Positions 1 to 64,000 of a stretch of DNA of 64,000 bases are shown here, piece by piece; position 1 is the first letter of the stretch; every line of letters starts with the position of its first letter. Location of the stretch: positions 124,001 through 188,000 of IMG/VR virus record IMGVR_UViG_3300023202_000383. The stretch is one strand, 5' to 3'. Made by a program: the position numbers and the translations under genes. Below the pieces are notes generated by a model, which ran no database searches, was not told the DNA's origin, and saw only the letters and a list, made by a program, of their open reading frames with translations.

Positions 1-171
1 GGTAAGACCAGTCCTAAGACCTTAAAAGGTGCATCTAAGCAGATGCATGATTCTATGACAGAGAAAGAGCTTGAAGATTTCGCCAGGAAAGAGTCGTTTG
101 AATTGGCATTGGATACTGTTTTAGAATCAATAGGCTGATTTTTAGCACGCTCATGTCAATACACGTTTGAC

Positions 172-510
172 ATGAGCGTGCTAAAAAGAGCTGCAGTCGA
201 ATCAGAGGAAGGTTGGAGAGAGAAAGTTCTCCCAACTATGCCATTTATAAAATTCCCGGACGGCTGGGAAATAAAAATTATTCCACCTATTCAAGGTGCT
301 ACAACGAGGTTTATTGCAAAAATTGAGGGCATTGAGATATCGGTTTATTCAGATCATTTTGAAAACCTAGGCTGCTATGGTAAGCCGTATTGGGAAATAC
401 ACCCCATCGGTGGGGATGTTGCTAGATATGATTTGGACAAGCCAGATGAAATGATACTTGGAATATGCGAATCTGTAGTTGAACAAATGTCTAGAAAACA
501 GACGAAATGA
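172..510 (+). CDS. hypothetical protein
   Basis: 112-aa ORF in the co-directional gene run; no recognised motif. Confidence 0.7.
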   Translation: MSVLKRAAVESEEGWREKVLPTMPFIKFPDGWEIKIIPPIQGATTRFIAKIEGIEISVYSDHFENLGCYGKPYWEIHPIGGDVARYDLDKPDEMILGICESVVEQMSRKQTK

Positions 511-657
511 ATTGGATATTTAGAGTATTTACGCCGATGATGCGGCCAGACATATCACGCGCTCTAAGTGATCCAAGCACTATTGCTGCTTTCAAGAAAT
601 TCCAAAAATCTTTATGCGCCAACATAATAATGATCCCCCGATGCCCCTCAAATAAAA

Positions 658-1131
658 ATGCACATATTCAGCGCAGCAAATCGAAGGTCCCTTGAAGAAG
701 CGTCGGTTTTGGGCTTATGTTCAATTCGTGACGGAAAGATTGTAACGGACATAGATGGCCCACATTCTGACGCATTTGTGTGCTTTAGATTTGTCCTTAC
801 TAATGATGCCAAAATAGAAAAGATGGCATCAGATGTTGCTGCAAACATGGCATTCAAGGATATGACCGAGAGTCTCGTTCTTGGTTATAGAGGCAAGAGT
901 GTTGTGGATGTAGGATACTTTTATGCGCCACGTGTGTCACTCCATATCATCCCGGACGATGGTTTTGAATTTGTTTTGGGCGATACAATATTGGTTAATT
1001 CTGATTGTGATGGTTGGGTATTTTGTAAGTCAGGTAAAGTGATATCTCCATCACCATTTAATTTATATATCGAAGATTGCAATATGTTGTTGTCGTTGAT
1101 AAAAGAATATACTAATGAAGTCGGTGAATGA
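658..1131 (+). CDS. small protein containing a T4 gp23 (major capsid) C-terminal-like motif
   Basis: LVLGYRGKSVVDVGYFYAPRVSL resembles the gp23-family motif VGYKGxxxxDAGxxYAPYVxL; only 157 aa. Confidence 0.55.
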   Translation: MHIFSAANRRSLEEASVLGLCSIRDGKIVTDIDGPHSDAFVCFRFVLTNDAKIEKMASDVAANMAFKDMTESLVLGYRGKSVVDVGYFYAPRVSLHIIPDDGFEFVLGDTILVNSDCDGWVFCKSGKVISPSPFNLYIEDCNMLLSLIKEYTNEVGE

Positions 1132-1423
1132 TATGGATATGAGCGGAATTGATCTTAGATATAAGTCGGTTGATGGGTCTATGATTGCTGGGATCGTTGA
1201 TAAATATCTGAATTCAGTGTGGCCGAGGTTGGTTCTAGAAGAAGGCGGTCCGTGTGAATTGTTTTATTGGAAGTCGCATGAATCTAAAGTCAATGAAAAC
1301 TTTGCTGAAATGATTTATGTGATATGGGATGGCAACGAATGTATTGTAGTTGTTGAAAATGACATGGAAAATGCTATCAAAGAACTAATGAAGATTCACA
1401 TAAACTCAGTCAAACCCGCTTAA
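1115..1423 (+). CDS. hypothetical protein
   Basis: 102-aa ORF overlapping the upstream stop. Confidence 0.6.
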   Translation: MKSVNDMDMSGIDLRYKSVDGSMIAGIVDKYLNSVWPRLVLEEGGPCELFYWKSHESKVNENFAEMIYVIWDGNECIVVVENDMENAIKELMKIHINSVKPA

Positions 1424-1891
1424 TTTAGTCCATTTGTCAATCGCTAAGTATTTCCCCCAATGACCATGCATTTTCCCGGGTTTGCCGTGTTTTGTTATAG
1501 TTGTTGATGGTGTTATCAGAGCTTCGTCGGTATTATTTCGACCGTAGATTATCACTCCATTCTTATATCCTATTATATTTATTGCATCATCGATGATTTG
1601 TATTTGGTAATCGTTTACAAACAACCCATCATTGTCTATCTCGCTCCATTTGCCATACAATATTTTTATGTCTCCACACCAATCTCCATCATCTGCAAAG
1701 TCCAATGATAATCCATCGTCGTGAACAAATTCGTGCTTGATCTTAGTTAGCTTAGATTTTAAGGCGGCACTGCCTATGTCAATAAAATGTTGTTCTTTTA
1801 CTGGATATAATGGATCATTTAGTTTTGGGTCTCTAAATCCACTCCTCTGTGCCCACATAGCATAAAGCCAATTTGTGAGTTCTTGTTTCAT
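1406..1891 (-). CDS. hypothetical protein
   Basis: 161-aa ORF. Confidence 0.7.
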   Translation of the reverse strand: MKQELTNWLYAMWAQRSGFRDPKLNDPLYPVKEQHFIDIGSAALKSKLTKIKHEFVHDDGLSLDFADDGDWCGDIKILYGKWSEIDNDGLFVNDYQIQIIDDAINIIGYKNGVIIYGRNNTDEALITPSTTITKHGKPGKMHGHWGKYLAIDKWTKLSGFD

Positions 1892-2109
1892 CTTATTTTA
1901 TATACCATAATGACAAGAAAATATAAAGTAGAATGTTTTCGGCAATCAAATCATTCTTTAAAAAACGAAAATCTATTGCAAATAAGTCTACCCCAAAGGG
2001 CATGTCAAAAGTTATTGTTGTTGAATTCAAAAAAGATAAGATATATAAGTCAGTCAAATATGTCAAGCGCGACAATTTATAAAGCAGTTACTTGATGTCA
2101 CTGTAGGGA

Positions 2110-2475
2110 GTGAAAAAGCCATATCAATACGTTCTTGAATATAGAGGGATCGAGCTAGTTTATGTGCGTGATCTTGCGTTTGGGAATTATCAAGAGATCG
2201 TGCGTTTAGAAGATCCAACGGTTAAAATTGATCGCGAATTGTATTATTTAGTTTGCTTCTTAGTTGATGGAAGAGCACCAGACTCATCTCGATCAGACAC
2301 GCATGTTGCATATGTATTAGTGGATAACAATGAATATTATGAAGCAAGTTATTTGGCCCATCATTTACTTAAGGGATCTAGGTTGTTGAAAGGCATTAAA
2401 TATCACGACACATCACATGAACTCATAATAGCGTGTAAAGACGCTATCGATAAGCATATAGAGTCTATTGCATAG
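2110..2475 (+). CDS. hypothetical protein
   Basis: 121-aa ORF, GTG start preceded by AGGGA. Confidence 0.65.
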   Translation: MKKPYQYVLEYRGIELVYVRDLAFGNYQEIVRLEDPTVKIDRELYYLVCFLVDGRAPDSSRSDTHVAYVLVDNNEYYEASYLAHHLLKGSRLLKGIKYHDTSHELIIACKDAIDKHIESIA

Positions 2476-2998
2476 ACTCCAAATAAAATTGCACAGCTTT
2501 ATCTAACGTTTCTTTATCATATTTATATAATCTGAAGTCTGGTCGACAAATTTTGTTCGGATGTGGCCTCCACCACCCGACTTTTTCACCGTAAGCCTTT
2601 GGTGTTGTAGTGTAAAATGACCCATCATATATGACAAATTCTAAATCATCGAAGGCTTTTATCATTGTGAGAAAGCAGATAGTTGCATTTGGTCTTGAGA
2701 TATTGTAGTCTATTCTATCTTCTATTACAGATACAGTATCTAGTACCTCAGCATCCGATATCAGATTGCCCCTAATCTTGATCCCCCTATATACATACGT
2801 TATATATTTATTAACGTTTTCAAAGTCCCTCCATAATTTATTTGCAATCCTCATCTCTCTAAAGTATATTAAATGCGAAACCAACAATCTTACCAATTGG
2901 AGACTACGATGGAATCGCAACCAATGACGGACAGACCACAATCTAATTCTGAGCGCTATATTGAGAGAATAAATGTTCAAAAATGTATAGTTGCACAA
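2465..2998 (-). CDS. hypothetical protein (true start probably internal, near 2854)
   Basis: 177-aa ORF whose 5' part overlaps a + strand gene. Confidence 0.55.
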   Translation of the reverse strand: MCNYTFLNIYSLNIALRIRLWSVRHWLRFHRSLQLVRLLVSHLIYFREMRIANKLWRDFENVNKYITYVYRGIKIRGNLISDAEVLDTVSVIEDRIDYNISRPNATICFLTMIKAFDDLEFVIYDGSFYTTTPKAYGEKVGWWRPHPNKICRPDFRLYKYDKETLDKAVQFYLESMQ

Positions 2999-3193
2999 TG
3001 CAGGTTAAATGTTTCCGCTATTTCAGACGAATTAGACATGAATTTAAACGGGAGTGGTAGAGATAATGTTGAATGCGAAGAAGGGGATTGCAAAGATGGC
3101 GAGCCAACTAGCGTAAATATTGCCATATCCAAATTAGAGCAGGAAGTTGAAAGGTTGTCAAAACATATTGAAGCCTTGAGAGAAATTATATAA
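2873..3193 (+). CDS. hypothetical protein with C-terminal coiled coil
   Basis: 106-aa ORF; heptad-like C-terminus. Confidence 0.55.
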   Translation: MRNQQSYQLETTMESQPMTDRPQSNSERYIERINVQKCIVAQCRLNVSAISDELDMNLNGSGRDNVECEEGDCKDGEPTSVNIAISKLEQEVERLSKHIEALREII

Positions 3194-3238
3194 TTTTCGC
3201 CTGGTTAAGCTTGATGCACTGATGCATAAGGAAGACCA

Positions 3239-3517
3239 GTGGTGGAAAACACAGAACGAGTAAGATGGTACCACGTAGTTTCTAGTTTATCGGGTGGCGA
3301 CGCTGTATTGATCGTTGGTGTGTTTGTGCTTATAAGTGCCTTGATGGGTTTTGAATATGAGACTCCGATCGATGCTGTTTGGAATCTAGCGTTTTGTGCA
3401 GTTGGTTGGCAGATTGGTGGTCTTTTTAAGTGGAGAATGGGGACCCACCCGCATTTCAAATATAATTCAGATGGCAACCTATCTGGATCCGAGGAAGAAG
3501 AAGACGAAGAAGCGTAA
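3239..3517 (+). CDS. small membrane protein with acidic tail
   Basis: two hydrophobic segments and a SEEEEDEEA tail; AGGAAG upstream. Confidence 0.6.
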   Translation: MVENTERVRWYHVVSSLSGGDAVLIVGVFVLISALMGFEYETPIDAVWNLAFCAVGWQIGGLFKWRMGTHPHFKYNSDGNLSGSEEEEDEEA

Positions 3518-3710
3518 GTCTAAAGATAGGCTTAAGCGCAGAAAACCATGGCCATATCGGTTTGCTAGAAAGCCCAATATCGGGTTTGTATCGCAAGCTG
3601 GTCCTGGGTTCGCTGGCGGTGGGTTGGTGGGTGGTGGTTCGTACGCCGCAGCAGTTGGCGAAAGCTATATTAAAAAGCTTGATGATGTATTGTTGTCACC
3701 AATCTCTTAA
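3471..3710 (+). CDS. small basic, Gly-rich protein
   Basis: ATG at 3471 within ORF 3396..3710; RKKKTKKRKSK and GGGLVGGG. Confidence 0.5.
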   Translation: MATYLDPRKKKTKKRKSKDRLKRRKPWPYRFARKPNIGFVSQAGPGFAGGGLVGGGSYAAAVGESYIKKLDDVLLSPIS

Positions 3711-3723
3711 CGCATAATACGTT

Positions 3724-4101
3724 GTGAACCACAAAAGAGTGCATGTTGTTGAATTTTCTGATTCACCAGATGGTGAAGTTCTGTCAGTCAATGTCATTAG
3801 TACCGTAGCTATAGATTATAAAAATATGAGGCTTTGTGATGATATCGACAACCCAGATTTTACTCCGGCATTTAGGATAATGGTTAGACTACGAAGGAGA
3901 GATGTATCGATACAAGCTCAATTAATCGTAGCACCAGATGTATGGTATCAGGAAGATATTTCAACACAATTTTCATACTCACATTCACATCAAAAGAATG
4001 ACATGATATTTGAAGGTGAAGATGCGATGTCGAATGGCGAGAGAAAATGGATAGAAAATTGCATTCAAAGGTATATTGATAGTGCTATATGTAAATCATA
4101 A
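3724..4101 (+). CDS. hypothetical protein
   Basis: 125-aa ORF. Confidence 0.65.
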   Translation: MNHKRVHVVEFSDSPDGEVLSVNVISTVAIDYKNMRLCDDIDNPDFTPAFRIMVRLRRRDVSIQAQLIVAPDVWYQEDISTQFSYSHSHQKNDMIFEGEDAMSNGERKWIENCIQRYIDSAICKS

Positions 4102-4459
4102 CAAATATATTAAAGTGGAGGAGGATAGGTTCAATTCGTTTATTGATGGTTATAGACCAAATATCATAACTGGGCCAAATGGTGCTCCGGAGATAGAGGT
4201 CATAGATATAGTCCATATATCGAACAATAGGGCATATTATGGTGCAGATAAGCCGGGTGTCATCCCGTGGGTGTTGATGTCAATAAAGATACCAAATAGG
4301 GTTTACATAATAACAGATGGTGATAAGTGGGCATATGTCAGGCTGTCGATCTTCGGTTTATTATTGCCAGACAATGTTGATATTGAATTGAATCAGAAAG
4401 ATAGAGCGATAATTATAGGTGAGATGTTGCAATTTTCTGATAGTGTTCTAGCCATATGA
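4076..4459 (+). CDS. hypothetical protein
   Basis: 127-aa ORF. Confidence 0.6.
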   Translation: MIVLYVNHNKYIKVEEDRFNSFIDGYRPNIITGPNGAPEIEVIDIVHISNNRAYYGADKPGVIPWVLMSIKIPNRVYIITDGDKWAYVRLSIFGLLLPDNVDIELNQKDRAIIIGEMLQFSDSVLAI

Positions 4460-4493
4460 TTTCTCTCATCTTTGGCTTGTTGCAAGATAAGAT

Positions 4494-4718
4494 ATGAAAA
4501 CGGAAGACCTAAAAATTGGCAAAAGCGTTAGTTATATTTTTAGGGCTGTTGTGCCGTACAAGACGACCGGAATTGGGCACGGAAAAGTTGTTTCATTTGA
4601 CAATGACACTGTTTGTTTAGTTGATTCTGTTGGAGATCAATATTTGCATTTTGTTCCAATGCACGAGGTTTTTGATGCACAGCATCAAGCCGAAATGTTT
4701 ATTAAAAATGAAGAATAA
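4494..4718 (+). CDS. hypothetical protein
   Basis: 74-aa ORF. Confidence 0.6.
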   Translation: MKTEDLKIGKSVSYIFRAVVPYKTTGIGHGKVVSFDNDTVCLVDSVGDQYLHFVPMHEVFDAQHQAEMFIKNEE

Positions 4719-4786
4719 TTTCTGGCATCGAAACAATGTGCCATCGGTGCAAAGATAATATCGAACGTATTGTAAAAACAGAACAA

Positions 4787-4913
4787 TGATCCAGTTACAT
4801 ATGCCATCCATCCTCTCGCCCAGAACCTCAACGAGGTCACGCCTGTCTTCTATAAAAAGGCTATGCGTACTCGTCGGTCGCGGGACAGAGGGTAAGCATA
4901 TGTAACTGGATCA
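4787..4913 (+). ncRNA. candidate structured ncRNA closed by a perfect 18-bp stem
   Basis: TGATCCAGTTACATATGC (4787-4804) is the exact reverse complement of 4896-4913; internal hairpins; intergenic; followed by a terminator-like hairpin. Confidence 0.5.
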
Positions 4914-4935
4914 CCAAGCATTGAGAGCGGCACGT

Positions 4936-4976
4936 AACGCCCGGTGATCCAGAAGGTCACCGGGCGTTTGTTATTT
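4936..4976 (+). terminator. intrinsic terminator-like hairpin
   Basis: AACGCCCGGTGA / TCACCGGGCGTT 12-bp stem followed by TGTTATTTT. Confidence 0.6.
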
Positions 4977-5037
4977 TAGGAGGCAATGATGACTAGCGTT
5001 GAACGATTCCCTTAGTTATCTAACTAAGGAGAGTCGA

Positions 5038-5253
5038 ATGACAGACGAGAGAGTAAAAGAATGGCGATGGCTAAGACACCCAAAGACTACGCAAGAAAGG
5101 AGAGCCAATCAAGACAGAAATGGTGGGTATCATAGGCCGAGGAGAAGAAAACAGAATGTGCCTTGTGCTTATGATGATATTCATGTTTCTTGTTTAGATG
5201 ACAAATGCTGGAAAAGATGGCGTAAGACCCAATACTATCCAGTAGACATGTAA
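5038..5253 (+). CDS. small basic phage protein (PKTTQERR motif)
   Basis: ATG 5038 with AAGGAG Shine-Dalgarno (SD); Arg-rich. Confidence 0.65.
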   Translation: MTDERVKEWRWLRHPKTTQERRANQDRNGGYHRPRRRKQNVPCAYDDIHVSCLDDKCWKRWRKTQYYPVDM

Positions 5254-5257
5254 ATAG

Positions 5258-5340
5258 GCGGGTGTGGCGGAACGGAAGACGCGGCAGGTTTAGGTCCTGC
5301 TGACCGCAAGGTCGTGGAGGTTCGACTCCTCTCACCCGTA
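5258..5340 (+). tRNA. tRNA-Leu(TAG)
   Basis: cloverleaf GCGGGTG/CACCCGT; anticodon arm GCAGG-TTTAGGT-CCTGC; long variable arm. Confidence 0.92.
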
Positions 5341-5348
5341 TTCGGATG

Positions 5349-5399
5349 ATTCGCACCTTAGATCAAATATAAGAAGGAGTATAGATCTGAGGTGCGAAT
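5349..5399 (+). promoter_or_regulatory. hairpin sequestering the SD of the endonuclease gene
   Basis: ATTCGCACCTTAGATC pairs with GATCTGAGGTGCGAAT (16 bp, one G-U), covering GAGGTG 5389-5394 just before ATG 5400. Confidence 0.6.
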
Positions 5400-6062
5400 A
5401 TGGCTGCAAAAATTGATGAAACAATTGTAAAAAAGATTATAAAATTAAGGCAAAATGGAGAACCGGTAAAAAGAATAGCAAAAATTGTTGGATGTTCCAG
5501 TAGCACTGCGTCAAAATATTGTCAAGATGTAAATATCGACAATATTGACAGACACAATAAGATTTGCAACGATACAAAAAGAGAAAATGCATTGGCAGCA
5601 AGCGATGTTGCTAGAGAAAAGTGGCGGCAAAGAAGGGATGAGGTAAAGCGGGCTGCTAAATCTGAATGGAATGAGATAAAAAGTGATCCTCTTATGGTTG
5701 CATTTTTAGGATTATATGCTGGTGAAGGTAAAAAGACAACGTCAACGATAGGAATATCCAACAATGACCCAAGAATTATAAGACTGTCACTAAAAGCAAT
5801 TAGGAAATTGGATCCTAATAAAACATTGTCAGCCAGGGTGGTTTATTACGAGTCACACAACCCAGACGAATGCATGAAGTTTTGGCGAGAGATTTTTGAT
5901 GAGAACGTCAAAATAAAATTGGTTAAAAATTCAGACAATAGGTGCCAAAATTTGTCAGAGCCGCATAAACGGTGCACATTTGGGAGATGTGATCTGGAAT
6001 ACAATAAGTTCCGAACTTATTGGCGAATAATGCAGTGGATTGACTGCATGTATGATATGTGA
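5400..6062 (+). CDS. HTH plus LAGLIDADG-like endonuclease family protein
   Basis: N-terminal HTH (VKRIAKIVGCSSSTASKY); FLGLYAGEGKK motif followed by ISNNDP; located between tRNAs. Confidence 0.6.
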   Translation: MAAKIDETIVKKIIKLRQNGEPVKRIAKIVGCSSSTASKYCQDVNIDNIDRHNKICNDTKRENALAASDVAREKWRQRRDEVKRAAKSEWNEIKSDPLMVAFLGLYAGEGKKTTSTIGISNNDPRIIRLSLKAIRKLDPNKTLSARVVYYESHNPDECMKFWREIFDENVKIKLVKNSDNRCQNLSEPHKRCTFGRCDLEYNKFRTYWRIMQWIDCMYDM

Positions 6063-6199
6063 TCTTTTGAAAGTTAATAACCGTGATCACTTGCTTAGGT
6101 AGAGCCGCAGCCCACTAAAGTAGCCGTGTTGCGTACGGCAGCCGAAGTAGGTGTCTACTGGTGGTCAGAGCCCAATATGATGGGTGGCCACCAGTATCA

Positions 6200-6273
6200 G
6201 CCCCTGTCGTCTAGTTTGGTTAGGACGTCGCCCTCTCACGGCGAAAACGCTGGTTCAAATCCAGTCAGGGGTA
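6200..6273 (+). tRNA. tRNA-Glu(CTC)
   Basis: anticodon arm TCGCC-CTCTCAC-GGCGA; GCCCCTG/CAGGGGT acceptor. Confidence 0.92.
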
Positions 6274-6278
6274 TTATT

Positions 6279-6365
6279 GGAAGAGTGGCCGAGCGGTAAG
6301 GCAGCAGTTTGCTAAACTGTAATAGGGGTAATTCTCTATCGCGGGTTCGATTCCCGCCTCTTCCG
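6279..6365 (+). tRNA. tRNA-Ser(GCT)
   Basis: loop TTGCTAA; long variable arm; G73. Confidence 0.92.
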
Positions 6366-6370
6366 TTTAT

Positions 6371-6457
6371 GGAATCGTGGCAGAGAGGCTGAATGCGTCG
6401 TCTTGGAAAGGCGATATGCACTTTTGTGCATCATGGGTTCGAATCCCATCGATTCCG
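6371..6457 (+). tRNA. tRNA-Ser(GGA)
   Basis: loop TTGGAAA; long variable arm; G73. Confidence 0.92.
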
Positions 6458-6482
6458 TTCCAAATATATCGAGGAGGAGAAG

Positions 6483-6563
6483 ATGGGGGAAATGTGGTTA
6501 TATGTCAGAGCGTTTTTTGACATGTTTTTTAAGTTCATAAAGGACGTCTTTGGGTCAAGATGA
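6483..6563 (+). CDS. 26-aa amphipathic peptide MGEMWLYVRAFFDMFFKFIKDVFGSR
   Basis: strong GAGGAGG SD and AAATATA motif upstream; below the ORF-track size cut-off. Confidence 0.45.
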   Translation: MGEMWLYVRAFFDMFFKFIKDVFGSR

Positions 6564-6657
6564 CGTCTCGTTGGCTTCCCTTTGCCTTTGGAGGTTAATA
6601 GGGTGTCCAGACCTATCCCAGAAAAGACCGCAAAAGAGAGCCCTTCCGGGCCTTACA

Positions 6658-6729
6658 GACCCCGTAGCTTAATGGGCAAAGCATCGGTTTCCGGAACCGA
6701 CGATGCGGGTTCAATTCTTGCCGGGGTTA
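6658..6729 (+). tRNA. tRNA-Arg(CCG)
   Basis: TCGGT-TTCCGGA-ACCGA anticodon arm; GACCCCG/CGGGGTT acceptor. Confidence 0.88.
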
Positions 6730-7259
6730 TTGATAAACATGTTAGGGATAAATCGGTAGCAATAATAGGAAATAGTAATTCTATATTTAATGGCAATTAT
6801 GGAGATACAATAGATTCTCATGATATAATTATTAGGATTAATAGGGGGCATGAGATAGAAAGCCCTAAATCCCAAGGATCAAAAACTGATATTTTGTCAA
6901 TATCTATCCCAATACCAGAAAAGCTAGTAACACCGATAATGCCTGAACTAGTAATATGGGCCACAAACAAGATTGGCAATATGCCGAAGTATAACAATAT
7001 AGTTATGGTCAGGAATAGTGACAGTGCATGGAAAAAGCTCTTTGACCAAATCGGATCGAGACCATCTACCGGCTTGATCACAATAAATCTGTTTGCTAAT
7101 TATATGAATTGTAAGAACATATCATTATTTGGATTCGATTTTTTTAAAACAAAGACGTTCTATCATACAGATAGGCGAATAAAGATGCCGCATGACGGCA
7201 AATCAGAGGAAGCATTCGTTAGAAAATTGGTTGGTCGGAAAAACCTAATGCTCTATTGA
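6729..7259 (+). CDS. glycosyltransferase family 29 (sialyltransferase)-like protein; start codon uncertain
   Basis: VAIIGNS...IDSHDIIIRIN...GSKTD (L-motif-like) and RPSTGLITI...FGFDFF (S-motif-like); ORF-track 5' part is the tRNA. Confidence 0.7.
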   Translation: MDKHVRDKSVAIIGNSNSIFNGNYGDTIDSHDIIIRINRGHEIESPKSQGSKTDILSISIPIPEKLVTPIMPELVIWATNKIGNMPKYNNIVMVRNSDSAWKKLFDQIGSRPSTGLITINLFANYMNCKNISLFGFDFFKTKTFYHTDRRIKMPHDGKSEEAFVRKLVGRKNLMLY

Positions 7260-7923
7260 ATTCTACCCCACCTGCCAGTTTAAACCATTGTTCCGCTGCA
7301 GGTGTCCATTCCTCTAAAGTAGTATTCTTACTTCTCTTGGTGAGATTTTGTTTTCTCAATGCTTCGTCTACTACAATGCTTGGGTCGATATGTTGAATGC
7401 CGAGAAACTCGACAATTCTGATAACTTCAGACATTGCTGTCGATTCATTTGTGATTGATTCGAATTTACATGGTAAATATTTAGATTCCATCCATCCGAT
7501 ATTCAGTTTTGCATGATTTAATATATAATTACCGCACCGCTTGATTGAATCAAGGTGATTTTTGAATTTACCACCCTGAGTGAGTCGGTGTCTACGCCAT
7601 GACAAAATGCAGTGGCGGAGTTCTCTATGCATAAATATAACTTTGCAATCTGATAATTGATTATGACACTGATATTGCACATGGCCGATACTGAATCCGT
7701 TTTCTGGTATCGCGTCTATTGACTCGCTGAGCGATCGTTTTATGGAACCATATTTTCCTTGCTCTTTTAGTTTGGCCATCTGCTCCAAACTATTGATACC
7801 TTTATTTACAATATATCGATCTTCTCTCACATGATGGCCGGTCCAATTAAGACCTAGTATGTCAAGATACTGGCACATTAGGTATGTACCTGATTTTGGG
7901 ATTGATGTTACGAATGCTTTCAT
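7219..7923 (-). CDS. sulfotransferase-like protein
   Basis: SIPKSGTYLM 5'-PSB-like loop; ATG 7923 overlaps the upstream TGA. Confidence 0.65.
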   Translation of the reverse strand: MKAFVTSIPKSGTYLMCQYLDILGLNWTGHHVREDRYIVNKGINSLEQMAKLKEQGKYGSIKRSLSESIDAIPENGFSIGHVQYQCHNQLSDCKVIFMHRELRHCILSWRRHRLTQGGKFKNHLDSIKRCGNYILNHAKLNIGWMESKYLPCKFESITNESTAMSEVIRIVEFLGIQHIDPSIVVDEALRKQNLTKRSKNTTLEEWTPAAEQWFKLAGGVEFNRALGFSDQPIF

Positions 7924-8537
7924 TTTGTTATCATTGCATTGCCGCATTCTAATGCAGCAAACTTCATGGAATAATCGTTGCTACAGAATTCCATAACTGC
8001 TTTTGTGCAACCTGGAAAATTTCCGCCTTTAGGCCACGGTCCAAAATCATCGATTATTATAATGCCGTGATCAACCATTCTTGGATAAAAGTATTCTAGC
8101 GATTGTTTTGTTGGATGATATAGATCAACATCAATATGAACGAAGCTGTACTTTTCTGTGTCTGATTGTTCAAAGACTTCTGGGATCCAGCCTTTGTGGA
8201 CGCTGATGTTGTCGGCCTCTTTAAGAACCCATTTTAGGTTATCAACTGATGATTTGAATTGGCCTTTTTTGCTTTTTGGGATGCGGTCTTTATCAGACGG
8301 CATGCTAAGGCCTTTAAATGAATCAAATATGTCGAATTGGCAATAATTCAAATAGTTTGATATTAAGTATGATGATAATCCTTTATAGCATCCAGCCTCC
8401 GCTATATTGCCATAGGGACACAAGCGAGCTATCTGGATCATATTGTAAAACCTTCGTCTCCTACGAGACAGATCCGGCATATTAGTCAGAGCGATAGCTC
8501 TGTCATATATTGTATTAAATTCGCTGAAAGGATGCAT
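7920..8537 (-). CDS. TylF/MycF-family O-methyltransferase
   Basis: IAEAGCYKGLS, FDSFKGL, KGWIPEVF, HIDVDLY, IIIIDDFG motifs. Confidence 0.85.
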   Translation of the reverse strand: MHPFSEFNTIYDRAIALTNMPDLSRRRRRFYNMIQIARLCPYGNIAEAGCYKGLSSYLISNYLNYCQFDIFDSFKGLSMPSDKDRIPKSKKGQFKSSVDNLKWVLKEADNISVHKGWIPEVFEQSDTEKYSFVHIDVDLYHPTKQSLEYFYPRMVDHGIIIIDDFGPWPKGGNFPGCTKAVMEFCSNDYSMKFAALECGNAMITK

Positions 8538-8556
8538 ATTTTATTTTTGTGATGAT

Positions 8557-8643
8557 GGTGGGATGGCAGAGCGGCTGAATGCGTTGGTTTTGAAAACCAA
8601 TAACGATTAACTTCGTTCGTGGGTTCGAATCCCACTCCCACCT
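8557..8643 (+). tRNA. tRNA-Ser(TGA)
   Basis: TTGGT-TTTGAAA-ACCAA; long variable arm. Confidence 0.9.
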
Positions 8644-8689
8644 TTTCTGCCCATTCTGCTGCCAAGGTCCTTACGCTCCCCCAAGTGAA

Positions 8690-8764
8690 TTAGCCCCGCT
8701 CGGCCTCGAACCGAGTTTTCCGGATTTAAAGCCCGGCGTGCTAACCAGGTACACTACGGGGCCA
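8690..8764 (-). tRNA. ochre-suppressor-type tRNA, anticodon TTA
   Basis: minus strand (T)GGCCCCG-TA-GTGT-ACCTGGTTA-GCAC-G-CCGGG-CTTTAAA-TCCGG-AAAA-CTCGG-TTCGAGG-CCGAG-CGGGGCT(A)-A. Confidence 0.85.
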
Positions 8765-8804
8765 CTTCCCGGACCAAGGATGACGTCCAGCAGGATGGGT
8801 ATTT

Positions 8805-8892
8805 GGAGCGTCAAGCAGATTGGCGACTGCACTGTTTTCGAACAGCAGCGAGCCTGAACAAGGCCTTGGGGGTTCGATTCCCTCACGCTCCG
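8805..8892 (+). tRNA. tRNA-Ser(CGA)
   Basis: CTGTT-TTCGAAC-AGCAG anticodon arm; long variable arm; G73. Confidence 0.82.
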
Positions 8893-8894
8893 TT

Positions 8895-9263
8895 ATGAAG
8901 TTAAGGCATAAATTACCAAACAGTAGCAAACGACCAACCACTATTAGAGAAGTGCTTGTTGTCACAATCGATAGAAAGCCAAAGACGCTGATAAGCCTAA
9001 TTTCTCAATCTATAGAGGATCCAGATAGAGAGATATTTTGGGTCATAACATATAGTTGGGATGCGTCGAGAGATGCTACATCGAGGCATGCTACATCATA
9101 CCTAACTAGATCTGTATTGGTAGATGCGAATTTGGAGAGATATGGTGCTATTATCAATGTTGGTAGTGATATCAACCCAGAGTATGGTGTTGACAGGACA
9201 ACTGAATTGGAAATAATTCCGACTAAAGAACAAATAATAAAAGCGATAAATAATAAATTTTAG
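8895..9263 (+). CDS. hypothetical protein
   Basis: ATG 3 nt after the tRNA-Ser discriminator, within ORF 8820..9263. Confidence 0.65.
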   Translation: MKLRHKLPNSSKRPTTIREVLVVTIDRKPKTLISLISQSIEDPDREIFWVITYSWDASRDATSRHATSYLTRSVLVDANLERYGAIINVGSDINPEYGVDRTTELEIIPTKEQIIKAINNKF

Positions 9264-9335
9264 CCTCCGTAGCTCAATTGGTAGAGCAGCGTGCTCTTAA
9301 CGCGTTTGTTGTAGGTTCGAGCCCTACCGGGGGTA
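9263..9335 (+). tRNA. tRNA-Lys(CTT)
   Basis: GCGTG-CTCTTAA-CGCGT. Confidence 0.9.
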
Positions 9336-9337
9336 TT

Positions 9338-9415
9338 GGGAGTGTAGCTCAGCTGGCAGAGTTCTCGGCTTTTAACCGAGCGTTTTGGGTTGCAAGCATT
9401 AACGGTGATGCACCT
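9338..9415 (+). pseudogene. tRNA fragments: 5' half of a Lys(TTT) tRNA followed by a second acceptor/D-arm remnant
   Basis: GGGAGTG-TA-GCTC..GAGT-T-CTCGG-CTTTTAA-CCGAG with no T-arm; then GGGTTGC-AA-GCAT-TAACGGTG-ATGC-A. Confidence 0.6.
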
Positions 9416-9488
9416 GGCCTCCTAACTCAATCGGCAGAGTTCTTGACTTTTAATCAAGATGTTCTGGGTTCGAATCCCAGGGAGGCCA
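9416..9488 (+). tRNA. tRNA-Lys(TTT)
   Basis: CTTGA-CTTTTAA-TCAAG; GGCCTCC/GGAGGCC. Confidence 0.9.
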
Positions 9489-9522
9489 TTTAAAGCATAC
9501 TTATGTCATTAAAATATAAGTT

Positions 9523-10257
9523 ATGGACCCAGATAAAATTCTTATTGCGTGGTATCGTAAGAACAAAGAGACTTTGTCTGCCAATGGAATGAAAAGTCTT
9601 GATGATGTTATTGGTTTTATGGGCTGGCCATCAGAAGAGGATTTTCAGCCTTATTTAGAAGATGGCGGAAGCGCACTAAATACATATGAAGAAGATTTGG
9701 GTCTCCCATTGCCAAAAGAAATAATGCAGTATAAGATAAGCAAATGGCTTGGTAGAGAGGTTAAAATCGATCACCCGCTTGTGGTCAATCCAGATAAATG
9801 GCGGGGGATAGAAATGGATTCGCAATTTGATTCCGAAGATCCAATTGAATATAAACAATACTGGTTGCTAGTATACAATTCTGCTGGCCCAGAATTTAAG
9901 AAAAATATGGGATCATATAAAGATGTTACGGGCCGTATCGAATCTCCGGAAGTTCGAGGGAAGCTATATTATACTAGCATAAATGGCGTACCGGTTTCTA
10001 TTGTTGCTGGCGATGACTCTGTTGCATTCTTAATCGACAACGAAAAGATCAAAATATTCGATTATGATGGAAACAGGTTATATAAAGAAACTGGTAGTGA
10101 TCCTGATGACTACCCGAAAGTGATCAGTTGGATATCTGGATATCCAGGCCTCGGGATTAAATTAGATGATTTGAACCAGTTGCACGCCATCCTTGGTAAT
10201 AAATTAGCTAACTTAGTGATTGGCAAAGACGATATAAGTGTGCTCGATTTGCCGTAA
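9523..10257 (+). CDS. hypothetical protein
   Basis: 244-aa ORF with AAATATA motif upstream. Confidence 0.75.
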   Translation: MDPDKILIAWYRKNKETLSANGMKSLDDVIGFMGWPSEEDFQPYLEDGGSALNTYEEDLGLPLPKEIMQYKISKWLGREVKIDHPLVVNPDKWRGIEMDSQFDSEDPIEYKQYWLLVYNSAGPEFKKNMGSYKDVTGRIESPEVRGKLYYTSINGVPVSIVAGDDSVAFLIDNEKIKIFDYDGNRLYKETGSDPDDYPKVISWISGYPGLGIKLDDLNQLHAILGNKLANLVIGKDDISVLDLP

Positions 10258-10267
10258 TTCTTAATAT

Positions 10268-10339
10268 GTGCCTATAGCTCAGTGGCAGAGCGTCACCTTG
10301 CCAAGGTGAATGTCGTGGGTTCAAATCCCACTAGGCACT
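10268..10339 (+). tRNA. tRNA-Gly(GCC)
   Basis: TCACC-TTGCCAA-GGTGA; U73. Confidence 0.92.
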
Positions 10340-10343
10340 TTCT

Positions 10344-10416
10344 GGCCCCGTAGCTCAATGGATTAGAGCAATGCACTACGGATGCAAAGATAGAGGTTCG
10401 AATCCTCTCGGGGCTA
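10344..10416 (+). tRNA. tRNA-Arg(ACG)
   Basis: loop CTACGGA; GGCCCCG/CGGGGCT. Confidence 0.88.
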
Positions 10417-10432
10417 TTTCCAAATATAAAGT

Positions 10433-10594
10433 GTGATATTTAACTCCAAATTTCAATTTTGGTGTGGCGCACTGGCTTTTGTGTTTGGGTTTATTGCAAC
10501 ATCTATATTATCTGAACTGGTTTGGTGTGTTATAGGTGTTGTAAGCCTTATTTGGGGATCGATCTTATATGAACTTAGAAGATGCGGCCAATAG
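10433..10594 (+). CDS. small two-TM membrane protein (53 aa)
   Basis: GTG-start ORF translated by hand; two hydrophobic stretches. Confidence 0.45.
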   Translation: MIFNSKFQFWCGALAFVFGFIATSILSELVWCVIGVVSLIWGSILYELRRCGQ

Positions 10595-10676
10595 GGTATT
10601 TTTCGTCACAGTTGGTGATGTCATAACAACGTGTAAAACCTCAACCTCATAGAGTGCAATAGCTCGGGAGAAAACA

Positions 10677-11429
10677 ATGTCTGAAAAGAAGAATCCACGT
10701 CTGAACCAGATCATCGCGGTGCTGACCGCCCGCAAGAACCAGTCCCAAAAGAGACTGACTGATCTGTATAAAATGGTCCAGAGACCCGATGCCTTTAACG
10801 GCATGAGCAAGGTCTACACTCCTCGCGATGAAGATGGGGTCAAGTTCCCGACTGACTCGAAGCGTGTCCAGTTTCGTGCTAAGGATGTGTTTGATCGTGC
10901 CGAAGAGATCCTTACTGATTTCTTCGATCTAGCACTCACCCAGGATTCTGGCAACCAAGTGGCTAAGGCTGATGTGGTTGTTGGTGGCGAGACGATCGCT
11001 ACTGATGTTCCTGTCTCGACGCTGCTTTTCTTTGAGAAGCAGCTGACCGACATGAGAACTTTGATCACTAACGTTCCTACTCTCGATCCCGCCCACGAAT
11101 GGGATTTCGATGACAACTCTGGGCTGTACCGGACCAAGGACGAGATCATCAGTACCAAGACGCAGAAGGTCGCCAAGCCGATCGTTCTGCATCCGCCCAC
11201 CAAGGAACACCCGGCCCAGACCGAAATGGTGACCGAAGATCAGGTCGTTGGCGACTGGCATACGACCTACCTGTCCGGTGCTATCAGCCAGAGACGCAGA
11301 GATCAGCTTCTGCAGCGTGTCGATAAGCTGATCGATGCCGTCAAGACGGCTCGCGAGGAAGCCAACGCGATCGAAGTCGAACAACGCAAGGTCGGCAACA
11401 AGCTTATGGCCTTCCTGTTCTCCGAATAA
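10677..11429 (+). CDS. conserved helical protein of unknown function (LNQIIA...LLFFEKQL...HPAQ...AREEAN family)
   Basis: motifs I recall from a widespread uncharacterised bacterial/phage family; visibly more GC-rich than its flanks. Confidence 0.8.
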   Translation: MSEKKNPRLNQIIAVLTARKNQSQKRLTDLYKMVQRPDAFNGMSKVYTPRDEDGVKFPTDSKRVQFRAKDVFDRAEEILTDFFDLALTQDSGNQVAKADVVVGGETIATDVPVSTLLFFEKQLTDMRTLITNVPTLDPAHEWDFDDNSGLYRTKDEIISTKTQKVAKPIVLHPPTKEHPAQTEMVTEDQVVGDWHTTYLSGAISQRRRDQLLQRVDKLIDAVKTAREEANAIEVEQRKVGNKLMAFLFSE

Positions 11430-11433
11430 CTAT

Positions 11434-11898
11434 CAAACCCCTCCCCCTAGGATGGGGGAGGGGCTCCCATAGCTGGAGCCAAACTTAGACTTAAGCTCAA
11501 GTTAAATAAAAGCGTGACAGTGTGTGGTTCGAATCCCGCCCCCGGCATTCAAACTAACCCTAAGCCGGGGTAGCCCAATGGCAGAGGCAGCGCGAATAAA
11601 AGTCAAGTTATTGCTCCCAAGCTCAAGCGTGCTGTTCATCGTCTCGAACTCCAACCCCTGGATGCCTGGTGCTGGTTCGAATCCGGCCCTCCCCTTTCTG
11701 GTTTGAAGCACGCGAAAACATCGGGGAGGTAGCTCAAGGGCAGAGCAAGGTATATGAAGCTAAGGGAAGGATTAAACGGAAATGTGGCGATGAAGTGAGC
11801 AACAGGCCAGCGCGGATACAAAGAACTATCTCTTGAAAAGATAGTGGACTTGTAATCCACTCCGCCCCCGTAGCAGGGTATGCTACGGGGGCTTTTTA
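11434..11898 (+). ncRNA. structured RNA with two circularly permuted tRNA-like modules (Y RNA/YrlA-like topology)
   Basis: T-arm, then 3' acceptor strand, loop, 5' acceptor strand and D-arm, twice (11522-11589 and 11671-11747); perfect 7-bp acceptor helices; ends in a terminator. Confidence 0.75.
11864..11898 (+). terminator. intrinsic terminator
   Basis: GCCCCCGTAGCA/TGCTACGGGGGC 12-bp stem plus T-run. Confidence 0.85.
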
Positions 11899-12031
11899 TA
11901 AAACAATCGGCAGAAATGCCGTTGCGATAACCGGTTCCAGGCTCCAAAGGTTGGAGCAAAAACTAGGGATTGCGCACTAATCCCGCCTCTTACTGGTGCC
12001 GATTTGCCCGTCTCCACCCGAGCGGGCAAAT

Positions 12032-12103
12032 GCGCTATTGGTGTAATAGGAAACACGCCACTCTTCCAAAGTGGAATTATCAGTTCGATTCTGATATGGC
12101 GCA
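12032..12103 (+). tRNA. tRNA-Gly(TCC)
   Basis: CCACT-CTTCCAA-AGTGG; GCGCTAT/ATGGCGC; A73. Confidence 0.85.
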
Positions 12104-12125
12104 TTAGTTCGAATAATGCAGAATC

Positions 12126-12473
12126 ATGAATCTTCATAAAATAATTGCAAAGACCATTGTCGATGAATTGAATTTAAATTCTGCTTATATGGTAAAATCA
12201 AATAAACATAGGTCGTTCATAAGACAATATGGTACCACTAGAGAAGATGCGATTATAGAAAATGATAAAGTATATATAGGAATCAGATATAGAAGAATCG
12301 AATTCGACCCATGCGATCCAGATTTCGATCCGATAAGAATCGAATTCGACCCATGCGATCCAGATTTCGATCCGATAAGAATCGAATTCGACCCATGCGA
12401 TCCAGATTTCGATCCGATAATATTTTCATCAAAGATCGCAAACAAAATAGACAATTTACCGCCACTTCCTTAA
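12126..12473 (+). CDS. hypothetical protein with 3 x RIEFDPCDPDFDPI repeat
   Basis: ORF track; repeat visible in the DNA. Confidence 0.65.
   Translation: MNLHKIIAKTIVDELNLNSAYMVKSNKHRSFIRQYGTTREDAIIENDKVYIGIRYRRIEFDPCDPDFDPIRIEFDPCDPDFDPIRIEFDPCDPDFDPIIFSSKIANKIDNLPPLP
12294..12419 (+). repeat. perfect 42-bp tandem repeat x3 (coding)
   Basis: AGAATCGAATTCGACCCATGCGATCCAGATTTCGATCCGATA three times with no spacers. Confidence 0.95.
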
Positions 12474-12491
12474 AACAGGTATTTTATTGTC

Positions 12492-13004
12492 ATGGCCCAG
12501 AAAAAGAAACAGCGAGAATATACTCAGGAAGAAATTTCTGGAGCCTTGGAGAAGCTTGATCAAATATTAAGACATATCAAATTAGTCCAAGATGCTTGTC
12601 ATCTACTCGGTAGAAGATTGATTCAAGATGGGGATGTTCAACTTGGGTTGAATCTAATAAGAAATAGCTTCAAGCACGACAATAGCAAGTTTTATGGTCT
12701 AGAGTGGGAGCATATTGCTACAGCCGTGTCAGACAATAAAGATATTCAACAATTAGTTATTTACCATCATCGAATGATAAATGATCACCATCCTGAATTT
12801 TGGGACGGGATCGACCATATGCCGCAGGTTTCTTTAGCAGAATGCGTATGTGATTGGTACGCTAGAAGCACTGAATTCGCCACTGATCTCAGGGAATGGA
12901 TAAATAAAGAAGCATTAGATAGATATGATGTTTCTAAACACAGCAAAACATACAAATCAATAAAACGGTATGTTGATTTGTTGGTAGAGAAACCATTTAA
13001 ATGA
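12492..13004 (+). CDS. HD-like putative phosphohydrolase (DUF5662-like)
   Basis: KHDNSKF, HH...NDHHPEFW, LAECVCDWYA motifs. Confidence 0.65.
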   Translation: MAQKKKQREYTQEEISGALEKLDQILRHIKLVQDACHLLGRRLIQDGDVQLGLNLIRNSFKHDNSKFYGLEWEHIATAVSDNKDIQQLVIYHHRMINDHHPEFWDGIDHMPQVSLAECVCDWYARSTEFATDLREWINKEALDRYDVSKHSKTYKSIKRYVDLLVEKPFK

Positions 13005-13194
13005 GGAATATTATGGATCGTCGCAATTATAAAGCTGCTTGATGTGAACGATGATTACAAGCCATTTATGATATATGGTTGGATAGAATTAAGGCAACAT
13101 TGTTTTGATAACAAGAAGTTGTTGTCCATTAGCGATTACACCAGAGCAAATACAATGTCTGTCGATAAGTGGGAACAAGCATACTTGTAATTAT

Positions 13195-13267
13195 GCCGAT
13201 GTAGCTCAATTGGTAGAGCAGTTCTCTCGTAAAGAACAGGTCGTCGGTTCAAGCCCGACCATCGGCT
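13195..13267 (+). tRNA. tRNA-Thr(CGT)
   Basis: GTTCT-CTCGTAA-AGAAC. Confidence 0.92.
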
Positions 13268-13269
13268 TT

Positions 13270-13584
13270 ATGAAATCATTGAGAAGCTTTAGGAGGAAGG
13301 TTCTCAGCATTAAAGCCTCTGCGGAGTTGAGCTGCGCCAAATCAACAAAATATCATAGGCTGTTTCTTGAATGCGGCCATATTGTAAATCAACATAAAGA
13401 CAGAAAAATGTGGAGCATGAGAGTGACACTTGTTAAAAAGGGTTATGGTCCCTTTTTCACATGTTGCAAAATGTGTCAATCAAATGAGCCGCCTTCATTG
13501 GATATCACGACAAAAGAGTATGAAGTATTGCCGAAAGACGTGAGAGCCAAAATAGATAAACAGCTTGACAAAATGGTCAAATAA
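13270..13584 (+). CDS. hypothetical protein (Cys-containing)
   Basis: ATG 3 nt after the tRNA-Thr discriminator. Confidence 0.6.
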   Translation: MKSLRSFRRKVLSIKASAELSCAKSTKYHRLFLECGHIVNQHKDRKMWSMRVTLVKKGYGPFFTCCKMCQSNEPPSLDITTKEYEVLPKDVRAKIDKQLDKMVK

Positions 13585-13877
13585 TGTATTATGGCAGCCC
13601 AGAATATCACCGAGTAGTTGGATATAAAGGCGGAAGAATCATATATAATCCTGATCCTGAGACGAATTGTGCAATGTATGTGATTAATGTTAATCACAAA
13701 ACAAAATGTGGTTGGCTCGTGGATGTTAATGGAAAACGCGTGAAACCGATAATAAGCAAAGAAGTAACTGGAGAAGATATTTGCCACAAGCGATGGTACA
13801 GAGTCGGCAGCGGCATACATGTTGAGCATTTAGTAGAAGAAGCCGAGTATTATTTGCGGTGGTGCATGGCTCCATAG
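13584..13877 (+). CDS. hypothetical protein
   Basis: 97 aa; TAATG coupling to the upstream gene. Confidence 0.6.
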   Translation: MYYGSPEYHRVVGYKGGRIIYNPDPETNCAMYVINVNHKTKCGWLVDVNGKRVKPIISKEVTGEDICHKRWYRVGSGIHVEHLVEEAEYYLRWCMAP

Positions 13878-13938
13878 TTAAATGGCATAACACGTTCTTG
13901 GTACGAACGGATTGTGGGTTCAACTCCCGCTGGAGCCT
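13868..13938 (+). tRNA. tRNA-Thr(GGT)
   Basis: CGTTC-TTGGTAC-GAACG; GGCTCCA/TGGAGCC. Confidence 0.88.
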
Positions 13939-13953
13939 TTATTAGGAGATAAA

Positions 13954-14184
13954 ATGAGCAACAAGAAAGATCTTAGAGATATGGCGGCTATCATCTTTAA
14001 TGGATGTATTATTAGAGGGGTGGCAGGTCCCGACCACTCTGCTGGCGATAACAATAAAGCCATTAAGTTTGCTGTTGCCTGCGGGAAAAAGTTGATTGAC
14101 CGTGCCGATAAAGAAGCCCCAGCTGAGTCAGATATGCCTCCTCAAAGTGTGCTTAATGCTCCTTTGCCAGATCAGAATGTTTGA
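13954..14184 (+). CDS. hypothetical protein
   Basis: AGGAG SD; ATG 13954. Confidence 0.65.
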   Translation: MSNKKDLRDMAAIIFNGCIIRGVAGPDHSAGDNNKAIKFAVACGKKLIDRADKEAPAESDMPPQSVLNAPLPDQNV

Positions 14185-14440
14185 CAGACAAATCCAATCA
14201 AGCAGATGGGTTCTCGATAAGGCTATGATTGTGTTCTTTGTTAATGTATTTCTCGACAATCCGAATGAAATATTTAAAGACTTTGATCCGGGCAAGAAGC
14301 CAAAGCCGAAGATTTGGGTTGAATTAACTGGATTCTTGTTTTGCAGGAATTCCACATTTACTGAAACTCAAACAAGAGCTGATGCTAAAATTAGAGCTGC
14401 ATTTGATGTAGACAAGATGTTGACATGTGGGGGATTATGA
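14177..14440 (+). CDS. hypothetical protein
   Basis: internal ATG overlapping the upstream stop. Confidence 0.55.
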   Translation: MFDRQIQSSRWVLDKAMIVFFVNVFLDNPNEIFKDFDPGKKPKPKIWVELTGFLFCRNSTFTETQTRADAKIRAAFDVDKMLTCGGL

Positions 14441-14631
14441 TTTCAAAATATAGTGTTAATACCAAAACTAATTCATTTCATCTTTGCCATGTTTTTGATG
14501 CATCAAAAAAAGAATTTGTGGTATCTAATAATCCGAGCATTGCATGCCATGATAGTAATTATATAATCAATAGAGATGAATTAATGGAACACATCGGAGA
14601 ATGTGTTGAAGAAATACTAACTAATGAATAA
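14437..14631 (+). CDS. hypothetical protein
   Basis: ATGA overlap. Confidence 0.5.
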   Translation: MISKYSVNTKTNSFHLCHVFDASKKEFVVSNNPSIACHDSNYIINRDELMEHIGECVEEILTNE

Positions 14632-14866
14632 AAAGTTAGAACAAATACCGAAAGGTCACTATTGTTACAATAAAGATGGCGTGTGCCCGCATTGGGAGAA
14701 TCATCCAGAATATGGTGAGCAGAACAGTGGGTACTGCAGCTTGCTAGAGATTGGAGACTGGATGTTTGTTCCGGAAAATCAATGGATTGGGAAAGATGGC
14801 ATTATCCGGCACATGGGACTGTTGTGGGACAAAGTCAAAATCTGTGAGAAGAATGAAGACAAATGA
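14624..14866 (+). CDS. hypothetical protein (IPKGHYCY...CPHW motif)
   Basis: 80-aa ORF with Cys motifs. Confidence 0.6.
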   Translation: MNKKLEQIPKGHYCYNKDGVCPHWENHPEYGEQNSGYCSLLEIGDWMFVPENQWIGKDGIIRHMGLLWDKVKICEKNEDK

Positions 14867-14914
14867 AGGAAATAGTAAGCAAAATATGTAACCAAACTCT
14901 TGTGCAAATAAAAG

Positions 14915-15112
14915 ATGCCATATCTGATTTATTGGAAAGGCGATCGAATGGTGAATAAAGCGTCCAGTATGCTTTCAATAGCTAACCTACTAATTGCAAA
15001 AAACATGGTAGATAAGTCACTTGGCGATGAATCCAAATTACCGTTTTGGATCCGCAAAGAATGCAAGCATCGTGACTTATCTTTATCGGAGTGGATAAAA
15101 GTAATACCTTGA
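14915..15112 (+). CDS. hypothetical protein
   Basis: 65-aa ORF. Confidence 0.45.
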   Translation: MPYLIYWKGDRMVNKASSMLSIANLLIAKNMVDKSLGDESKLPFWIRKECKHRDLSLSEWIKVIP

Positions 15113-15156
15113 TTGTACGTGATAAAACAGATCTCAGATTATGTCCCACAATAGAA

Positions 15157-15230
15157 GGCCCTGTATCCCAACTGGCAGAGGAATGACGCTTAAAACGTCA
15201 GAGTTGGCGGTTCGAATCCGCCCAGGGCTA
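15157..15230 (+). tRNA. tRNA-Leu(TAA), short variable loop
   Basis: TGACG-CTTAAAA-CGTCA; variable region only GAGTT. Confidence 0.85.
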
Positions 15231-15232
15231 TT

Positions 15233-15433
15233 ATGCTTGACAAGGATGGCCTTTATTCTGTTGACTTGCCATATGCTTGTTATGGCATTGTGATTGAGAA
15301 TGGTGTTGTTATAGAAGCGGCTAATATAGCGGGATGGATGACGGGAAAGCGTGCTGAGGATGTCGAAAGATGGTTGATCAAAAAGAACGCGAAAATGATC
15401 GGTCCGCTTGAGCATCATTTGCCGAATTCATAA
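15233..15433 (+). CDS. hypothetical protein
   Basis: ATG 3 nt after the tRNA discriminator. Confidence 0.6.
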   Translation: MLDKDGLYSVDLPYACYGIVIENGVVIEAANIAGWMTGKRAEDVERWLIKKNAKMIGPLEHHLPNS

Positions 15434-16053
15434 CCAAAATATTTTATGTCTTTCTTGAACACTTTGGCGACTATATCTTTGGTTTTGTCTGTATAATGCT
15501 CCCAGTATGGTTTTCTTGGTCTGCTTGACTTATTCAGATGCGGTATCTTGTGCTTGCCAAGGCCAATTCTGTCCAATACTTCATTTGTGTCGTGTTCAAA
15601 ATTTTCGAATCTTCCTATGAAATCCATTGCAACATTTCCGTTGTGATCGGTTATCCAATCTAATTGAAGCCTATGGTCCCAATTAGAGACATATTCTTCA
15701 AACGGCATGTTTTTGGTTGAATATGGCATGCCATCGAACATGTCGTCCTTTTTATAAAAATAGTGCGACACGGCCCTGTCCCAGGGATTTCTGACAAACG
15801 CGAATTTGAAATAATCATCTAGGTCTATATTGCACCTATCTACATACTCTCTTATTGTCCAATGGCCACCGGTCCAATTTTTAAGTGCCTCTTTCGATTT
15901 TTTAGTCTTTTGTGGATAAAGATTGGCTATGTCTTCATTAGAAATGTCATCTAATACATCTAGGTCGTGGGTATTAACCAGGATGCATTTTAAACTTATG
16001 CCCCCAGTTTTTGGTATCCTAACGCCCAGCCACTTGTGCTCGGAATTCATCAT
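15415..16053 (-). CDS. sulfotransferase family 2 protein
   Basis: VRIPKTGG, FAFVRNPWDRAVSHY, DFIGRFEN. Confidence 0.88.
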   Translation of the reverse strand: MMNSEHKWLGVRIPKTGGISLKCILVNTHDLDVLDDISNEDIANLYPQKTKKSKEALKNWTGGHWTIREYVDRCNIDLDDYFKFAFVRNPWDRAVSHYFYKKDDMFDGMPYSTKNMPFEEYVSNWDHRLQLDWITDHNGNVAMDFIGRFENFEHDTNEVLDRIGLGKHKIPHLNKSSRPRKPYWEHYTDKTKDIVAKVFKKDIKYFGYEFGK

Positions 16054-16212
16054 GATAATTAAATACTGATATGGGACGATTAGACACTGAATTTATATCT
16101 TAAGTCATTAACTGCAGCAGTTGATGATGGTGCTGTACGCATAGGTCGGTGAGCATAGAGCTAACCGAGGATAAAATGTAATAGATAAATCCATTGATAA
16201 ATGGCTTAATAC

Positions 16213-16284
16213 GCCCTCGTAGCTCAGCGGAAGAGCAGCTGCCTTCTAAGCAGCAGGCCGCAGGTTCGAATCCTGCCGGGGGTA
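16213..16284 (+). tRNA. tRNA-Arg(TCT)
   Basis: GCTGC-CTTCTAA-GCAGC. Confidence 0.92.
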
Positions 16285-16286
16285 TT

Positions 16287-16360
16287 GTGACTGGAGCTCG
16301 GTCTGGTAGAGCACCTGATTGTGGTTCAGGGGGTCGCGGGTTCAAATCCCGTCAGTCACC
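16287..16360 (+). tRNA. tRNA-His(GTG)
   Basis: CCTGA-TTGTGGT-TCAGG; C73; base at -1 is T. Confidence 0.9.
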
Positions 16361-16381
16361 TTTACAACAAATATTCTATGG

Positions 16382-17278
16382 ATGTCAAGATATAGACCAA
16401 AAGTATATTTATTAAATGACACGAGCCGAGAACATGTCGGTTCAAAAGCTGCATCATATGTCATAAAGTCAGCGATCCGTAAGAACTACAGATTATATGC
16501 TAAGCATTTTACAAACACTCCGGTTGATTATGATATATTAAAAGCATCAAATATTGTAGTTATCAATGGCGAAGGAACTATGCATCATGATACAAGCAGG
16601 TCTATAATTTTAATGACGGCTATTAGACGAGCAATTAAGATGAACAAGCAAGTTCATCTCGTTAATACCGTGTGGCAAGATATGCACAGAAAATGGACTC
16701 GCATACTAAATAAAGTTGATAGCATAGTTGTAAGAGAGCCGAGAAGCAAGGCCGCATTGGAAGACATCGGAGTCAATAATGTCGAGATTTACCCAGACAT
16801 TTGTGTTGGGTTGAAAGCTAAGAAAGTAAAACCACAAATAAACTTTAGAGGCAAAGTCGTCGTGGGAGATAGCGTTAGAAAATTCAACGACATGCCACTA
16901 AAGGACGATAGAGTGTTTAGAAGGACGCCAAATTACAATATCCCGCGTGACAATTGGGCGCATTTTATAGCAGTGTTAAAGACTATAGGCGTATATGTAA
17001 CTGGTAGGCATCACGGGATATATGCCTGTTGTGCTGCTAAGACGCCGTTTGTGGCGTTTAAATCCAACACGCACAAAATGGAGGGACTTCTTGAATGGGC
17101 TGGATCATCCATCCCAATTTTAGACAACCCAAAAGATGCGCCATCAGCTATAAGATGGGCAAAGGACAACCAAGAAGAATATGATAAGCTCTTCAAATGG
17201 ATGAGAAGTCTACAAAAATGGCCAGGGTTTGATGATACTCGAGCACGACGCAATAATAATTCCGGAAGCGGCGGTTGA
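16382..17278 (+). CDS. polysaccharide pyruvyltransferase-family protein
   Basis: HVGS, VINGEGTMHH, VVREPRS, YPDI, VTGRHHG, SNTHKMEGLL. Confidence 0.8.
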   Translation: MSRYRPKVYLLNDTSREHVGSKAASYVIKSAIRKNYRLYAKHFTNTPVDYDILKASNIVVINGEGTMHHDTSRSIILMTAIRRAIKMNKQVHLVNTVWQDMHRKWTRILNKVDSIVVREPRSKAALEDIGVNNVEIYPDICVGLKAKKVKPQINFRGKVVVGDSVRKFNDMPLKDDRVFRRTPNYNIPRDNWAHFIAVLKTIGVYVTGRHHGIYACCAAKTPFVAFKSNTHKMEGLLEWAGSSIPILDNPKDAPSAIRWAKDNQEEYDKLFKWMRSLQKWPGFDDTRARRNNNSGSGG

Positions 17279-17648
17279 TTACCAAGGTTATGGGTGGCCG
17301 CATTCTAATTTGTTCTATATTTACAATGCCAGTTTCTCTTCTAAACGGATTGGTGGGGAACAGATTACATTTCTAGCTGAACAAGCCAAGGTGGTAATAT
17401 GCAATGTAAAGATGGATTTAGATATATGCCTCCGCGACAGGTCTCGATATTGTGTAGATCTTAATATTAGTGACCCGAGTATTCAACCTTGGATTATTGT
17501 GTTTTTTGGGCTAGATAAGTTTTTGTTGACCGACTCAGTGAATTGGTACGTTTTAAAAAGTTCTAATCTATATCATGATAGTAACCATGGTAGAGTCGGC
17601 GTACCTAAGTCTGTAATCGAAGCATGCATAGAGGCCAATATTAGGTGA
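17229..17648 (+). CDS. hypothetical protein
   Basis: 139-aa ORF. Confidence 0.5.
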   Translation: MMILEHDAIIIPEAAVDYQGYGWPHSNLFYIYNASFSSKRIGGEQITFLAEQAKVVICNVKMDLDICLRDRSRYCVDLNISDPSIQPWIIVFFGLDKFLLTDSVNWYVLKSSNLYHDSNHGRVGVPKSVIEACIEANIR

Positions 17649-18118
17649 ACCTGTTCATTCTAGATCGAAATCCAATAAAAGCTGCAGAAATGTATTGTGA
17701 TAAGCACGTTTGTAAAATCATACTTGAATCTGCACAGATGATGGCGATGGTTCATTGGATCCAGGGTTTTGATGTTCCTTCGGAATTAATATGCAAGTCG
17801 CATAAAAATAATCATGTTTCTAAATGGGTCAGGCAAACTACTGGAAATTACGAATGGACTGGGATCCATGCTAAGGCGTTATGTTCAGAATACACATACC
17901 GATATGGTAAGACCCATAAATGGAATAGCCATATTGATTGGTTAGCAACTAGCAATTCCTGCATCAGAGACCGAGGGATGACCGAATTCAGGCAAGCGGT
18001 CGACGATCCATGTCGTGACCCAGACCCAGTATTGGCATACCGCAAATATTATATGACTACCAAAAGAAGCATCTGTAAATGGGACAAAGGTAGACCAAAA
18101 CCGCGTTGGTTCATTTGA
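17645..18118 (+). CDS. pyrimidine-dimer DNA glycosylase / endonuclease V-like protein
   Basis: MNLFILD...CDKHVCKIILESAQM...HKNNHVSKW...EYTYRYGKTH...AYRKYY family pattern. Confidence 0.75.
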   Translation: MNLFILDRNPIKAAEMYCDKHVCKIILESAQMMAMVHWIQGFDVPSELICKSHKNNHVSKWVRQTTGNYEWTGIHAKALCSEYTYRYGKTHKWNSHIDWLATSNSCIRDRGMTEFRQAVDDPCRDPDPVLAYRKYYMTTKRSICKWDKGRPKPRWFI

Positions 18119-18388
18119 ATGCCAGAATATGAATTTAGTTTGGTTTGTATTGATGGTAACATGGTTGTTGATATTATAGACAATCCTGGGTCTAAGCCAT
18201 ATGTATTGGTAAAGCACGACTATCACAATAGATTGGTTGACTTAGATGAGTCTAGAATAGCTGACTGTTATCATGATCTCAAGAACACGTATATTCTTAG
18301 CGAATTTAGAAGGTGTCTTAGGTTCAATGATGGCCCGGTGATAGATGCCGCCATAAAATGGATTAGGAGTTTAGATATCAATGCCTAA
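18119..18388 (+). CDS. hypothetical protein
   Basis: 89-aa ORF. Confidence 0.55.
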   Translation: MPEYEFSLVCIDGNMVVDIIDNPGSKPYVLVKHDYHNRLVDLDESRIADCYHDLKNTYILSEFRRCLRFNDGPVIDAAIKWIRSLDINA

Positions 18389-18767
18389 AGAACCAAAAGT
18401 TAGCGAGATAGATCTTAAATGTGTCTGTTGTGGCGCAGGCATAGATGAAGTACCGGGATCTCCTGACTCTGAAGCGTCTTCGTCGTGTTGGGATGGTGCT
18501 GTTGTCGATAAGATTTGTGGTGGTTATGGGTCTAAGCATGATATGTCATTGTTCATTATTGGTATTTGTGATAAATGCGTGTCTGAAAGAATAGAAAGCG
18601 GGCTGCTAATAAGATTCAGAACCATGGACGATATGCTCGAATCTCCTGAATTTAAAGCACAACAAGCTGGAATTTTAGAGATAATTAGGGATCAAAAAGG
18701 AAATGCAAAAAAGAATTCGCTCAAAAGATTCTGGAGAACACTTAGAGAATACCTCATTAATCCCTGA
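18381..18767 (+). CDS. hypothetical zinc-finger-like protein
   Basis: CVCC...ICDKC. Confidence 0.6.
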   Translation: MPKEPKVSEIDLKCVCCGAGIDEVPGSPDSEASSSCWDGAVVDKICGGYGSKHDMSLFIIGICDKCVSERIESGLLIRFRTMDDMLESPEFKAQQAGILEIIRDQKGNAKKNSLKRFWRTLREYLINP

Positions 18768-18860
18768 GTGCGACCACTCCAGTATGACTGTTGCAGAATC
18801 TTATGTTAAATCAAAATGCATGATTTGTGGAAAGATTTTGATTTGCATAGAGACACCAAA

Positions 18861-18933
18861 CAGCGTTATGCCGAGCGGTTGAGGCGCTGCGTTTGGGGCG
18901 CAGATCTGGCTGGTTCGACTCCAGCAACGCTGA
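18861..18933 (+). tRNA. tRNA-Pro(TGG)
   Basis: CAGCGTT/AACGCTG, A73; CTGCG-TTTGGGG-CGCAG. Confidence 0.85.
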
Positions 18934-18997
18934 TTGAAAGACATGATTGATAGCGAACCCACAAAACACAGAGAATTAAAGCAGAAGCGAGGACCCG

Positions 18998-19717
18998 ATG
19001 GATGACACACCGAAACCATGCCCGTTTTGCGGGGAAGATGATGCATACTTCACCAGCCACTATGTATCGCCTAACGTAAGGGTCGCGTGTGGGACGTGTG
19101 GAGCATCCAGCATTGACAAGTGCTGCAAAGAGGACGCTGTGAAATTGTGGAATGCACGCGCCACCCCGAAGGCAGAGACAGTGGGTCGAATCACAGAAAG
19201 GAAGTGCAAAATGAACTTTGAGCCAACACACACAATGGGAAAGAATGGACCAAGATGCAAGCCCCTAAACTTTGAGTCTGATCATATATCTAACGAATGC
19301 CTATTAGATAACGGCGTGGTTGTTGAGGTTCCAACGCTTGATCTCATTCCCATTAACCCACCGCTCAAGTGCGAGCCGGAGTACGTGACGGTTCGGAGGT
19401 TGATCGACGGGTACGGTGCAATGCATCGTGATTGGTGGACCAGCCGGGACCCGGACAGCGTGAAACACCACACGAACACAGGCGATGAGCGCACGTTCCT
19501 CGTCGGAGTGCCTATGGTCGAAGAGTTTGTCGAGCATTTCGACGTAGGGATCAAGGGCTATAAGTGGGGTGGCATCTCATTCAGCCCGCTCGGAGATGAT
19601 TTTAAGTTCCGATCGTTAATACCATGCAAGGAAACGTTGGACGAAGCTCGCATTGCGGTATGGGAATACATGATCGAGCACGAGCCCGACAAAGCACGGG
19701 CATGGATTGAGCAGTGA
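18998..19717 (+). CDS. Lar (restriction alleviation)-like zinc-finger domain fused to an unknown domain
   Basis: KPCPFCG...VACGTCGAS...AVKLWNAR. Confidence 0.6.
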   Translation: MDDTPKPCPFCGEDDAYFTSHYVSPNVRVACGTCGASSIDKCCKEDAVKLWNARATPKAETVGRITERKCKMNFEPTHTMGKNGPRCKPLNFESDHISNECLLDNGVVVEVPTLDLIPINPPLKCEPEYVTVRRLIDGYGAMHRDWWTSRDPDSVKHHTNTGDERTFLVGVPMVEEFVEHFDVGIKGYKWGGISFSPLGDDFKFRSLIPCKETLDEARIAVWEYMIEHEPDKARAWIEQ

Positions 19718-19733
19718 TTTGGGGTGAATGTGA

Positions 19734-19994
19734 TTGAAATTAAGATTTATTGACAATATCTCTATTGCTAAGATAAGCAATATTTGTTGCTTTTCTGGAG
19801 CTCATAAGCGTGAGGAAATCACGTTTAAGGCTGGTGATGAAATTGAGTATAACGGACTATCAGAAGAACGCAGGTTAGATGCTCCTAATGGTCGTAAAGG
19901 CGATAAGGTGGTTGATATTTTCATTAGCGATAGAACATTACATCCTAATAGGTATATTGACGTCCCTATTAAATCGTTTGAGGCAATAGAATGA
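19734..19994 (+). CDS. hypothetical protein
   Basis: 86-aa ORF. Confidence 0.55.
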   Translation: MKLRFIDNISIAKISNICCFSGAHKREEITFKAGDEIEYNGLSEERRLDAPNGRKGDKVVDIFISDRTLHPNRYIDVPIKSFEAIE

Positions 19995-20067
19995 CCGCAT
20001 TTAGCTCAATTTGGTAGAGCGCTCGCTTTGGGGCGAGAGGTTGCAAGTTCAAATCTTGCAATGCGGA
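19995..20067 (+). tRNA. tRNA-Pro(TGG) with an anticodon arm one base short (atypical or pseudo)
   Basis: CCGCATT/AATGCGG; CTCGC-TTTGGG-GCGAG gives a 6-nt loop. Confidence 0.7.
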
Positions 20068-20102
20068 TTCACAAAAGTTTTGATCCCAATCAAACATAAG
20101 CT

Positions 20103-21020
20103 ATGAAATTCAATGAAATCGACTGGGATCTAATACAATCAGATTATGATTCGGGCCTTACTCTTAGGCAGGTTGGCAAGAGACATAAAATTGGCAATTC
20201 TAGTATCCATAAAGCACAAAAATCAGGACTTCTTAAGACTACGCGGAAGCGATCGTTATCAGAAGAGCATAGAAAAAAGCTTTCTGATAGTATGAAAAAA
20301 GCTGGTATAAGACCGCCCACAACTGTCAAGAGAGAAATTTCAAGCACTAAAGCATGTACTAAATGTACATGCTTGAAACCTATTAATCAATTCCATAAAA
20401 AAGATGGAGCATATGATGGTAGGCAATCAATATGCAAATCGTGCCGCAATATTCATGGTAGAAAATATATGTGCAAGCCGCATATAAACAAAAAACTCAA
20501 GAAACGAAAAGAAGAAATAAAATACAGAAATCAGAGATATATTAAAGAATATTTGTCGATGCATTCATGCAAGTGTGGTGTCGATGACATCAGACTTCTT
20601 GAATTCCACCATCTTAAAAATAAAAAATATGAAGTCCATCAAATGGTGTGGCACAAGTTAGAATCCATAGATAAAGAAATCGCAAAATGTGTTGTTTTGT
20701 GTGTTAATTGTCATAGAAGAGAAACAAATAAAGATAACCCTAGAGAGAATCAGAAGCATCGCAGGGCCATAAAATACAAATTAATAGAAGAAATTCATGG
20801 TACTAAATGTGTGGAGTGTGGGCTTGACGATAAGATAATTATGGATTTAAACCATATCGACCCAACGACCAAATTATTCAATATTGGCGGGTGGTCTGCG
20901 GGCGATACTGATGTATTGATTAAAGAGATAAAGAAATGTGAGCTTATCTGCCCTAATTGTCATCGTCTCAAAACTATTACACAGTCCGACAATTACCTTC
21001 ACAGGATAAAGGAGGCCTAA
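20103..21020 (+). CDS. HNH homing endonuclease with HTH and two tandem HNH domains
   Basis: CKCG...LEFHHL...CVVLCVNCHRRET and CVECG...LNHID...CELICPNCHRLKT. Confidence 0.85.
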   Translation: MKFNEIDWDLIQSDYDSGLTLRQVGKRHKIGNSSIHKAQKSGLLKTTRKRSLSEEHRKKLSDSMKKAGIRPPTTVKREISSTKACTKCTCLKPINQFHKKDGAYDGRQSICKSCRNIHGRKYMCKPHINKKLKKRKEEIKYRNQRYIKEYLSMHSCKCGVDDIRLLEFHHLKNKKYEVHQMVWHKLESIDKEIAKCVVLCVNCHRRETNKDNPRENQKHRRAIKYKLIEEIHGTKCVECGLDDKIIMDLNHIDPTTKLFNIGGWSAGDTDVLIKEIKKCELICPNCHRLKTITQSDNYLHRIKEA

Positions 21021-21021
21021 A

Positions 21022-21794
21022 ATGGCCAGGAAACCAAGAATACCGGTTAAGAACAGGGGGCGGCTTTGACTCCGCTAAGAATGGTGGAGTAAGGGGGTGT
21101 CTTTGAAAATGCCACTGAAATTATCGTCGAAATCCAATTTGGCGAAGGTGGCGATGATAGCAAGTTGTTTGTGGACGACCTGTTATCTGCTTACTTGAAA
21201 TATGCCAAGTCGCTCGGTTTTAAGTCCGATCTGATATTCTCAGATAACGGGCATGCTACAATTAAAATCATTGGTAACAATGTTTGGAAGGCTTTTAGAT
21301 ATGAGCCTGGTAAACATTGTGTTCAGCGTATCCCACCAACAGAGAGCAAGGGTAGAGCGCAGACTTCTATTGTTTCTGTGGCTGTGTTGCCGATACCGCC
21401 CAAGATAGGCACTAAGCTTAAATCGAGTGATCTCAAAATTGAGAGGGTTAACCTCGGTGGAAAGGGCGGACAGCACCAGAATAAGACTCTATCTGGTTGC
21501 AGAATGACTCATATTCCAACTGGCCTTAAAGCAACCATCAATGGTAGAGATTACCATAGCAATGAGCGGGAAGCTAAGAGGATACTGGCTGCTAGAGTTC
21601 AGGAGCTTAAACAATCTAAAGCCAATGCTAATTACTCCGCAAAAAGAGTTGAGCAACTTGGGGGCGGAGGCAGGAGCGATAAGGTGAGAACTTACAACTT
21701 CATTAAATCTAGGGTTGTAGACCATAATCTTGGCACTAAGACCAGGAACATCAAGCAAGTGATGAAGGGCAACTTTGAGCTGTTGTTGAAATAA
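21022..21794 (+). CDS. class I peptide-chain release factor (RF1-like PxT, GGQ; domain 1 largely absent) expressed through two +1 frameshifts
   Basis: AGGAGG SD and ATG 21022; CTT-TGA at 21064-69 and 21101-06; then EIIVEIQFGEGGDD, HCVQRIPPTE, GGKGGQHQNKT, THIPTG, RSDKVRTYNF; predicted 256 aa. Confidence 0.85.
21055..21070 (+). promoter_or_regulatory. prfB-type +1 programmed frameshift cassette 1
   Basis: AGGGGG-CGG-CTT-TGA-C, same architecture as E. coli prfB AGGGGG-TAT-CTT-TGA-C. Confidence 0.88.
21092..21107 (+). promoter_or_regulatory. prfB-type +1 programmed frameshift cassette 2
   Basis: AGGGGG-TGT-CTT-TGA-A, in the +1 frame of cassette 1; its own +1 frame is the RF ORF. Confidence 0.88.
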
Positions 21795-21819
21795 TGGAAA
21801 CACCGAACATAGGTGTCAT

Positions 21820-22179
21820 ATGGACAAACCGCACGTAATAAAGAGGAAAAAAGCCATAGATGTGACGCCACTAGATCACGGCATTTGGTGCACAGTATGT
21901 GACAGTGAGCCGTTCGTCAACGCTATTGTACTGCGAAAGTGGTCTGAAGATGGCAAAAAGATATGGTTTATGTTAGACACTCATAATTTCATGGATGCCG
22001 ACCCTGATGAAGAGATAGATGTTGTTGAGATTGAGCCAATGTATCCTCCTAAATTGTTTAGAGAATGTCTAGAAAAAGACAAGATAAAAATGGCCAATAG
22101 GCCGATAGAGCAGCATAATTGTCCACACTGCAACGGCTCTGGAAAATCCCCGTTGCCAAAGAGCCTGGTGGTAGAATAG
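21820..22179 (+). CDS. hypothetical protein
   Basis: 119-aa ORF; CPHCNGSG at the C-terminus. Confidence 0.6.
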   Translation: MDKPHVIKRKKAIDVTPLDHGIWCTVCDSEPFVNAIVLRKWSEDGKKIWFMLDTHNFMDADPDEEIDVVEIEPMYPPKLFRECLEKDKIKMANRPIEQHNCPHCNGSGKSPLPKSLVVE

Positions 22180-22264
22180 TATTTAATATTAACCAAGTAA
22201 ATGACGATAGAGAAGGTAAAGACCACCGTTTGTTCTTGGCGTTGAATATAAATGTGTCCCTGTA

Positions 22265-22337
22265 GCCCCCATCGGTTAATTGGATAAACCACGGGCTTCC
22301 TAAGCCTGGACTGCAGGTTCGAATCCTGCTGGGGGTA
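22265..22337 (+). tRNA. tRNA-Arg(CCT)
   Basis: CGGGC-TTCCTAA-GCCTG; GCCCCCA/TGGGGGT. Confidence 0.88.
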
Positions 22338-22351
22338 TTAAGGAGTGTCAA

Positions 22352-22540
22352 ATGGCTAAGAAAGTAATACTGCAGGTTCAAAAGTCTGATGGCTGGTACG
22401 TTGGTAAGGCCAAGGACTGTTTGGGTGTAATTAGTCAAGGCAGGACAATCGAAGAACTAAAAGAAAATATTATTGATGCCCATTTATTGATGTATCCTAA
22501 TGAACCTAGAGAGATAGATATAGAAGTAGTTACTATATGA
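22352..22540 (+). CDS. HicB-like antitoxin (N-terminal domain only)
   Basis: DGWYVG...GVISQGRTIEELKENIIDA; AAGGAG SD. Confidence 0.8.
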   Translation: MAKKVILQVQKSDGWYVGKAKDCLGVISQGRTIEELKENIIDAHLLMYPNEPREIDIEVVTI

Positions 22541-22739
22541 AAGACGAATGTGACTAGGATGAAGTGTCATAAGAATCCGTATGTATGGCATGAGACGAAA
22601 AACGCTATTAGAGTTTATTTTGAGTCTGTTTATTGGGCGTTTAGCAAGACAGGCAGAAAACTGCCAGTCTAATTAAGTGGCTCTTTGGGAAGAGCCACTA
22701 AGCAGTTTTCCAAACATACCATAGAAAGGAGGTGGTGGA

Positions 22740-23357
22740 ATGTCTGCTGTACTTTCGCAGCCGGTTCTTGTTATCAACAAGAATTATCGTGCCGTTAACT
22801 TCGCAAGCGTCAAAAGAGCTTTCTGCCTTCTAGCTAATGGTGTGGCAGAAGTCATTGACGTAGAAGACGGCAAATACTACAATTACGACTTTGAGTCGTG
22901 GCAAGAACTTAGTGAGTTTGAATCTGAGTTCGAAGACAATAGGTATGACTGGGTCAATTGCGTTGACTACAAAATTCCTATACCAAAAATTGTTCGTCTG
23001 TTAGCATTCGGAGAATTCAAGAGACCGAAGGTTAAGTTCAATCGTAGGAACATCTACGCAAGGGATAAGAACACTTGTCAGTATTGTGGAAAGAGGTTCT
23101 CTACTAAGGATCTTAACTTGGACCATGTTTTGCCAAGATCTCTTGGAGGCCAGAGTTGTTGGACCAATATCGTATGCAGTTGCATAAAGTGCAACACGAA
23201 AAAGGCCAACAGAACGCCAGAGCAGGCTGGGATGAAGTTGATAAGACCTCCGAAGGCATTAGATAGGCCAATTTTTATGGTCAAGGAAAAGTATCACCAC
23301 GATTCCTGGAAGCATTTCGTGGACGAAGCTTATTGGAATGTGACCCTACGTGACTAG
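22740..23357 (+). CDS. HNH endonuclease (McrA-like / HNH_5, bacterial type)
   Basis: VLVINKNY, FNRRNIYARDKNTCQYCG, LNLDHVLPRSLGG, NIVCSCIKCNTKKANRTP. Confidence 0.9.
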   Translation: MSAVLSQPVLVINKNYRAVNFASVKRAFCLLANGVAEVIDVEDGKYYNYDFESWQELSEFESEFEDNRYDWVNCVDYKIPIPKIVRLLAFGEFKRPKVKFNRRNIYARDKNTCQYCGKRFSTKDLNLDHVLPRSLGGQSCWTNIVCSCIKCNTKKANRTPEQAGMKLIRPPKALDRPIFMVKEKYHHDSWKHFVDEAYWNVTLRD

Positions 23358-23521
23358 GCAATACAATATGTGCCTAAGACAACAAAAGTGTAGAAGTTTT
23401 GGGTTGAATTGGTTAGAGCAAGCAGTTTAAGAATTAATTACCGTGTTGGTAATAACTTGGGATCGTAAGACTAACGCCACCCTGTCTGATCCCTCACTCT
23501 CGGTAGGTTAAGCCGAGTTTG

Positions 23522-23594
23522 GGGCCTGTAGCTCAGCGGTCAGAGCTGGCCACTCATAATGGCTAGGTCGGGGGTTCGAATCCCTCCAGGCCCA
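23522..23594 (+). tRNA. tRNA with CAT anticodon, Ile2-type body
   Basis: GGGCCTG-TAGCTCAG..., GGCCA-CTCATAA-TGGCT; A73. Confidence 0.85.
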
Positions 23595-23657
23595 TTCAAG
23601 CATATGATATGAAGATACAATGCAACGAATGTGGGAAATATTCAATAAGAGACCAAG

Positions 23658-24053
23658 CTAAGCGCTTATTGAATTCATGAAACTGACGAATTCTGAGTCA
23701 GCATTGAGATCAGCCAATACTGCTGCTAAATCTGCGGTTATTTGCTCATCTATTGAAGACAATTCTTTGTTGCTGCCTAGAACGTTAATGGATCCGTTCG
23801 TAGTTACGGCAGCAAACCTGAATGTATAATCTTCTACAGTATTAGGTGTGGGGTCCGGGGATCCCTTGCCGTATCCTATAGCCTGTAGAAATGTATTTAG
23901 TTCTGGTAGTGTAGTAGCAACAGAGAAATCAGATAGCTCACCATTCACAAATCTCACGACGCCATTTGAAGTGTTATCCTTTATAGCAGCGAAATTATCT
24001 TCTAGGCCGTTGGTTCTGGCTAGTTGAATTGATAGTGTCCAAAGAGTTTCCAT
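23658..24053 (-). CDS. hypothetical protein
   Basis: 131 aa; GGAGG SD. Confidence 0.75.
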   Translation of the reverse strand: METLWTLSIQLARTNGLEDNFAAIKDNTSNGVVRFVNGELSDFSVATTLPELNTFLQAIGYGKGSPDPTPNTVEDYTFRFAAVTTNGSINVLGSNKELSSIDEQITADLAAVLADLNADSEFVSFMNSISA

Positions 24054-24102
24054 TTAATACCTCCTTGATATGTTTGATAAAATATAATTAGGAGGTTTAA
24101 CT

Positions 24103-24315
24103 ATGTTTATGTTTCTAAAGAAATTGTTCACAAAGACTCCTTTGGGTCTCATTGTGAGGGTTGAAAACAAGAATAAGCACCATGCTGCTGATAAGCAGTA
24201 TTATGTTGTAAAGGTGAAGTTTACTAATGGTGTCAGACATCTGATGTTGACTGATACTGAGGTCGAGCGTGCCCTCAAAAGAGTAGAGAAAAATAAAGAA
24301 GATCTACCTAAGTAA
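24103..24315 (+). CDS. hypothetical protein
   Basis: 70 aa; AGGAGG SD. Confidence 0.7.
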   Translation: MFMFLKKLFTKTPLGLIVRVENKNKHHAADKQYYVVKVKFTNGVRHLMLTDTEVERALKRVEKNKEDLPK

Positions 24316-24333
24316 ATAGCAAATTCAAGCCCA

Positions 24334-25656
24334 TTGGAGATTATGATGCCGAGACCAGATAAACCACGAGCAGACCTGACTGCCAAAGAAGCTATTGCTA
24401 ATCTAAGTAAAGAAATATCAGATTTCATGTTATCCAGGCGCATGAATTCAATGGTTGAGATGGGCGACTTTAAGGGTCTTCAGGAATGGGCGTTGAGGGC
24501 AGCCGAAAAATATAAAGAAAGAGGGCTTAGTAGAGCCCATTATATGGAATTCGTCAACGCTGTTAAGGGCACGCCTTTACCAGGGAAAGAAGGGAAGTTC
24601 ACTGGAAGTTATGGTCGAAAGATATGGGACCATATCCAAAGGGGTGACGTAGCCGCTTTGGCTCAAATGTTGTCTAATTATGCCCTGTCCGGTGCTGACT
24701 TGTCTGTATTGTCACAATCTAAAAAACCGTATCATAGAGAAAGTTTAAGCGATGTTGATATCGTTGCATCTATGATGACGGAAGATCCGAATATATTTAA
24801 TGATTTGCCCGATCGTTACAAGGAATTGGTTGAGGCATATGCTGAAATGTTTCCGGGCGATGAGAGTATAGCGATAAAGCTTATATATGAAAATGCACAG
24901 ATATTTGAAGATGAAGAAGTTGGTGACTATGCTGGAGATTATGGACGTGAAGAAGCGGATATGTCTTCCGGAGATCTGACTAGCTCAGAGGCAAGACCAA
25001 ACCTCAGCAAAGAGATCTCAGAATTTATGAATAGTGAGCGAATGGCCGAAATGGTCAGTTCCGGCGATTTAGATGGTCTTAAGCAATGGGCTTTGGAAGC
25101 AGCTGCAAAATATCGTGGCAAGGGGTTGAGTGAAAGAAATTACAAAGAATTTATCAGGAGAGTACATCAAGCCAGAAATATTGATAGACTGAGTATGATG
25201 CTTTCTAATTATATGCTGAAAGCAGCGGGTCTCGGTGTTCTTGAATCATCGAATGCCATAGATGCAATAGCGCGTTGTATTACTGAGGATATCAACACAT
25301 TTAACAATATGTCTGACGAGCAGAAGAGGCTTGCCACTTTACATCTTGAAATGTTCCCAGACACGCAAGTTGTGATGCTTGAAGACCATAACGATTATGA
25401 AGATGGAGTAGAAGCCAGTATGTCTGTTGGCGTTAGCAAGCCTGAACCGGAGCCTGAGGCAGAGGACCACGGACACGACGAAATGGTTTTGGTAATTGCT
25501 GATATGAAAGACCAGCCGCCAGCGGTCTTTTCTGGAAATTATGGGTTGTTGGAATCTTTATTTAAAGGTCAGGGTCGCGAATACCATATAATGAAAGCCT
25601 CTGAAGTCCATGATTTCTTAGGCGGCAGAGAGTTTGTAACTTCACATATGTCATGA
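24334..25656 (+). CDS. acidic protein with an internal ~110-aa duplication
   Basis: NLSKEISDFM...GLQEWALRAAEKY recurs as NLSKEISEFM...GLKQWALEAAAKY. Confidence 0.8.
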   Translation: MEIMMPRPDKPRADLTAKEAIANLSKEISDFMLSRRMNSMVEMGDFKGLQEWALRAAEKYKERGLSRAHYMEFVNAVKGTPLPGKEGKFTGSYGRKIWDHIQRGDVAALAQMLSNYALSGADLSVLSQSKKPYHRESLSDVDIVASMMTEDPNIFNDLPDRYKELVEAYAEMFPGDESIAIKLIYENAQIFEDEEVGDYAGDYGREEADMSSGDLTSSEARPNLSKEISEFMNSERMAEMVSSGDLDGLKQWALEAAAKYRGKGLSERNYKEFIRRVHQARNIDRLSMMLSNYMLKAAGLGVLESSNAIDAIARCITEDINTFNNMSDEQKRLATLHLEMFPDTQVVMLEDHNDYEDGVEASMSVGVSKPEPEPEAEDHGHDEMVLVIADMKDQPPAVFSGNYGLLESLFKGQGREYHIMKASEVHDFLGGREFVTSHMS

Positions 25657-26069
25657 TTAGATATGCTAGAATCGAAGATTTAGACGACATATTAAGGTTA
25701 TTAGACCAGCTAAGCCCAGCTGATAAAACAGATAGATCGGAATTTGTATTCAGAATGCTCATAAATAATGGGCATTATGTTATAGCTTTATATGAAGATG
25801 GTAATAAAGTAATTGGCACTGCAACTTTGATGGTCAGGATAAATCTGTCTCACGATTGCAGGCCGGTTGGCTATATAGAAAATGTTGTTGTTGATGATTC
25901 GTACAGGGGTCAGGGCATAGGGAAAAAACTTGTTGAAAATCTTCTTGATAAAGCAGACGCTCTGGACTGCTATAAAGTAATATTAGATTGCTCCAAACAC
26001 AATATTAAGTTCTATGAAAAGGTTGGCTTCTCTGTAACTGATGAAGTGAATATGAGAGTTGACCTGTAG
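25653..26069 (+). CDS. GNAT acetyltransferase, glucosamine-6-phosphate N-acetyltransferase (GNA1)-like
   Basis: VGYIENVVVDDSYRGQGIGKKLV, CYKVILDC, FYEKVGF. Confidence 0.88.
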   Translation: MIRYARIEDLDDILRLLDQLSPADKTDRSEFVFRMLINNGHYVIALYEDGNKVIGTATLMVRINLSHDCRPVGYIENVVVDDSYRGQGIGKKLVENLLDKADALDCYKVILDCSKHNIKFYEKVGFSVTDEVNMRVDL

Positions 26070-26098
26070 AACAAAAATATTTATGGAGGATAGGAGAG

Positions 26099-26701
26099 AT
26101 GAGAATATTAATTGCTATGGTCGTGTTGTTGGTGTCGTCTGCTGTTCTAGCAGACAATTTAACTGATTCAGAACGTAAAGAAAAAGCCGATGTTGTGCGT
26201 TCTGAATTGGCGCATAATCAAATGCAGAGGCGAATGATAATTGAGAGAGCCAAGATGCTCAACTCTGCTATGGTTATGCTGCGTAAAGAACGCCCTGATG
26301 CCAGTGACGAAGACAAGAAAGAAATCGACAAGAGAATTGATCGCCTAAAGCTTGAGCTGCAATCTCTTAGAATAGAGTCTTTGAGGTTGTCGCATTCTAG
26401 AATGCGACTAATCCATGAGCAAAATCGAGATCGTGCAAGAGAAAAAGAAAAGCCGCCAGTCTTCAAAATGAGGACTAGGTATAAGATTAAGAACAAGAGA
26501 TTTGTGCCAATTCCGCCACATATTGCTGCTACAAGTTACTACTTACGTGACCCACGAACTGGCCAGTATTATTATGTCAATATGCATGATGCTGGGTCTG
26601 CAACGCCTGGACTAAGGCACGCTCCTAGGCAGCCGAAGGTTCTTAAGTATGATTATGAGAGATATCACAAATATAATCCAGTCGAATCTAAAAGTAAGTG
26701 A
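26099..26701 (+). CDS. secreted coiled-coil protein (signal peptide)
   Basis: MRILIAMVVLLVSSAVLA-D signal-like N-terminus. Confidence 0.7.
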   Translation: MRILIAMVVLLVSSAVLADNLTDSERKEKADVVRSELAHNQMQRRMIIERAKMLNSAMVMLRKERPDASDEDKKEIDKRIDRLKLELQSLRIESLRLSHSRMRLIHEQNRDRAREKEKPPVFKMRTRYKIKNKRFVPIPPHIAATSYYLRDPRTGQYYYVNMHDAGSATPGLRHAPRQPKVLKYDYERYHKYNPVESKSK

Positions 26702-27276
26702 TATCAAGCATATATAAATGCATATTTGTGCACATCCCGCGAACGGGCGGCACCAGTATAGAGAAGCAGCTTAATCCTTCTCTTAGGGATGGCGTAAAGA
26801 GCGGTCATTCTAAACACATGACCGCTAAGCAGATTTATAGTTTACATCCTGATGCGTGGGACAAGTACTTCAAATTCTCATTTGTTAGAAACCCATGGGA
26901 CAGAATGGTATCTATGTACTACCAAGGATTCTATAATAATCCTAAAATTCCAACTAGATATTATGGGCATAAATCAGGACATTCTTTAGAAGAATTTATT
27001 GAATGGTGGAAGCCCACCAAATGGGAAAAGCTGCTGCAAGTAGAATATTTTGACCATAGTGAGATGGACTTTATTGGTAGGTTTGAGAGACGCAGTAGGG
27101 ATTTGACATACATCTCTGATCAGATAGGTCTAGATTTGACAAGCAGCATAAAACTTCGTCCTAGTCGCGGCAGGCCGAAGGATTATACGAAGCTTTATAC
27201 TAGGCAAGCAATTAAAACGGTAGAAAACAGATTCGCAGAAGATATTGAAGCGTTTGGATATAAATTTGGAAAATAA
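26698..27276 (+). CDS. sulfotransferase family 2 protein
   Basis: FVHIPRTGGTSI, FSFVRNPWDRMVSMY, DFIGRFE. Confidence 0.9.
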   Translation: MISSIYKCIFVHIPRTGGTSIEKQLNPSLRDGVKSGHSKHMTAKQIYSLHPDAWDKYFKFSFVRNPWDRMVSMYYQGFYNNPKIPTRYYGHKSGHSLEEFIEWWKPTKWEKLLQVEYFDHSEMDFIGRFERRSRDLTYISDQIGLDLTSSIKLRPSRGRPKDYTKLYTRQAIKTVENRFAEDIEAFGYKFGK

Positions 27277-27286
27277 AATATAAAAT

Positions 27287-27733
27287 ATGGAAGATTCGAC
27301 TAAGAAAACAATATATAAAACTGTTGCCAGTGTTTTGGCTGGCGCTGTACTAACTTGGGGCACTTGGGTAACGGTTAATATATATGGGTCGCAAAGCAAG
27401 CAAGCAGAATATGACACATATATTCAAGCGGCGTTTAGTACTCTTGCTAAAGCAGAAGAAATGGCATCTAAAGCCGATAGAGAGTCATATGCTAACAGCA
27501 AAGTAAACGAAATGCTGGTTCAAATAATGTCTGGACATGGCATAGATCCAGAAAAAGTTAAAAACGCTCTAGAAAGTGTTGATCCAACAGAAGATGGCGC
27601 AGAAGAGGACAGGAGCTTGCCTAATAGGAATACAAGCTCGGATCGTAGCTCTCCACCCAGGACAATTACTGGAGAAGAGTTAGATAGATACATGCAACGC
27701 CAGGTCCAGCAGGTAGCACCCGCTGGAAAATAG
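27287..27733 (+). CDS. single-TM membrane protein
   Basis: N-terminal hydrophobic helix. Confidence 0.65.
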   Translation: MEDSTKKTIYKTVASVLAGAVLTWGTWVTVNIYGSQSKQAEYDTYIQAAFSTLAKAEEMASKADRESYANSKVNEMLVQIMSGHGIDPEKVKNALESVDPTEDGAEEDRSLPNRNTSSDRSSPPRTITGEELDRYMQRQVQQVAPAGK

Positions 27734-27739
27734 ATTTAA

Positions 27740-27821
27740 GCCCCCATGATGGAATTGGCAGACATGTGGCACTCAAAATGCCATGCCGCAAGGCGTGTAG
27801 GTTCGAATCCTACTGGGGGTA
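27740..27821 (+). tRNA. tRNA-Leu(CAA)
   Basis: TGGCA-CTCAAAA-TGCCA; long variable arm. Confidence 0.92.
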
Positions 27822-27823
27822 TT

Positions 27824-28477
27824 GGGCCTGTAGCTCAGTTTGGCCAGAGCGTTCAGGATTGTACTTTTGTCCACAAATTCGAGCAAATATGATAAATGGA
27901 TAAATGGAAAAACGAACAGTATCTTACTAAATTAATATCAAGCGGATTGACTCAAAGAGAAATTGCAAAAGAATGCAATGTTAGTCAATCGACAATAAAA
28001 TATTGGCTTAAAAAGTTTAGCCTAAAAACAAGCAATGACAATAAACCACGACCACGACCACGACCACGACCACAATGTAGATACTGCGGTGACGACAAGC
28101 TTGAGTCATTTTACAGAAAACAACGCAGAATGTGCAAAAAATGCGACGCAAAAAGAATAGTGGAATTGTCAAGGTCCAAAAAAGCTAGAGCTGTTGAATA
28201 CAAAGGCGGTGAATGCGAACGATGTGGATATCATAAATATCATGGGTCATTGGCGTTCCATCATGTAGATCCATCTTCAAAGGATCCAAATTTTAATTCT
28301 ATGAATTTATGGAAATGGGATAGAATAAAAGAAGAAATTGATAAATGTATGCTATTGTGCACTAACTGTCATCAAGAATTGCACGGTGGTGTTTGGGCGA
28401 TTGGCGCAGATGGCTAGCGCGCCGGTGTTAGTGCTTACACCGCATGTGAGTCGGGGGTTCGAGTCCCTCCAGGCCCA
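27824..28477 (+). pseudogene. tRNA split by an HNH gene (5' half 27824-27851; T-arm and acceptor 3' half ~28447-28477)
   Basis: GGGCCTG plus D-arm upstream of the HNH pairs perfectly with CAGGCCC-A downstream; a second tRNA 5' half GGGCGAT starts at 28395. Confidence 0.75.
27896..28417 (+). CDS. HNH homing endonuclease with N-terminal HTH
   Basis: TQREIAKECNVSQSTIKYW; YKGGECERCGY...AFHHVDP...CMLLCTNCHQELH; ACCACG repeat at 28045-28072. Confidence 0.88.
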   Translation: MDKWKNEQYLTKLISSGLTQREIAKECNVSQSTIKYWLKKFSLKTSNDNKPRPRPRPRPQCRYCGDDKLESFYRKQRRMCKKCDAKRIVELSRSKKARAVEYKGGECERCGYHKYHGSLAFHHVDPSSKDPNFNSMNLWKWDRIKEEIDKCMLLCTNCHQELHGGVWAIGADG

Positions 28478-28555
28478 TTACATAATGCCCCCAGTTCGAT
28501 CCTGAGATCGCCCATTATAAATTTTTGTTGTTTGCTATGTTATGTACATTAAAAC

Positions 28556-29137
28556 ATGGCAGATCCCAAAAAAGCCCAAGAAATTTTAAGAGAATACTTC
28601 AAGAGCGTCTCCAAAGAGCAATTTCTCAAAGACGTTGAAGAATCCAGTCCAGGATTCTTAAAAGAATGCGCCGATGTAGCTCAACTGGCAGAGCAGCCGC
28701 CTCATGAGCGGTATGTTGGGGGTTCGAATCCCTCCATCGGTATTACAGTAGTTGCTTCGGCATTAGTGCCGGGCAATGGTAAGATCTTGCTTGGTAAACG
28801 TAAGAAAAGTACCAGCCAATGGTGGGGCATGCCTGGCGGGAAGGTTGAATTTGGCGAAAACCCTATCGAGGCTGTAAAGCGAGAAGTCTTCGAGGAGACA
28901 AACCTTAAGATTGATAAATTAAGCTTGTTCGATGTTGTGTCATGGGTGGGAGAAAATGGGCACAAGATAGTTATAATTTACGCAGCAAGGTCGAAAACCG
29001 GCGAGCTTAAGAATATGGAGCCCGATAAGTTCGAAGAGTGGCGATATTTTGGCGTAGATGAATTATCAGAAACCGGCAACCCTTCCATCGGGAAGTACCA
29101 AAATGAAGAAGATTTCTGGTGGAGATTTTGGAAATGA
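28556..29137 (+). CDS. NUDIX hydrolase; the reading frame runs through a tRNA gene
   Basis: Nudix box GGKVEFGENPIEAVKREVFEETNL; domain starts right after tRNA 28670-28742. Confidence 0.75.
   Translation: MADPKKAQEILREYFKSVSKEQFLKDVEESSPGFLKECADVAQLAEQPPHERYVGGSNPSIGITVVASALVPGNGKILLGKRKKSTSQWWGMPGGKVEFGENPIEAVKREVFEETNLKIDKLSLFDVVSWVGENGHKIVIIYAARSKTGELKNMEPDKFEEWRYFGVDELSETGNPSIGKYQNEEDFWWRFWK
28670..28742 (+). tRNA. tRNA-Met(CAT)-type
   Basis: GCCGATG/CATCGGT; GCCGC-CTCATGA-GCGGT. Confidence 0.85.
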
Positions 29138-29361
29138 CAGAAGAGAATGCTAGAAAACAGGCGAAGAAAATCGCTGAAAAGATCCAAGTCGAAGCGAGAA
29201 AAGAACGAGAAAAGTACCACGACATTATCATGCGGGGCGGAAATGCCTCGGAATATGGAATGAGAGGAGATGTCGAATTAATAACCGACATTCTCGCTCC
29301 TGAAATTCTTAAAATAAGTAGAAAATTGCCATTCTCTGATGATCCCGACTTCACTTTCTGA
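29134..29361 (+). CDS. hypothetical protein
   Basis: ATGA overlap with the NUDIX stop. Confidence 0.55.
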   Translation: MTEENARKQAKKIAEKIQVEARKEREKYHDIIMRGGNASEYGMRGDVELITDILAPEILKISRKLPFSDDPDFTF

Positions 29362-29363
29362 AT

Positions 29364-29436
29364 GGCACCTTAGCTCAGTTGGCAGAGCGGCTCTCTTGTA
29401 AAGAGCAGGTCGTCGGTTCAAGCCCGACAGGTGCCT
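29364..29436 (+). tRNA. tRNA-Thr(TGT)
   Basis: GCTCT-CTTGTAA-AGAGC. Confidence 0.92.
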
Positions 29437-29438
29437 TT

Positions 29439-29990
29439 ATGAATTACTTTACAATATCGATAGCGTTTTATGCTGGCGCATCTATTATCACTTTGGTAAT
29501 GATGCTTGGCTCATATTGTGAGAATGTGTGTTGTAAAAGAAATTATTCTCATAGTATAAAAGTGTTGTTATTGATATTCGCTTGTTCGTGCTTATGGCCG
29601 ATTCTTTTGGTATATACTACAATATATCTTTGTGATTTGAGATCGAAAACAAAATCATGTGAGGATGATCGCTCTGAAAGAATATCGCACATTGTGTTTG
29701 ATAAGCCAGTCGATTCCGGTCAGTGGATTACTGGAATAACTATACGCAAACCGGCGATTTCTCCAGATCCAGATACAGAGGCCAGATTAAAATTTGATAT
29801 CGATATCGAGTTAGATAGTCCGTTATCTGGTATAGGGGCACAATCATCGGCATCTACTAAAGTATATATGAATGATAGCGGCGAACTAGAATTTGTCGAT
29901 GGAGATCTTGTTAAAGCAGGCAATCTTGATATTGCAATAGATACTATAGAAAAGATCATTGGTTGGCATTTTGATGGGATACTTAAGTAA
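29439..29990 (+). CDS. membrane protein
   Basis: ATG 3 nt after the tRNA discriminator; two TM segments. Confidence 0.65.
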   Translation: MNYFTISIAFYAGASIITLVMMLGSYCENVCCKRNYSHSIKVLLLIFACSCLWPILLVYTTIYLCDLRSKTKSCEDDRSERISHIVFDKPVDSGQWITGITIRKPAISPDPDTEARLKFDIDIELDSPLSGIGAQSSASTKVYMNDSGELEFVDGDLVKAGNLDIAIDTIEKIIGWHFDGILK

Positions 29991-30023
29991 GTGGTCACGG
30001 TTAAATTGGCCGGGTAGCCAAAT

Positions 30024-30108
30024 GCACGGTTGGCCGAGTGGTTGAAGGCGTTGGCCTGCAAAGCCAATGGGCGGAAGCTCCACGTGGGTTCGAATCCCTC
30101 ACCGTGCT
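30024..30108 (+). tRNA. tRNA-Cys(GCA) with a long variable arm
   Basis: TTGGC-CTGCAAA-GCCAA; U73; 16-nt variable region. Confidence 0.85.
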
Positions 30109-30126
30109 TTTGCCAAAGGTTTGATT

Positions 30127-30492
30127 ATGAATAAAATAACTTTTAATCAATTCATTCCTGGCAAAGAGACTCTGGTACATATAAATGTTGTTCGTGTAGT
30201 GTCTATGAATGAAGTTGGCGACATAGAGGAAGATATCGCCAATCCTTCAAAATCTGTATTTCTTGAATTAACCGTACGTAATAATGCTAATATTAGTTTT
30301 ACTATCATAACTGATGGTGACAGTTGGGCCAATGTAGCAAAAGTTTTGGCCGATATTTACAGCTATGATAGTCTTGGTGCTGACATGAAGTATAGAATTG
30401 TAGACATGTCTGACTTAATTCAACTAACCACGGCAGACCAAGACAAAATAAAATCTAATATCCAAAAATTCTTGGAAGATTTAGACATATGA
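30127..30492 (+). CDS. hypothetical protein
   Basis: internal ATG after the tRNA. Confidence 0.65.
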   Translation: MNKITFNQFIPGKETLVHINVVRVVSMNEVGDIEEDIANPSKSVFLELTVRNNANISFTIITDGDSWANVAKVLADIYSYDSLGADMKYRIVDMSDLIQLTTADQDKIKSNIQKFLEDLDI

Positions 30493-31067
30493 GATCGATA
30501 ATCCATGTTGGTGCACATAGAGGTCAGGAAGCCAAGAAATATCATAATTCTGGGTCGCAAGTTGTGTGGGTCGAGGCAATACCGTGGATCTTCTTAGACC
30601 TCCAGGAGAAAATTAAAAAATATAAAAATCAAGTTGCCATAAATGCATTGGTGTCAGACAAGCATGATTCTGAATATAACTTTAAAATATCAAATAATAG
30701 AGATGGTGTAAGTTCATCTATATATGAATTCGGTAAAGATGGAAATGAAATGTTCGACATCTCTATGTGCAGTTCTATATTGTTGCGTAGCACTACATTA
30801 AAAATGCTGTTTGATAATTATAGGTTGCATAAAAGAAATATTGAGCATATGGTTCTGGATGTTCAAGGTGCAGAACTGTTGGTATTAAAAGGTGCCGGTT
30901 CTCTGCTAGGTCAGTTCAAGATTATTAAAACCGAAGTGAGTACGGTTGAAGTTTACAAAGATGGCGTTCAATGGCCAGAATTGAGACAGTTCTTGAACAA
31001 TAAGGGATTCAAGGAAGTTGCGGCACCATCTAAAGAACATTGCGATGTAGTTTTTAAACGCGTATAA
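30489..31067 (+). CDS. FkbM-family methyltransferase
   Basis: IIHVGAHRGQE, VEAIP, LDVQGAELLVLKG, TEVS. Confidence 0.9.
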   Translation: MRSIIHVGAHRGQEAKKYHNSGSQVVWVEAIPWIFLDLQEKIKKYKNQVAINALVSDKHDSEYNFKISNNRDGVSSSIYEFGKDGNEMFDISMCSSILLRSTTLKMLFDNYRLHKRNIEHMVLDVQGAELLVLKGAGSLLGQFKIIKTEVSTVEVYKDGVQWPELRQFLNNKGFKEVAAPSKEHCDVVFKRV

Positions 31068-31174
31068 TTTCTGTGCAATAATGCGTTTGATATAACGTAT
31101 TCAAAGATAGACTGCGGCAATGGGCCGCAGAAGAAGAGTGGCAGCAATCGGCTGCGAAGAAGAAGGAGATTGTC

Positions 31175-32071
31175 ATGAGTATTGGCGAGAAGTTTCTATC
31201 TGTACGTAGTATCCTCCAAGAGCACAATAAAGTTATTGGCGAAGGAAATGCGGGATTTATAGATCTCGACAAATTTTTTGCCAATATCAAAGCTGCTGGA
31301 GGAACGTCTGAACCCCGCTTAAAATCAATGAAGTATGAGGATATCCTTGCATGCTTCCCTGCAAGCGGGTCTACCGATGGTGGCGTCAAGCCCACAGCAC
31401 TTGCCCGAGACATAGCTAAGGTCTTTAGGGGCAAGGAAGACACAACGGCGAGCCGAAGGCCAGTATCTTCTAGGCGTGCCGAATTGATGCCGCTAAATGA
31501 GCTTATCGGAGCGTTTGATCCCGACGAGCCGGATAACCCCGTAGCGAAGCGGCTTAAAACGATTAGTAGTAATCGACCGTTTATTGTCTACAATGATGGT
31601 GTAGACGTAAATGTCGAGGCTACATATCAATTGCTAAAAGAATTGAAGCAGGGATATCCGCCGAGAGACAGCTTCGATGTAAATGGAGTCCCCAAGAAGA
31701 TATATTCTGTCGGTGACAGGCCAGATAGATTGGTTCCCGAAAATCCAATTTATCACGGAAGGCCGTTGCGTCCCGATGGGACATGTGATCAAACTGGCAG
31801 ATCATGGGATGGTGTCGATAAGGAAGTCAGGCAACTGATACGTATTGGTACCAGGATTGGCGAGATCAAGATCAAGAGTATCGATGATGCCCATTCAGTC
31901 ATGGACCTCGCCATCTCTGAGGATGCTGCTAATAAGTTGAGATCTCGGTACAAGAAAACATCTCTCGAATTTGATAACAAGGACAGATTGGGCAACCTGC
32001 CTAATCTGGTTGTAGAATTAGGTAAGTCCGGCTCTAGCTTTCCGGACGGCAAAAAAGTTCTTTTGGGCTAA
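31175..32071 (+). CDS. conserved hypothetical phage protein
   Basis: 298-aa ORF; AGGAG SD. Confidence 0.8.
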   Translation: MSIGEKFLSVRSILQEHNKVIGEGNAGFIDLDKFFANIKAAGGTSEPRLKSMKYEDILACFPASGSTDGGVKPTALARDIAKVFRGKEDTTASRRPVSSRRAELMPLNELIGAFDPDEPDNPVAKRLKTISSNRPFIVYNDGVDVNVEATYQLLKELKQGYPPRDSFDVNGVPKKIYSVGDRPDRLVPENPIYHGRPLRPDGTCDQTGRSWDGVDKEVRQLIRIGTRIGEIKIKSIDDAHSVMDLAISEDAANKLRSRYKKTSLEFDNKDRLGNLPNLVVELGKSGSSFPDGKKVLLG

Positions 32072-32089
32072 ATTGACAAGGAGACAAAA

Positions 32090-32878
32090 ATGTCTGGAAA
32101 AGCTCATGTTGCGATTGTTTTAGATAGGTCGGGCTCGATGTTCGACAAGGTCGAAGAAACTGTTAAAGGTTTCAACGAGCAGGTTCAGCAGGTAAAGCAC
32201 AATGCTGAGGAGATTGAAACCGAAGTGTCATTGATCACATTTAATGGCAATGTCTTCGAACACTTATGGAACGAACCTGCTGGTTCGTTGGTCGAGACAA
32301 CTGCTGAAGGTTATGAGCCCAGTGGAGTAACGGCTATGTACGATGCTCTTGGGTATGTGGTTGACAAATTTAAGGAAACTACTGATTATCAGAATGAAGA
32401 CAATACATATCTGATAGTTGTGATTTCCGATGGTGATGAAAATTCATCTCGTCATTACAATTCGAGTTCTATAAAAGAGATAGTCGAGGGATGCCAAGCG
32501 ACTGGAAGATGGACGTTTACATTTATCGGCTGCGATAAGAGTTCTCTTGAGAAGTTAGCTAGGGCAACTAGCGTCCCAGTTAGCAATATGGCTGCTGTCG
32601 ATTGGAGTGCCAGGAATGCTGTGTCGGCTGGATTTGCTGCCACTGCGGCCAACACTGGTAGATACTTGAGAAGCAGGGGCGAGGGCGTTATCAGAACTGC
32701 CAATTTGTATAGTAAAACTGACAATTTGGTGGATATATCAGCAGACAATGCCGACATGATTGTTGACAATCTTGCGGATGAATCTGGTAATGTGTTAAAG
32801 ACCACTACCAATGTGCTTGGGTCCGGCAATGTGCTTGGATCCGGTAAGCAAGTTACGATTAGCCGCAGCGATTCTTAA
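32090..32878 (+). CDS. von Willebrand factor A domain protein
   Basis: IVLDRSGSM MIDAS motif, TAMYDALG, ISDGDENSS. Confidence 0.92.
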   Translation: MSGKAHVAIVLDRSGSMFDKVEETVKGFNEQVQQVKHNAEEIETEVSLITFNGNVFEHLWNEPAGSLVETTAEGYEPSGVTAMYDALGYVVDKFKETTDYQNEDNTYLIVVISDGDENSSRHYNSSSIKEIVEGCQATGRWTFTFIGCDKSSLEKLARATSVPVSNMAAVDWSARNAVSAGFAATAANTGRYLRSRGEGVIRTANLYSKTDNLVDISADNADMIVDNLADESGNVLKTTTNVLGSGNVLGSGKQVTISRSDS

Positions 32879-33866
32879 CGTACCAGTCGATCGTTCGTTT
32901 TAGACCTTCATCAAGGCCTACCTTGGGTTCCCATCCGAGGTAGGCCTTTGCTTTAGATATATCTAGGCATCGCCTTGGCTGCCCGTCCGGTTTTGATGAA
33001 TCCCACACTATCTCACCTTCGTATCCACATAAATCGGCTATTTTGTTGGATAAATCTCTTATTGTGATTTCGCTGCCTGTGCCGAGGTTTATTGGCGTGG
33101 GGTTATCAACCTTTTTGGTGATTTCGATTATTCCATCTGCTGCATCACCCACATATAGGAATTCTCTGCTTGCAGATCCTGTGCCCCAACATTCTACTTG
33201 TGGCTTCCTGTTTTCTTTAGCTTCCAAAAATTTTCGAATAAGAGCTGGTATTACGTGGCTGGTTTCTAAATTGAAGTTGTCTTCGGGTCCGTAAAGATTT
33301 ACTGGCACTGGAATAGCACTACGCATTCCATACTCTCTATTATATGCATCTAGCATGACGAATAGAGATTTCTTAGCAACACCATATGGGGCGTTTGTTT
33401 CTTCAGGGTATCCATTCCATATGTCGTCTTCATTAAACGGCACTGGTGTGAATTTTGGATATGCGCACACTGTACCAACTTGGATAAATTTATATATGCC
33501 TCTTTTTCTAGATTCTTCGATTAAATTAAGACCCATAGCTATATTGGCAAAAAAGAATCTGCCGGGCCGCTTCATATTTGCACCTATCCCGCCGACTTCT
33601 GCTGCTAGATGAATCACAATTGTGTGTCTAGGATCCCTGCATATTGTTTGGAACATTTCTTTTGCGTGGCTTGATTGAGTCAGATCAAATCGCTTACTTC
33701 TAGGAATCCATATGGATCTGCACCCTATATCTGATAATTTTTTGACTAGTGGCTTACCCAGGAAGCCCGCACCACCTGTTACAATAAAATCAAATCTCGA
33801 AAGGTCCAAATCATCCTCCTTGAATGTTTGGCAATCCTTGTCTCTGTTTGAACATGTGGGCATCAC
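32859..33866 (-). CDS. fcl: GDP-L-fucose synthase
   Basis: VTGGAGFLG, IHLAAEVGGIGAN, GTVCAYPKF, PYGVAKK, NLYGPEDNF, SHVIPALI, WGTGSASREFLYV. Confidence 0.92.
   Translation of the reverse strand: MMPTCSNRDKDCQTFKEDDLDLSRFDFIVTGGAGFLGKPLVKKLSDIGCRSIWIPRSKRFDLTQSSHAKEMFQTICRDPRHTIVIHLAAEVGGIGANMKRPGRFFFANIAMGLNLIEESRKRGIYKFIQVGTVCAYPKFTPVPFNEDDIWNGYPEETNAPYGVAKKSLFVMLDAYNREYGMRSAIPVPVNLYGPEDNFNLETSHVIPALIRKFLEAKENRKPQVECWGTGSASREFLYVGDAADGIIEITKKVDNPTPINLGTGSEITIRDLSNKIADLCGYEGEIVWDSSKPDGQPRRCLDISKAKAYLGWEPKVGLDEGLKRTIDWYVKNRCG
32913..32948. terminator. hairpin between converging genes
   Basis: AAGGCCTACCTTGGG / CCGAGGTAGGCCTT inverted repeat just after the VWA stop. Confidence 0.5.
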
Positions 33867-34224
33867 GTCGAATATTATATTCTGGGTTGGGCTTCATAAC
33901 CCTATTTACTTTTATCTTTCCGGAGTCTCTATTGATGCTGCTTCTCTTGTAGCCCTTTTTGTGTATGGCGGGCGATTTGTATTGCGAGCGGAATTCCGTT
34001 TCTTGATCTTGTTTAGATTTGCTGGGCAGGTTTCTCAATGTATCGTTGATATCTCTAAGAGCATTTACATCGTCAATTGATAGATCAGCTATATCTATCT
34101 TAGATGCATTTTTTATTATCTCATCTATTATTGTGCCGTTGTCAGTCTCGGAGTATGATTCTGTTTCGCCAATAATTGAGTTGAGTTTAGATTCAAAATC
34201 AGTCGTTTTATAGTTTATATTCAT
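33811..34224 (-). CDS. hypothetical protein
   Basis: 137-aa ORF. Confidence 0.6.
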   Translation of the reverse strand: MNINYKTTDFESKLNSIIGETESYSETDNGTIIDEIIKNASKIDIADLSIDDVNALRDINDTLRNLPSKSKQDQETEFRSQYKSPAIHKKGYKRSSINRDSGKIKVNRVMKPNPEYNIRRDAHMFKQRQGLPNIQGG

Positions 34225-34240
34225 ATTATATCTTTGGATA

Positions 34241-34275
34241 AGAAAAGACCCGTTGATGCGGTCTGCACCAACGGG
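34241..34275 (-). terminator. intrinsic terminator downstream of RNR
   Basis: CCCGTTGGTGC/GCATCAACGGG plus TCTTTTCT on the minus strand. Confidence 0.7.
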
Positions 34276-34339
34276 CCTGGATCCCGGCCAGCGGACCTCC
34301 CGCCGACTTCACGGGATGCCTATTACTGTGTGATTTCTT

Positions 34340-37150
34340 TTAAAGGTTGATCTGGCATGTTCCACCAGCACATGCTGCTTCACCAGACAGGTCAGTGTTG
34401 TCTTCTTCCTCGTGGAAGTCTTCCCAATTTATTTTTGTATAATTTGAGATTAGCTCTTTCCACTTTGCTTCATCTGCGTCGGTGGATATTTCTTCAAATG
34501 GAGCGTTTTCATACTCTTTATCACCAGTAAATGCCAGCATTGATACGCCCGAGAAGTACTTCTTATTTTTCCACAAGAATTCTTTAACATCATCCCATTC
34601 ATCTTCCTTGACGCTTATCGTGTTAGACACATTGTGCGTGACCCCTGGAGATGAATCAGGCTTGGCGGTTCCGGGCGATACCCAATTCTTTTGAGTAGAC
34701 ATGACACGCTCAAGGAATTCAACAGCTGTGAAGTCCGATCTTATAAGTGCCCCATCTGGTGCCTTGACTGGGAACATTAGAAGATCTTTGTTCTTATTGA
34801 CAGTAATGCACATATGCGGATTATGTTTTTTAAATTCCTTGTATGCTTCGCATTGCGGATTTACTCTTATTCTTCTGAAATATCTTCTAGCGTGGTGGCA
34901 ATGATGGCCAGCACCTACGCCTCCAAGCACTAATGATGCGGTGCCGCTTGGTTTGACGCATGTTACTCTAGCTGCCGACCTTATTCCAATTTTGTTTGCG
35001 ATTTCAATATTGGTTTCGACAGCTATTTGAGCTGCTGTCTTCTGAACCTCCGGGCTTAGAGCAATATCTGGATTGTCCATTATACCAGTGAGAGATACTC
35101 CTAGAAGTGCCTCTCTAGTGCATATTGCTTCGCTGACCCATCCAAGATAACCAAAATCTGTATATCCTGCTTGAGCTGTGCCAAGTATAGCTGCTGCTTT
35201 TACTCTGTCATAAAACTCTTCTGTTGTGTCTGCAGTTGCACAATTTACCTCAGATAAATTACATTGCTGCCAGCCCCAGTAGGTTGAGCCGACTTTCAAT
35301 TTTGGGGTCTTTTTGCCATTCTCTTTGGCCCATTTTTCTGTCCATACTTTTATCTGTGGCGTGATTTCGAATTTTGGGTTCAACCCGATTTCGACGCATT
35401 GTCCTATTTGAATAGTATTGATGAATACTTCATTATTTGATGGTTCGTTTAGGCAGTACACCTGCTTCTTGCCAATATATTCAATAGCTTTAACTTTGGT
35501 ATAGTCGTAAGATCCCTGGGGATAAGCTAGCGGGATTCTATCGCCAATTTTTAAGTCTTTGCATTGTTTCCTGATTTTAGTCCTACCAGCAACAGCAGTA
35601 GCAGTAGATCCAGTACCGTTTTTGCGCCAGTTTCTCTTATCTTCAAGGACTATCCATTGATGATTGGAAGTAGTCTCTATTTGGTCACCATTCTGCAATG
35701 TTATTCTATATACCTTAGCAGATTTAGATGTCCTAAAAACATTCGATGCAATTGATCTACCGTGACTGTTGACTATATTCTGGACGCCATAATCATCGAG
35801 AGTCTTATGGCTAGCATATTCTTGGCGTCCTCCGTTTTCCCACAATTCTTCGATGGTCTTGTATCCATCGCTTGTCATTAGCTTCATGTTGCCAGTAAAG
35901 CACGGATTAGCCCCTGTATCTTCGTCATTAGTAAAATAAAATCCAGGCTCGCCCCATTGTCTTGTCGATTTGAATATTCTGTCGTATTGTCTCTTCTTTG
36001 TCTCTTTACGATGCAAAACAACAGAGTTGTTAGACCTAGCCCTCCATGGATGAGTCTCGCCCCATTTGCCAGTCTTGGCATTCATCATTTCGCCATCGTC
36101 AATAGAAAACAGGCATATCATTGCCGCTTCTCTGATGCCGCCAGCGTAAACAGCGTCTGCCAATGAGCACATGATGTCATAACATTCTATTGGTCTTAGG
36201 TGTCTTCCTTGTGCTAAGTCTAGAATGCTTCTGGATCTATCTAATGCCTGCTTAAGCGGTAAGTGTCCAGGTGCCTTCCCGCCGCTTGTTTTAAGAGGAG
36301 ATCCCTTAGGTCTTATCTTGCCGTATGAGAACTCTACGTATGTTCCCGTATGCATATAGGATCTGATCAATTCGTGTGCTGCATCTGCCCAGCCTTCGAT
36401 TGTGTCTGGTATAGCAAAATGTTTTACATTGTCACTATCGATTCTTTTAAGCTCTGGCAACTGATCTACATGCTGGAATTGAACAGAGAACCCAACTCCA
36501 GTTCCACTCAACAGCAACCAGAAAGCTTCTGCAAAAAATTTTGGTCTGTTGCAAACAGAGAATGAGCAGTTGTAGCCTTTAGCGTGATTCAATTCTTGAG
36601 CAGGTCCTCCGAATTGCATAGATCTCATTGATCCAAGCACCTGCTTGTCCCGTACCTTATCCATTACCCAATCTAATTCGCCCTTAATTTGCGGGTATCG
36701 GTCAGCGTGCATTTTGTGCACTCTGTCTACACACTCTTCATAGGTTTCTCGCCTTTTCAGATCTTCTCTGTAGCGAGAATATCGCATTCTTACTACGAGA
36801 TCTTCTATTATTGTTGGGTCTGGGTCTAGACGAGTCTTTCTTAGATCGTCTTTGTGTCTACTATATAATATGTATTCTTCTGCAACACCGTGAAATTGAT
36901 AATCCATCAGTTTACGTTTGACGATTTGTTGAATGTCGTCGACGCCTATTCGATTGTCGCTGTCTAATCTGACAAATGCTTCATCTTCTATCGCTTTTAA
37001 AAGATGATCGAATTTCCCATTAATGTCTGTGCTAGCATCTTTTGCTGCTTTTTGGATCGCTATCTTTATTTTGTCTGGATTCCAGTCTACTGATGTTTTC
37101 CCATCTCTTTTGATAACTTTAGCGGACGCCTTCGTAAGTGGTGACATCAT
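34340..37150 (-). CDS. nrdJ: class II (B12-dependent) ribonucleotide reductase with ATP-cone and intein
   Basis: ATP-cone VIKRDG; SMRSMQFGG; YNCS; NPC-intein-CVEI; TCVKPSGTAS; C-terminal EAACAGGTC. Confidence 0.9.
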   Translation of the reverse strand: MMSPLTKASAKVIKRDGKTSVDWNPDKIKIAIQKAAKDASTDINGKFDHLLKAIEDEAFVRLDSDNRIGVDDIQQIVKRKLMDYQFHGVAEEYILYSRHKDDLRKTRLDPDPTIIEDLVVRMRYSRYREDLKRRETYEECVDRVHKMHADRYPQIKGELDWVMDKVRDKQVLGSMRSMQFGGPAQELNHAKGYNCSFSVCNRPKFFAEAFWLLLSGTGVGFSVQFQHVDQLPELKRIDSDNVKHFAIPDTIEGWADAAHELIRSYMHTGTYVEFSYGKIRPKGSPLKTSGGKAPGHLPLKQALDRSRSILDLAQGRHLRPIECYDIMCSLADAVYAGGIREAAMICLFSIDDGEMMNAKTGKWGETHPWRARSNNSVVLHRKETKKRQYDRIFKSTRQWGEPGFYFTNDEDTGANPCFTGNMKLMTSDGYKTIEELWENGGRQEYASHKTLDDYGVQNIVNSHGRSIASNVFRTSKSAKVYRITLQNGDQIETTSNHQWIVLEDKRNWRKNGTGSTATAVAGRTKIRKQCKDLKIGDRIPLAYPQGSYDYTKVKAIEYIGKKQVYCLNEPSNNEVFINTIQIGQCVEIGLNPKFEITPQIKVWTEKWAKENGKKTPKLKVGSTYWGWQQCNLSEVNCATADTTEEFYDRVKAAAILGTAQAGYTDFGYLGWVSEAICTREALLGVSLTGIMDNPDIALSPEVQKTAAQIAVETNIEIANKIGIRSAARVTCVKPSGTASLVLGGVGAGHHCHHARRYFRRIRVNPQCEAYKEFKKHNPHMCITVNKNKDLLMFPVKAPDGALIRSDFTAVEFLERVMSTQKNWVSPGTAKPDSSPGVTHNVSNTISVKEDEWDDVKEFLWKNKKYFSGVSMLAFTGDKEYENAPFEEISTDADEAKWKELISNYTKINWEDFHEEEDNTDLSGEAACAGGTCQINL
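35399..35902 (-). mobile_element. mini-intein (168 aa), C1...Gln end, at the catalytic NPC|EI site
   Basis: CFTGNMKLMT N-terminus; KQVYCLNEP...VFINTIQIGQ followed by C+1; no endonuclease motif. Confidence 0.85.
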
Positions 37151-37269
37151 TACCTCGTGTTTATGAATTAAATTTCTTGTCGGATTGACCAGTGTATCTT
37201 TGACAAATGTTTTGCAAGCTCATGCCACATGTTGGATAGCGCTGGTCACAACAGACTGTCATTTACATT

Positions 37270-37773
37270 TTGTTTATATACTTAAACGACAAAAATACTA
37301 TAATGGATATTTTAGAAAATCTGAATCTTGCGATTCAATCAATATCTGAAGATATCGATAAAGGCGATCTAGATGCATTTAATACTGCCGGTTCATATGT
37401 TGATGCTCCTGGTTATCTGATAGCGTATAGGATGCTAATTGGTGGCAGAAGATCTGGTTATTGGATAGTAAATTATAATGACCAAATGGTTGGCACAATA
37501 AACATAAAAGGAACTAAATGGAAGCACGAACAAATAAATCATACATATAATTATCCTAATAAAGTAATGAATAAGGACAATAGGAGGTATCTAGATAGCA
37601 AAATGCACGATTTGGGCAGGGAGATAAGGAAAGCGATTTCTGCCAGAAATGCCGACATTGTAAAAATAAAAGTAGATAACGAAGAGATCAATGCATCTGA
37701 AATGAATTATACGATACCAAATTATAGGGGAGGAGCCGCATTTGCAGACCCAGAAAGGCGGAGGCCAAGATGA
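37270..37773 (+). CDS. hypothetical protein
   Basis: 167-aa ORF. Confidence 0.65.
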   Translation: MFIYLNDKNTIMDILENLNLAIQSISEDIDKGDLDAFNTAGSYVDAPGYLIAYRMLIGGRRSGYWIVNYNDQMVGTINIKGTKWKHEQINHTYNYPNKVMNKDNRRYLDSKMHDLGREIRKAISARNADIVKIKVDNEEINASEMNYTIPNYRGGAAFADPERRRPR

Positions 37774-38060
37774 GTTGCGATAAAACCCCATGGCCGCAGT
37801 CAAAGACTGCTCAAGTGATGCTCACAAACAAGGCTGTAGTGCATTCCAATGCACAGCCAGAAACGCCAGATAGTGTAGTCAATCAAATAGCTGCCATGAT
37901 GGATGAGAACGATGAGCCAAAGCCAGCTAAAACTAAAGACGTTAAAATAGAAACTAGTCCGCTGAAGCTCAATGGCAATCTGCCTGCTGCGAAAGTCGTT
38001 GATATGAGCTCAGAAAAAGTGCTTGTTGACTTGCTATCGCAGGGCTATGAGATATTATGA
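37770..38060 (+). CDS. hypothetical protein
   Basis: ATGA overlap. Confidence 0.65.
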   Translation: MSCDKTPWPQSKTAQVMLTNKAVVHSNAQPETPDSVVNQIAAMMDENDEPKPAKTKDVKIETSPLKLNGNLPAAKVVDMSSEKVLVDLLSQGYEIL

Positions 38061-38578
38061 AATTCGATGATATACTAAACTTGGCGTTAGAGACTATCGA
38101 ACCAGAAGACAAAGCTGGGTCGCAATGGGCTAAAAGCGGTTCACAAGATAGAGAAAAGGGCAAAATCGGGCCAAAAACTTTTAGCGGCGAAGAAGATAAA
38201 GTAAAAATCAAATTCGACCCAGACGACCCGGACATTAAGGGTGAGTATATTGAACATACCCATCCGATACCGGATGGAATGGAGCCATCTGTTGCCATAG
38301 CACTTCCATCTCATGAAGACTTAGAAGTAGCCATGGATCATATAGACCATAATATTGCTGGCATAATAGTTTATACCAGTGATGGCAGATATCAGTCTAA
38401 ATTGACTTATACTGACAAAATAAGACCAAATGCTGACACATCAGCTTACAAACAAGTATTCGAGATAGCCGCTAAAGATCGCACAGATGAAAATATTCAG
38501 AGGGCGATAGATGAATTAAAGAAGTTGGGATTTGATGTGGATATAATCGACCACGAGAAATCACAAGAATTAGCTTAA
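38057..38578 (+). CDS. hypothetical protein with JAB-like HTHP...PSxxD motif
   Basis: EHTHPIP...LPSHEDL. Confidence 0.55.
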   Translation: MKFDDILNLALETIEPEDKAGSQWAKSGSQDREKGKIGPKTFSGEEDKVKIKFDPDDPDIKGEYIEHTHPIPDGMEPSVAIALPSHEDLEVAMDHIDHNIAGIIVYTSDGRYQSKLTYTDKIRPNADTSAYKQVFEIAAKDRTDENIQRAIDELKKLGFDVDIIDHEKSQELA

Positions 38579-38579
38579 C

Positions 38580-38930
38580 TTATTCTAACGACCCACAATC
38601 CCTTCTGATAATATCATTTGTGTCTAACTCTGTCCAGTAAATTTCATAGCAGATCGAATCATTATCTAAAACTTCAAATCTATGATATTCTTCTGGTTTT
38701 ATTGTCATAGATTGGTGTGGTTCTAATATTGTTTCGTCGACTAAGTCATAATCATTTTTCTCAATTACTACTTTTATTCGCCCTTTTTCAACAAAAAACA
38801 TCGAATATTTATGGCTATGCTTATGCATAGAACTTTTGCCGCCGGTTTTACCGACTATTCTAAATATTTCAACATTGTTTTTGGAAAACAATTTACTTGT
38901 GCATCCCCATACTTTTCCGCTAATATCCAT
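38580..38930 (-). CDS. cupin-fold protein (mannose-6-phosphate isomerase-like)
   Basis: GKVWG, SMHKHSHKYSMFFVEKG, PEEYHRF, EIY. Confidence 0.8.
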   Translation of the reverse strand: MDISGKVWGCTSKLFSKNNVEIFRIVGKTGGKSSMHKHSHKYSMFFVEKGRIKVVIEKNDYDLVDETILEPHQSMTIKPEEYHRFEVLDNDSICYEIYWTELDTNDIIRRDCGSLE

Positions 38931-39657
38931 TTTTGTTCTCCATGTGAAATTTACACAATTGATAGATCCAACCATAAAATTCGTCGATGGTTTTGTTTGA
39001 TTTTGCTGAATTACATGTGGTACAACATGGTACTACATTGTTGACTGCATAATGCTGTAGATTGTCTACTCTATCCAATCCGTTATAATAATAATCTCCA
39101 TTGCCTCTTGGATTTTTAATAATTGACTGAGGCTTAGATCCACAATAATGGCAATTCATTGATGTCAATTTAATAAATTCGCCAAATGGTATATCAAAGA
39201 CCAGATTCCTGTTGCCAGCTGATGATTTATATATATTAAAAAGCGCCTTTTTTGAACTCATCCCAAATTCAGTTTTGCGTTTTAAATAGCACCCGCAACT
39301 AGACATTTTATTTGGCTGCAAGCTAGAAGTGCGTTTTGTTATTTTCTTGCCGCAGTCGCACCGGCATAGCCATATTCTGTCTGTGCGTTTGAAATTTTTG
39401 CCCCTAACTTTTGTGCCAGCTGACTCTAGTACTATTAATTTGCCGAACCTCTGCCCAATAAGATTTTTACGACTTCTGCACCCGCAGTTTGTGGATTTTC
39501 CATTAGCTAGGTGCCCAAAACTTACTAATTTTATGCTCCCACATTTGCATTTGCATTCATAATAATTTGAATTAGAATTTTGGTTTTTACAAGGTCCATT
39601 TAGCACAGTCCACGACCCGCATTTGCTGCCGGGCTTTAAGTTTGCCGCTTTACGCAT
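38920..39657 (-). CDS. HNH-type homing endonuclease with repeated CxCxCG/SCGC domains
   Basis: ECKCKCG...STNCGC; WLCRCDCG...SSCGC; CHYCG...GLDRVDN...NVVPCCTTCNSAK. Confidence 0.85.
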   Translation of the reverse strand: MRKAANLKPGSKCGSWTVLNGPCKNQNSNSNYYECKCKCGSIKLVSFGHLANGKSTNCGCRSRKNLIGQRFGKLIVLESAGTKVRGKNFKRTDRIWLCRCDCGKKITKRTSSLQPNKMSSCGCYLKRKTEFGMSSKKALFNIYKSSAGNRNLVFDIPFGEFIKLTSMNCHYCGSKPQSIIKNPRGNGDYYYNGLDRVDNLQHYAVNNVVPCCTTCNSAKSNKTIDEFYGWIYQLCKFHMENKNGY

Positions 39658-39725
39658 ATCGAGTTATATTTGAGTAAGAATGTGAATGTTTGTGTTTTGC
39701 CCCAGACCTTTCCTTGGACTTCCAT
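39636..39725 (-). pseudogene. 5' fragment of a cupin gene (MEVQGKVWGKTQTF...)
   Basis: GGAGG SD; the first 14 codons are homologous to MDISGKVWGCTSKLF of the intact cupin beyond the HNH. Confidence 0.75.
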
Positions 39726-39792
39726 GATAGCCTCCTAATTGCTGGAAAAGCTTCTATGATATATTTTAGCAGGGGTTGACCGAAGAGGGATT

Positions 39793-40569
39793 ATGAAAGA
39801 CGGCTTCGATAGAGTGTATATTGACGATTCGTTTAAGAAATCGAATTGCATGAGAGTGTATGACATCGACATTGATGTCGAACGCCAAGTGGTTTTGTTT
39901 TATGAGCCGATATCGAAGTTCCCTAAGTCAGATGAACAATTTATGTTTAAACAGTATAATTTCTTTAAATATAGATACTTAAGATTTAAAGATGAACAAT
40001 ATTATCATAAAGCCAAAATCATAAAAGACAAGATTGGGAAACAATATATAAATCTTATCAGAAAAGAAGCACAGAGGTGCGCAGAACGGACCAGCAGGAC
40101 GGAATCTTATGATGATGCGTTCTCTGAAGCGAATATATTGTTCTCTAGATCAATAGATTTATTTAATTTTAATCTGGGATATAGATTTTCAACTTACATT
40201 GTTAATTCCATAAGAACTACGTTGCCTAGAAACTTCCTACGATTATTTAGGCACCATAGCAAGGAATGGAATTGTTCTAATGCTGTTGATAGTGACGATG
40301 CATTTATCAAGATCATAGACCCAAAATCTGGCAAGGACCTGGATGGGGCGTTAATAAGGTCCGACATTGATATGATATTTAATGGTAATGTTGAATTGTT
40401 AGATGATAGAGAACGAGAGATAATGCGTAGAAGGTATGGTTTCAATGGCGAAACAATATCTATGAGGGATCTCGCCAAAGAAACAGGGATTAGTCTAGCT
40501 AGCGTTAGCGGTGCAGAATCATCAGCTAAAAAGAAGCTGCGTGGATTCCGCGAAAAAGGCGGTATTTAA
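39793..40569 (+). CDS. sigma70-family sigma factor (regions 2 and 4)
   Basis: DAFSEANILFSRSIDLFNFNLGYRFSTY; LDDREREIMRRRYGF...SMRDLAKETGISLASV. Confidence 0.85.
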   Translation: MKDGFDRVYIDDSFKKSNCMRVYDIDIDVERQVVLFYEPISKFPKSDEQFMFKQYNFFKYRYLRFKDEQYYHKAKIIKDKIGKQYINLIRKEAQRCAERTSRTESYDDAFSEANILFSRSIDLFNFNLGYRFSTYIVNSIRTTLPRNFLRLFRHHSKEWNCSNAVDSDDAFIKIIDPKSGKDLDGALIRSDIDMIFNGNVELLDDREREIMRRRYGFNGETISMRDLAKETGISLASVSGAESSAKKKLRGFREKGGI

Positions 40570-40574
40570 TTCCG

Positions 40575-41606
40575 GTGAATAAAATTGTATTTAGACATCA
40601 TTTATCGCCTGGAGATATAGTGTGCATGACTGCGGCGATCCGCGATCTGCATATGAACCATAGCGGTAAGTTTGAGACTGGCGTTGATACAACTGCAATG
40701 CAGGTTTGGCAGGGCAATCCATATATTACCAAATTCAACCATAAAGATATAGTAAAGCTAGACAACGACAAAGATGATAAATATAGAGCTACCCACGACG
40801 AAATAAAAGAAATATGGGATTCTGGCAAGATCCCATCAGTGAAGCTTCATTATGATTTGATCCATCAATCGAACACTTGCACTGGCCATTTTATAGATGG
40901 GTTTTGCGATGGCATAGAAGATCTTCTAAATGTTAGAATAAAGAACCGCAAATGTTATGGTGACATATATATATCTGATGTCGAGCGGTCATGGGTGTCT
41001 CAAGTCCAAGAAGTGACTGAATCTGACACCCATTTCTGGATAGTTGTGAATGGCGGAAAATACGACTTCACATGCAAATGGTGGGATCCATTTAGGATGC
41101 AGAAGGTCGTAAACGCTATGAGACACATAACATTTGTGCAAGTTGGTGAAAAAGGGCACAACCATCATCCATTGGTTGGCCCAAATGTGATAGATTTTAT
41201 AGGCAAAACAGACATTAGGCAGCTGATAAGATTAGTGTATCATAGTAGTGGAGCCATATGTCCGGTTACATTTATGATGCATCTGGCGGCTGCTGTGCCA
41301 GTAAGGCCAGAAAAGACGTATGCTAGAAAAACAAGGCCTTGTGTTGTTATTGCTGGGGGCAGAGAGCCCTCCAGATGGGAAGCATATACCAATCATGCAT
41401 ATTTGCACAAATGTGGTACACTAGCATGCTGCGACAATGGTGGGTGTTGGAAGTCTAGAGTTGTTCCTTTAGGTGACGAAGATGAGAAAGATAAGGATCT
41501 CTGTTTAGATCCAGTTACCACAGAAAATGGTATAATCGTCCCTAAATGTATGAAAATGATAACAGTGTCTGATGTTATAGAAGCTATTGAAAGCTATTTA
41601 CCATAG
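40575..41606 (+). CDS. glycosyltransferase family 9 (heptosyltransferase)-like
   Basis: SPGDIVCMTAAIRDLH; TCKWW; DFIGKTDIRQLIRLVYHS; HLAAA. Confidence 0.75.
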   Translation: MNKIVFRHHLSPGDIVCMTAAIRDLHMNHSGKFETGVDTTAMQVWQGNPYITKFNHKDIVKLDNDKDDKYRATHDEIKEIWDSGKIPSVKLHYDLIHQSNTCTGHFIDGFCDGIEDLLNVRIKNRKCYGDIYISDVERSWVSQVQEVTESDTHFWIVVNGGKYDFTCKWWDPFRMQKVVNAMRHITFVQVGEKGHNHHPLVGPNVIDFIGKTDIRQLIRLVYHSSGAICPVTFMMHLAAAVPVRPEKTYARKTRPCVVIAGGREPSRWEAYTNHAYLHKCGTLACCDNGGCWKSRVVPLGDEDEKDKDLCLDPVTTENGIIVPKCMKMITVSDVIEAIESYLP

Positions 41607-41614
41607 GAGTTGTA

Positions 41615-43234
41615 ATGCCGAAGGATATCATTTTTGATGAGTCAGTTAGAAGCAAGATCCAAGACGGTCTCAACAAGCTGGCCCAAGCAGTCAGAGTGAC
41701 TTTGGGGCCGACTGGCCGTGTTGTCATGATTGAAAGGGATTTTGGAGACCCTATCATAACGAAGGATGGGGTCACTGTAGCCAAACACATAGATCTTGAA
41801 GATAAGCTGTCGAATATGGCTGCAATGATGGTGCGTCAGGCGGCGTCCAAAACTGCCTCTGAGGCTGGAGATGGCACAACGACTGCTACTATTTATACTG
41901 AAGCAATATATGGTGCTGGTATAAAGAGTGTTCTGGCTGGGGCTAATCCTCAAGATCTCAAAAATGGGATGAATAAAGCTGTACAGGCTATCGTCCATCA
42001 ACTTGAGAGAATGGCTAAGCCTATAACCAGCACAGAAGAGATAAAGCAGGTCGCTGCGTGCAGCGCCAATCAAGACAATATTATAGGGTCTATAATTGCC
42101 GACGCTATGGATAAAGTCGGCAAAGATGGCGTTGTCACAATAGAAGAAGGCAAGACGTTGGATACTTCGGTATCTGTTGTCGATGGTTATCAATTCGATA
42201 AAGGATATATGAGCCAACATTTTGTGACCAATAAGGAAAAGATGGTCGCTGAATACGAGGAGCCCTATATACTGTTGAGCGAAGATCGAATCGACGATCT
42301 TAAAAGCCTCTTGGGGATGCTTGAGCTCGCAATCAAGAAGGGCCAAAGGCCGATAGTTATCATAGCCGATGATTTTGATGATACGGTCATGACGACTTTG
42401 ACTGTCAATCACTTAAGGGGGTCGTTGAAAGTGTTGGCTATAAAGTCCCCCGGCTTTGGCGACAGACGTAAGCAGATGATGGAAGATATAGCAACAATAA
42501 CTGGTGCGAAGGTCTTCTCCAAGGCATCTGGCGTGACAATGAAGAATCCTAGCATAGACGCTTTTGGGTCGTGCGAAAAGATCACTGCGTCTGATGATTC
42601 CACTATTATAGTGGAAGGTGCTGGCGATGAATCTGAAATAGAAGAAAGAATAAATCAGATCAGGACTCAGCTCGAATCTGTTGGTGGCGATTTTGATAAA
42701 GAAAAGCTCCAAGAAAGGCTTTCTAAGCTGATAGGCGGCGTTGCTAGAATTGTCGTCGGCGGTGCTACAGAAGTTGAAGTTAGAGAAAAGAAAGATCGCA
42801 TCGACGACGCTTTACATGCTTGCAAAGCTGCTGTTCAAGAAGGAATATTGCCTGGCGGTGGTGTTGCTGTTCTACGAGCTTTCCAATCTGTTTCTCTGGA
42901 GTTTGATTCTAGAGATGAGGAAATGGGAGTTGGCATAATATTCAAAGCCATAGAAGATCCAATAAGGCAAATCGCCAAGAATACTGGCAAGGATGATGGT
43001 GCTGTTCTCGCTAAAGTGATGGAAAGCAGCGATGCCAACTTTGGGTTCAATGCTGCCAAGGATTCCTTCGAAAATCTGATCGACGCTGGCATAATCGTCC
43101 CAGCCAAGGTTGAGAGGATTGCATTGCAAAATGCCGCATCTATAGCTGCCTTACTTCTTGCTACGGATTGCATGATATCTATAATTCCTGAAGTCGCACC
43201 CGCACAGCCTGACGGGATATATCCAGGGATGTAG
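41615..43234 (+). CDS. groEL: chaperonin GroEL
   Basis: TLGPTGR, ITKDGVTVAK, GDGTTTAT, PGFGDRRK, GGGVA. Confidence 0.97.
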   Translation: MPKDIIFDESVRSKIQDGLNKLAQAVRVTLGPTGRVVMIERDFGDPIITKDGVTVAKHIDLEDKLSNMAAMMVRQAASKTASEAGDGTTTATIYTEAIYGAGIKSVLAGANPQDLKNGMNKAVQAIVHQLERMAKPITSTEEIKQVAACSANQDNIIGSIIADAMDKVGKDGVVTIEEGKTLDTSVSVVDGYQFDKGYMSQHFVTNKEKMVAEYEEPYILLSEDRIDDLKSLLGMLELAIKKGQRPIVIIADDFDDTVMTTLTVNHLRGSLKVLAIKSPGFGDRRKQMMEDIATITGAKVFSKASGVTMKNPSIDAFGSCEKITASDDSTIIVEGAGDESEIEERINQIRTQLESVGGDFDKEKLQERLSKLIGGVARIVVGGATEVEVREKKDRIDDALHACKAAVQEGILPGGGVAVLRAFQSVSLEFDSRDEEMGVGIIFKAIEDPIRQIAKNTGKDDGAVLAKVMESSDANFGFNAAKDSFENLIDAGIIVPAKVERIALQNAASIAALLLATDCMISIIPEVAPAQPDGIYPGM

Positions 43235-43250
43235 TCAAAGATATCATGGA

Positions 43251-44363
43251 ATGATTTCTGATAGATTAGATACGGCCTTGGAGCAGGTCGGTCACTGGAG
43301 ACCCCATACTGGTGGCCGAGTTAGATTTACTGCATATCCAGAGAAATATCCAGACTCGATGGACAAATTAGATTCATCTGGTAAAATCAAAAAGAAGCGA
43401 AAGAAGAAAAAAGGCAAGTTCTTCGAAGATTCTAGTAATCTGACCGTGTATCTATATATACCAGAATGGGACGATTACGATGCTTTTTCTGGCAGCGAAG
43501 AAGATCTACGGAAAGAATTATTCGGCTATCTTCAAAAATATGATTCGAAGCAATTGTTTAATATAGCCAAAGAAGGCCATGATTTTAAATTATATTATGA
43601 TTTGCCAAGTAAAAACGCTGTGATCAGGAATCTTATTGATAATTTAATAGATCGTGCTCATGAGCGTGCGAAGGAAGATACAATGCATAGCCCAAGAATT
43701 CCTCCAAAAGGCCCTAATCCATATAGAGCCAGGGCACATAATCCAATTAGGTCGTGGGTTGGTGCTGAAAATTTGGATAAAGTAGATGATGTTTTAAATG
43801 AATTAGTAAGTAGCGGCGCTGTTGCTATGGGCGATGTGGCGGCATTTCATGATGTCACTAAGAATGCTGCCACTCACGGAGGATACGGAAGAGTTGACGG
43901 GCTTAGCGGAGGAGACCACAAACAACCGAAACCGGGTCGACTACTTCGGAAAACGAAAAAGAAAAAGAAGAGCAAAGGGAAGCCAAAAAAGATACATTCC
44001 CGGCTCACCCATAAACTCGCTGGGATAAATGAGGAAGGTGAGCGTCCTCTAAGTGTACACCCGGGGGAATTATTAGATAACACTGTTGAAGATATATATT
44101 GGATGTTCCGCAAGTTGCAGTCTAGAGAGAAGCGGACGGAAGATGCTATTCATAAATTAAGATATGGATTGTTGTTCCTAAAAAATTTCAAATCCAGTGT
44201 AGAGCCTGAGAAACAGAGATATTGGTTTAGAAGGGCAGTTGATAGTCTTGAAGCAGTAGCTGGATTCTACGCGGATACAGATGAGGGTAAAGAGCTGGAC
44301 AGTGTTTTGAAGTCGCTCGATAAGTATATAAAATTAGTAAATGATCGATCTGAATCTGACTAA
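43251..44363 (+). CDS. hypothetical protein with Lys-rich patches
   Basis: 370-aa ORF. Confidence 0.75.
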   Translation: MISDRLDTALEQVGHWRPHTGGRVRFTAYPEKYPDSMDKLDSSGKIKKKRKKKKGKFFEDSSNLTVYLYIPEWDDYDAFSGSEEDLRKELFGYLQKYDSKQLFNIAKEGHDFKLYYDLPSKNAVIRNLIDNLIDRAHERAKEDTMHSPRIPPKGPNPYRARAHNPIRSWVGAENLDKVDDVLNELVSSGAVAMGDVAAFHDVTKNAATHGGYGRVDGLSGGDHKQPKPGRLLRKTKKKKKSKGKPKKIHSRLTHKLAGINEEGERPLSVHPGELLDNTVEDIYWMFRKLQSREKRTEDAIHKLRYGLLFLKNFKSSVEPEKQRYWFRRAVDSLEAVAGFYADTDEGKELDSVLKSLDKYIKLVNDRSESD

Positions 44364-44366
44364 TTT

Positions 44367-44792
44367 ATGAAGAAGAAGCCATATCTTAGAATAGGTAGAG
44401 ACGAGCCAGCTGAGGGGAAAGCTGTATATGAGTTGGTCGTAGACGACTACTTTGAGGAACTCAATCCTCCGAAACAGCTTGGTGTCGAATCGATGAGTCC
44501 AGCAATGTATTATGTCACTAGTGGTGACGCTGTGCAGAAAGCGTTGAAGCTTAAGAAAGACTTATACGCTTATGCTGGAAATGCAAGATCAGCTCTAAAT
44601 TCTATTAAATCTCCATCGAAATCCAGCAAAGAATTTGTCAAAAAATGTTGGTCTGCCGCTTCTAAATGCAATCAGCTTATAAAGGATTTAGAAGCAGCTC
44701 GTGGGGATGATGTGTTCTTAGAGACCGAGAGAGACATCGAGGGTAAATTAAAATGCATTCCTAAAAACCCACGAATTAAGAAGTCTTCTTAA
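44367..44792 (+). CDS. hypothetical protein
   Basis: 141-aa ORF. Confidence 0.7.
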   Translation: MKKKPYLRIGRDEPAEGKAVYELVVDDYFEELNPPKQLGVESMSPAMYYVTSGDAVQKALKLKKDLYAYAGNARSALNSIKSPSKSSKEFVKKCWSAASKCNQLIKDLEAARGDDVFLETERDIEGKLKCIPKNPRIKKSS

Positions 44793-45209
44793 GTCCTCTA
44801 GAGACCCATTGTTGCTTATTGTTTCCGTCGAATCTTCTGGGCCTATTTGATCTGTTGTATTTCTGTTTGCAGATGCCCTATCTATCCATAATATATGATC
44901 AAATAAGTGCTTAGATGCTTTGATTTCATCTTTATTTCTTACGCCTACTATAATATTGTGATTTTCAAGTCCCTTGGATACTGGATAACTCGGATCCTTG
45001 GCTTGCTTTTCCCTTCCGAATTGATATAGGTCATCTCTCAAATCTTTTTTGTTGGCAACTACGTAATCAACATCTAAGTTATTTGAATCGGCAAAATCTT
45101 GCATGATTATATCAGATGTGTTTATAGCAGACATATTAAGCTTTTCTGCTAACATATCTGCGGCGGCGCTTTTGCCGGATTCGCTATATCCAAGAATCAT
45201 GATGTTCAT
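44748..45209 (-). CDS. P-loop nucleotide kinase-like (dNMP kinase)
   Basis: ILGYSESGKSAAA Walker A; VGVRNKDE; ISNNGSLEDL. Confidence 0.7.
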   Translation of the reverse strand: MNIMILGYSESGKSAAADMLAEKLNMSAINTSDIIMQDFADSNNLDVDYVVANKKDLRDDLYQFGREKQAKDPSYPVSKGLENHNIIVGVRNKDEIKASKHLFDHILWIDRASANRNTTDQIGPEDSTETISNNGSLEDLRRLLNSWVFRNAF

Positions 45210-45556
45210 TGCACATTCCAAACATAATAGGCTGCTATCAAACTTGCGCCAACTGTCGATATGATAGCAACAATCACGCATATTGTTGCTATCCTGTTGT
45301 TGGTTTTGTCGTGGTTTTCTTCGGGGTCTTGCTCGTCTATTCCCATCAATTTGTTCCTGTTATTTCTGAGTTTTGTCAGCTGGATCTCTCCGATTTTCAA
45401 CACATCATACTCTGATTTGCTTATCTGCATAATGTCGCTTGGTGTCTTGCCGTCTTGCAATAAACTTAATGCGACGTATTCAAAGCTTATAGCTTGGTCG
45501 ACACCACTATAGTAGTTACCATTATCATCATAGGCTTTATATTTAAAGTATCGCAT
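45206..45556 (-). CDS. membrane protein with a PilC/GspF-like N-terminal domain
   Basis: MRYFKYKAYDDNG...G...A.S...VA..L...G..P..I pattern; C-terminal TM helix. Confidence 0.55.
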   Translation of the reverse strand: MRYFKYKAYDDNGNYYSGVDQAISFEYVALSLLQDGKTPSDIMQISKSEYDVLKIGEIQLTKLRNNRNKLMGIDEQDPEENHDKTNNRIATICVIVAIISTVGASLIAAYYVWNVQ

Positions 45557-45750
45557 TGGAGGTTGCTGTGGATTTATTGGTAAAATACCAGTCTGATGAG
45601 ATAAGGGAGCATATGTCTGTTAAATATGCCAAAAGAGGCGATGCTGGCATAGATCTATATAATGCAAGTGGTAAAGAAATAATCATCAAACCAGACACTA
45701 AAGAACGGGGATCGTGGCGCACCGTCTTTCTTAGAAAAATAATCGCATAG
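45556..45750 (+). pseudogene. dUTPase 5' fragment
   Basis: KYAKRGDAGIDLY (motif I), then stop. Confidence 0.7.
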
Positions 45751-45823
45751 CACATGCCAGCCAATCGAGGTGGTGATTTCTTGTCGTCAACTATTTTAAT
45801 TTATGTAGATTAGGGGCAGCAAA

Positions 45824-47014
45824 ATGCCATTGGTCAAAGTACTACCAACTGCTAATTATAAAGAACTTCCAAAATTAAAGCAGTTCACAAAAGGTTCTGT
45901 TGGCATCGACCTATATTGCGCATCCGATGCCACAATCATGCCCAGGCAAAAAATAGATATTCCATGTGCTATAAAATTAGAATTGCCAAAAGGGTATTAT
46001 GCTAGGATTACCGGCAGATCTTCATCATTCATGCTTGGTATAGATATTAGAGAAGGCATAATCGACCAAGACTACAGGGGCGAGATTTATATTGGTGCCT
46101 ATAATTTTAGCGATGAGACGGTCACGATTAGCAGAGGTGACCGGCTAGCTCAAATGCTAATATCAAAATACGAGGATATAAGCATTGAGTACGTTGAATC
46201 AATAAATGATACTCAGAGGGGAGACGGGGGTTTTGGCAGCACAGATGTTACTGTTGGGGTAGAACATGCCAATTTTATCAATAAAGAATTCTTAGATGAA
46301 TTCTACATAAAAAAAGGGCTGTCTGCTGCCGAAATCGCCAAGAGATTCAACGTTGGCAAAACAACAGTACTGAGGAAAATGACAGAAAATGGTGTTGCCG
46401 CCTTAAATTCGTGGGAAAGACATCCACCAGAATTAGACGAATTACAGAGCATGCTAATTGCCGGGTCTATAATCGGCGATTTATCCATCAAGCATAGCGA
46501 GGCTTGGACGCATGCCAGGTGTGACTTCGCACACGGGCCTAATCAAATAGACTACTTAAGATATAAAAAAGACATAATGGCGAAATTCGTTACAATGGAC
46601 ATAAATTCTAAATATAACAAAGAATTCGATTCCGTCACTTTTTATTTCTCGACCATCACACATCCAATATTCACGCGACTGAGGGAGGAATATTATCCTA
46701 ATGGTGTGAAAGTGGTGACCGATAAGCTTTTGAATAGATTGAATCCTTTTTCACTATCTGTTTGGTATATGGACGATGGGTCTCTGCACATTAGTAATAG
46801 CAATAGTAGGTGGATATCTATGCATGTGGAGGGGTTTGACCCCGACTCACAAGTTAGAATCTTGTCGTGGCTTAATGATAACAGGTATGAGGCTAAATTC
46901 AGAAACGACGGGAAAGGCCATAGGTTTATCGTTCTCAATTCGATTGGTACAAGAAGGCTTATAGACACAGTAGAACCACACATCATCCCATGCATGCAAT
47001 ACAAAATTAGGTAA
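45824..47014 (+). CDS. dut: dUTPase fused to HTH and LAGLIDADG endonuclease
   Basis: GSVGIDL, GRSS, GIIDQDYRGEI, GDRLAQM, RGDGGFGST; then IAGSIIGDLSI and LSVWYMDDGS. Confidence 0.88.
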   Translation: MPLVKVLPTANYKELPKLKQFTKGSVGIDLYCASDATIMPRQKIDIPCAIKLELPKGYYARITGRSSSFMLGIDIREGIIDQDYRGEIYIGAYNFSDETVTISRGDRLAQMLISKYEDISIEYVESINDTQRGDGGFGSTDVTVGVEHANFINKEFLDEFYIKKGLSAAEIAKRFNVGKTTVLRKMTENGVAALNSWERHPPELDELQSMLIAGSIIGDLSIKHSEAWTHARCDFAHGPNQIDYLRYKKDIMAKFVTMDINSKYNKEFDSVTFYFSTITHPIFTRLREEYYPNGVKVVTDKLLNRLNPFSLSVWYMDDGSLHISNSNSRWISMHVEGFDPDSQVRILSWLNDNRYEAKFRNDGKGHRFIVLNSIGTRRLIDTVEPHIIPCMQYKIR

Positions 47015-47019
47015 CTAGC

Positions 47020-47112
47020 GTGATTCCGTATTTAAGTGCTAACATCATAGAAGTGAATTCGTTGCCGGACACCGAGAGAGAGCATAGTGGTTTTGGGAAT
47101 TCCGGTCTTTAA
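47020..47112 (+). pseudogene. dUTPase 3' fragment
   Basis: VIPYLSANIIEVNSLPDTEREHSGFGNSGL* resembles motif V. Confidence 0.7.
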
Positions 47113-47130
47113 TAGTTCAAAGATAATAAA

Positions 47131-47415
47131 ATGTTTTTAGTGGTATATTGTAAAATTAGTGATGATAAATCCGAAGGCATAGAGCTATCGACTGTATATT
47201 TTGGTGGTGTCTGTGCGACTCAAGAAGAAGCGGATAATGTCGCAACTGAATGCGTTAGCAACACACAGGGCGGGATAATAATACCTAGAATATTGCAGTT
47301 TGAAGGCAATATGTTTGATGCCATAGATGAGGTCATTGTCCAGCTTGATAAAATGATACAAAGAATGCAAGACAATGATGATATTATGCGGAATACTAAA
47401 TATTATAAGAGGTAG
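47131..47415 (+). CDS. hypothetical protein
   Basis: 94-aa ORF. Confidence 0.7.
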   Translation: MFLVVYCKISDDKSEGIELSTVYFGGVCATQEEADNVATECVSNTQGGIIIPRILQFEGNMFDAIDEVIVQLDKMIQRMQDNDDIMRNTKYYKR

Positions 47416-48135
47416 TTATTTCTTGTTTGCTCTTGATTTTATGGTATAATCCTTGCCTAAAGGATGCATTTGTTTTTCTATTGTGCATTGAATCTTTATA
47501 GCTCTAATTTTATTTGAATCTTTTACGGTTTTAACGAAGAAGCAATTTACATTTATGCTTCTTGCATGGATGTATCCAAATTCAGATAGGAAACTGATCA
47601 GTTTTGTTTTGTCTTGGTTTGAATTTGCTTCAGCAACAATCACATCTGGCTTGTTGGATTTTAGGTCCATGCCACTTAAAACATCAAGCTCGTGACCTTC
47701 TACATCTATAGAAATGAAGTTGATATGTCTATTGGGCAAGACATTAGACAGGGGTTTGCATATGACTTTGTGATTCTTGACGCCAGGATATTCTAATTTC
47801 CTGCCTCGATATCTCTTTTTTAGGTCATTTTCGTCAACGTTTATCCCAGACAAAAGACCTATGTCCTCTGCCATAAAGTCAACAACGTATTCTTTAGACC
47901 CACATGCTATCTCTAGGCATTTAGAGTTTGGTCGATTTGATTTGCACAACGGAAAATATTTTGGATGCGGTTCTATGCATATGCCGTCCCACCCGGCTAA
48001 CTCGAACGAATATGAATTACTTAAATGTACACCATCAAATGCACCAACGTCTACGTAAAACCCATCTGGCTTCCTGTCAAAGAATTCCCATAATAAGTAA
48101 TCCTCCCCATGCTGACTATAGTATTTATATTCCAT
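47416..48135 (-). CDS. FkbM-family methyltransferase
   Basis: YSQHGED, VDVGAFDGVHLSNS, GICIEP, ISIDVEGHE. Confidence 0.92.
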   Translation of the reverse strand: MEYKYYSQHGEDYLLWEFFDRKPDGFYVDVGAFDGVHLSNSYSFELAGWDGICIEPHPKYFPLCKSNRPNSKCLEIACGSKEYVVDFMAEDIGLLSGINVDENDLKKRYRGRKLEYPGVKNHKVICKPLSNVLPNRHINFISIDVEGHELDVLSGMDLKSNKPDVIVAEANSNQDKTKLISFLSEFGYIHARSINVNCFFVKTVKDSNKIRAIKIQCTIEKQMHPLGKDYTIKSRANKK

Positions 48136-48904
48136 GAAAATAGCTCATATAATAAATCCAGTTAATGTTAAACCGAATTCCAATCTCGGTATTGCTCAAC
48201 CAATAACATTTAAGACGATGGAAATCGCCAAAGATCATGTTAAAAATACTATCGATGTTAAACTATATTCTGCACAATACAAAGAAGATAGGGTGGCTGT
48301 GCCTGCCGGATTTATTATGACCCCGGACCTAAAAGAATCGGTGTTGGATTATGGTAAATTTAATATTCCTAGGAAGTTGCCTATTCTTGACGATATAATA
48401 AGAAGGTTACATCATTACTCCAACGAAGATTATTTGATATATACAAATGCTGACATAGCATTGATGCCAAATTTTTATCAAGAAGTTGCAAGATATATAG
48501 ACGATGGGCACGATGCCATCGAAATAACAAGAAGAACGATACCATCTACATATAGTGATGTGAGCCAGATAAAAAAGATGTTTAAATTAAAAGGGAAGAA
48601 GCATCCCGGCCACGATTGTTTTGTGTTCCACGCGTCTCTGTTTCAGAGAATGTTTGAATTGGCCAAAGTTTGTATAGGTGCACCTGCTGTCGGTAAGTGC
48701 ATGTTGTTGAACTTGCGGTGCTTCGCTAAGAAATTTATCAGGGTCACTGATCGTCATTTAACATTCCATATTGGTGACGATAAGATTTGGAATAAATATG
48801 CTGACTATAAAGAATACAATAGGTCAGAATATAGAAAAGCACACAATAGACTGCTAGTTAGGCATGCAATCCCAAATAGACTATTGGAATGGGCCGAGCT
48901 ATGA
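48134..48904 (+). CDS. glycosyltransferase-like protein
   Basis: YLIYTNADIAL DxD-like motif; HPGHDCFVF. Confidence 0.6.
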   Translation: MKIAHIINPVNVKPNSNLGIAQPITFKTMEIAKDHVKNTIDVKLYSAQYKEDRVAVPAGFIMTPDLKESVLDYGKFNIPRKLPILDDIIRRLHHYSNEDYLIYTNADIALMPNFYQEVARYIDDGHDAIEITRRTIPSTYSDVSQIKKMFKLKGKKHPGHDCFVFHASLFQRMFELAKVCIGAPAVGKCMLLNLRCFAKKFIRVTDRHLTFHIGDDKIWNKYADYKEYNRSEYRKAHNRLLVRHAIPNRLLEWAEL

Positions 48905-49945
48905 GCAATAGAATATGTAATCTGTGTGCTTTGAGGCTATTCTTGTCAGCACTTTTATGATTCTGTGTGGCTTGAATAATTTTTTAGCTTCATCGTACTG
49001 ATAATTGTTGACAAACACGATTGAGTTTTTATATTCTCCAGACACTTCAGCTATTTCTCTTATATCAGCTTTCCTGAATCTTCTTATGGCAATAAGAACG
49101 TCCTTGCTCCTCGATAGGCCCAACCCTATTGCGTTGTAAAATTCGTTGCCAAATCTATCTTCGTGTCTTAAGGGATAATATTTGTGTCCTTGGAGTGCAC
49201 ATGCTACGGCCTTTTCTCCAACGTTTGGAAACATGTCGTGTATCGTCCTGTTTTCACTATCTTCTAAGAGGTTAAAGATACCTTTGTATACTGCTGGAGA
49301 TACCCATTTCGGCCCACCATATTTATAAGTCTTTCCTATTATGTTGTTTATAGTAATGTCTTGCGTGGCACTATTTGCCATTTTAGATATTACTAAATAG
49401 CGTATTCTTTTATCATCCATTGTCCTTCTGAATGATTTATCATACTTGTTCTCGACTATATCTTGAAAATTGACGTACTTCTCGAATATTTGTCTTCCTG
49501 CTTTTCTCCTGTGGTAAGCATGGATATGATCGGACACCTTTATCATCGAAACATCATCTATTCGTTTCAATTCATTGTATGTTTCTGTGTCTGTATATAC
49601 TGGATCTGTATATCCAGTGACTCTCAGCAACAGTTTATGGATAAGTATTTCTTTATCCATATATGTTGAATTTTTTAGGTCGCTCTTTTTTACTAATGGA
49701 TACTTATTTGAATCTCGGTCGTGAAATTGATCATGTATTGGTATGTCGCGGCTTATTACGCCTTTTTCTCTGTCTATCGGCCTTATATATCTATATCGTT
49801 TTTTGGGCTCTAGAAAGCAATAATTTCTTTTCATCCCATTCTTGTATGTGACATATATTCTATCGGTGTCGAGACGTAATTTTTCAACCACGTCTTTCGC
49901 CTTTAATGCCTCGAATAACCTTCTAACCCATATCGGGGGTGACAT
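48899..49945 (-). CDS. hypothetical protein
   Basis: 348-aa ORF. Confidence 0.75.
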   Translation of the reverse strand: MSPPIWVRRLFEALKAKDVVEKLRLDTDRIYVTYKNGMKRNYCFLEPKKRYRYIRPIDREKGVISRDIPIHDQFHDRDSNKYPLVKKSDLKNSTYMDKEILIHKLLLRVTGYTDPVYTDTETYNELKRIDDVSMIKVSDHIHAYHRRKAGRQIFEKYVNFQDIVENKYDKSFRRTMDDKRIRYLVISKMANSATQDITINNIIGKTYKYGGPKWVSPAVYKGIFNLLEDSENRTIHDMFPNVGEKAVACALQGHKYYPLRHEDRFGNEFYNAIGLGLSRSKDVLIAIRRFRKADIREIAEVSGEYKNSIVFVNNYQYDEAKKLFKPHRIIKVLTRIASKHTDYIFYCS

Positions 49946-50514
49946 TGATAATACCTAATGCTAATTCCTGCCTTGGTTAACCATTGCCTTATTGTGCTGG
50001 CACTAACCCCAGCCAGCCTGGCACATTCTCTCATACCCATCATCTTATCGATATGATGCTCTTTAAGCCATTCTATATTATTTAGTGGGTGTTTTTGCTC
50101 ATTGTTGTCGATCGTGATGTTTTCTTTTGCTAACATCCTCTTTATTCTTTCTTTAGAACACTGAAAGATGTGAGCTAGTCTTCTAAGGCTATAACCTTTT
50201 TCATATAATTCACATACTCTATTGATATTTAGTGGCTCTATTTCGTCATTGTACTTAGGTTCTCTTGGTGGTTTGTATGGTTCTAGTCTCTCTATCTCCG
50301 CTAGGCAGTTGCCAAAGTCTATTATGACTACTTCGTCTACTCCCCATCTCTTCTTTGTATGTATAATTGACTGTTCTGATGTGCCGATCACGTGTGACAA
50401 TTCGGCATTAGTAAGGTCTTGATGCGACTTAAACCAAGATCTTAATGATTTTATGTCTTTTTTGCCGATCGATTCGAATTGCTCTTTGATCTTATCTAGG
50501 TCTTGATCTTTCAT
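49903..50514 (-). CDS. multi-HTH DNA-binding protein
   Basis: YSLRRLAHIFQCS; GMRECARLAGVSASTIRQWL. Confidence 0.7.
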   Translation of the reverse strand: MKDQDLDKIKEQFESIGKKDIKSLRSWFKSHQDLTNAELSHVIGTSEQSIIHTKKRWGVDEVVIIDFGNCLAEIERLEPYKPPREPKYNDEIEPLNINRVCELYEKGYSLRRLAHIFQCSKERIKRMLAKENITIDNNEQKHPLNNIEWLKEHHIDKMMGMRECARLAGVSASTIRQWLTKAGISIRYYQCHPRYGLEGYSRH

Positions 50515-53447
50515 GGCTGGTTAGGATCAGGGACCGGTTCCCACACAGCGAGTTTTACGCCGCGTCTTGGATCAAATGCTACCCATTTACGCCTAAACAA
50601 CACATTAAGCCTTGTGTTGTAATAGAAATTGTTTCTATGTGTTGTCGCATCTGGCTCGTGAGGCAGGTAATCTATGATAGCACCACCAAACATCTCGACA
50701 AATCTATGAGGATTGTCTCCAGGCTCTCTAGGTCTAACGGCTGTAGACGATGAGCTTGAACTGGACTCGCTCGATTCGGAGCTTTCGCTGCTTGCTGAAC
50801 TTGAAGCACTAGATCCGCTTGAATCGCTGGATCCACTGGATGAGCTTGATGGTATCGAGCTTTCGCTGCTTGCCGAACTTGAGCTGCTTGGGAATGTTCC
50901 GCAGGCAGCGAATTCGAATCCAGCAGTTTGGTTGTCGTTATCATCTACAGCCACGACTCTAAAGTCATATGTACTATTAGCGTCTAATCCAGTAACAGTA
51001 AATGTAGTTGCTGGTGGAGGCAATGTTCCGCCTCCAGAGTTCGACCCAGATAAAATCCAAAATGCATCACCAGTCATTCTGTAGTAGATATCATATCTTA
51101 CGACTTCTCCGTCTGGGTCAGTCGACGCATCCCATTCTATGTCTATGGTAGTAGCGGTGGAGTCGACGCATCTAATATTTCCTGGTGCAGTCGGCGGAAT
51201 ATCTCCTGGAGATGTAGAGCTGCTGGAACTACTACCGCTAGATGATGAGCTTTGGCTCGAATCTGAGCTTTGGCTGGAACTGCTGGAATCGGAGCTTGAG
51301 CTTTGGCTAGAACTGCTATCACTGCTCGAGCTACTAGAACCAGAACTGGAGCTAGAACTAATGCTGCTGGAGCTGCTAACACTACTAGAACTTGAGCTCC
51401 CGCTCGATGAGCTCGATGAGCTTTTGCTTGATCCTGAGCTTGAGCTGCTTCCGCTAGAACTGCTTCTACTGGAGCTTGATGGCAATGTAAATCCAGACCC
51501 AGCGAAGGCCAAGCCACCAACAACATCATCAATTACAGTGCCAGTTATTGGGTATGCAGCAGAGAATCCAGGACTAGAAACCCTTAGTACATCCCCACCG
51601 TTAGTGTCCAATATCCATAATCTACCGTTGGCGTCATACGCCATGGCAGTTGGGATAAGTGAACTATCTCCTGGATCGATCGAGTGCAATCCAGTATATG
51701 GGAATGGCACCCTTGTAAATCTTGTGTTCGCACTAGGAACGGGACCTATCGCAACAACTAAGTCCAAGTTGGATGGATCTATTGCACAAGCGCGGATACC
51801 AGCATTATTGGGGTTCGCTATACTGCCAAGAAATGTCCTAACGCCAGTAGCTATGTCTACTTCTGCGATTCTAACTGCTGGCGTTAATCCGCTCGATGGG
51901 ATGACTACAGAACCTGGAGTAAGAACATAGTAAACACCGGTCACATCACTTTTAGTGAAGCACCCGTCGTAATTTACCTGCAAAATGTTACTTGAAGTGT
52001 TGTCTACGGCACTAATATCAGCGAACTTTTGTCCGAGGTTTAGTGTTGTGGAAGCGCCGTGAACAACTATATCATCAGAAATGTCATCTCTGAACGCTGC
52101 ACCGCCGACTGCCGAAGAGAAAATTTCGGGAGTTCTTATCCCATCGACTCTTACTGTCAACCCAGCAGATGGACCTTCTGGCACTACCCTGTAAAGTCTT
52201 CTAGTTCCGACCATATATAAATCAGTCAGAGACTCCGGAGTGCTTGACGATGAAGAAGATGCTGTAACTGGTTGATCCAGGAATGGCGATCCGCTTATTA
52301 TAAAGACGCTACCATCGAATGTCGCTAAAGCTGTACCAAATTGGTCGCCAGCCCCAGCGCCAGACTCTTGGTCGAAATCCGATGTAGTAATTTGTTGCGA
52401 CTGAGAAAATGACCCACCGGACCTTGTAAATGTTACTATCGATCCGGAATTAGATCTATCGTTGTTGTTTGTTGTGGATGATGCACAAACAACCATCCTA
52501 TTGCTGTCCAATAAGGCGATTTTATTGCCGAGACCGTTGAATTGGCCTCCAACTATTCTTTGTGTTTGGGTCGCGGTGCCGTTGCTAGTGTTTAAACTGA
52601 ATACATATACAGCACCATTGGCATCGCCTAGTGGGTCCTCTTCTCCAGGCGCTCCAGTCACGATAGTACTGCCGCTTATGGCTACCGATGACCCAAATAG
52701 GACATCTTGGTCGCTTGGGTTACTGCCGGATGGCCTCAACACATCTGTTTCTATATAACTTGGCCCAGTAAGTTCATAGATGTGGAAAGCGCCATTAAAG
52801 TTTGCAGGCGACAATTCGTCTTGTCTGGCCCCGATTACAACAAAGTTACCATCAGTATCTATGTCGGAGCCGAAGAACCTGAAGTTGTTTGTGCCAGATG
52901 GCTGGTTGGGGCCATTTATGGCTTGGACAAAATTGAATCCCGATCCAGTGTAATCATATATAAAGACTCTACCGTGACCACTATTTGCGGCGATAGACGA
53001 TACAAATATTCTGTTTCCGTTTGCATGGATTATGTCTAAAACGTTGTCCGATATAGATATTGTAAGCTGTTCATTTAATGTATATGTACCGCCGCTTCTC
53101 TCGTACGCATAAACTTTCTTGAGAAAGCCACTTACGATAAACAATGTGGTGCCATTAAATGCGATTGCCTTTCCAAAGCTACCGAATGATTCCTCTGGCG
53201 ATTCGATAGTTTGAGCAAAGACTAATTCATCATTTATTATATCATATATATGTACCGCTCTGCCGACGCTCGATCCTGTAGCGGAGTTTAATTTAGCACC
53301 TATGGCGACTATGCTTCCATTTGAAGCAATGTCATCGCCAAAATTTTCTTGCCCAAAGACAACCGGCGGATTGACCTTATCGACTTCTACCAGTGATGAT
53401 AGGTCGTTACCTTTGAATAAATATGCTGCACCAACATCGAATGCCAT
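50511..53447 (-). CDS. large virion/surface protein: FG-GAP propeller, poly-Ser linkers, fibronectin type III
   Basis: FGSDIDTDGN, FGSSVAISG, QFGTALA; PTAPGNIRC...WDASTDPDG...YDFRVVAVD; Ser tracts. Confidence 0.85.
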   Translation of the reverse strand: MAFDVGAAYLFKGNDLSSLVEVDKVNPPVVFGQENFGDDIASNGSIVAIGAKLNSATGSSVGRAVHIYDIINDELVFAQTIESPEESFGSFGKAIAFNGTTLFIVSGFLKKVYAYERSGGTYTLNEQLTISISDNVLDIIHANGNRIFVSSIAANSGHGRVFIYDYTGSGFNFVQAINGPNQPSGTNNFRFFGSDIDTDGNFVVIGARQDELSPANFNGAFHIYELTGPSYIETDVLRPSGSNPSDQDVLFGSSVAISGSTIVTGAPGEEDPLGDANGAVYVFSLNTSNGTATQTQRIVGGQFNGLGNKIALLDSNRMVVCASSTTNNNDRSNSGSIVTFTRSGGSFSQSQQITTSDFDQESGAGAGDQFGTALATFDGSVFIISGSPFLDQPVTASSSSSSTPESLTDLYMVGTRRLYRVVPEGPSAGLTVRVDGIRTPEIFSSAVGGAAFRDDISDDIVVHGASTTLNLGQKFADISAVDNTSSNILQVNYDGCFTKSDVTGVYYVLTPGSVVIPSSGLTPAVRIAEVDIATGVRTFLGSIANPNNAGIRACAIDPSNLDLVVAIGPVPSANTRFTRVPFPYTGLHSIDPGDSSLIPTAMAYDANGRLWILDTNGGDVLRVSSPGFSAAYPITGTVIDDVVGGLAFAGSGFTLPSSSSRSSSSGSSSSSGSSKSSSSSSSGSSSSSSVSSSSSISSSSSSGSSSSSSDSSSSQSSSSDSSSSSQSSDSSQSSSSSGSSSSSSTSPGDIPPTAPGNIRCVDSTATTIDIEWDASTDPDGEVVRYDIYYRMTGDAFWILSGSNSGGGTLPPPATTFTVTGLDANSTYDFRVVAVDDNDNQTAGFEFAACGTFPSSSSSASSESSIPSSSSSGSSDSSGSSASSSASSESSESSESSSSSSSTAVRPREPGDNPHRFVEMFGGAIIDYLPHEPDATTHRNNFYYNTRLNVLFRRKWVAFDPRRGVKLAVWEPVPDPNQP
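50745..51478 (-). repeat. low-complexity Ser-codon tracts
   Basis: two poly-Ser runs flanking the FN3 domain. Confidence 0.85.
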
Positions 53448-53451
53448 CTGA

Positions 53452-54738
53452 TTATCCTAACAGGAAACCGAATTCCGTCTTGATTTCTTCTTCGATAGTT
53501 CTCAATTCAGGCCAATCAGATTCTGATATTACTTGCTCGCCATCGAATATGACTCGTACTGTTTCTTTCGATCTCCAATCGGCTTCTCCAAGCACCTCTG
53601 CGACATTGTCGCTAATGTCAATAATTGATTCTCTAGTCCTAATATTATATATCAAGATCAATTTATTGCCGTTAGAGAAATCAAAATAGCTACCTTTGTT
53701 CTCTAATTTATGATCGAAGAATTCATCTATTTGGTGGCATTTTATATATTCAGATGGATTACGCCATTGGACATCTTTTGTATTATCCAATTGCTCCACT
53801 ATCCTCTCTAATTTGTTTTCAAATGATTCTTCTACGTCTTCCGGCCCTTCCTTGTCCGTCTCTTCTCTACCTCTTAGCTTATCTACTAATCCTTTTATTC
53901 CGCCGCCTATTTTCTTGCCGGCTTGCTTGAGCTTGTCAACGATTTGTGATGCTATTTTCTTAACTTTTAGTTTGTCTGCTGCTGATTTAACGTCGCGTTT
54001 TATTCTGCTGACAATGTCATCTTTTTCTGGTTCTTCTGGTTCTTCTGGTTCTGGCTTTTCTTCCTTAGCTTCTGGTTCTGGTTTTTCTTCCGGTTCAGAT
54101 TCCGCTTCGGGTTCCTCTGGTTCGGGAACCGGCATCTTTGGCTCTTTTTCAGCTTCTGGCTCCGGTATCCTCGGGGCCTTTTCAGGTTCGTCAGGCATCT
54201 CCGGGGGCTCTTCTTGTGGCTTCGTTGGTGGTTCTGGCTCATCAGGCTCAGGTTCTGGTCGTTCCGGAAGTTCGTCTGGGTCTGGAGGAGTCACAGCTTT
54301 CGGCTCTGGCAACTTTCTTTCAGTATCTCTAGGATTGCTAATATAGGCTTGATTCCAGTGCCTATAGGTCCTTTTCATAAATTCTATGCCAAGCAGGTCT
54401 TTGGCTTTGCTATATCGCTCGCGGGGGCTAAGTTTGCTGCTCATTATTTCTGGCAGCGCTTCCTTAAATTGCTCTTTCGCTTGTTGCGGCAAAGACCTGA
54501 TCTTCTTTAGGTTCATTCCATAAAGAAGCTCGTTGTTGGTTCTAGGGTGCCTATATGCCCCGAATGGTATCACTAGTGGATTAGGGTCTGTTGTGTTTGG
54601 GCCAGCGTAATCCATCTGTAGAACCCTAAGCACACCCTCAATCAATAAGTCGATGTCATTGTGGTGGTCATATTCAGACAGCAACTTATCTAGTTGCGAT
54701 TCTGTGGCTGAATGTGTGATAAATTCGTGTAAATCCAT
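53452..54738 (-). CDS. hypothetical protein with a Pro/Glu-rich linker
   Basis: EPEPDEPEPP...EPEEPEEPEK. Confidence 0.8.
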   Translation of the reverse strand: MDLHEFITHSATESQLDKLLSEYDHHNDIDLLIEGVLRVLQMDYAGPNTTDPNPLVIPFGAYRHPRTNNELLYGMNLKKIRSLPQQAKEQFKEALPEIMSSKLSPRERYSKAKDLLGIEFMKRTYRHWNQAYISNPRDTERKLPEPKAVTPPDPDELPERPEPEPDEPEPPTKPQEEPPEMPDEPEKAPRIPEPEAEKEPKMPVPEPEEPEAESEPEEKPEPEAKEEKPEPEEPEEPEKDDIVSRIKRDVKSAADKLKVKKIASQIVDKLKQAGKKIGGGIKGLVDKLRGREETDKEGPEDVEESFENKLERIVEQLDNTKDVQWRNPSEYIKCHQIDEFFDHKLENKGSYFDFSNGNKLILIYNIRTRESIIDISDNVAEVLGEADWRSKETVRVIFDGEQVISESDWPELRTIEEEIKTEFGFLLG

Positions 54739-55233
54739 TTACTTGTAATCATCCAAATCTAATTCCTGGGAGACATGATCTCCGTGGTCTTTTACTTTAT
54801 CGTCATCGTTTTCTAGGTCTCTTTCTGATATTTGATTATCGTAATCACTGACCGTCGTGTCCACGACCTTACCTGGCCCTACTGCATTAGGGATTCTATA
54901 GGTCCATTTCTTTTTAATGGATTCTAATTCAGATTCTATATCTGGTTTCTTAACTACTTCTGGTTCCGGTTTTTCTTGGTCTGGGGGAGATACAGATCTA
55001 CCACTACCGCGTCGCTGTTTCATCTTTATCAGCTTTTGCGGTAGTGGTAGATCTTTAAATGGGATTCGAACGAGTCCCTTGTGAAACTTCTTATCTACAG
55101 TGGCAGGCAAATCCTGTTGAGGACTATTTCTTACTCGCCGGGAGTTCCTGCTTCTGTTTTTCAATGAATACACTCGCTTGCTTGACGGAATCGAAATAAC
55201 CTTCTGGATGGTCTTCCGCCCTACGCCACTCAA
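54739..55233 (-). CDS. hypothetical protein
   Basis: 164-aa ORF. Confidence 0.55.
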   Translation of the reverse strand: MSGVGRKTIQKVISIPSSKRVYSLKNRSRNSRRVRNSPQQDLPATVDKKFHKGLVRIPFKDLPLPQKLIKMKQRRGSGRSVSPPDQEKPEPEVVKKPDIESELESIKKKWTYRIPNAVGPGKVVDTTVSDYDNQISERDLENDDDKVKDHGDHVSQELDLDDYK

Positions 55234-57094
55234 ACTTCTCGCCGCTAGAGGTCTGGCCCGCCTTGGTTATTTCTTTTTGCCATTGCTGGACTTCATATTT
55301 GCCTTGTATCGTCTTTCCGTCATCGTCTTTTGCTGGCATTATCTTAAACGCGCGTCCGGTGTTACCACGCACATCCTTGTACTTCTTGCTGAGCTCTGGA
55401 TCTTTTTCAGATACATGTCTAAACTTCTTAATTGCGGACTTGATATCTTTGTTGACTTTAATTCCAGTCTTCCCCATGATCTTGCCAATCGCAGTAGGGC
55501 CATGCTTGACTCGCGGCCGCTTAATATATTCTTTGTACTGCTCGATCTGCGCATTTATTTGATCGGCGGCTGGATGATCAGCTGGTGCCTTAAGGCCGAA
55601 ATAAAGTCTAAGAGCCGTTTCCTGGCCTGGAGTTAGGTATGATTGGCCCATAAAATCTTGGCTAGATGCTTTATCGAAAAAGCCCTTGATGAGTGATGCT
55701 CTAAGGGCTTTTTCATCTCTAGTAGCCATTTGTGTTTCTGGTTTCGGAGGTTTTGGCTTTTCAGGCGATCTCTCATCTTTTACGGCAATCGTGCCTTTAC
55801 CGGCCCTTCCACCCTTGCCAAGCTGTTTTGCGACACCGCCACACATATCACAGCCAACTAGGAATTTGCGGCCCCCATATTCCATTTCTACGACGCCGCC
55901 GCCGCTTAGTTTCAATTCCACTCCCGGATTGATGGCTTTATCGTCCGCGCGTCGCAGATCTGCAATTCCAGCGTCTTTGAGTGATTTGCGGTTTTGTCTA
56001 GCGATCATTTTCCAGAGACTTTCATCACCAAATACGTCTCTGGCTATGCTTTTGAGAGTATCACCCTCTTTTGTTTCGTATGTTTCTTTAGATCCGCACT
56101 GTGGGCATATCTTCTTGGCCATAAATGCATCAACATGGCCCTGTATGTCATGCATCGACCCTTCGTCGTCGCCAACGGGAGCATCCATTGATTGGATTAC
56201 ATCGCCGACTTTTTGGCCTTTCGTTCTGGCTGTTCTAGTATCGACCTGAGAACGACCTTGCTTGTATGCACGGCGGTCGGCTCGTCTGCTCATTGCATTG
56301 AAGACGTGACCAGAGAATGGCTGAATACCCTTGTCGGTCTTCAGTGCCTGCATGATAGCAAACGTGGCTTCTTGGAATGCATCTCCAAGATCCATGCTGC
56401 GTTGGCGGCGTACGATTTTAGAAATCGGGCCTTTAACGCCGGAAGCTTCCCCACCCTTGAACTTCAGTCCGCCAAGGGCTTCAACGATTTCCGCTATAGT
56501 CCATGGTTGTCTACCGATTCTGTCGAGAGCCAGGGGAAGCTTGACATTCTTCAGATGTCTATAGTCCGGGAAGTCGGGATCATTGCGATACCCCTCTGGG
56601 TTGCTGTCCGACACTTCTCCTACATGCGTCTTTTCTTTTCCAGTTGCAGTTCTGTACTTCTCGTTGTCGGCTCTGAATTTCTGGATAGCAGCGAGGATTT
56701 CTTCGTCGAAGATATTGCCTTGCTCGTCTGCATTGCCAGCGAGGTCATATTCCTTGCCATCTACAGTTATCTGGTCTGGAAGACCACTGATACTCTTTTT
56801 GGATTTGTCTTCATCTCCTTCATCGGCCTTTGTGATTATTTTTATAGCATAGTCATCGTCATCCAGGCTGCTGCCGAGACCGCCTTCTTCCTTAGACATC
56901 TCAATGTATTCTGCGGCACCCTCGCGGTCCGTGAATTTACTGGAAACGGGCTCCCCTGATTTGTCTACAACAACATACTCATAGTTATCCTCGTCGAAAA
57001 ACACATCCTCAAGCAGGATCGGTGCTTCGACAAGATACAATACACCATGACTACGTATGAACATAACGAACCTCCTATTAGTAGATTTGCCCAA
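55124..57094 (-). CDS. sigma70-like protein with an inserted Zn-ribbon/LysM module
   Basis: region 2 DLGDAFQEATFAIMQAL...FSGHV; region 3 SMDAPVGDD; LysM YETKEGDTLKSIA...LWKMIARQN; region 4 LTPGQETALRLYFGL...AIGKIMG. Confidence 0.65.
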   Translation of the reverse strand: MGKSTNRRFVMFIRSHGVLYLVEAPILLEDVFFDEDNYEYVVVDKSGEPVSSKFTDREGAAEYIEMSKEEGGLGSSLDDDDYAIKIITKADEGDEDKSKKSISGLPDQITVDGKEYDLAGNADEQGNIFDEEILAAIQKFRADNEKYRTATGKEKTHVGEVSDSNPEGYRNDPDFPDYRHLKNVKLPLALDRIGRQPWTIAEIVEALGGLKFKGGEASGVKGPISKIVRRQRSMDLGDAFQEATFAIMQALKTDKGIQPFSGHVFNAMSRRADRRAYKQGRSQVDTRTARTKGQKVGDVIQSMDAPVGDDEGSMHDIQGHVDAFMAKKICPQCGSKETYETKEGDTLKSIARDVFGDESLWKMIARQNRKSLKDAGIADLRRADDKAINPGVELKLSGGGVVEMEYGGRKFLVGCDMCGGVAKQLGKGGRAGKGTIAVKDERSPEKPKPPKPETQMATRDEKALRASLIKGFFDKASSQDFMGQSYLTPGQETALRLYFGLKAPADHPAADQINAQIEQYKEYIKRPRVKHGPTAIGKIMGKTGIKVNKDIKSAIKKFRHVSEKDPELSKKYKDVRGNTGRAFKIMPAKDDDGKTIQGKYEVQQWQKEITKAGQTSSGEKFEWRRAEDHPEGYFDSVKQASVFIEKQKQELPASKK

Positions 57095-57103
57095 CTGGTT
57101 CTT

Positions 57104-58084
57104 TTATCGCCCTCTGATATATTCTTCGAACAATTCGCAGGCGTTATCCTTGAATTGTTCGAGATCATTCTTGGTAGCAAGCCCGTTGCTCAATGCAAGA
57201 TCGAACTCGTCGTCGAGCCTGCAGCCGAATTGTATGGGATCGTCTGTGTTTAGAGTGATCCTACAACCGGCTTCAATCATTCTTTTTATAGGATGGTCCC
57301 CTATCGATTTTACGACCCCAGTGTAGAGATTGCTGTGGAGGGCCAAATCAAAGGTGATCCCCTGGTTGTTGCACATGTCAAGAATCTCTTTAGAGGCTTG
57401 GATTCCGTGTGCTATTCGATCGACGCCACTACATTTTACCACATCTTCAACGTGCTTGCAAGTATCTGGCAGCTCACCCACATGTGCACGAACGTGCTTA
57501 CCGGCTTTGCGCCAGTTTTCGATGAGTGGTTTGTAAAAGTCGATATCAAAGGCTGCCTCATCCCCAACGAGGTCCATTCCAACAAAATGACGCGCTATCT
57601 CATCATCAAAAATTATATCGGCAAATCGCTTTTGATCATCTCTAGAGGACTCGTACTTTAAAGACAATAACAGGCCGACATTTACGTTATGTCTTTTAGA
57701 CGACTCTTCGAGGTTGCGTGTTATTATCTCAGCTGCTTTATGGACCGACCAGTTGTGGTGCTTAGTAAACTTGTTTAGTGACAAGCTTATTTCAGAGAAA
57801 TCAATATTATCCTCTCTGAGATCTTTACAGACCTGGTCGACCATTATTCTTATGGCCCACTCATCCCACGTAATCTCATCCAGAATTTGGAATTTAGTTA
57901 AGAATGTCTTGAAATCATTTTTGTCGCCACGAGAGAATCTCATGGCTTTGTTTACTTCTCGAAATGATTTAGCTATATGGTATGATTTAGATTTATTTAT
58001 TATTGACCATACAGTTTCAGGGGATATAGACCCACCTAGCTAAAGGTGGCGATGAATGTCGCACCTTGGACGTTCAATCGCCAC
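57104..58084 (-). CDS. add: adenosine/adenine deaminase with an in-frame TAG at codon 15 (CTT-TAG-CTA)
   Basis: AGGAGG SD and GTG 58084; DIHRHL*LGGSISPET; RAHVGE, RIAHG, LNTDDP; the ORF track shows only the 57104..57943 part. Confidence 0.85.
58037..58045 (-). promoter_or_regulatory. candidate stop-hop / readthrough site CTT-TAG-CTA
   Basis: Leu-amber-Leu inside the HxHLGGS motif; removing 6 nt restores the consensus. Confidence 0.7.
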
Positions 58085-58091
58085 AGTCCTC

Positions 58092-58415
58092 CTATCCTGA
58101 TATTAGATCCCTAATAGAGATATTTAAAGAGTTGAGCATTCTGTCCGTGATTCTATCCATCAAGTCATTTTTTCTATCATACGAATGAGTCAATAGAACT
58201 ATTTCTTTTACTGTTATATCATCGAGACTTTTAGACAAGTTATATTTCTTGTCGATAAGACCCGACTTTCTAAGAACCGCAACCACTTTCGCTATATACG
58301 ATTCTGATCCATCTATATTTTCTGATATGCCAGCAATGCTTTGAGCGCCGTCATCGACAGCTACTAATATATCGATAGCATACTCAATCCACTTTTCGTC
58401 TCTAAGCATTGTCAA
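58092..58415 (-). CDS. Rrf2-like winged-helix regulator
   Basis: YAIDILVAV...SIAGISE...SESYIAKVVAVLRKSGLI. Confidence 0.7.
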   Translation of the reverse strand: MTMLRDEKWIEYAIDILVAVDDGAQSIAGISENIDGSESYIAKVVAVLRKSGLIDKKYNLSKSLDDITVKEIVLLTHSYDRKNDLMDRITDRMLNSLNISIRDLISG

Positions 58416-58708
58416 TCCTTTTCGGATATCGTGTCAGTTTCTAGAGGCGTCGGTGGTGCTTGAAACACTTCTGGATTATAAGCCTCTAAAGACTTCTTAA
58501 AAACTTCATATGTTTGCCGATCTTCATTATGCGATGGTATTAGCATACAGGTATCACCATTATCGGCCCATATTGTGTAGCTGCCAACTGGTATCTTTAT
58601 AGCGTCAGATACCACAGCATTGATGTTAAGTGTCATTCCTTCCTCTATGACGAGCTCATTTTTGTCTAAGCTCTCTAGAGCCGCATGCAATTTATTGTCG
58701 AATTTCAT
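58412..58708 (-). CDS. hypothetical protein
   Basis: 98-aa ORF. Confidence 0.7.
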   Translation of the reverse strand: MKFDNKLHAALESLDKNELVIEEGMTLNINAVVSDAIKIPVGSYTIWADNGDTCMLIPSHNEDRQTYEVFKKSLEAYNPEVFQAPPTPLETDTISEKD

Positions 58709-58782
58709 ATTTCACCTATAGTATTTTTATTTCCATACGCAAGATAAGGCAAATCTATTAAAGAGATCTGGAGACTATATAT

Positions 58783-61700
58783 ATGCCGATTTTTAACAAT
58801 TCTTTGATCCCGTCAGTTAGTGCTGGCAGAATCATTGATAGATTTCTGTCTGATGAGACTCTGAATGTACGCTGGCTCACTCCGGAAGATCCTGCGCACT
58901 TTAGTGCTTTGAATAGGCCGTTGTCTGATCTTGCATTGAGGCAATTGGTAATTGCGAAAGTTCTCGACACCATTACATTAGATTTGAAGTTCGTTGAGAA
59001 GTTTCCGTTTGTGTGCCAGCCTGTTGTGGAAGGTGGTTCATTTACTTTAGATCTACCTCTGAAACTAATTAGAGATCTTCATGTGGCCTTCCCTGCTAAG
59101 TACGCGAATCCAAGACTAGCTAGGATAGATCGTTTAAATGGCTCGAATGATTCTGGGACTGATCCGAAATATACTGGAACGCTAAGATTTATATTTATTG
59201 CTGATTCTGGAGATGGTAGCGATGTTGCGTTATTTTATGCTGATTATTTAATCGATAGTAGTGATGATTTACAATTTGTTAGTGTAGAAGCCGCATCTGA
59301 CCAATCCAAAGTTCCTGGCTTAACTCCGCTCCCAAGCGAGGATTCTGGTTTCATTACCGGTGTTATGATATTTAGGACCGGTGACCAAGATTTATCAGAT
59401 ATAACTACATTTTATGATTTTGTTGCTCCAAGCGACGTCAATGGTATAGCCAATTATCCGATATTAGATGCACAAAGCTGTGAGATAAATATCGGAACTG
59501 ACGTTTTAGATAGCGGGAGCGGCTTACTAACATCTAGTGCTTATAATCAGATAATATCTGGTATTAATATAGAACCGGCAGCGGAAAGTGGAATAACTGT
59601 AGAATTTGATGAGGATCAAAATGCCTTTATAATTGGGCTAGATCAATCTCAGATAGATCATACTCAAATTGCAAATATTGGCGTCAACACTCACGACCAA
59701 ATTGATGCCCATATAATTAACACCAATAATCCCCACCAAGTCACGCCTACGCAGCTTGGCAATGGCTCTCCGATATGGAATACCAATAAAATTCAGAGCA
59801 GAAACGTCAGTAACCAAGCGCCAGAAGATGGCCAAGCTCTGATATTCGACCAAGCAACTAACCAATATATACCATCGGATGTGGCAGCTAGCGGCGGTGG
59901 CAGCGGAAATGTTGTTGAGAGAACTGTATTTATCGACCCAGTAACGGTTGATGAATCCGACTCATCCGACACTAAAGCGTTTACGACATTTGATGCATCT
60001 GACTTCGTCGACAATGATGCTGTCGCTGTCGTGCTGCAGGCCAAAGGTGATGGTGTTGCTGGCGTCGCTGGTAGTCTTTCATGGGTTGGCTTCACTGCCC
60101 ATCAATCCGAGCCGCTGGGCAGGGGTGCTGGCAGTCTTAATATACCTATATATCCTGGCGTTGTTGAAGTTTCCAGATCTGATGGTGTTCAGACTTATGC
60201 ATATGATGTGTCTGGCTTTGTTGGTAGCGGTTTCAACCAGAGCCAATTGACATTTATTCAGATCCATGCATATATAGATATCGGAACTGCTGGTGCGAGT
60301 TCATCTGACTTCATAAGAATACAAGCTAGGTGGCCAGATGGCTCATTTAGGGATTTAGCAGTAGGAAGAGCCGATGGTGGTGATGATTCTAGGCACGGCA
60401 AAACATTGTTGGTTCCTATTGCTCCTGGCCAAACGCAATTTGAAATAAGGATTGAGCAAACTTGGGACGACGACGGAGGGTGGGTATACCAGATTCTTGG
60501 TGCTGTCCAACAAGGAGGTGCTCAAGGGGGCAGCAGTGCCGGTCAGATAACCGTCAGAAAAGAAGATGGTGAACCAGAATACAATCTAATTATAGCTAGT
60601 GACGGTTCTGAGCAGGCGATCTTCCCGCTAGCCAGTGACAAGAGCTTTGAATATGCAGTACCAGCTGGGTTTGCTGACGGCTATAAGATAGAGCTTATAG
60701 GCTATATCAGAAGAAGTCTAGATGGTAGAAGTATACCGAGAGATCTTGCTGGCAGGACTTTCTTGCCAGCTGATTCGTCATCTACTAGATTCCATAGAGT
60801 AGGTGGATTTGGTACTGGTTCGTCAAGCCATTTCAAGAATATAGATAGGCTTGAAAAGAACCCCAATATGAACAATAGGTTCGACTATTGGGCTAAAAGG
60901 GTTAATCTCAACACCGGATTGACTAACGAAGCCGTGCCAGAGAATGCCACGCATGTCATGTTAAGGGTGTTGGCTGATTACAATTTACTAGGGTCTGATG
61001 AAGTTACGCTCCATATTGGAAAATTTGACAATAGCTTGCCAGAATCATATACTGGGTCTACATTCAATGATGCCAATTTAATAGGCACTACGCAAGCTAC
61101 TTCATTTATCAACACGCCTGGTACAGACAAAGCGCTGGCGTTGTCTAGAACAGCCACTACTAACTTGGATCAACAGGGATCGACAGTTGTGGTCCCAATA
61201 GAGCCAGAAGATACCAACCACATAACGTGGCTTCTTGGGCTAAGAGACATAGCAGATAACACATCGCTAGATTTTACGATTTATGTGGAAGGATATTATC
61301 TAAGAGAAAGCCAGACAATAGTCGATGATAGTGAGAGCACTGATACTGGAGGGGATACTGGTCCTGGCGGAATCTTGTTAGCCGACCTACTACAGGATCC
61401 GAATTTCTATGACCACCTTAGTGGAAATCTTGGGAATCAGAATTCCGGGATGACCACTAAGGGCGAGGCGTTGCCGTTTACTGAGGTGCCGCAGTCTGAG
61501 CAGACTATAGTTATAGATCCAGATAATGCAAGGCGTGTTGCGATACTCAGAGTAGACATTAGATATAGTGCTACCGGGAATGGCGATCCACTAACGTTTA
61601 GGCTAAGATCAACAACGGCTGGCGATACCTACACGAGGTGGGTAACGGATCTTTATCGCGCTGGCAATGGCGACAGACCTCACGCTGGTTTTTCGTCAAC

Positions 61701-62649
61701 AGTTTTGATACCTCTCGATGATTCTGGTGCTGTTAGAGTAACAGCATTCGCACAAGACATAAACGCTGCGTTCTACAGACTCCAGCTTGAAGGTTTCGCT
61801 TCCAATGAAGGGGGCGGAGGTGATGGGGGCGGGGGTGCAACACCCCCACCGGCAATTGTTTCTGGTTTAATAACTGGCTCAATAGGTGGGCTTCTTATGC
61901 GGCAAAGCACGGGAGATCCAGACAATGATATTGTCATAACTTCCGGGTCGTGTGTCGATGCGAATGAGACTATTTTGATGAGGGTAACTGGCACGCTCAT
62001 CAAGAGATTAGACGCACCTTGGAGCGAAGGCACGAATGATGGTGGTTTGGCTAGTTCGCTATCTGTTCAACCAAATAGAACTTATCATGTTTTCTTGATT
62101 GCCAAGCCTGATGGGACAGTGGATGGTGGATTTGATGAGGATGTGTCGGCCTCCGCATTATTAGCGGATGGTTCACCATCTGGGTACACAACTTATCGTA
62201 GGGTTGGGTCTATAGAGACCGATGGCAATAGCAGAATCAGAGATTTTGTCTCGAATGAGACTCCTGGTGGCGGCTTAGAAATCCTATGGTCCCAAGACAG
62301 GACCAAACCGTTGTCAACAGTTGGTTCGGGGGGATTTTTTGAACTCAATGTACCGTTTGGCGTAAGTTATGAGGCTATAATAAATGCCAGACTTAGCGGG
62401 CAAGGCGGCAACGGAGGAGAATTGCGGATAACAACTCCATCTGGTCCTATTCATAATTCCGATGTCCCAGCTATAGAAATTGGTGGTTCTTTTATAAGAG
62501 ATAGTGACCAAACAGATAATTTTATTTTGTCATCTCAATTGAGGGTAAGAACCAACGCAGCCAAACAAGTTGTAGTGTCTATCAGTGGCGATGACGATGA
62601 ATCAGAAGTGACAACAATCGGATTTATAGACTCCAGAAGACAAATTTAA
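58783..62649 (+). CDS. large virion structural protein (tail fibre-like)
   Basis: 1288 aa; H..N..NPH.VT..Q.G fibre motif; C-terminal KRLDAPWSEGTNDGGL...TYHVFLI. Confidence 0.75.
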   Translation: MPIFNNSLIPSVSAGRIIDRFLSDETLNVRWLTPEDPAHFSALNRPLSDLALRQLVIAKVLDTITLDLKFVEKFPFVCQPVVEGGSFTLDLPLKLIRDLHVAFPAKYANPRLARIDRLNGSNDSGTDPKYTGTLRFIFIADSGDGSDVALFYADYLIDSSDDLQFVSVEAASDQSKVPGLTPLPSEDSGFITGVMIFRTGDQDLSDITTFYDFVAPSDVNGIANYPILDAQSCEINIGTDVLDSGSGLLTSSAYNQIISGINIEPAAESGITVEFDEDQNAFIIGLDQSQIDHTQIANIGVNTHDQIDAHIINTNNPHQVTPTQLGNGSPIWNTNKIQSRNVSNQAPEDGQALIFDQATNQYIPSDVAASGGGSGNVVERTVFIDPVTVDESDSSDTKAFTTFDASDFVDNDAVAVVLQAKGDGVAGVAGSLSWVGFTAHQSEPLGRGAGSLNIPIYPGVVEVSRSDGVQTYAYDVSGFVGSGFNQSQLTFIQIHAYIDIGTAGASSSDFIRIQARWPDGSFRDLAVGRADGGDDSRHGKTLLVPIAPGQTQFEIRIEQTWDDDGGWVYQILGAVQQGGAQGGSSAGQITVRKEDGEPEYNLIIASDGSEQAIFPLASDKSFEYAVPAGFADGYKIELIGYIRRSLDGRSIPRDLAGRTFLPADSSSTRFHRVGGFGTGSSSHFKNIDRLEKNPNMNNRFDYWAKRVNLNTGLTNEAVPENATHVMLRVLADYNLLGSDEVTLHIGKFDNSLPESYTGSTFNDANLIGTTQATSFINTPGTDKALALSRTATTNLDQQGSTVVVPIEPEDTNHITWLLGLRDIADNTSLDFTIYVEGYYLRESQTIVDDSESTDTGGDTGPGGILLADLLQDPNFYDHLSGNLGNQNSGMTTKGEALPFTEVPQSEQTIVIDPDNARRVAILRVDIRYSATGNGDPLTFRLRSTTAGDTYTRWVTDLYRAGNGDRPHAGFSSTVLIPLDDSGAVRVTAFAQDINAAFYRLQLEGFASNEGGGGDGGGGATPPPAIVSGLITGSIGGLLMRQSTGDPDNDIVITSGSCVDANETILMRVTGTLIKRLDAPWSEGTNDGGLASSLSVQPNRTYHVFLIAKPDGTVDGGFDEDVSASALLADGSPSGYTTYRRVGSIETDGNSRIRDFVSNETPGGGLEILWSQDRTKPLSTVGSGGFFELNVPFGVSYEAIINARLSGQGGNGGELRITTPSGPIHNSDVPAIEIGGSFIRDSDQTDNFILSSQLRVRTNAAKQVVVSISGDDDESEVTTIGFIDSRRQI

Positions 62650-62679
62650 AATAGGTAAATATAATAGGGAAATTTAGGT

Positions 62680-64000
62680 ATGCCTAATTTTAATTCAGGA
62701 TTAGTTCCAACAATAACGCCAGGGACCATTTTTGATAGGTTCTTGTCGGATGAGACGATCAATATACGGTGGTTGACTGCTTTAGATCCAGCTTACTTTG
62801 AGGCTATCAACCGTCCGATGGCTGACATAACGCTGCGTCAGTTAATTATAGCCAAAGCTCTTGATACACAAAATGCTAAGCTTGGTGCCGCCTCTATATT
62901 CCCGTTCTTGATTACTCCACAGGTCACTAACGGTTCGTCAAGTGTAGAACTCCCCGTACGGTTGTTTTGGGACATGCATGTGTCGATACCAGGCAGGTGG
63001 AGGAATTTGAGGTTAGCTAGAGTTGACAGGATATCTGGGGCAAACAATCCAGATATCACTGGAACCGCCAGATTTATTTGGGCTGCTGAAGATTCGAGCG
63101 ATGGCGATACTGAAAAAGCTTTGTTTTATGCTGACTATGAAATAGATAGCGATGTCACGTATCAAATAGCTCCAATAACATTGGTTGATTCCGGAATTGC
63201 AAATCCTCTAACTGCCGCACCAGATGGTCAAGCCAATTTTATTGGTGGACTGGTGGTATTTAGGACGGGCGATCTGGATGACTCGACATTCAGTTCATTT
63301 TTCGAGTTTGTTGGTCCAGGCACTAATTTCAAATATGAAGTTGTCGATACTGATGGATCTGAAGTTGAGACATTTAGTGAATTTGGCCTAAGCCACGGTC
63401 GTGGGTTAATGGTTGCTAGTGCCTTCAATGTAATTCCTGGCACTGGTGGTGCTGGGACAGATGGTGGCACCGAAGGTGGTAGTGGTCTTGGATTCGATAT
63501 CGAGCCAGCAGGTAGCTCGGTTACAGTCACGTTTGATGACTCGACCAATACGTTTACGATCGGAATCGATCCGACAGAGATCGCACACCAATCATTGAAC
63601 GGTGTTGGGTCATTTACCCACGCCGACATTGATGACCATATTGTAGACAAAACGAACCCACATGCTGTTACTGCTGCCCAGGTTGGTAGGGATACTGCTC
63701 AATGGAATGCTAGCAAGATCCAGGGTACTCCTGTGGACGGTGCAGCACCAGCGGCCACTAATGACATTTTAGCGTACAACCTTGGCACGAACAGATATGA
63801 GCCGAAAGCATTAAGTTCTGATATTCTTACTGTAGATCTTCCGAGCGGTGACACAGTTAGCTTGACCGATTACGTTAGCTTGATCCCATCGGTAATAATT
63901 ATAACAGAAGTTAGCGACACTGCATTGTCAGTAGTTAAGGATGACTGGCAACCAAGAAGACTTAATACAATAGCTGCCAATAGTGCTGGATCAACCGTTT
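62680..64000 (+). CDS. paralogous virion structural protein (runs off the window end)
   Basis: MPNFNSGLVPTITPGTIFDRFLSDETINIRWLT matches the N-terminus of 58783..62649; NPHAVTAAQVG. Confidence 0.85.
   Translation, partial: MPNFNSGLVPTITPGTIFDRFLSDETINIRWLTALDPAYFEAINRPMADITLRQLIIAKALDTQNAKLGAASIFPFLITPQVTNGSSSVELPVRLFWDMHVSIPGRWRNLRLARVDRISGANNPDITGTARFIWAAEDSSDGDTEKALFYADYEIDSDVTYQIAPITLVDSGIANPLTAAPDGQANFIGGLVVFRTGDLDDSTFSSFFEFVGPGTNFKYEVVDTDGSEVETFSEFGLSHGRGLMVASAFNVIPGTGGAGTDGGTEGGSGLGFDIEPAGSSVTVTFDDSTNTFTIGIDPTEIAHQSLNGVGSFTHADIDDHIVDKTNPHAVTAAQVGRDTAQWNASKIQGTPVDGAAPAATNDILAYNLGTNRYEPKALSSDILTVDLPSGDTVSLTDYVSLIPSVIIITEVSDTALSVVKDDWQPRRLNTIAANSAGSTV

Follow-up and report, generated by a model that had tools for sequence, protein, structure and literature searches.

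Comparative evidence for natural ribosomal stop-hopping in an adenosine-deaminase-like gene of a jumbo phage

An adenosine-deaminase-like gene of a jumbo phage carries an in-frame stop codon flanked by two leucine codons (CTT TAG CTA) inside its N-terminal metal-binding motif, and six more relatives, at 32–39% identity to it, carry the same leucine-stop-leucine arrangement at the identical site, using between them all three stop codons. On this comparative evidence alone, in the absence of protein or ribosome data, we consider it more likely than not that the gene is functional and is expressed by a short translational bypass, in which peptidyl-tRNA-Leu hops 6 nt from CUU to CUA, as put forward in the original prediction. 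Stop-hopping of this kind has been demonstrated in synthetic constructs, but a 2016 review states that no natural occurrences of in-frame stop hopping are known (PMC5009743), and our full-text searches found no report of a natural stop-hop or of recoding in phage deaminase genes.

The gene lies on the minus strand of a 64,000-nucleotide stretch (hereafter the window; positions 124,001 to 188,000 of IMG/VR record IMGVR_UViG_3300023202_000383), which belongs to a 332-kb metagenomic contig, JGI 3300023202, a jumbo phage by size and content. A Shine-Dalgarno sequence (one base from its position in the original prediction) and a GTG start open a frame of 14 codons, which ends in HRHL immediately before the TAG; the same frame then continues through the body of the protein (Table 1). 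The tracked 279-aa ORF, which is what gene callers annotate, is only the part after the first internal ATG. A small Rrf2-like winged-helix gene sits immediately upstream in the window and in two relatives (L003, 1146-1487, and L006, 61-507; L numbers denote loci of the census described below), and in the window the overlap of its stop codon with the deaminase Shine-Dalgarno sequence suggests translational coupling. The 656-aa gene downstream of the deaminase has no Pfam family and only weak PHROG hits (endolysin or tail, E about 1e-5) over residues 335-396.

Table 1. Positions of the deaminase gene, its recoding site and other features discussed in the text, numbered within the window
Position	Strand	Feature	Remarks
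58092-58415	-	Rrf2-like winged-helix gene	TAG stop at 58094-58092
58088-58093	-	Shine-Dalgarno sequence AGGAGG	Overlaps the stop codon of the Rrf2-like gene
58082-58084	-	GTG start codon	Only start codon in this frame between the upstream in-frame TAA and the take-off site
58043-58084	-	ORF1, 14 codons, VAIERPRCDIHRHL	Holds the two N-terminal metal-binding histidines (HxH)
58043-58045	-	Proposed take-off codon CTT (Leu)	In the P site when the stop is in the A site
58040-58042	-	In-frame TAG	Followed by C
58037-58039	-	Proposed landing codon CTA (Leu)	Decoding would resume at GGT 58036-58034
57104-58039	-	ORF2, 311 codons plus TAA (57106-57104)	Adenosine-deaminase-family body; catalytic H186, E189, H211, D266 and D267 (piece numbering)
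57104-57943	-	Tracked 279-aa ORF	Begins at ATG 57943
58033-58048	-	Imperfect palindrome CACCT-TTAGCT-AGGTG
55124-57094	-	656-aa gene downstream of the deaminase
5258-5340	+	tRNA-Leu, anticodon UAG	In principle could pair with both CUU and CUA
8691-8763	-	tRNA, anticodon UUA (ochre-suppressor type)	Rfam tRNA 55.9 bits; anticodon loop CUUUAAA
19995-20067	+	tRNA with undetermined, two-base anticodon ('tg')	Reported by ARAGORN
37220	-	GCA TGA GCT	Chance match; true start of the 959-codon gene (GAGG, then ATG near 37149) lies downstream

The piece after the stop matches Pfam A_deaminase (PF00962) at profile positions 10-311 of 330 (E 2.4e-36; 125.9 bits against a cut-off of 27), so that the first nine profile positions, which hold the HxH motif, lie upstream of the stop. 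Its best PDB matches are adenosine deaminases, and it shows the HxH, HVGE, AHG and TDDP motifs of the TIM-barrel deaminase signature if the two pieces are joined, which requires that the stop be bypassed. However it belongs to a divergent phage clade with HRHLGGS in place of HxHLDG and scores below the NCBIfam equivalog cut-off for adenosine deaminase (TIGR01430; 143.9 bits against 216.55), and can therefore be assigned to the family but not to a substrate. NUDIX hydrolase genes are the commonest neighbours of this clade (11 of 43 upstream ORFs at intact loci; also at L082, 3398-3841), which hints at a shared nucleotide-metabolism module.

A megablast search of the GenBank phage collection found no close relatives by DNA, and tblastn found only distant, intact or unannotated homologues. 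A search with the downstream piece alone, in contrast, recovered hundreds of relatives, with the consensus N-terminus KCDxHRHLGGSISPxTVW. The closest of these (57% amino acid identity) aligns as CAT CTT ------ GGC GGT, and all 55 distinct intact relatives have exactly one residue between HxH and GG; the window thus carries an excess of exactly 6 nt. The insert is unlikely in the extreme to be an assembly or sequencing artefact, although this judgement was made without inspection of reads: the IMG/VR copy contains it, a separate Logan assembly (SRR23862439, 2352 bp), which may or may not represent an independent sample, is base-for-base identical across it, and the same kind of insert occurs in ten other alleles from unrelated samples.

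Some relatives appeared to begin at MGGS, and their DNA showed that while two of these (L003 and L005) are simply mis-called starts, two others (L004 and L006) are truly interrupted at the same place as the window. We made a census of the DNA of 13 IMG/VR loci and 80 metagenome loci. This gave 67 distinct genes, of which 12 rows (11 distinct alleles) are interrupted precisely between HxH-L/M and GG. Seven alleles are CTY-stop-CTN with a 6-nt insert: CTT TAG CTA (window), CTT TAA CTA (L010/L028), CTT TGA CTA (L046/L048), CTC TGA CTT (L017), CTC TAA CTT (L050), CTT TAG CTT (L058) and CTC TGA CTG (L082). The remainder are a +2 allele (L042; CAC CTC TAG G, read as CT-CTA-GGT, with TAG in the A site), a +5 allele (L004; ATG AT ATG GGC), a +4 allele (L067/L080; CAC TGA T GTA) and a +7 allele (L006; ATG TAG C TTG). 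A stop immediately follows the take-off codon in 10 of the 11 alleles, the exception being L004, which has ATA, probably a rare codon in many bacteria, in the A site. In every case, moving the P-site tRNA to the downstream codon restores HxH-(L/M/V)-GG; re-pairing is full or synonymous in nine alleles, but extends to only 2 of 3 positions in L067 and L006. It is notable that the +2 allele (CAC CT CTA GGT) equals the sister Leu-stop-Leu allele of L010 (CAC CTT TAA CTA GGT) minus TTAA, thus one interrupted form may derive from another.

The pattern of variation among these alleles shows signs of selection rather than decay. The middle codon is a stop in all seven 6-nt alleles, although its identity changes and the neighbouring third positions are saturated, and no allele has a sense codon there. 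In IMG/VR, 84 matches to H-x-H-L-NNN-L-G-G-x-I include three deaminases, all with a stop, compared to only 4 of the 81 other matches (Fisher 4e-4). The take-off codon is CTY in 8 of 8 Leu alleles, compared to 11 of 30 intact Leu codons at that position. Every interrupted allele keeps a Shine-Dalgarno sequence and a start 8–17 codons upstream in the HxH frame, an unbroken downstream frame of 303–328 codons and all five catalytic residues. On a maximum-likelihood tree of the downstream pieces the interrupted alleles are scattered, with well-supported branches forcing at least eight changes of state, while homologues in cellular genomes and MAGs are all intact.

We propose that ribosomes starting at the GTG make a 14-residue peptide ending HRHL and pause with peptidyl-tRNA-Leu on CUU in the P site and UAG-C in the A site. 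In a fraction of ribosomes the tRNA would unpair, the mRNA slip by 6 nt and the tRNA re-pair with CUA, with decoding resuming at GGU, while the remaining ribosomes terminate. Nine nucleotides would thus specify one leucine, giving a 324-aa product with the invariant HRHLGGS spacing of the family and the tryptic junction peptide HLGGSISPETVWSIINK. This layout is the one described for stop-hops in synthetic E. coli lacZ constructs, in which matched codons flank a stop, 9 nt specify one amino acid and no elaborate signal is needed (Weiss et al. 1987; O'Connor et al. 1989; PMC5009743; bioRxiv 2024.12.09.627546), and the +2, +5 and +6 shifts named in the 1987 title are all represented among the natural alleles. 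Those constructs were artificial, however, and hops without stimulators are described as low-level (bioRxiv 2024.12.09.627546). We found no conserved stimulatory RNA element: Rfam had no hit at the site, the local fold is not unusual (z = -1.78) and an alignment of the seven Leu-stop-Leu alleles shows conservation only at coding positions, so the yield could be very small. The palindrome spanning the site, which was also noted in the original prediction, occurs in only three of the seven Leu-stop-Leu alleles and is therefore a by-product of the codons CAC-CTN and NNA-GGT-G rather than a required signal. The sensitivity to RF1 that was originally suggested can apply only to the allele in the window, since relatives use TGA and TAA.

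The main rival for this particular phage is stop-codon readthrough, which would give a 326-aa protein with two extra residues (HRHL-X-LGGS), still active or modified in function. The phage encodes a well-formed tRNA with anticodon UUA, overlooked in the original prediction and lying on the opposite strand to the other 25 tRNA genes of the array at 5.2–30.1 kb, which might read UAA and UAG; near-cognate host tRNAs could do likewise. A stop followed by C/CUA is probably also a leaky-termination context, thus the downstream CTN does not by itself exclude readthrough, and the products of the two processes differ only by two residues (PMC5009743). We nevertheless consider readthrough unlikely, since no extra residue between HxH and GG was found in any of the 55 intact relatives or in cellular homologues, and sense-codon versions, which should exist if two extra residues were tolerated, were not found. 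In addition, TGA is not read by a UUA anticodon, and the +2 and +5 alleles cannot be rescued by readthrough yet have matched re-pairing codons (CTC to CTA and ATG to ATG). Nor is there any sign of genome-wide stop reassignment within the window, where 32 single stops flanked by long open stretches (TAA 13, TGA 11, TAG 8) show no excess of one type and TAG ends 15 of 63 long ORFs. Another matched-flank stop in the window, GCA TGA GCT, lies 12 codons into an open stretch upstream of the real start of a 959-codon gene and is a chance match.

It is likewise possible, though improbable, that the inserts are inactivating indels at a mutational or endonuclease-cut hotspot in a dispensable accessory gene, for example through escape from a homing endonuclease, and that no full-length enzyme is made. 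The insert lengths vary (2, 4, 5, 6 and 7 nt) and the alleles are scattered on the tree, as recurrent lesions would be; endonuclease genes are adjacent in three loci (see below), and L067 and L006 lack a good landing codon. However, under neutrality the middle codon would mostly be sense, whereas seven distinct 6-nt inserts all read CTY-stop-CTN; there are only insertions, never deletions or in-frame sense insertions, and no interrupted allele has a second lesion in over 300 codons. Production of the 279-aa ORF alone, working without HxH, or of two separately made pieces that associate, is very doubtful: the 32 codons between the landing codon and the internal ATG are conserved family sequence (GGSISPETVW...), no start codon or Shine-Dalgarno sequence follows the stop, the upstream HxH frame with its own Shine-Dalgarno sequence is conserved in all interrupted alleles, and the two N-terminal histidines are zinc ligands in established structures of adenosine deaminase.

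Two natural bypass systems in phages bear comparison with these alleles. In T4 gene 60, matched take-off and landing codons likewise occur with a stop directly after take-off, and the insert lies in a conserved metal-binding region, travels with the MobA homing endonuclease and protects the DNA from this neighbouring HNH enzyme (bioRxiv 2022.08.31.505936). The gap there is 50 nt, however, compared to 2–7 nt here, there is no sequence homology, and gene 60 needs a nascent-peptide signal and stem-loops, none of which is conserved in the deaminases, where only 8–17 residues precede the site. The nearest natural analogue is the UUA-triggered 7–10-nt bypass proposed for Streptomyces phage terminase genes (PMC10732093), which also involves a short gap at a highly conserved protein junction, a slow-to-decode A-site codon and the argument that an invariant junction excludes extra residues. 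In that case the trigger is a rare sense codon, the gaps change frame and 3 of 100 genes are affected, while here the trigger is a stop codon and most gaps are in frame.

Free-standing homing-endonuclease genes lie immediately upstream of three interrupted alleles (L004, HNH_3, 9e-11; L010, LAGLIDADG_2, 1e-13; L082, HNH, 1.6e-12), while none appeared among the top 25 families listed for 43 upstream ORFs of 30 intact loci (3/11 against 0/30, about p = 0.015, though the numbers are small). L017 has a staphylococcal-nuclease-type endonuclease gene (2309-2839) directly upstream, which is not a classical homing-endonuclease family. Our leading guess is that the insert was selected because it breaks the target site of homing endonucleases encoded next to the gene, and that the ribosome would then 'correct' it, although a simple throttle on enzyme level is the alternative. 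The uninterrupted site in some relatives, such as L013, is a perfect 10-bp palindrome, CACCTAGGTG, containing CCTAGG. No homing endonuclease is adjacent to the gene in the window itself, so here the insert would be a relic or a resistance allele. A broader reading, which we offer only tentatively, is that short indels (+2 to +7 nt) arise again and again at the most conserved DNA stretch of the gene because they destroy such targets, and that only those placing a stop between matched codons survive. That would be a minimal, repeatedly evolved counterpart of the T4 gene 60 cassette and the first natural family of stop-hops.

Stop-hopping has been a laboratory curiosity since 1987, and it has been suggested that some supposed cases of readthrough might be hops (PMC5009743). 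The deaminase family offers about a dozen natural alleles, covering +2, +5 and +6 and all three stop codons, and thus a ready-made allelic series for measuring what makes a ribosome hop. It also shows that gene callers systematically truncate such genes, and may link translational bypassing to conflicts between phages and homing endonucleases beyond T4 gene 60.
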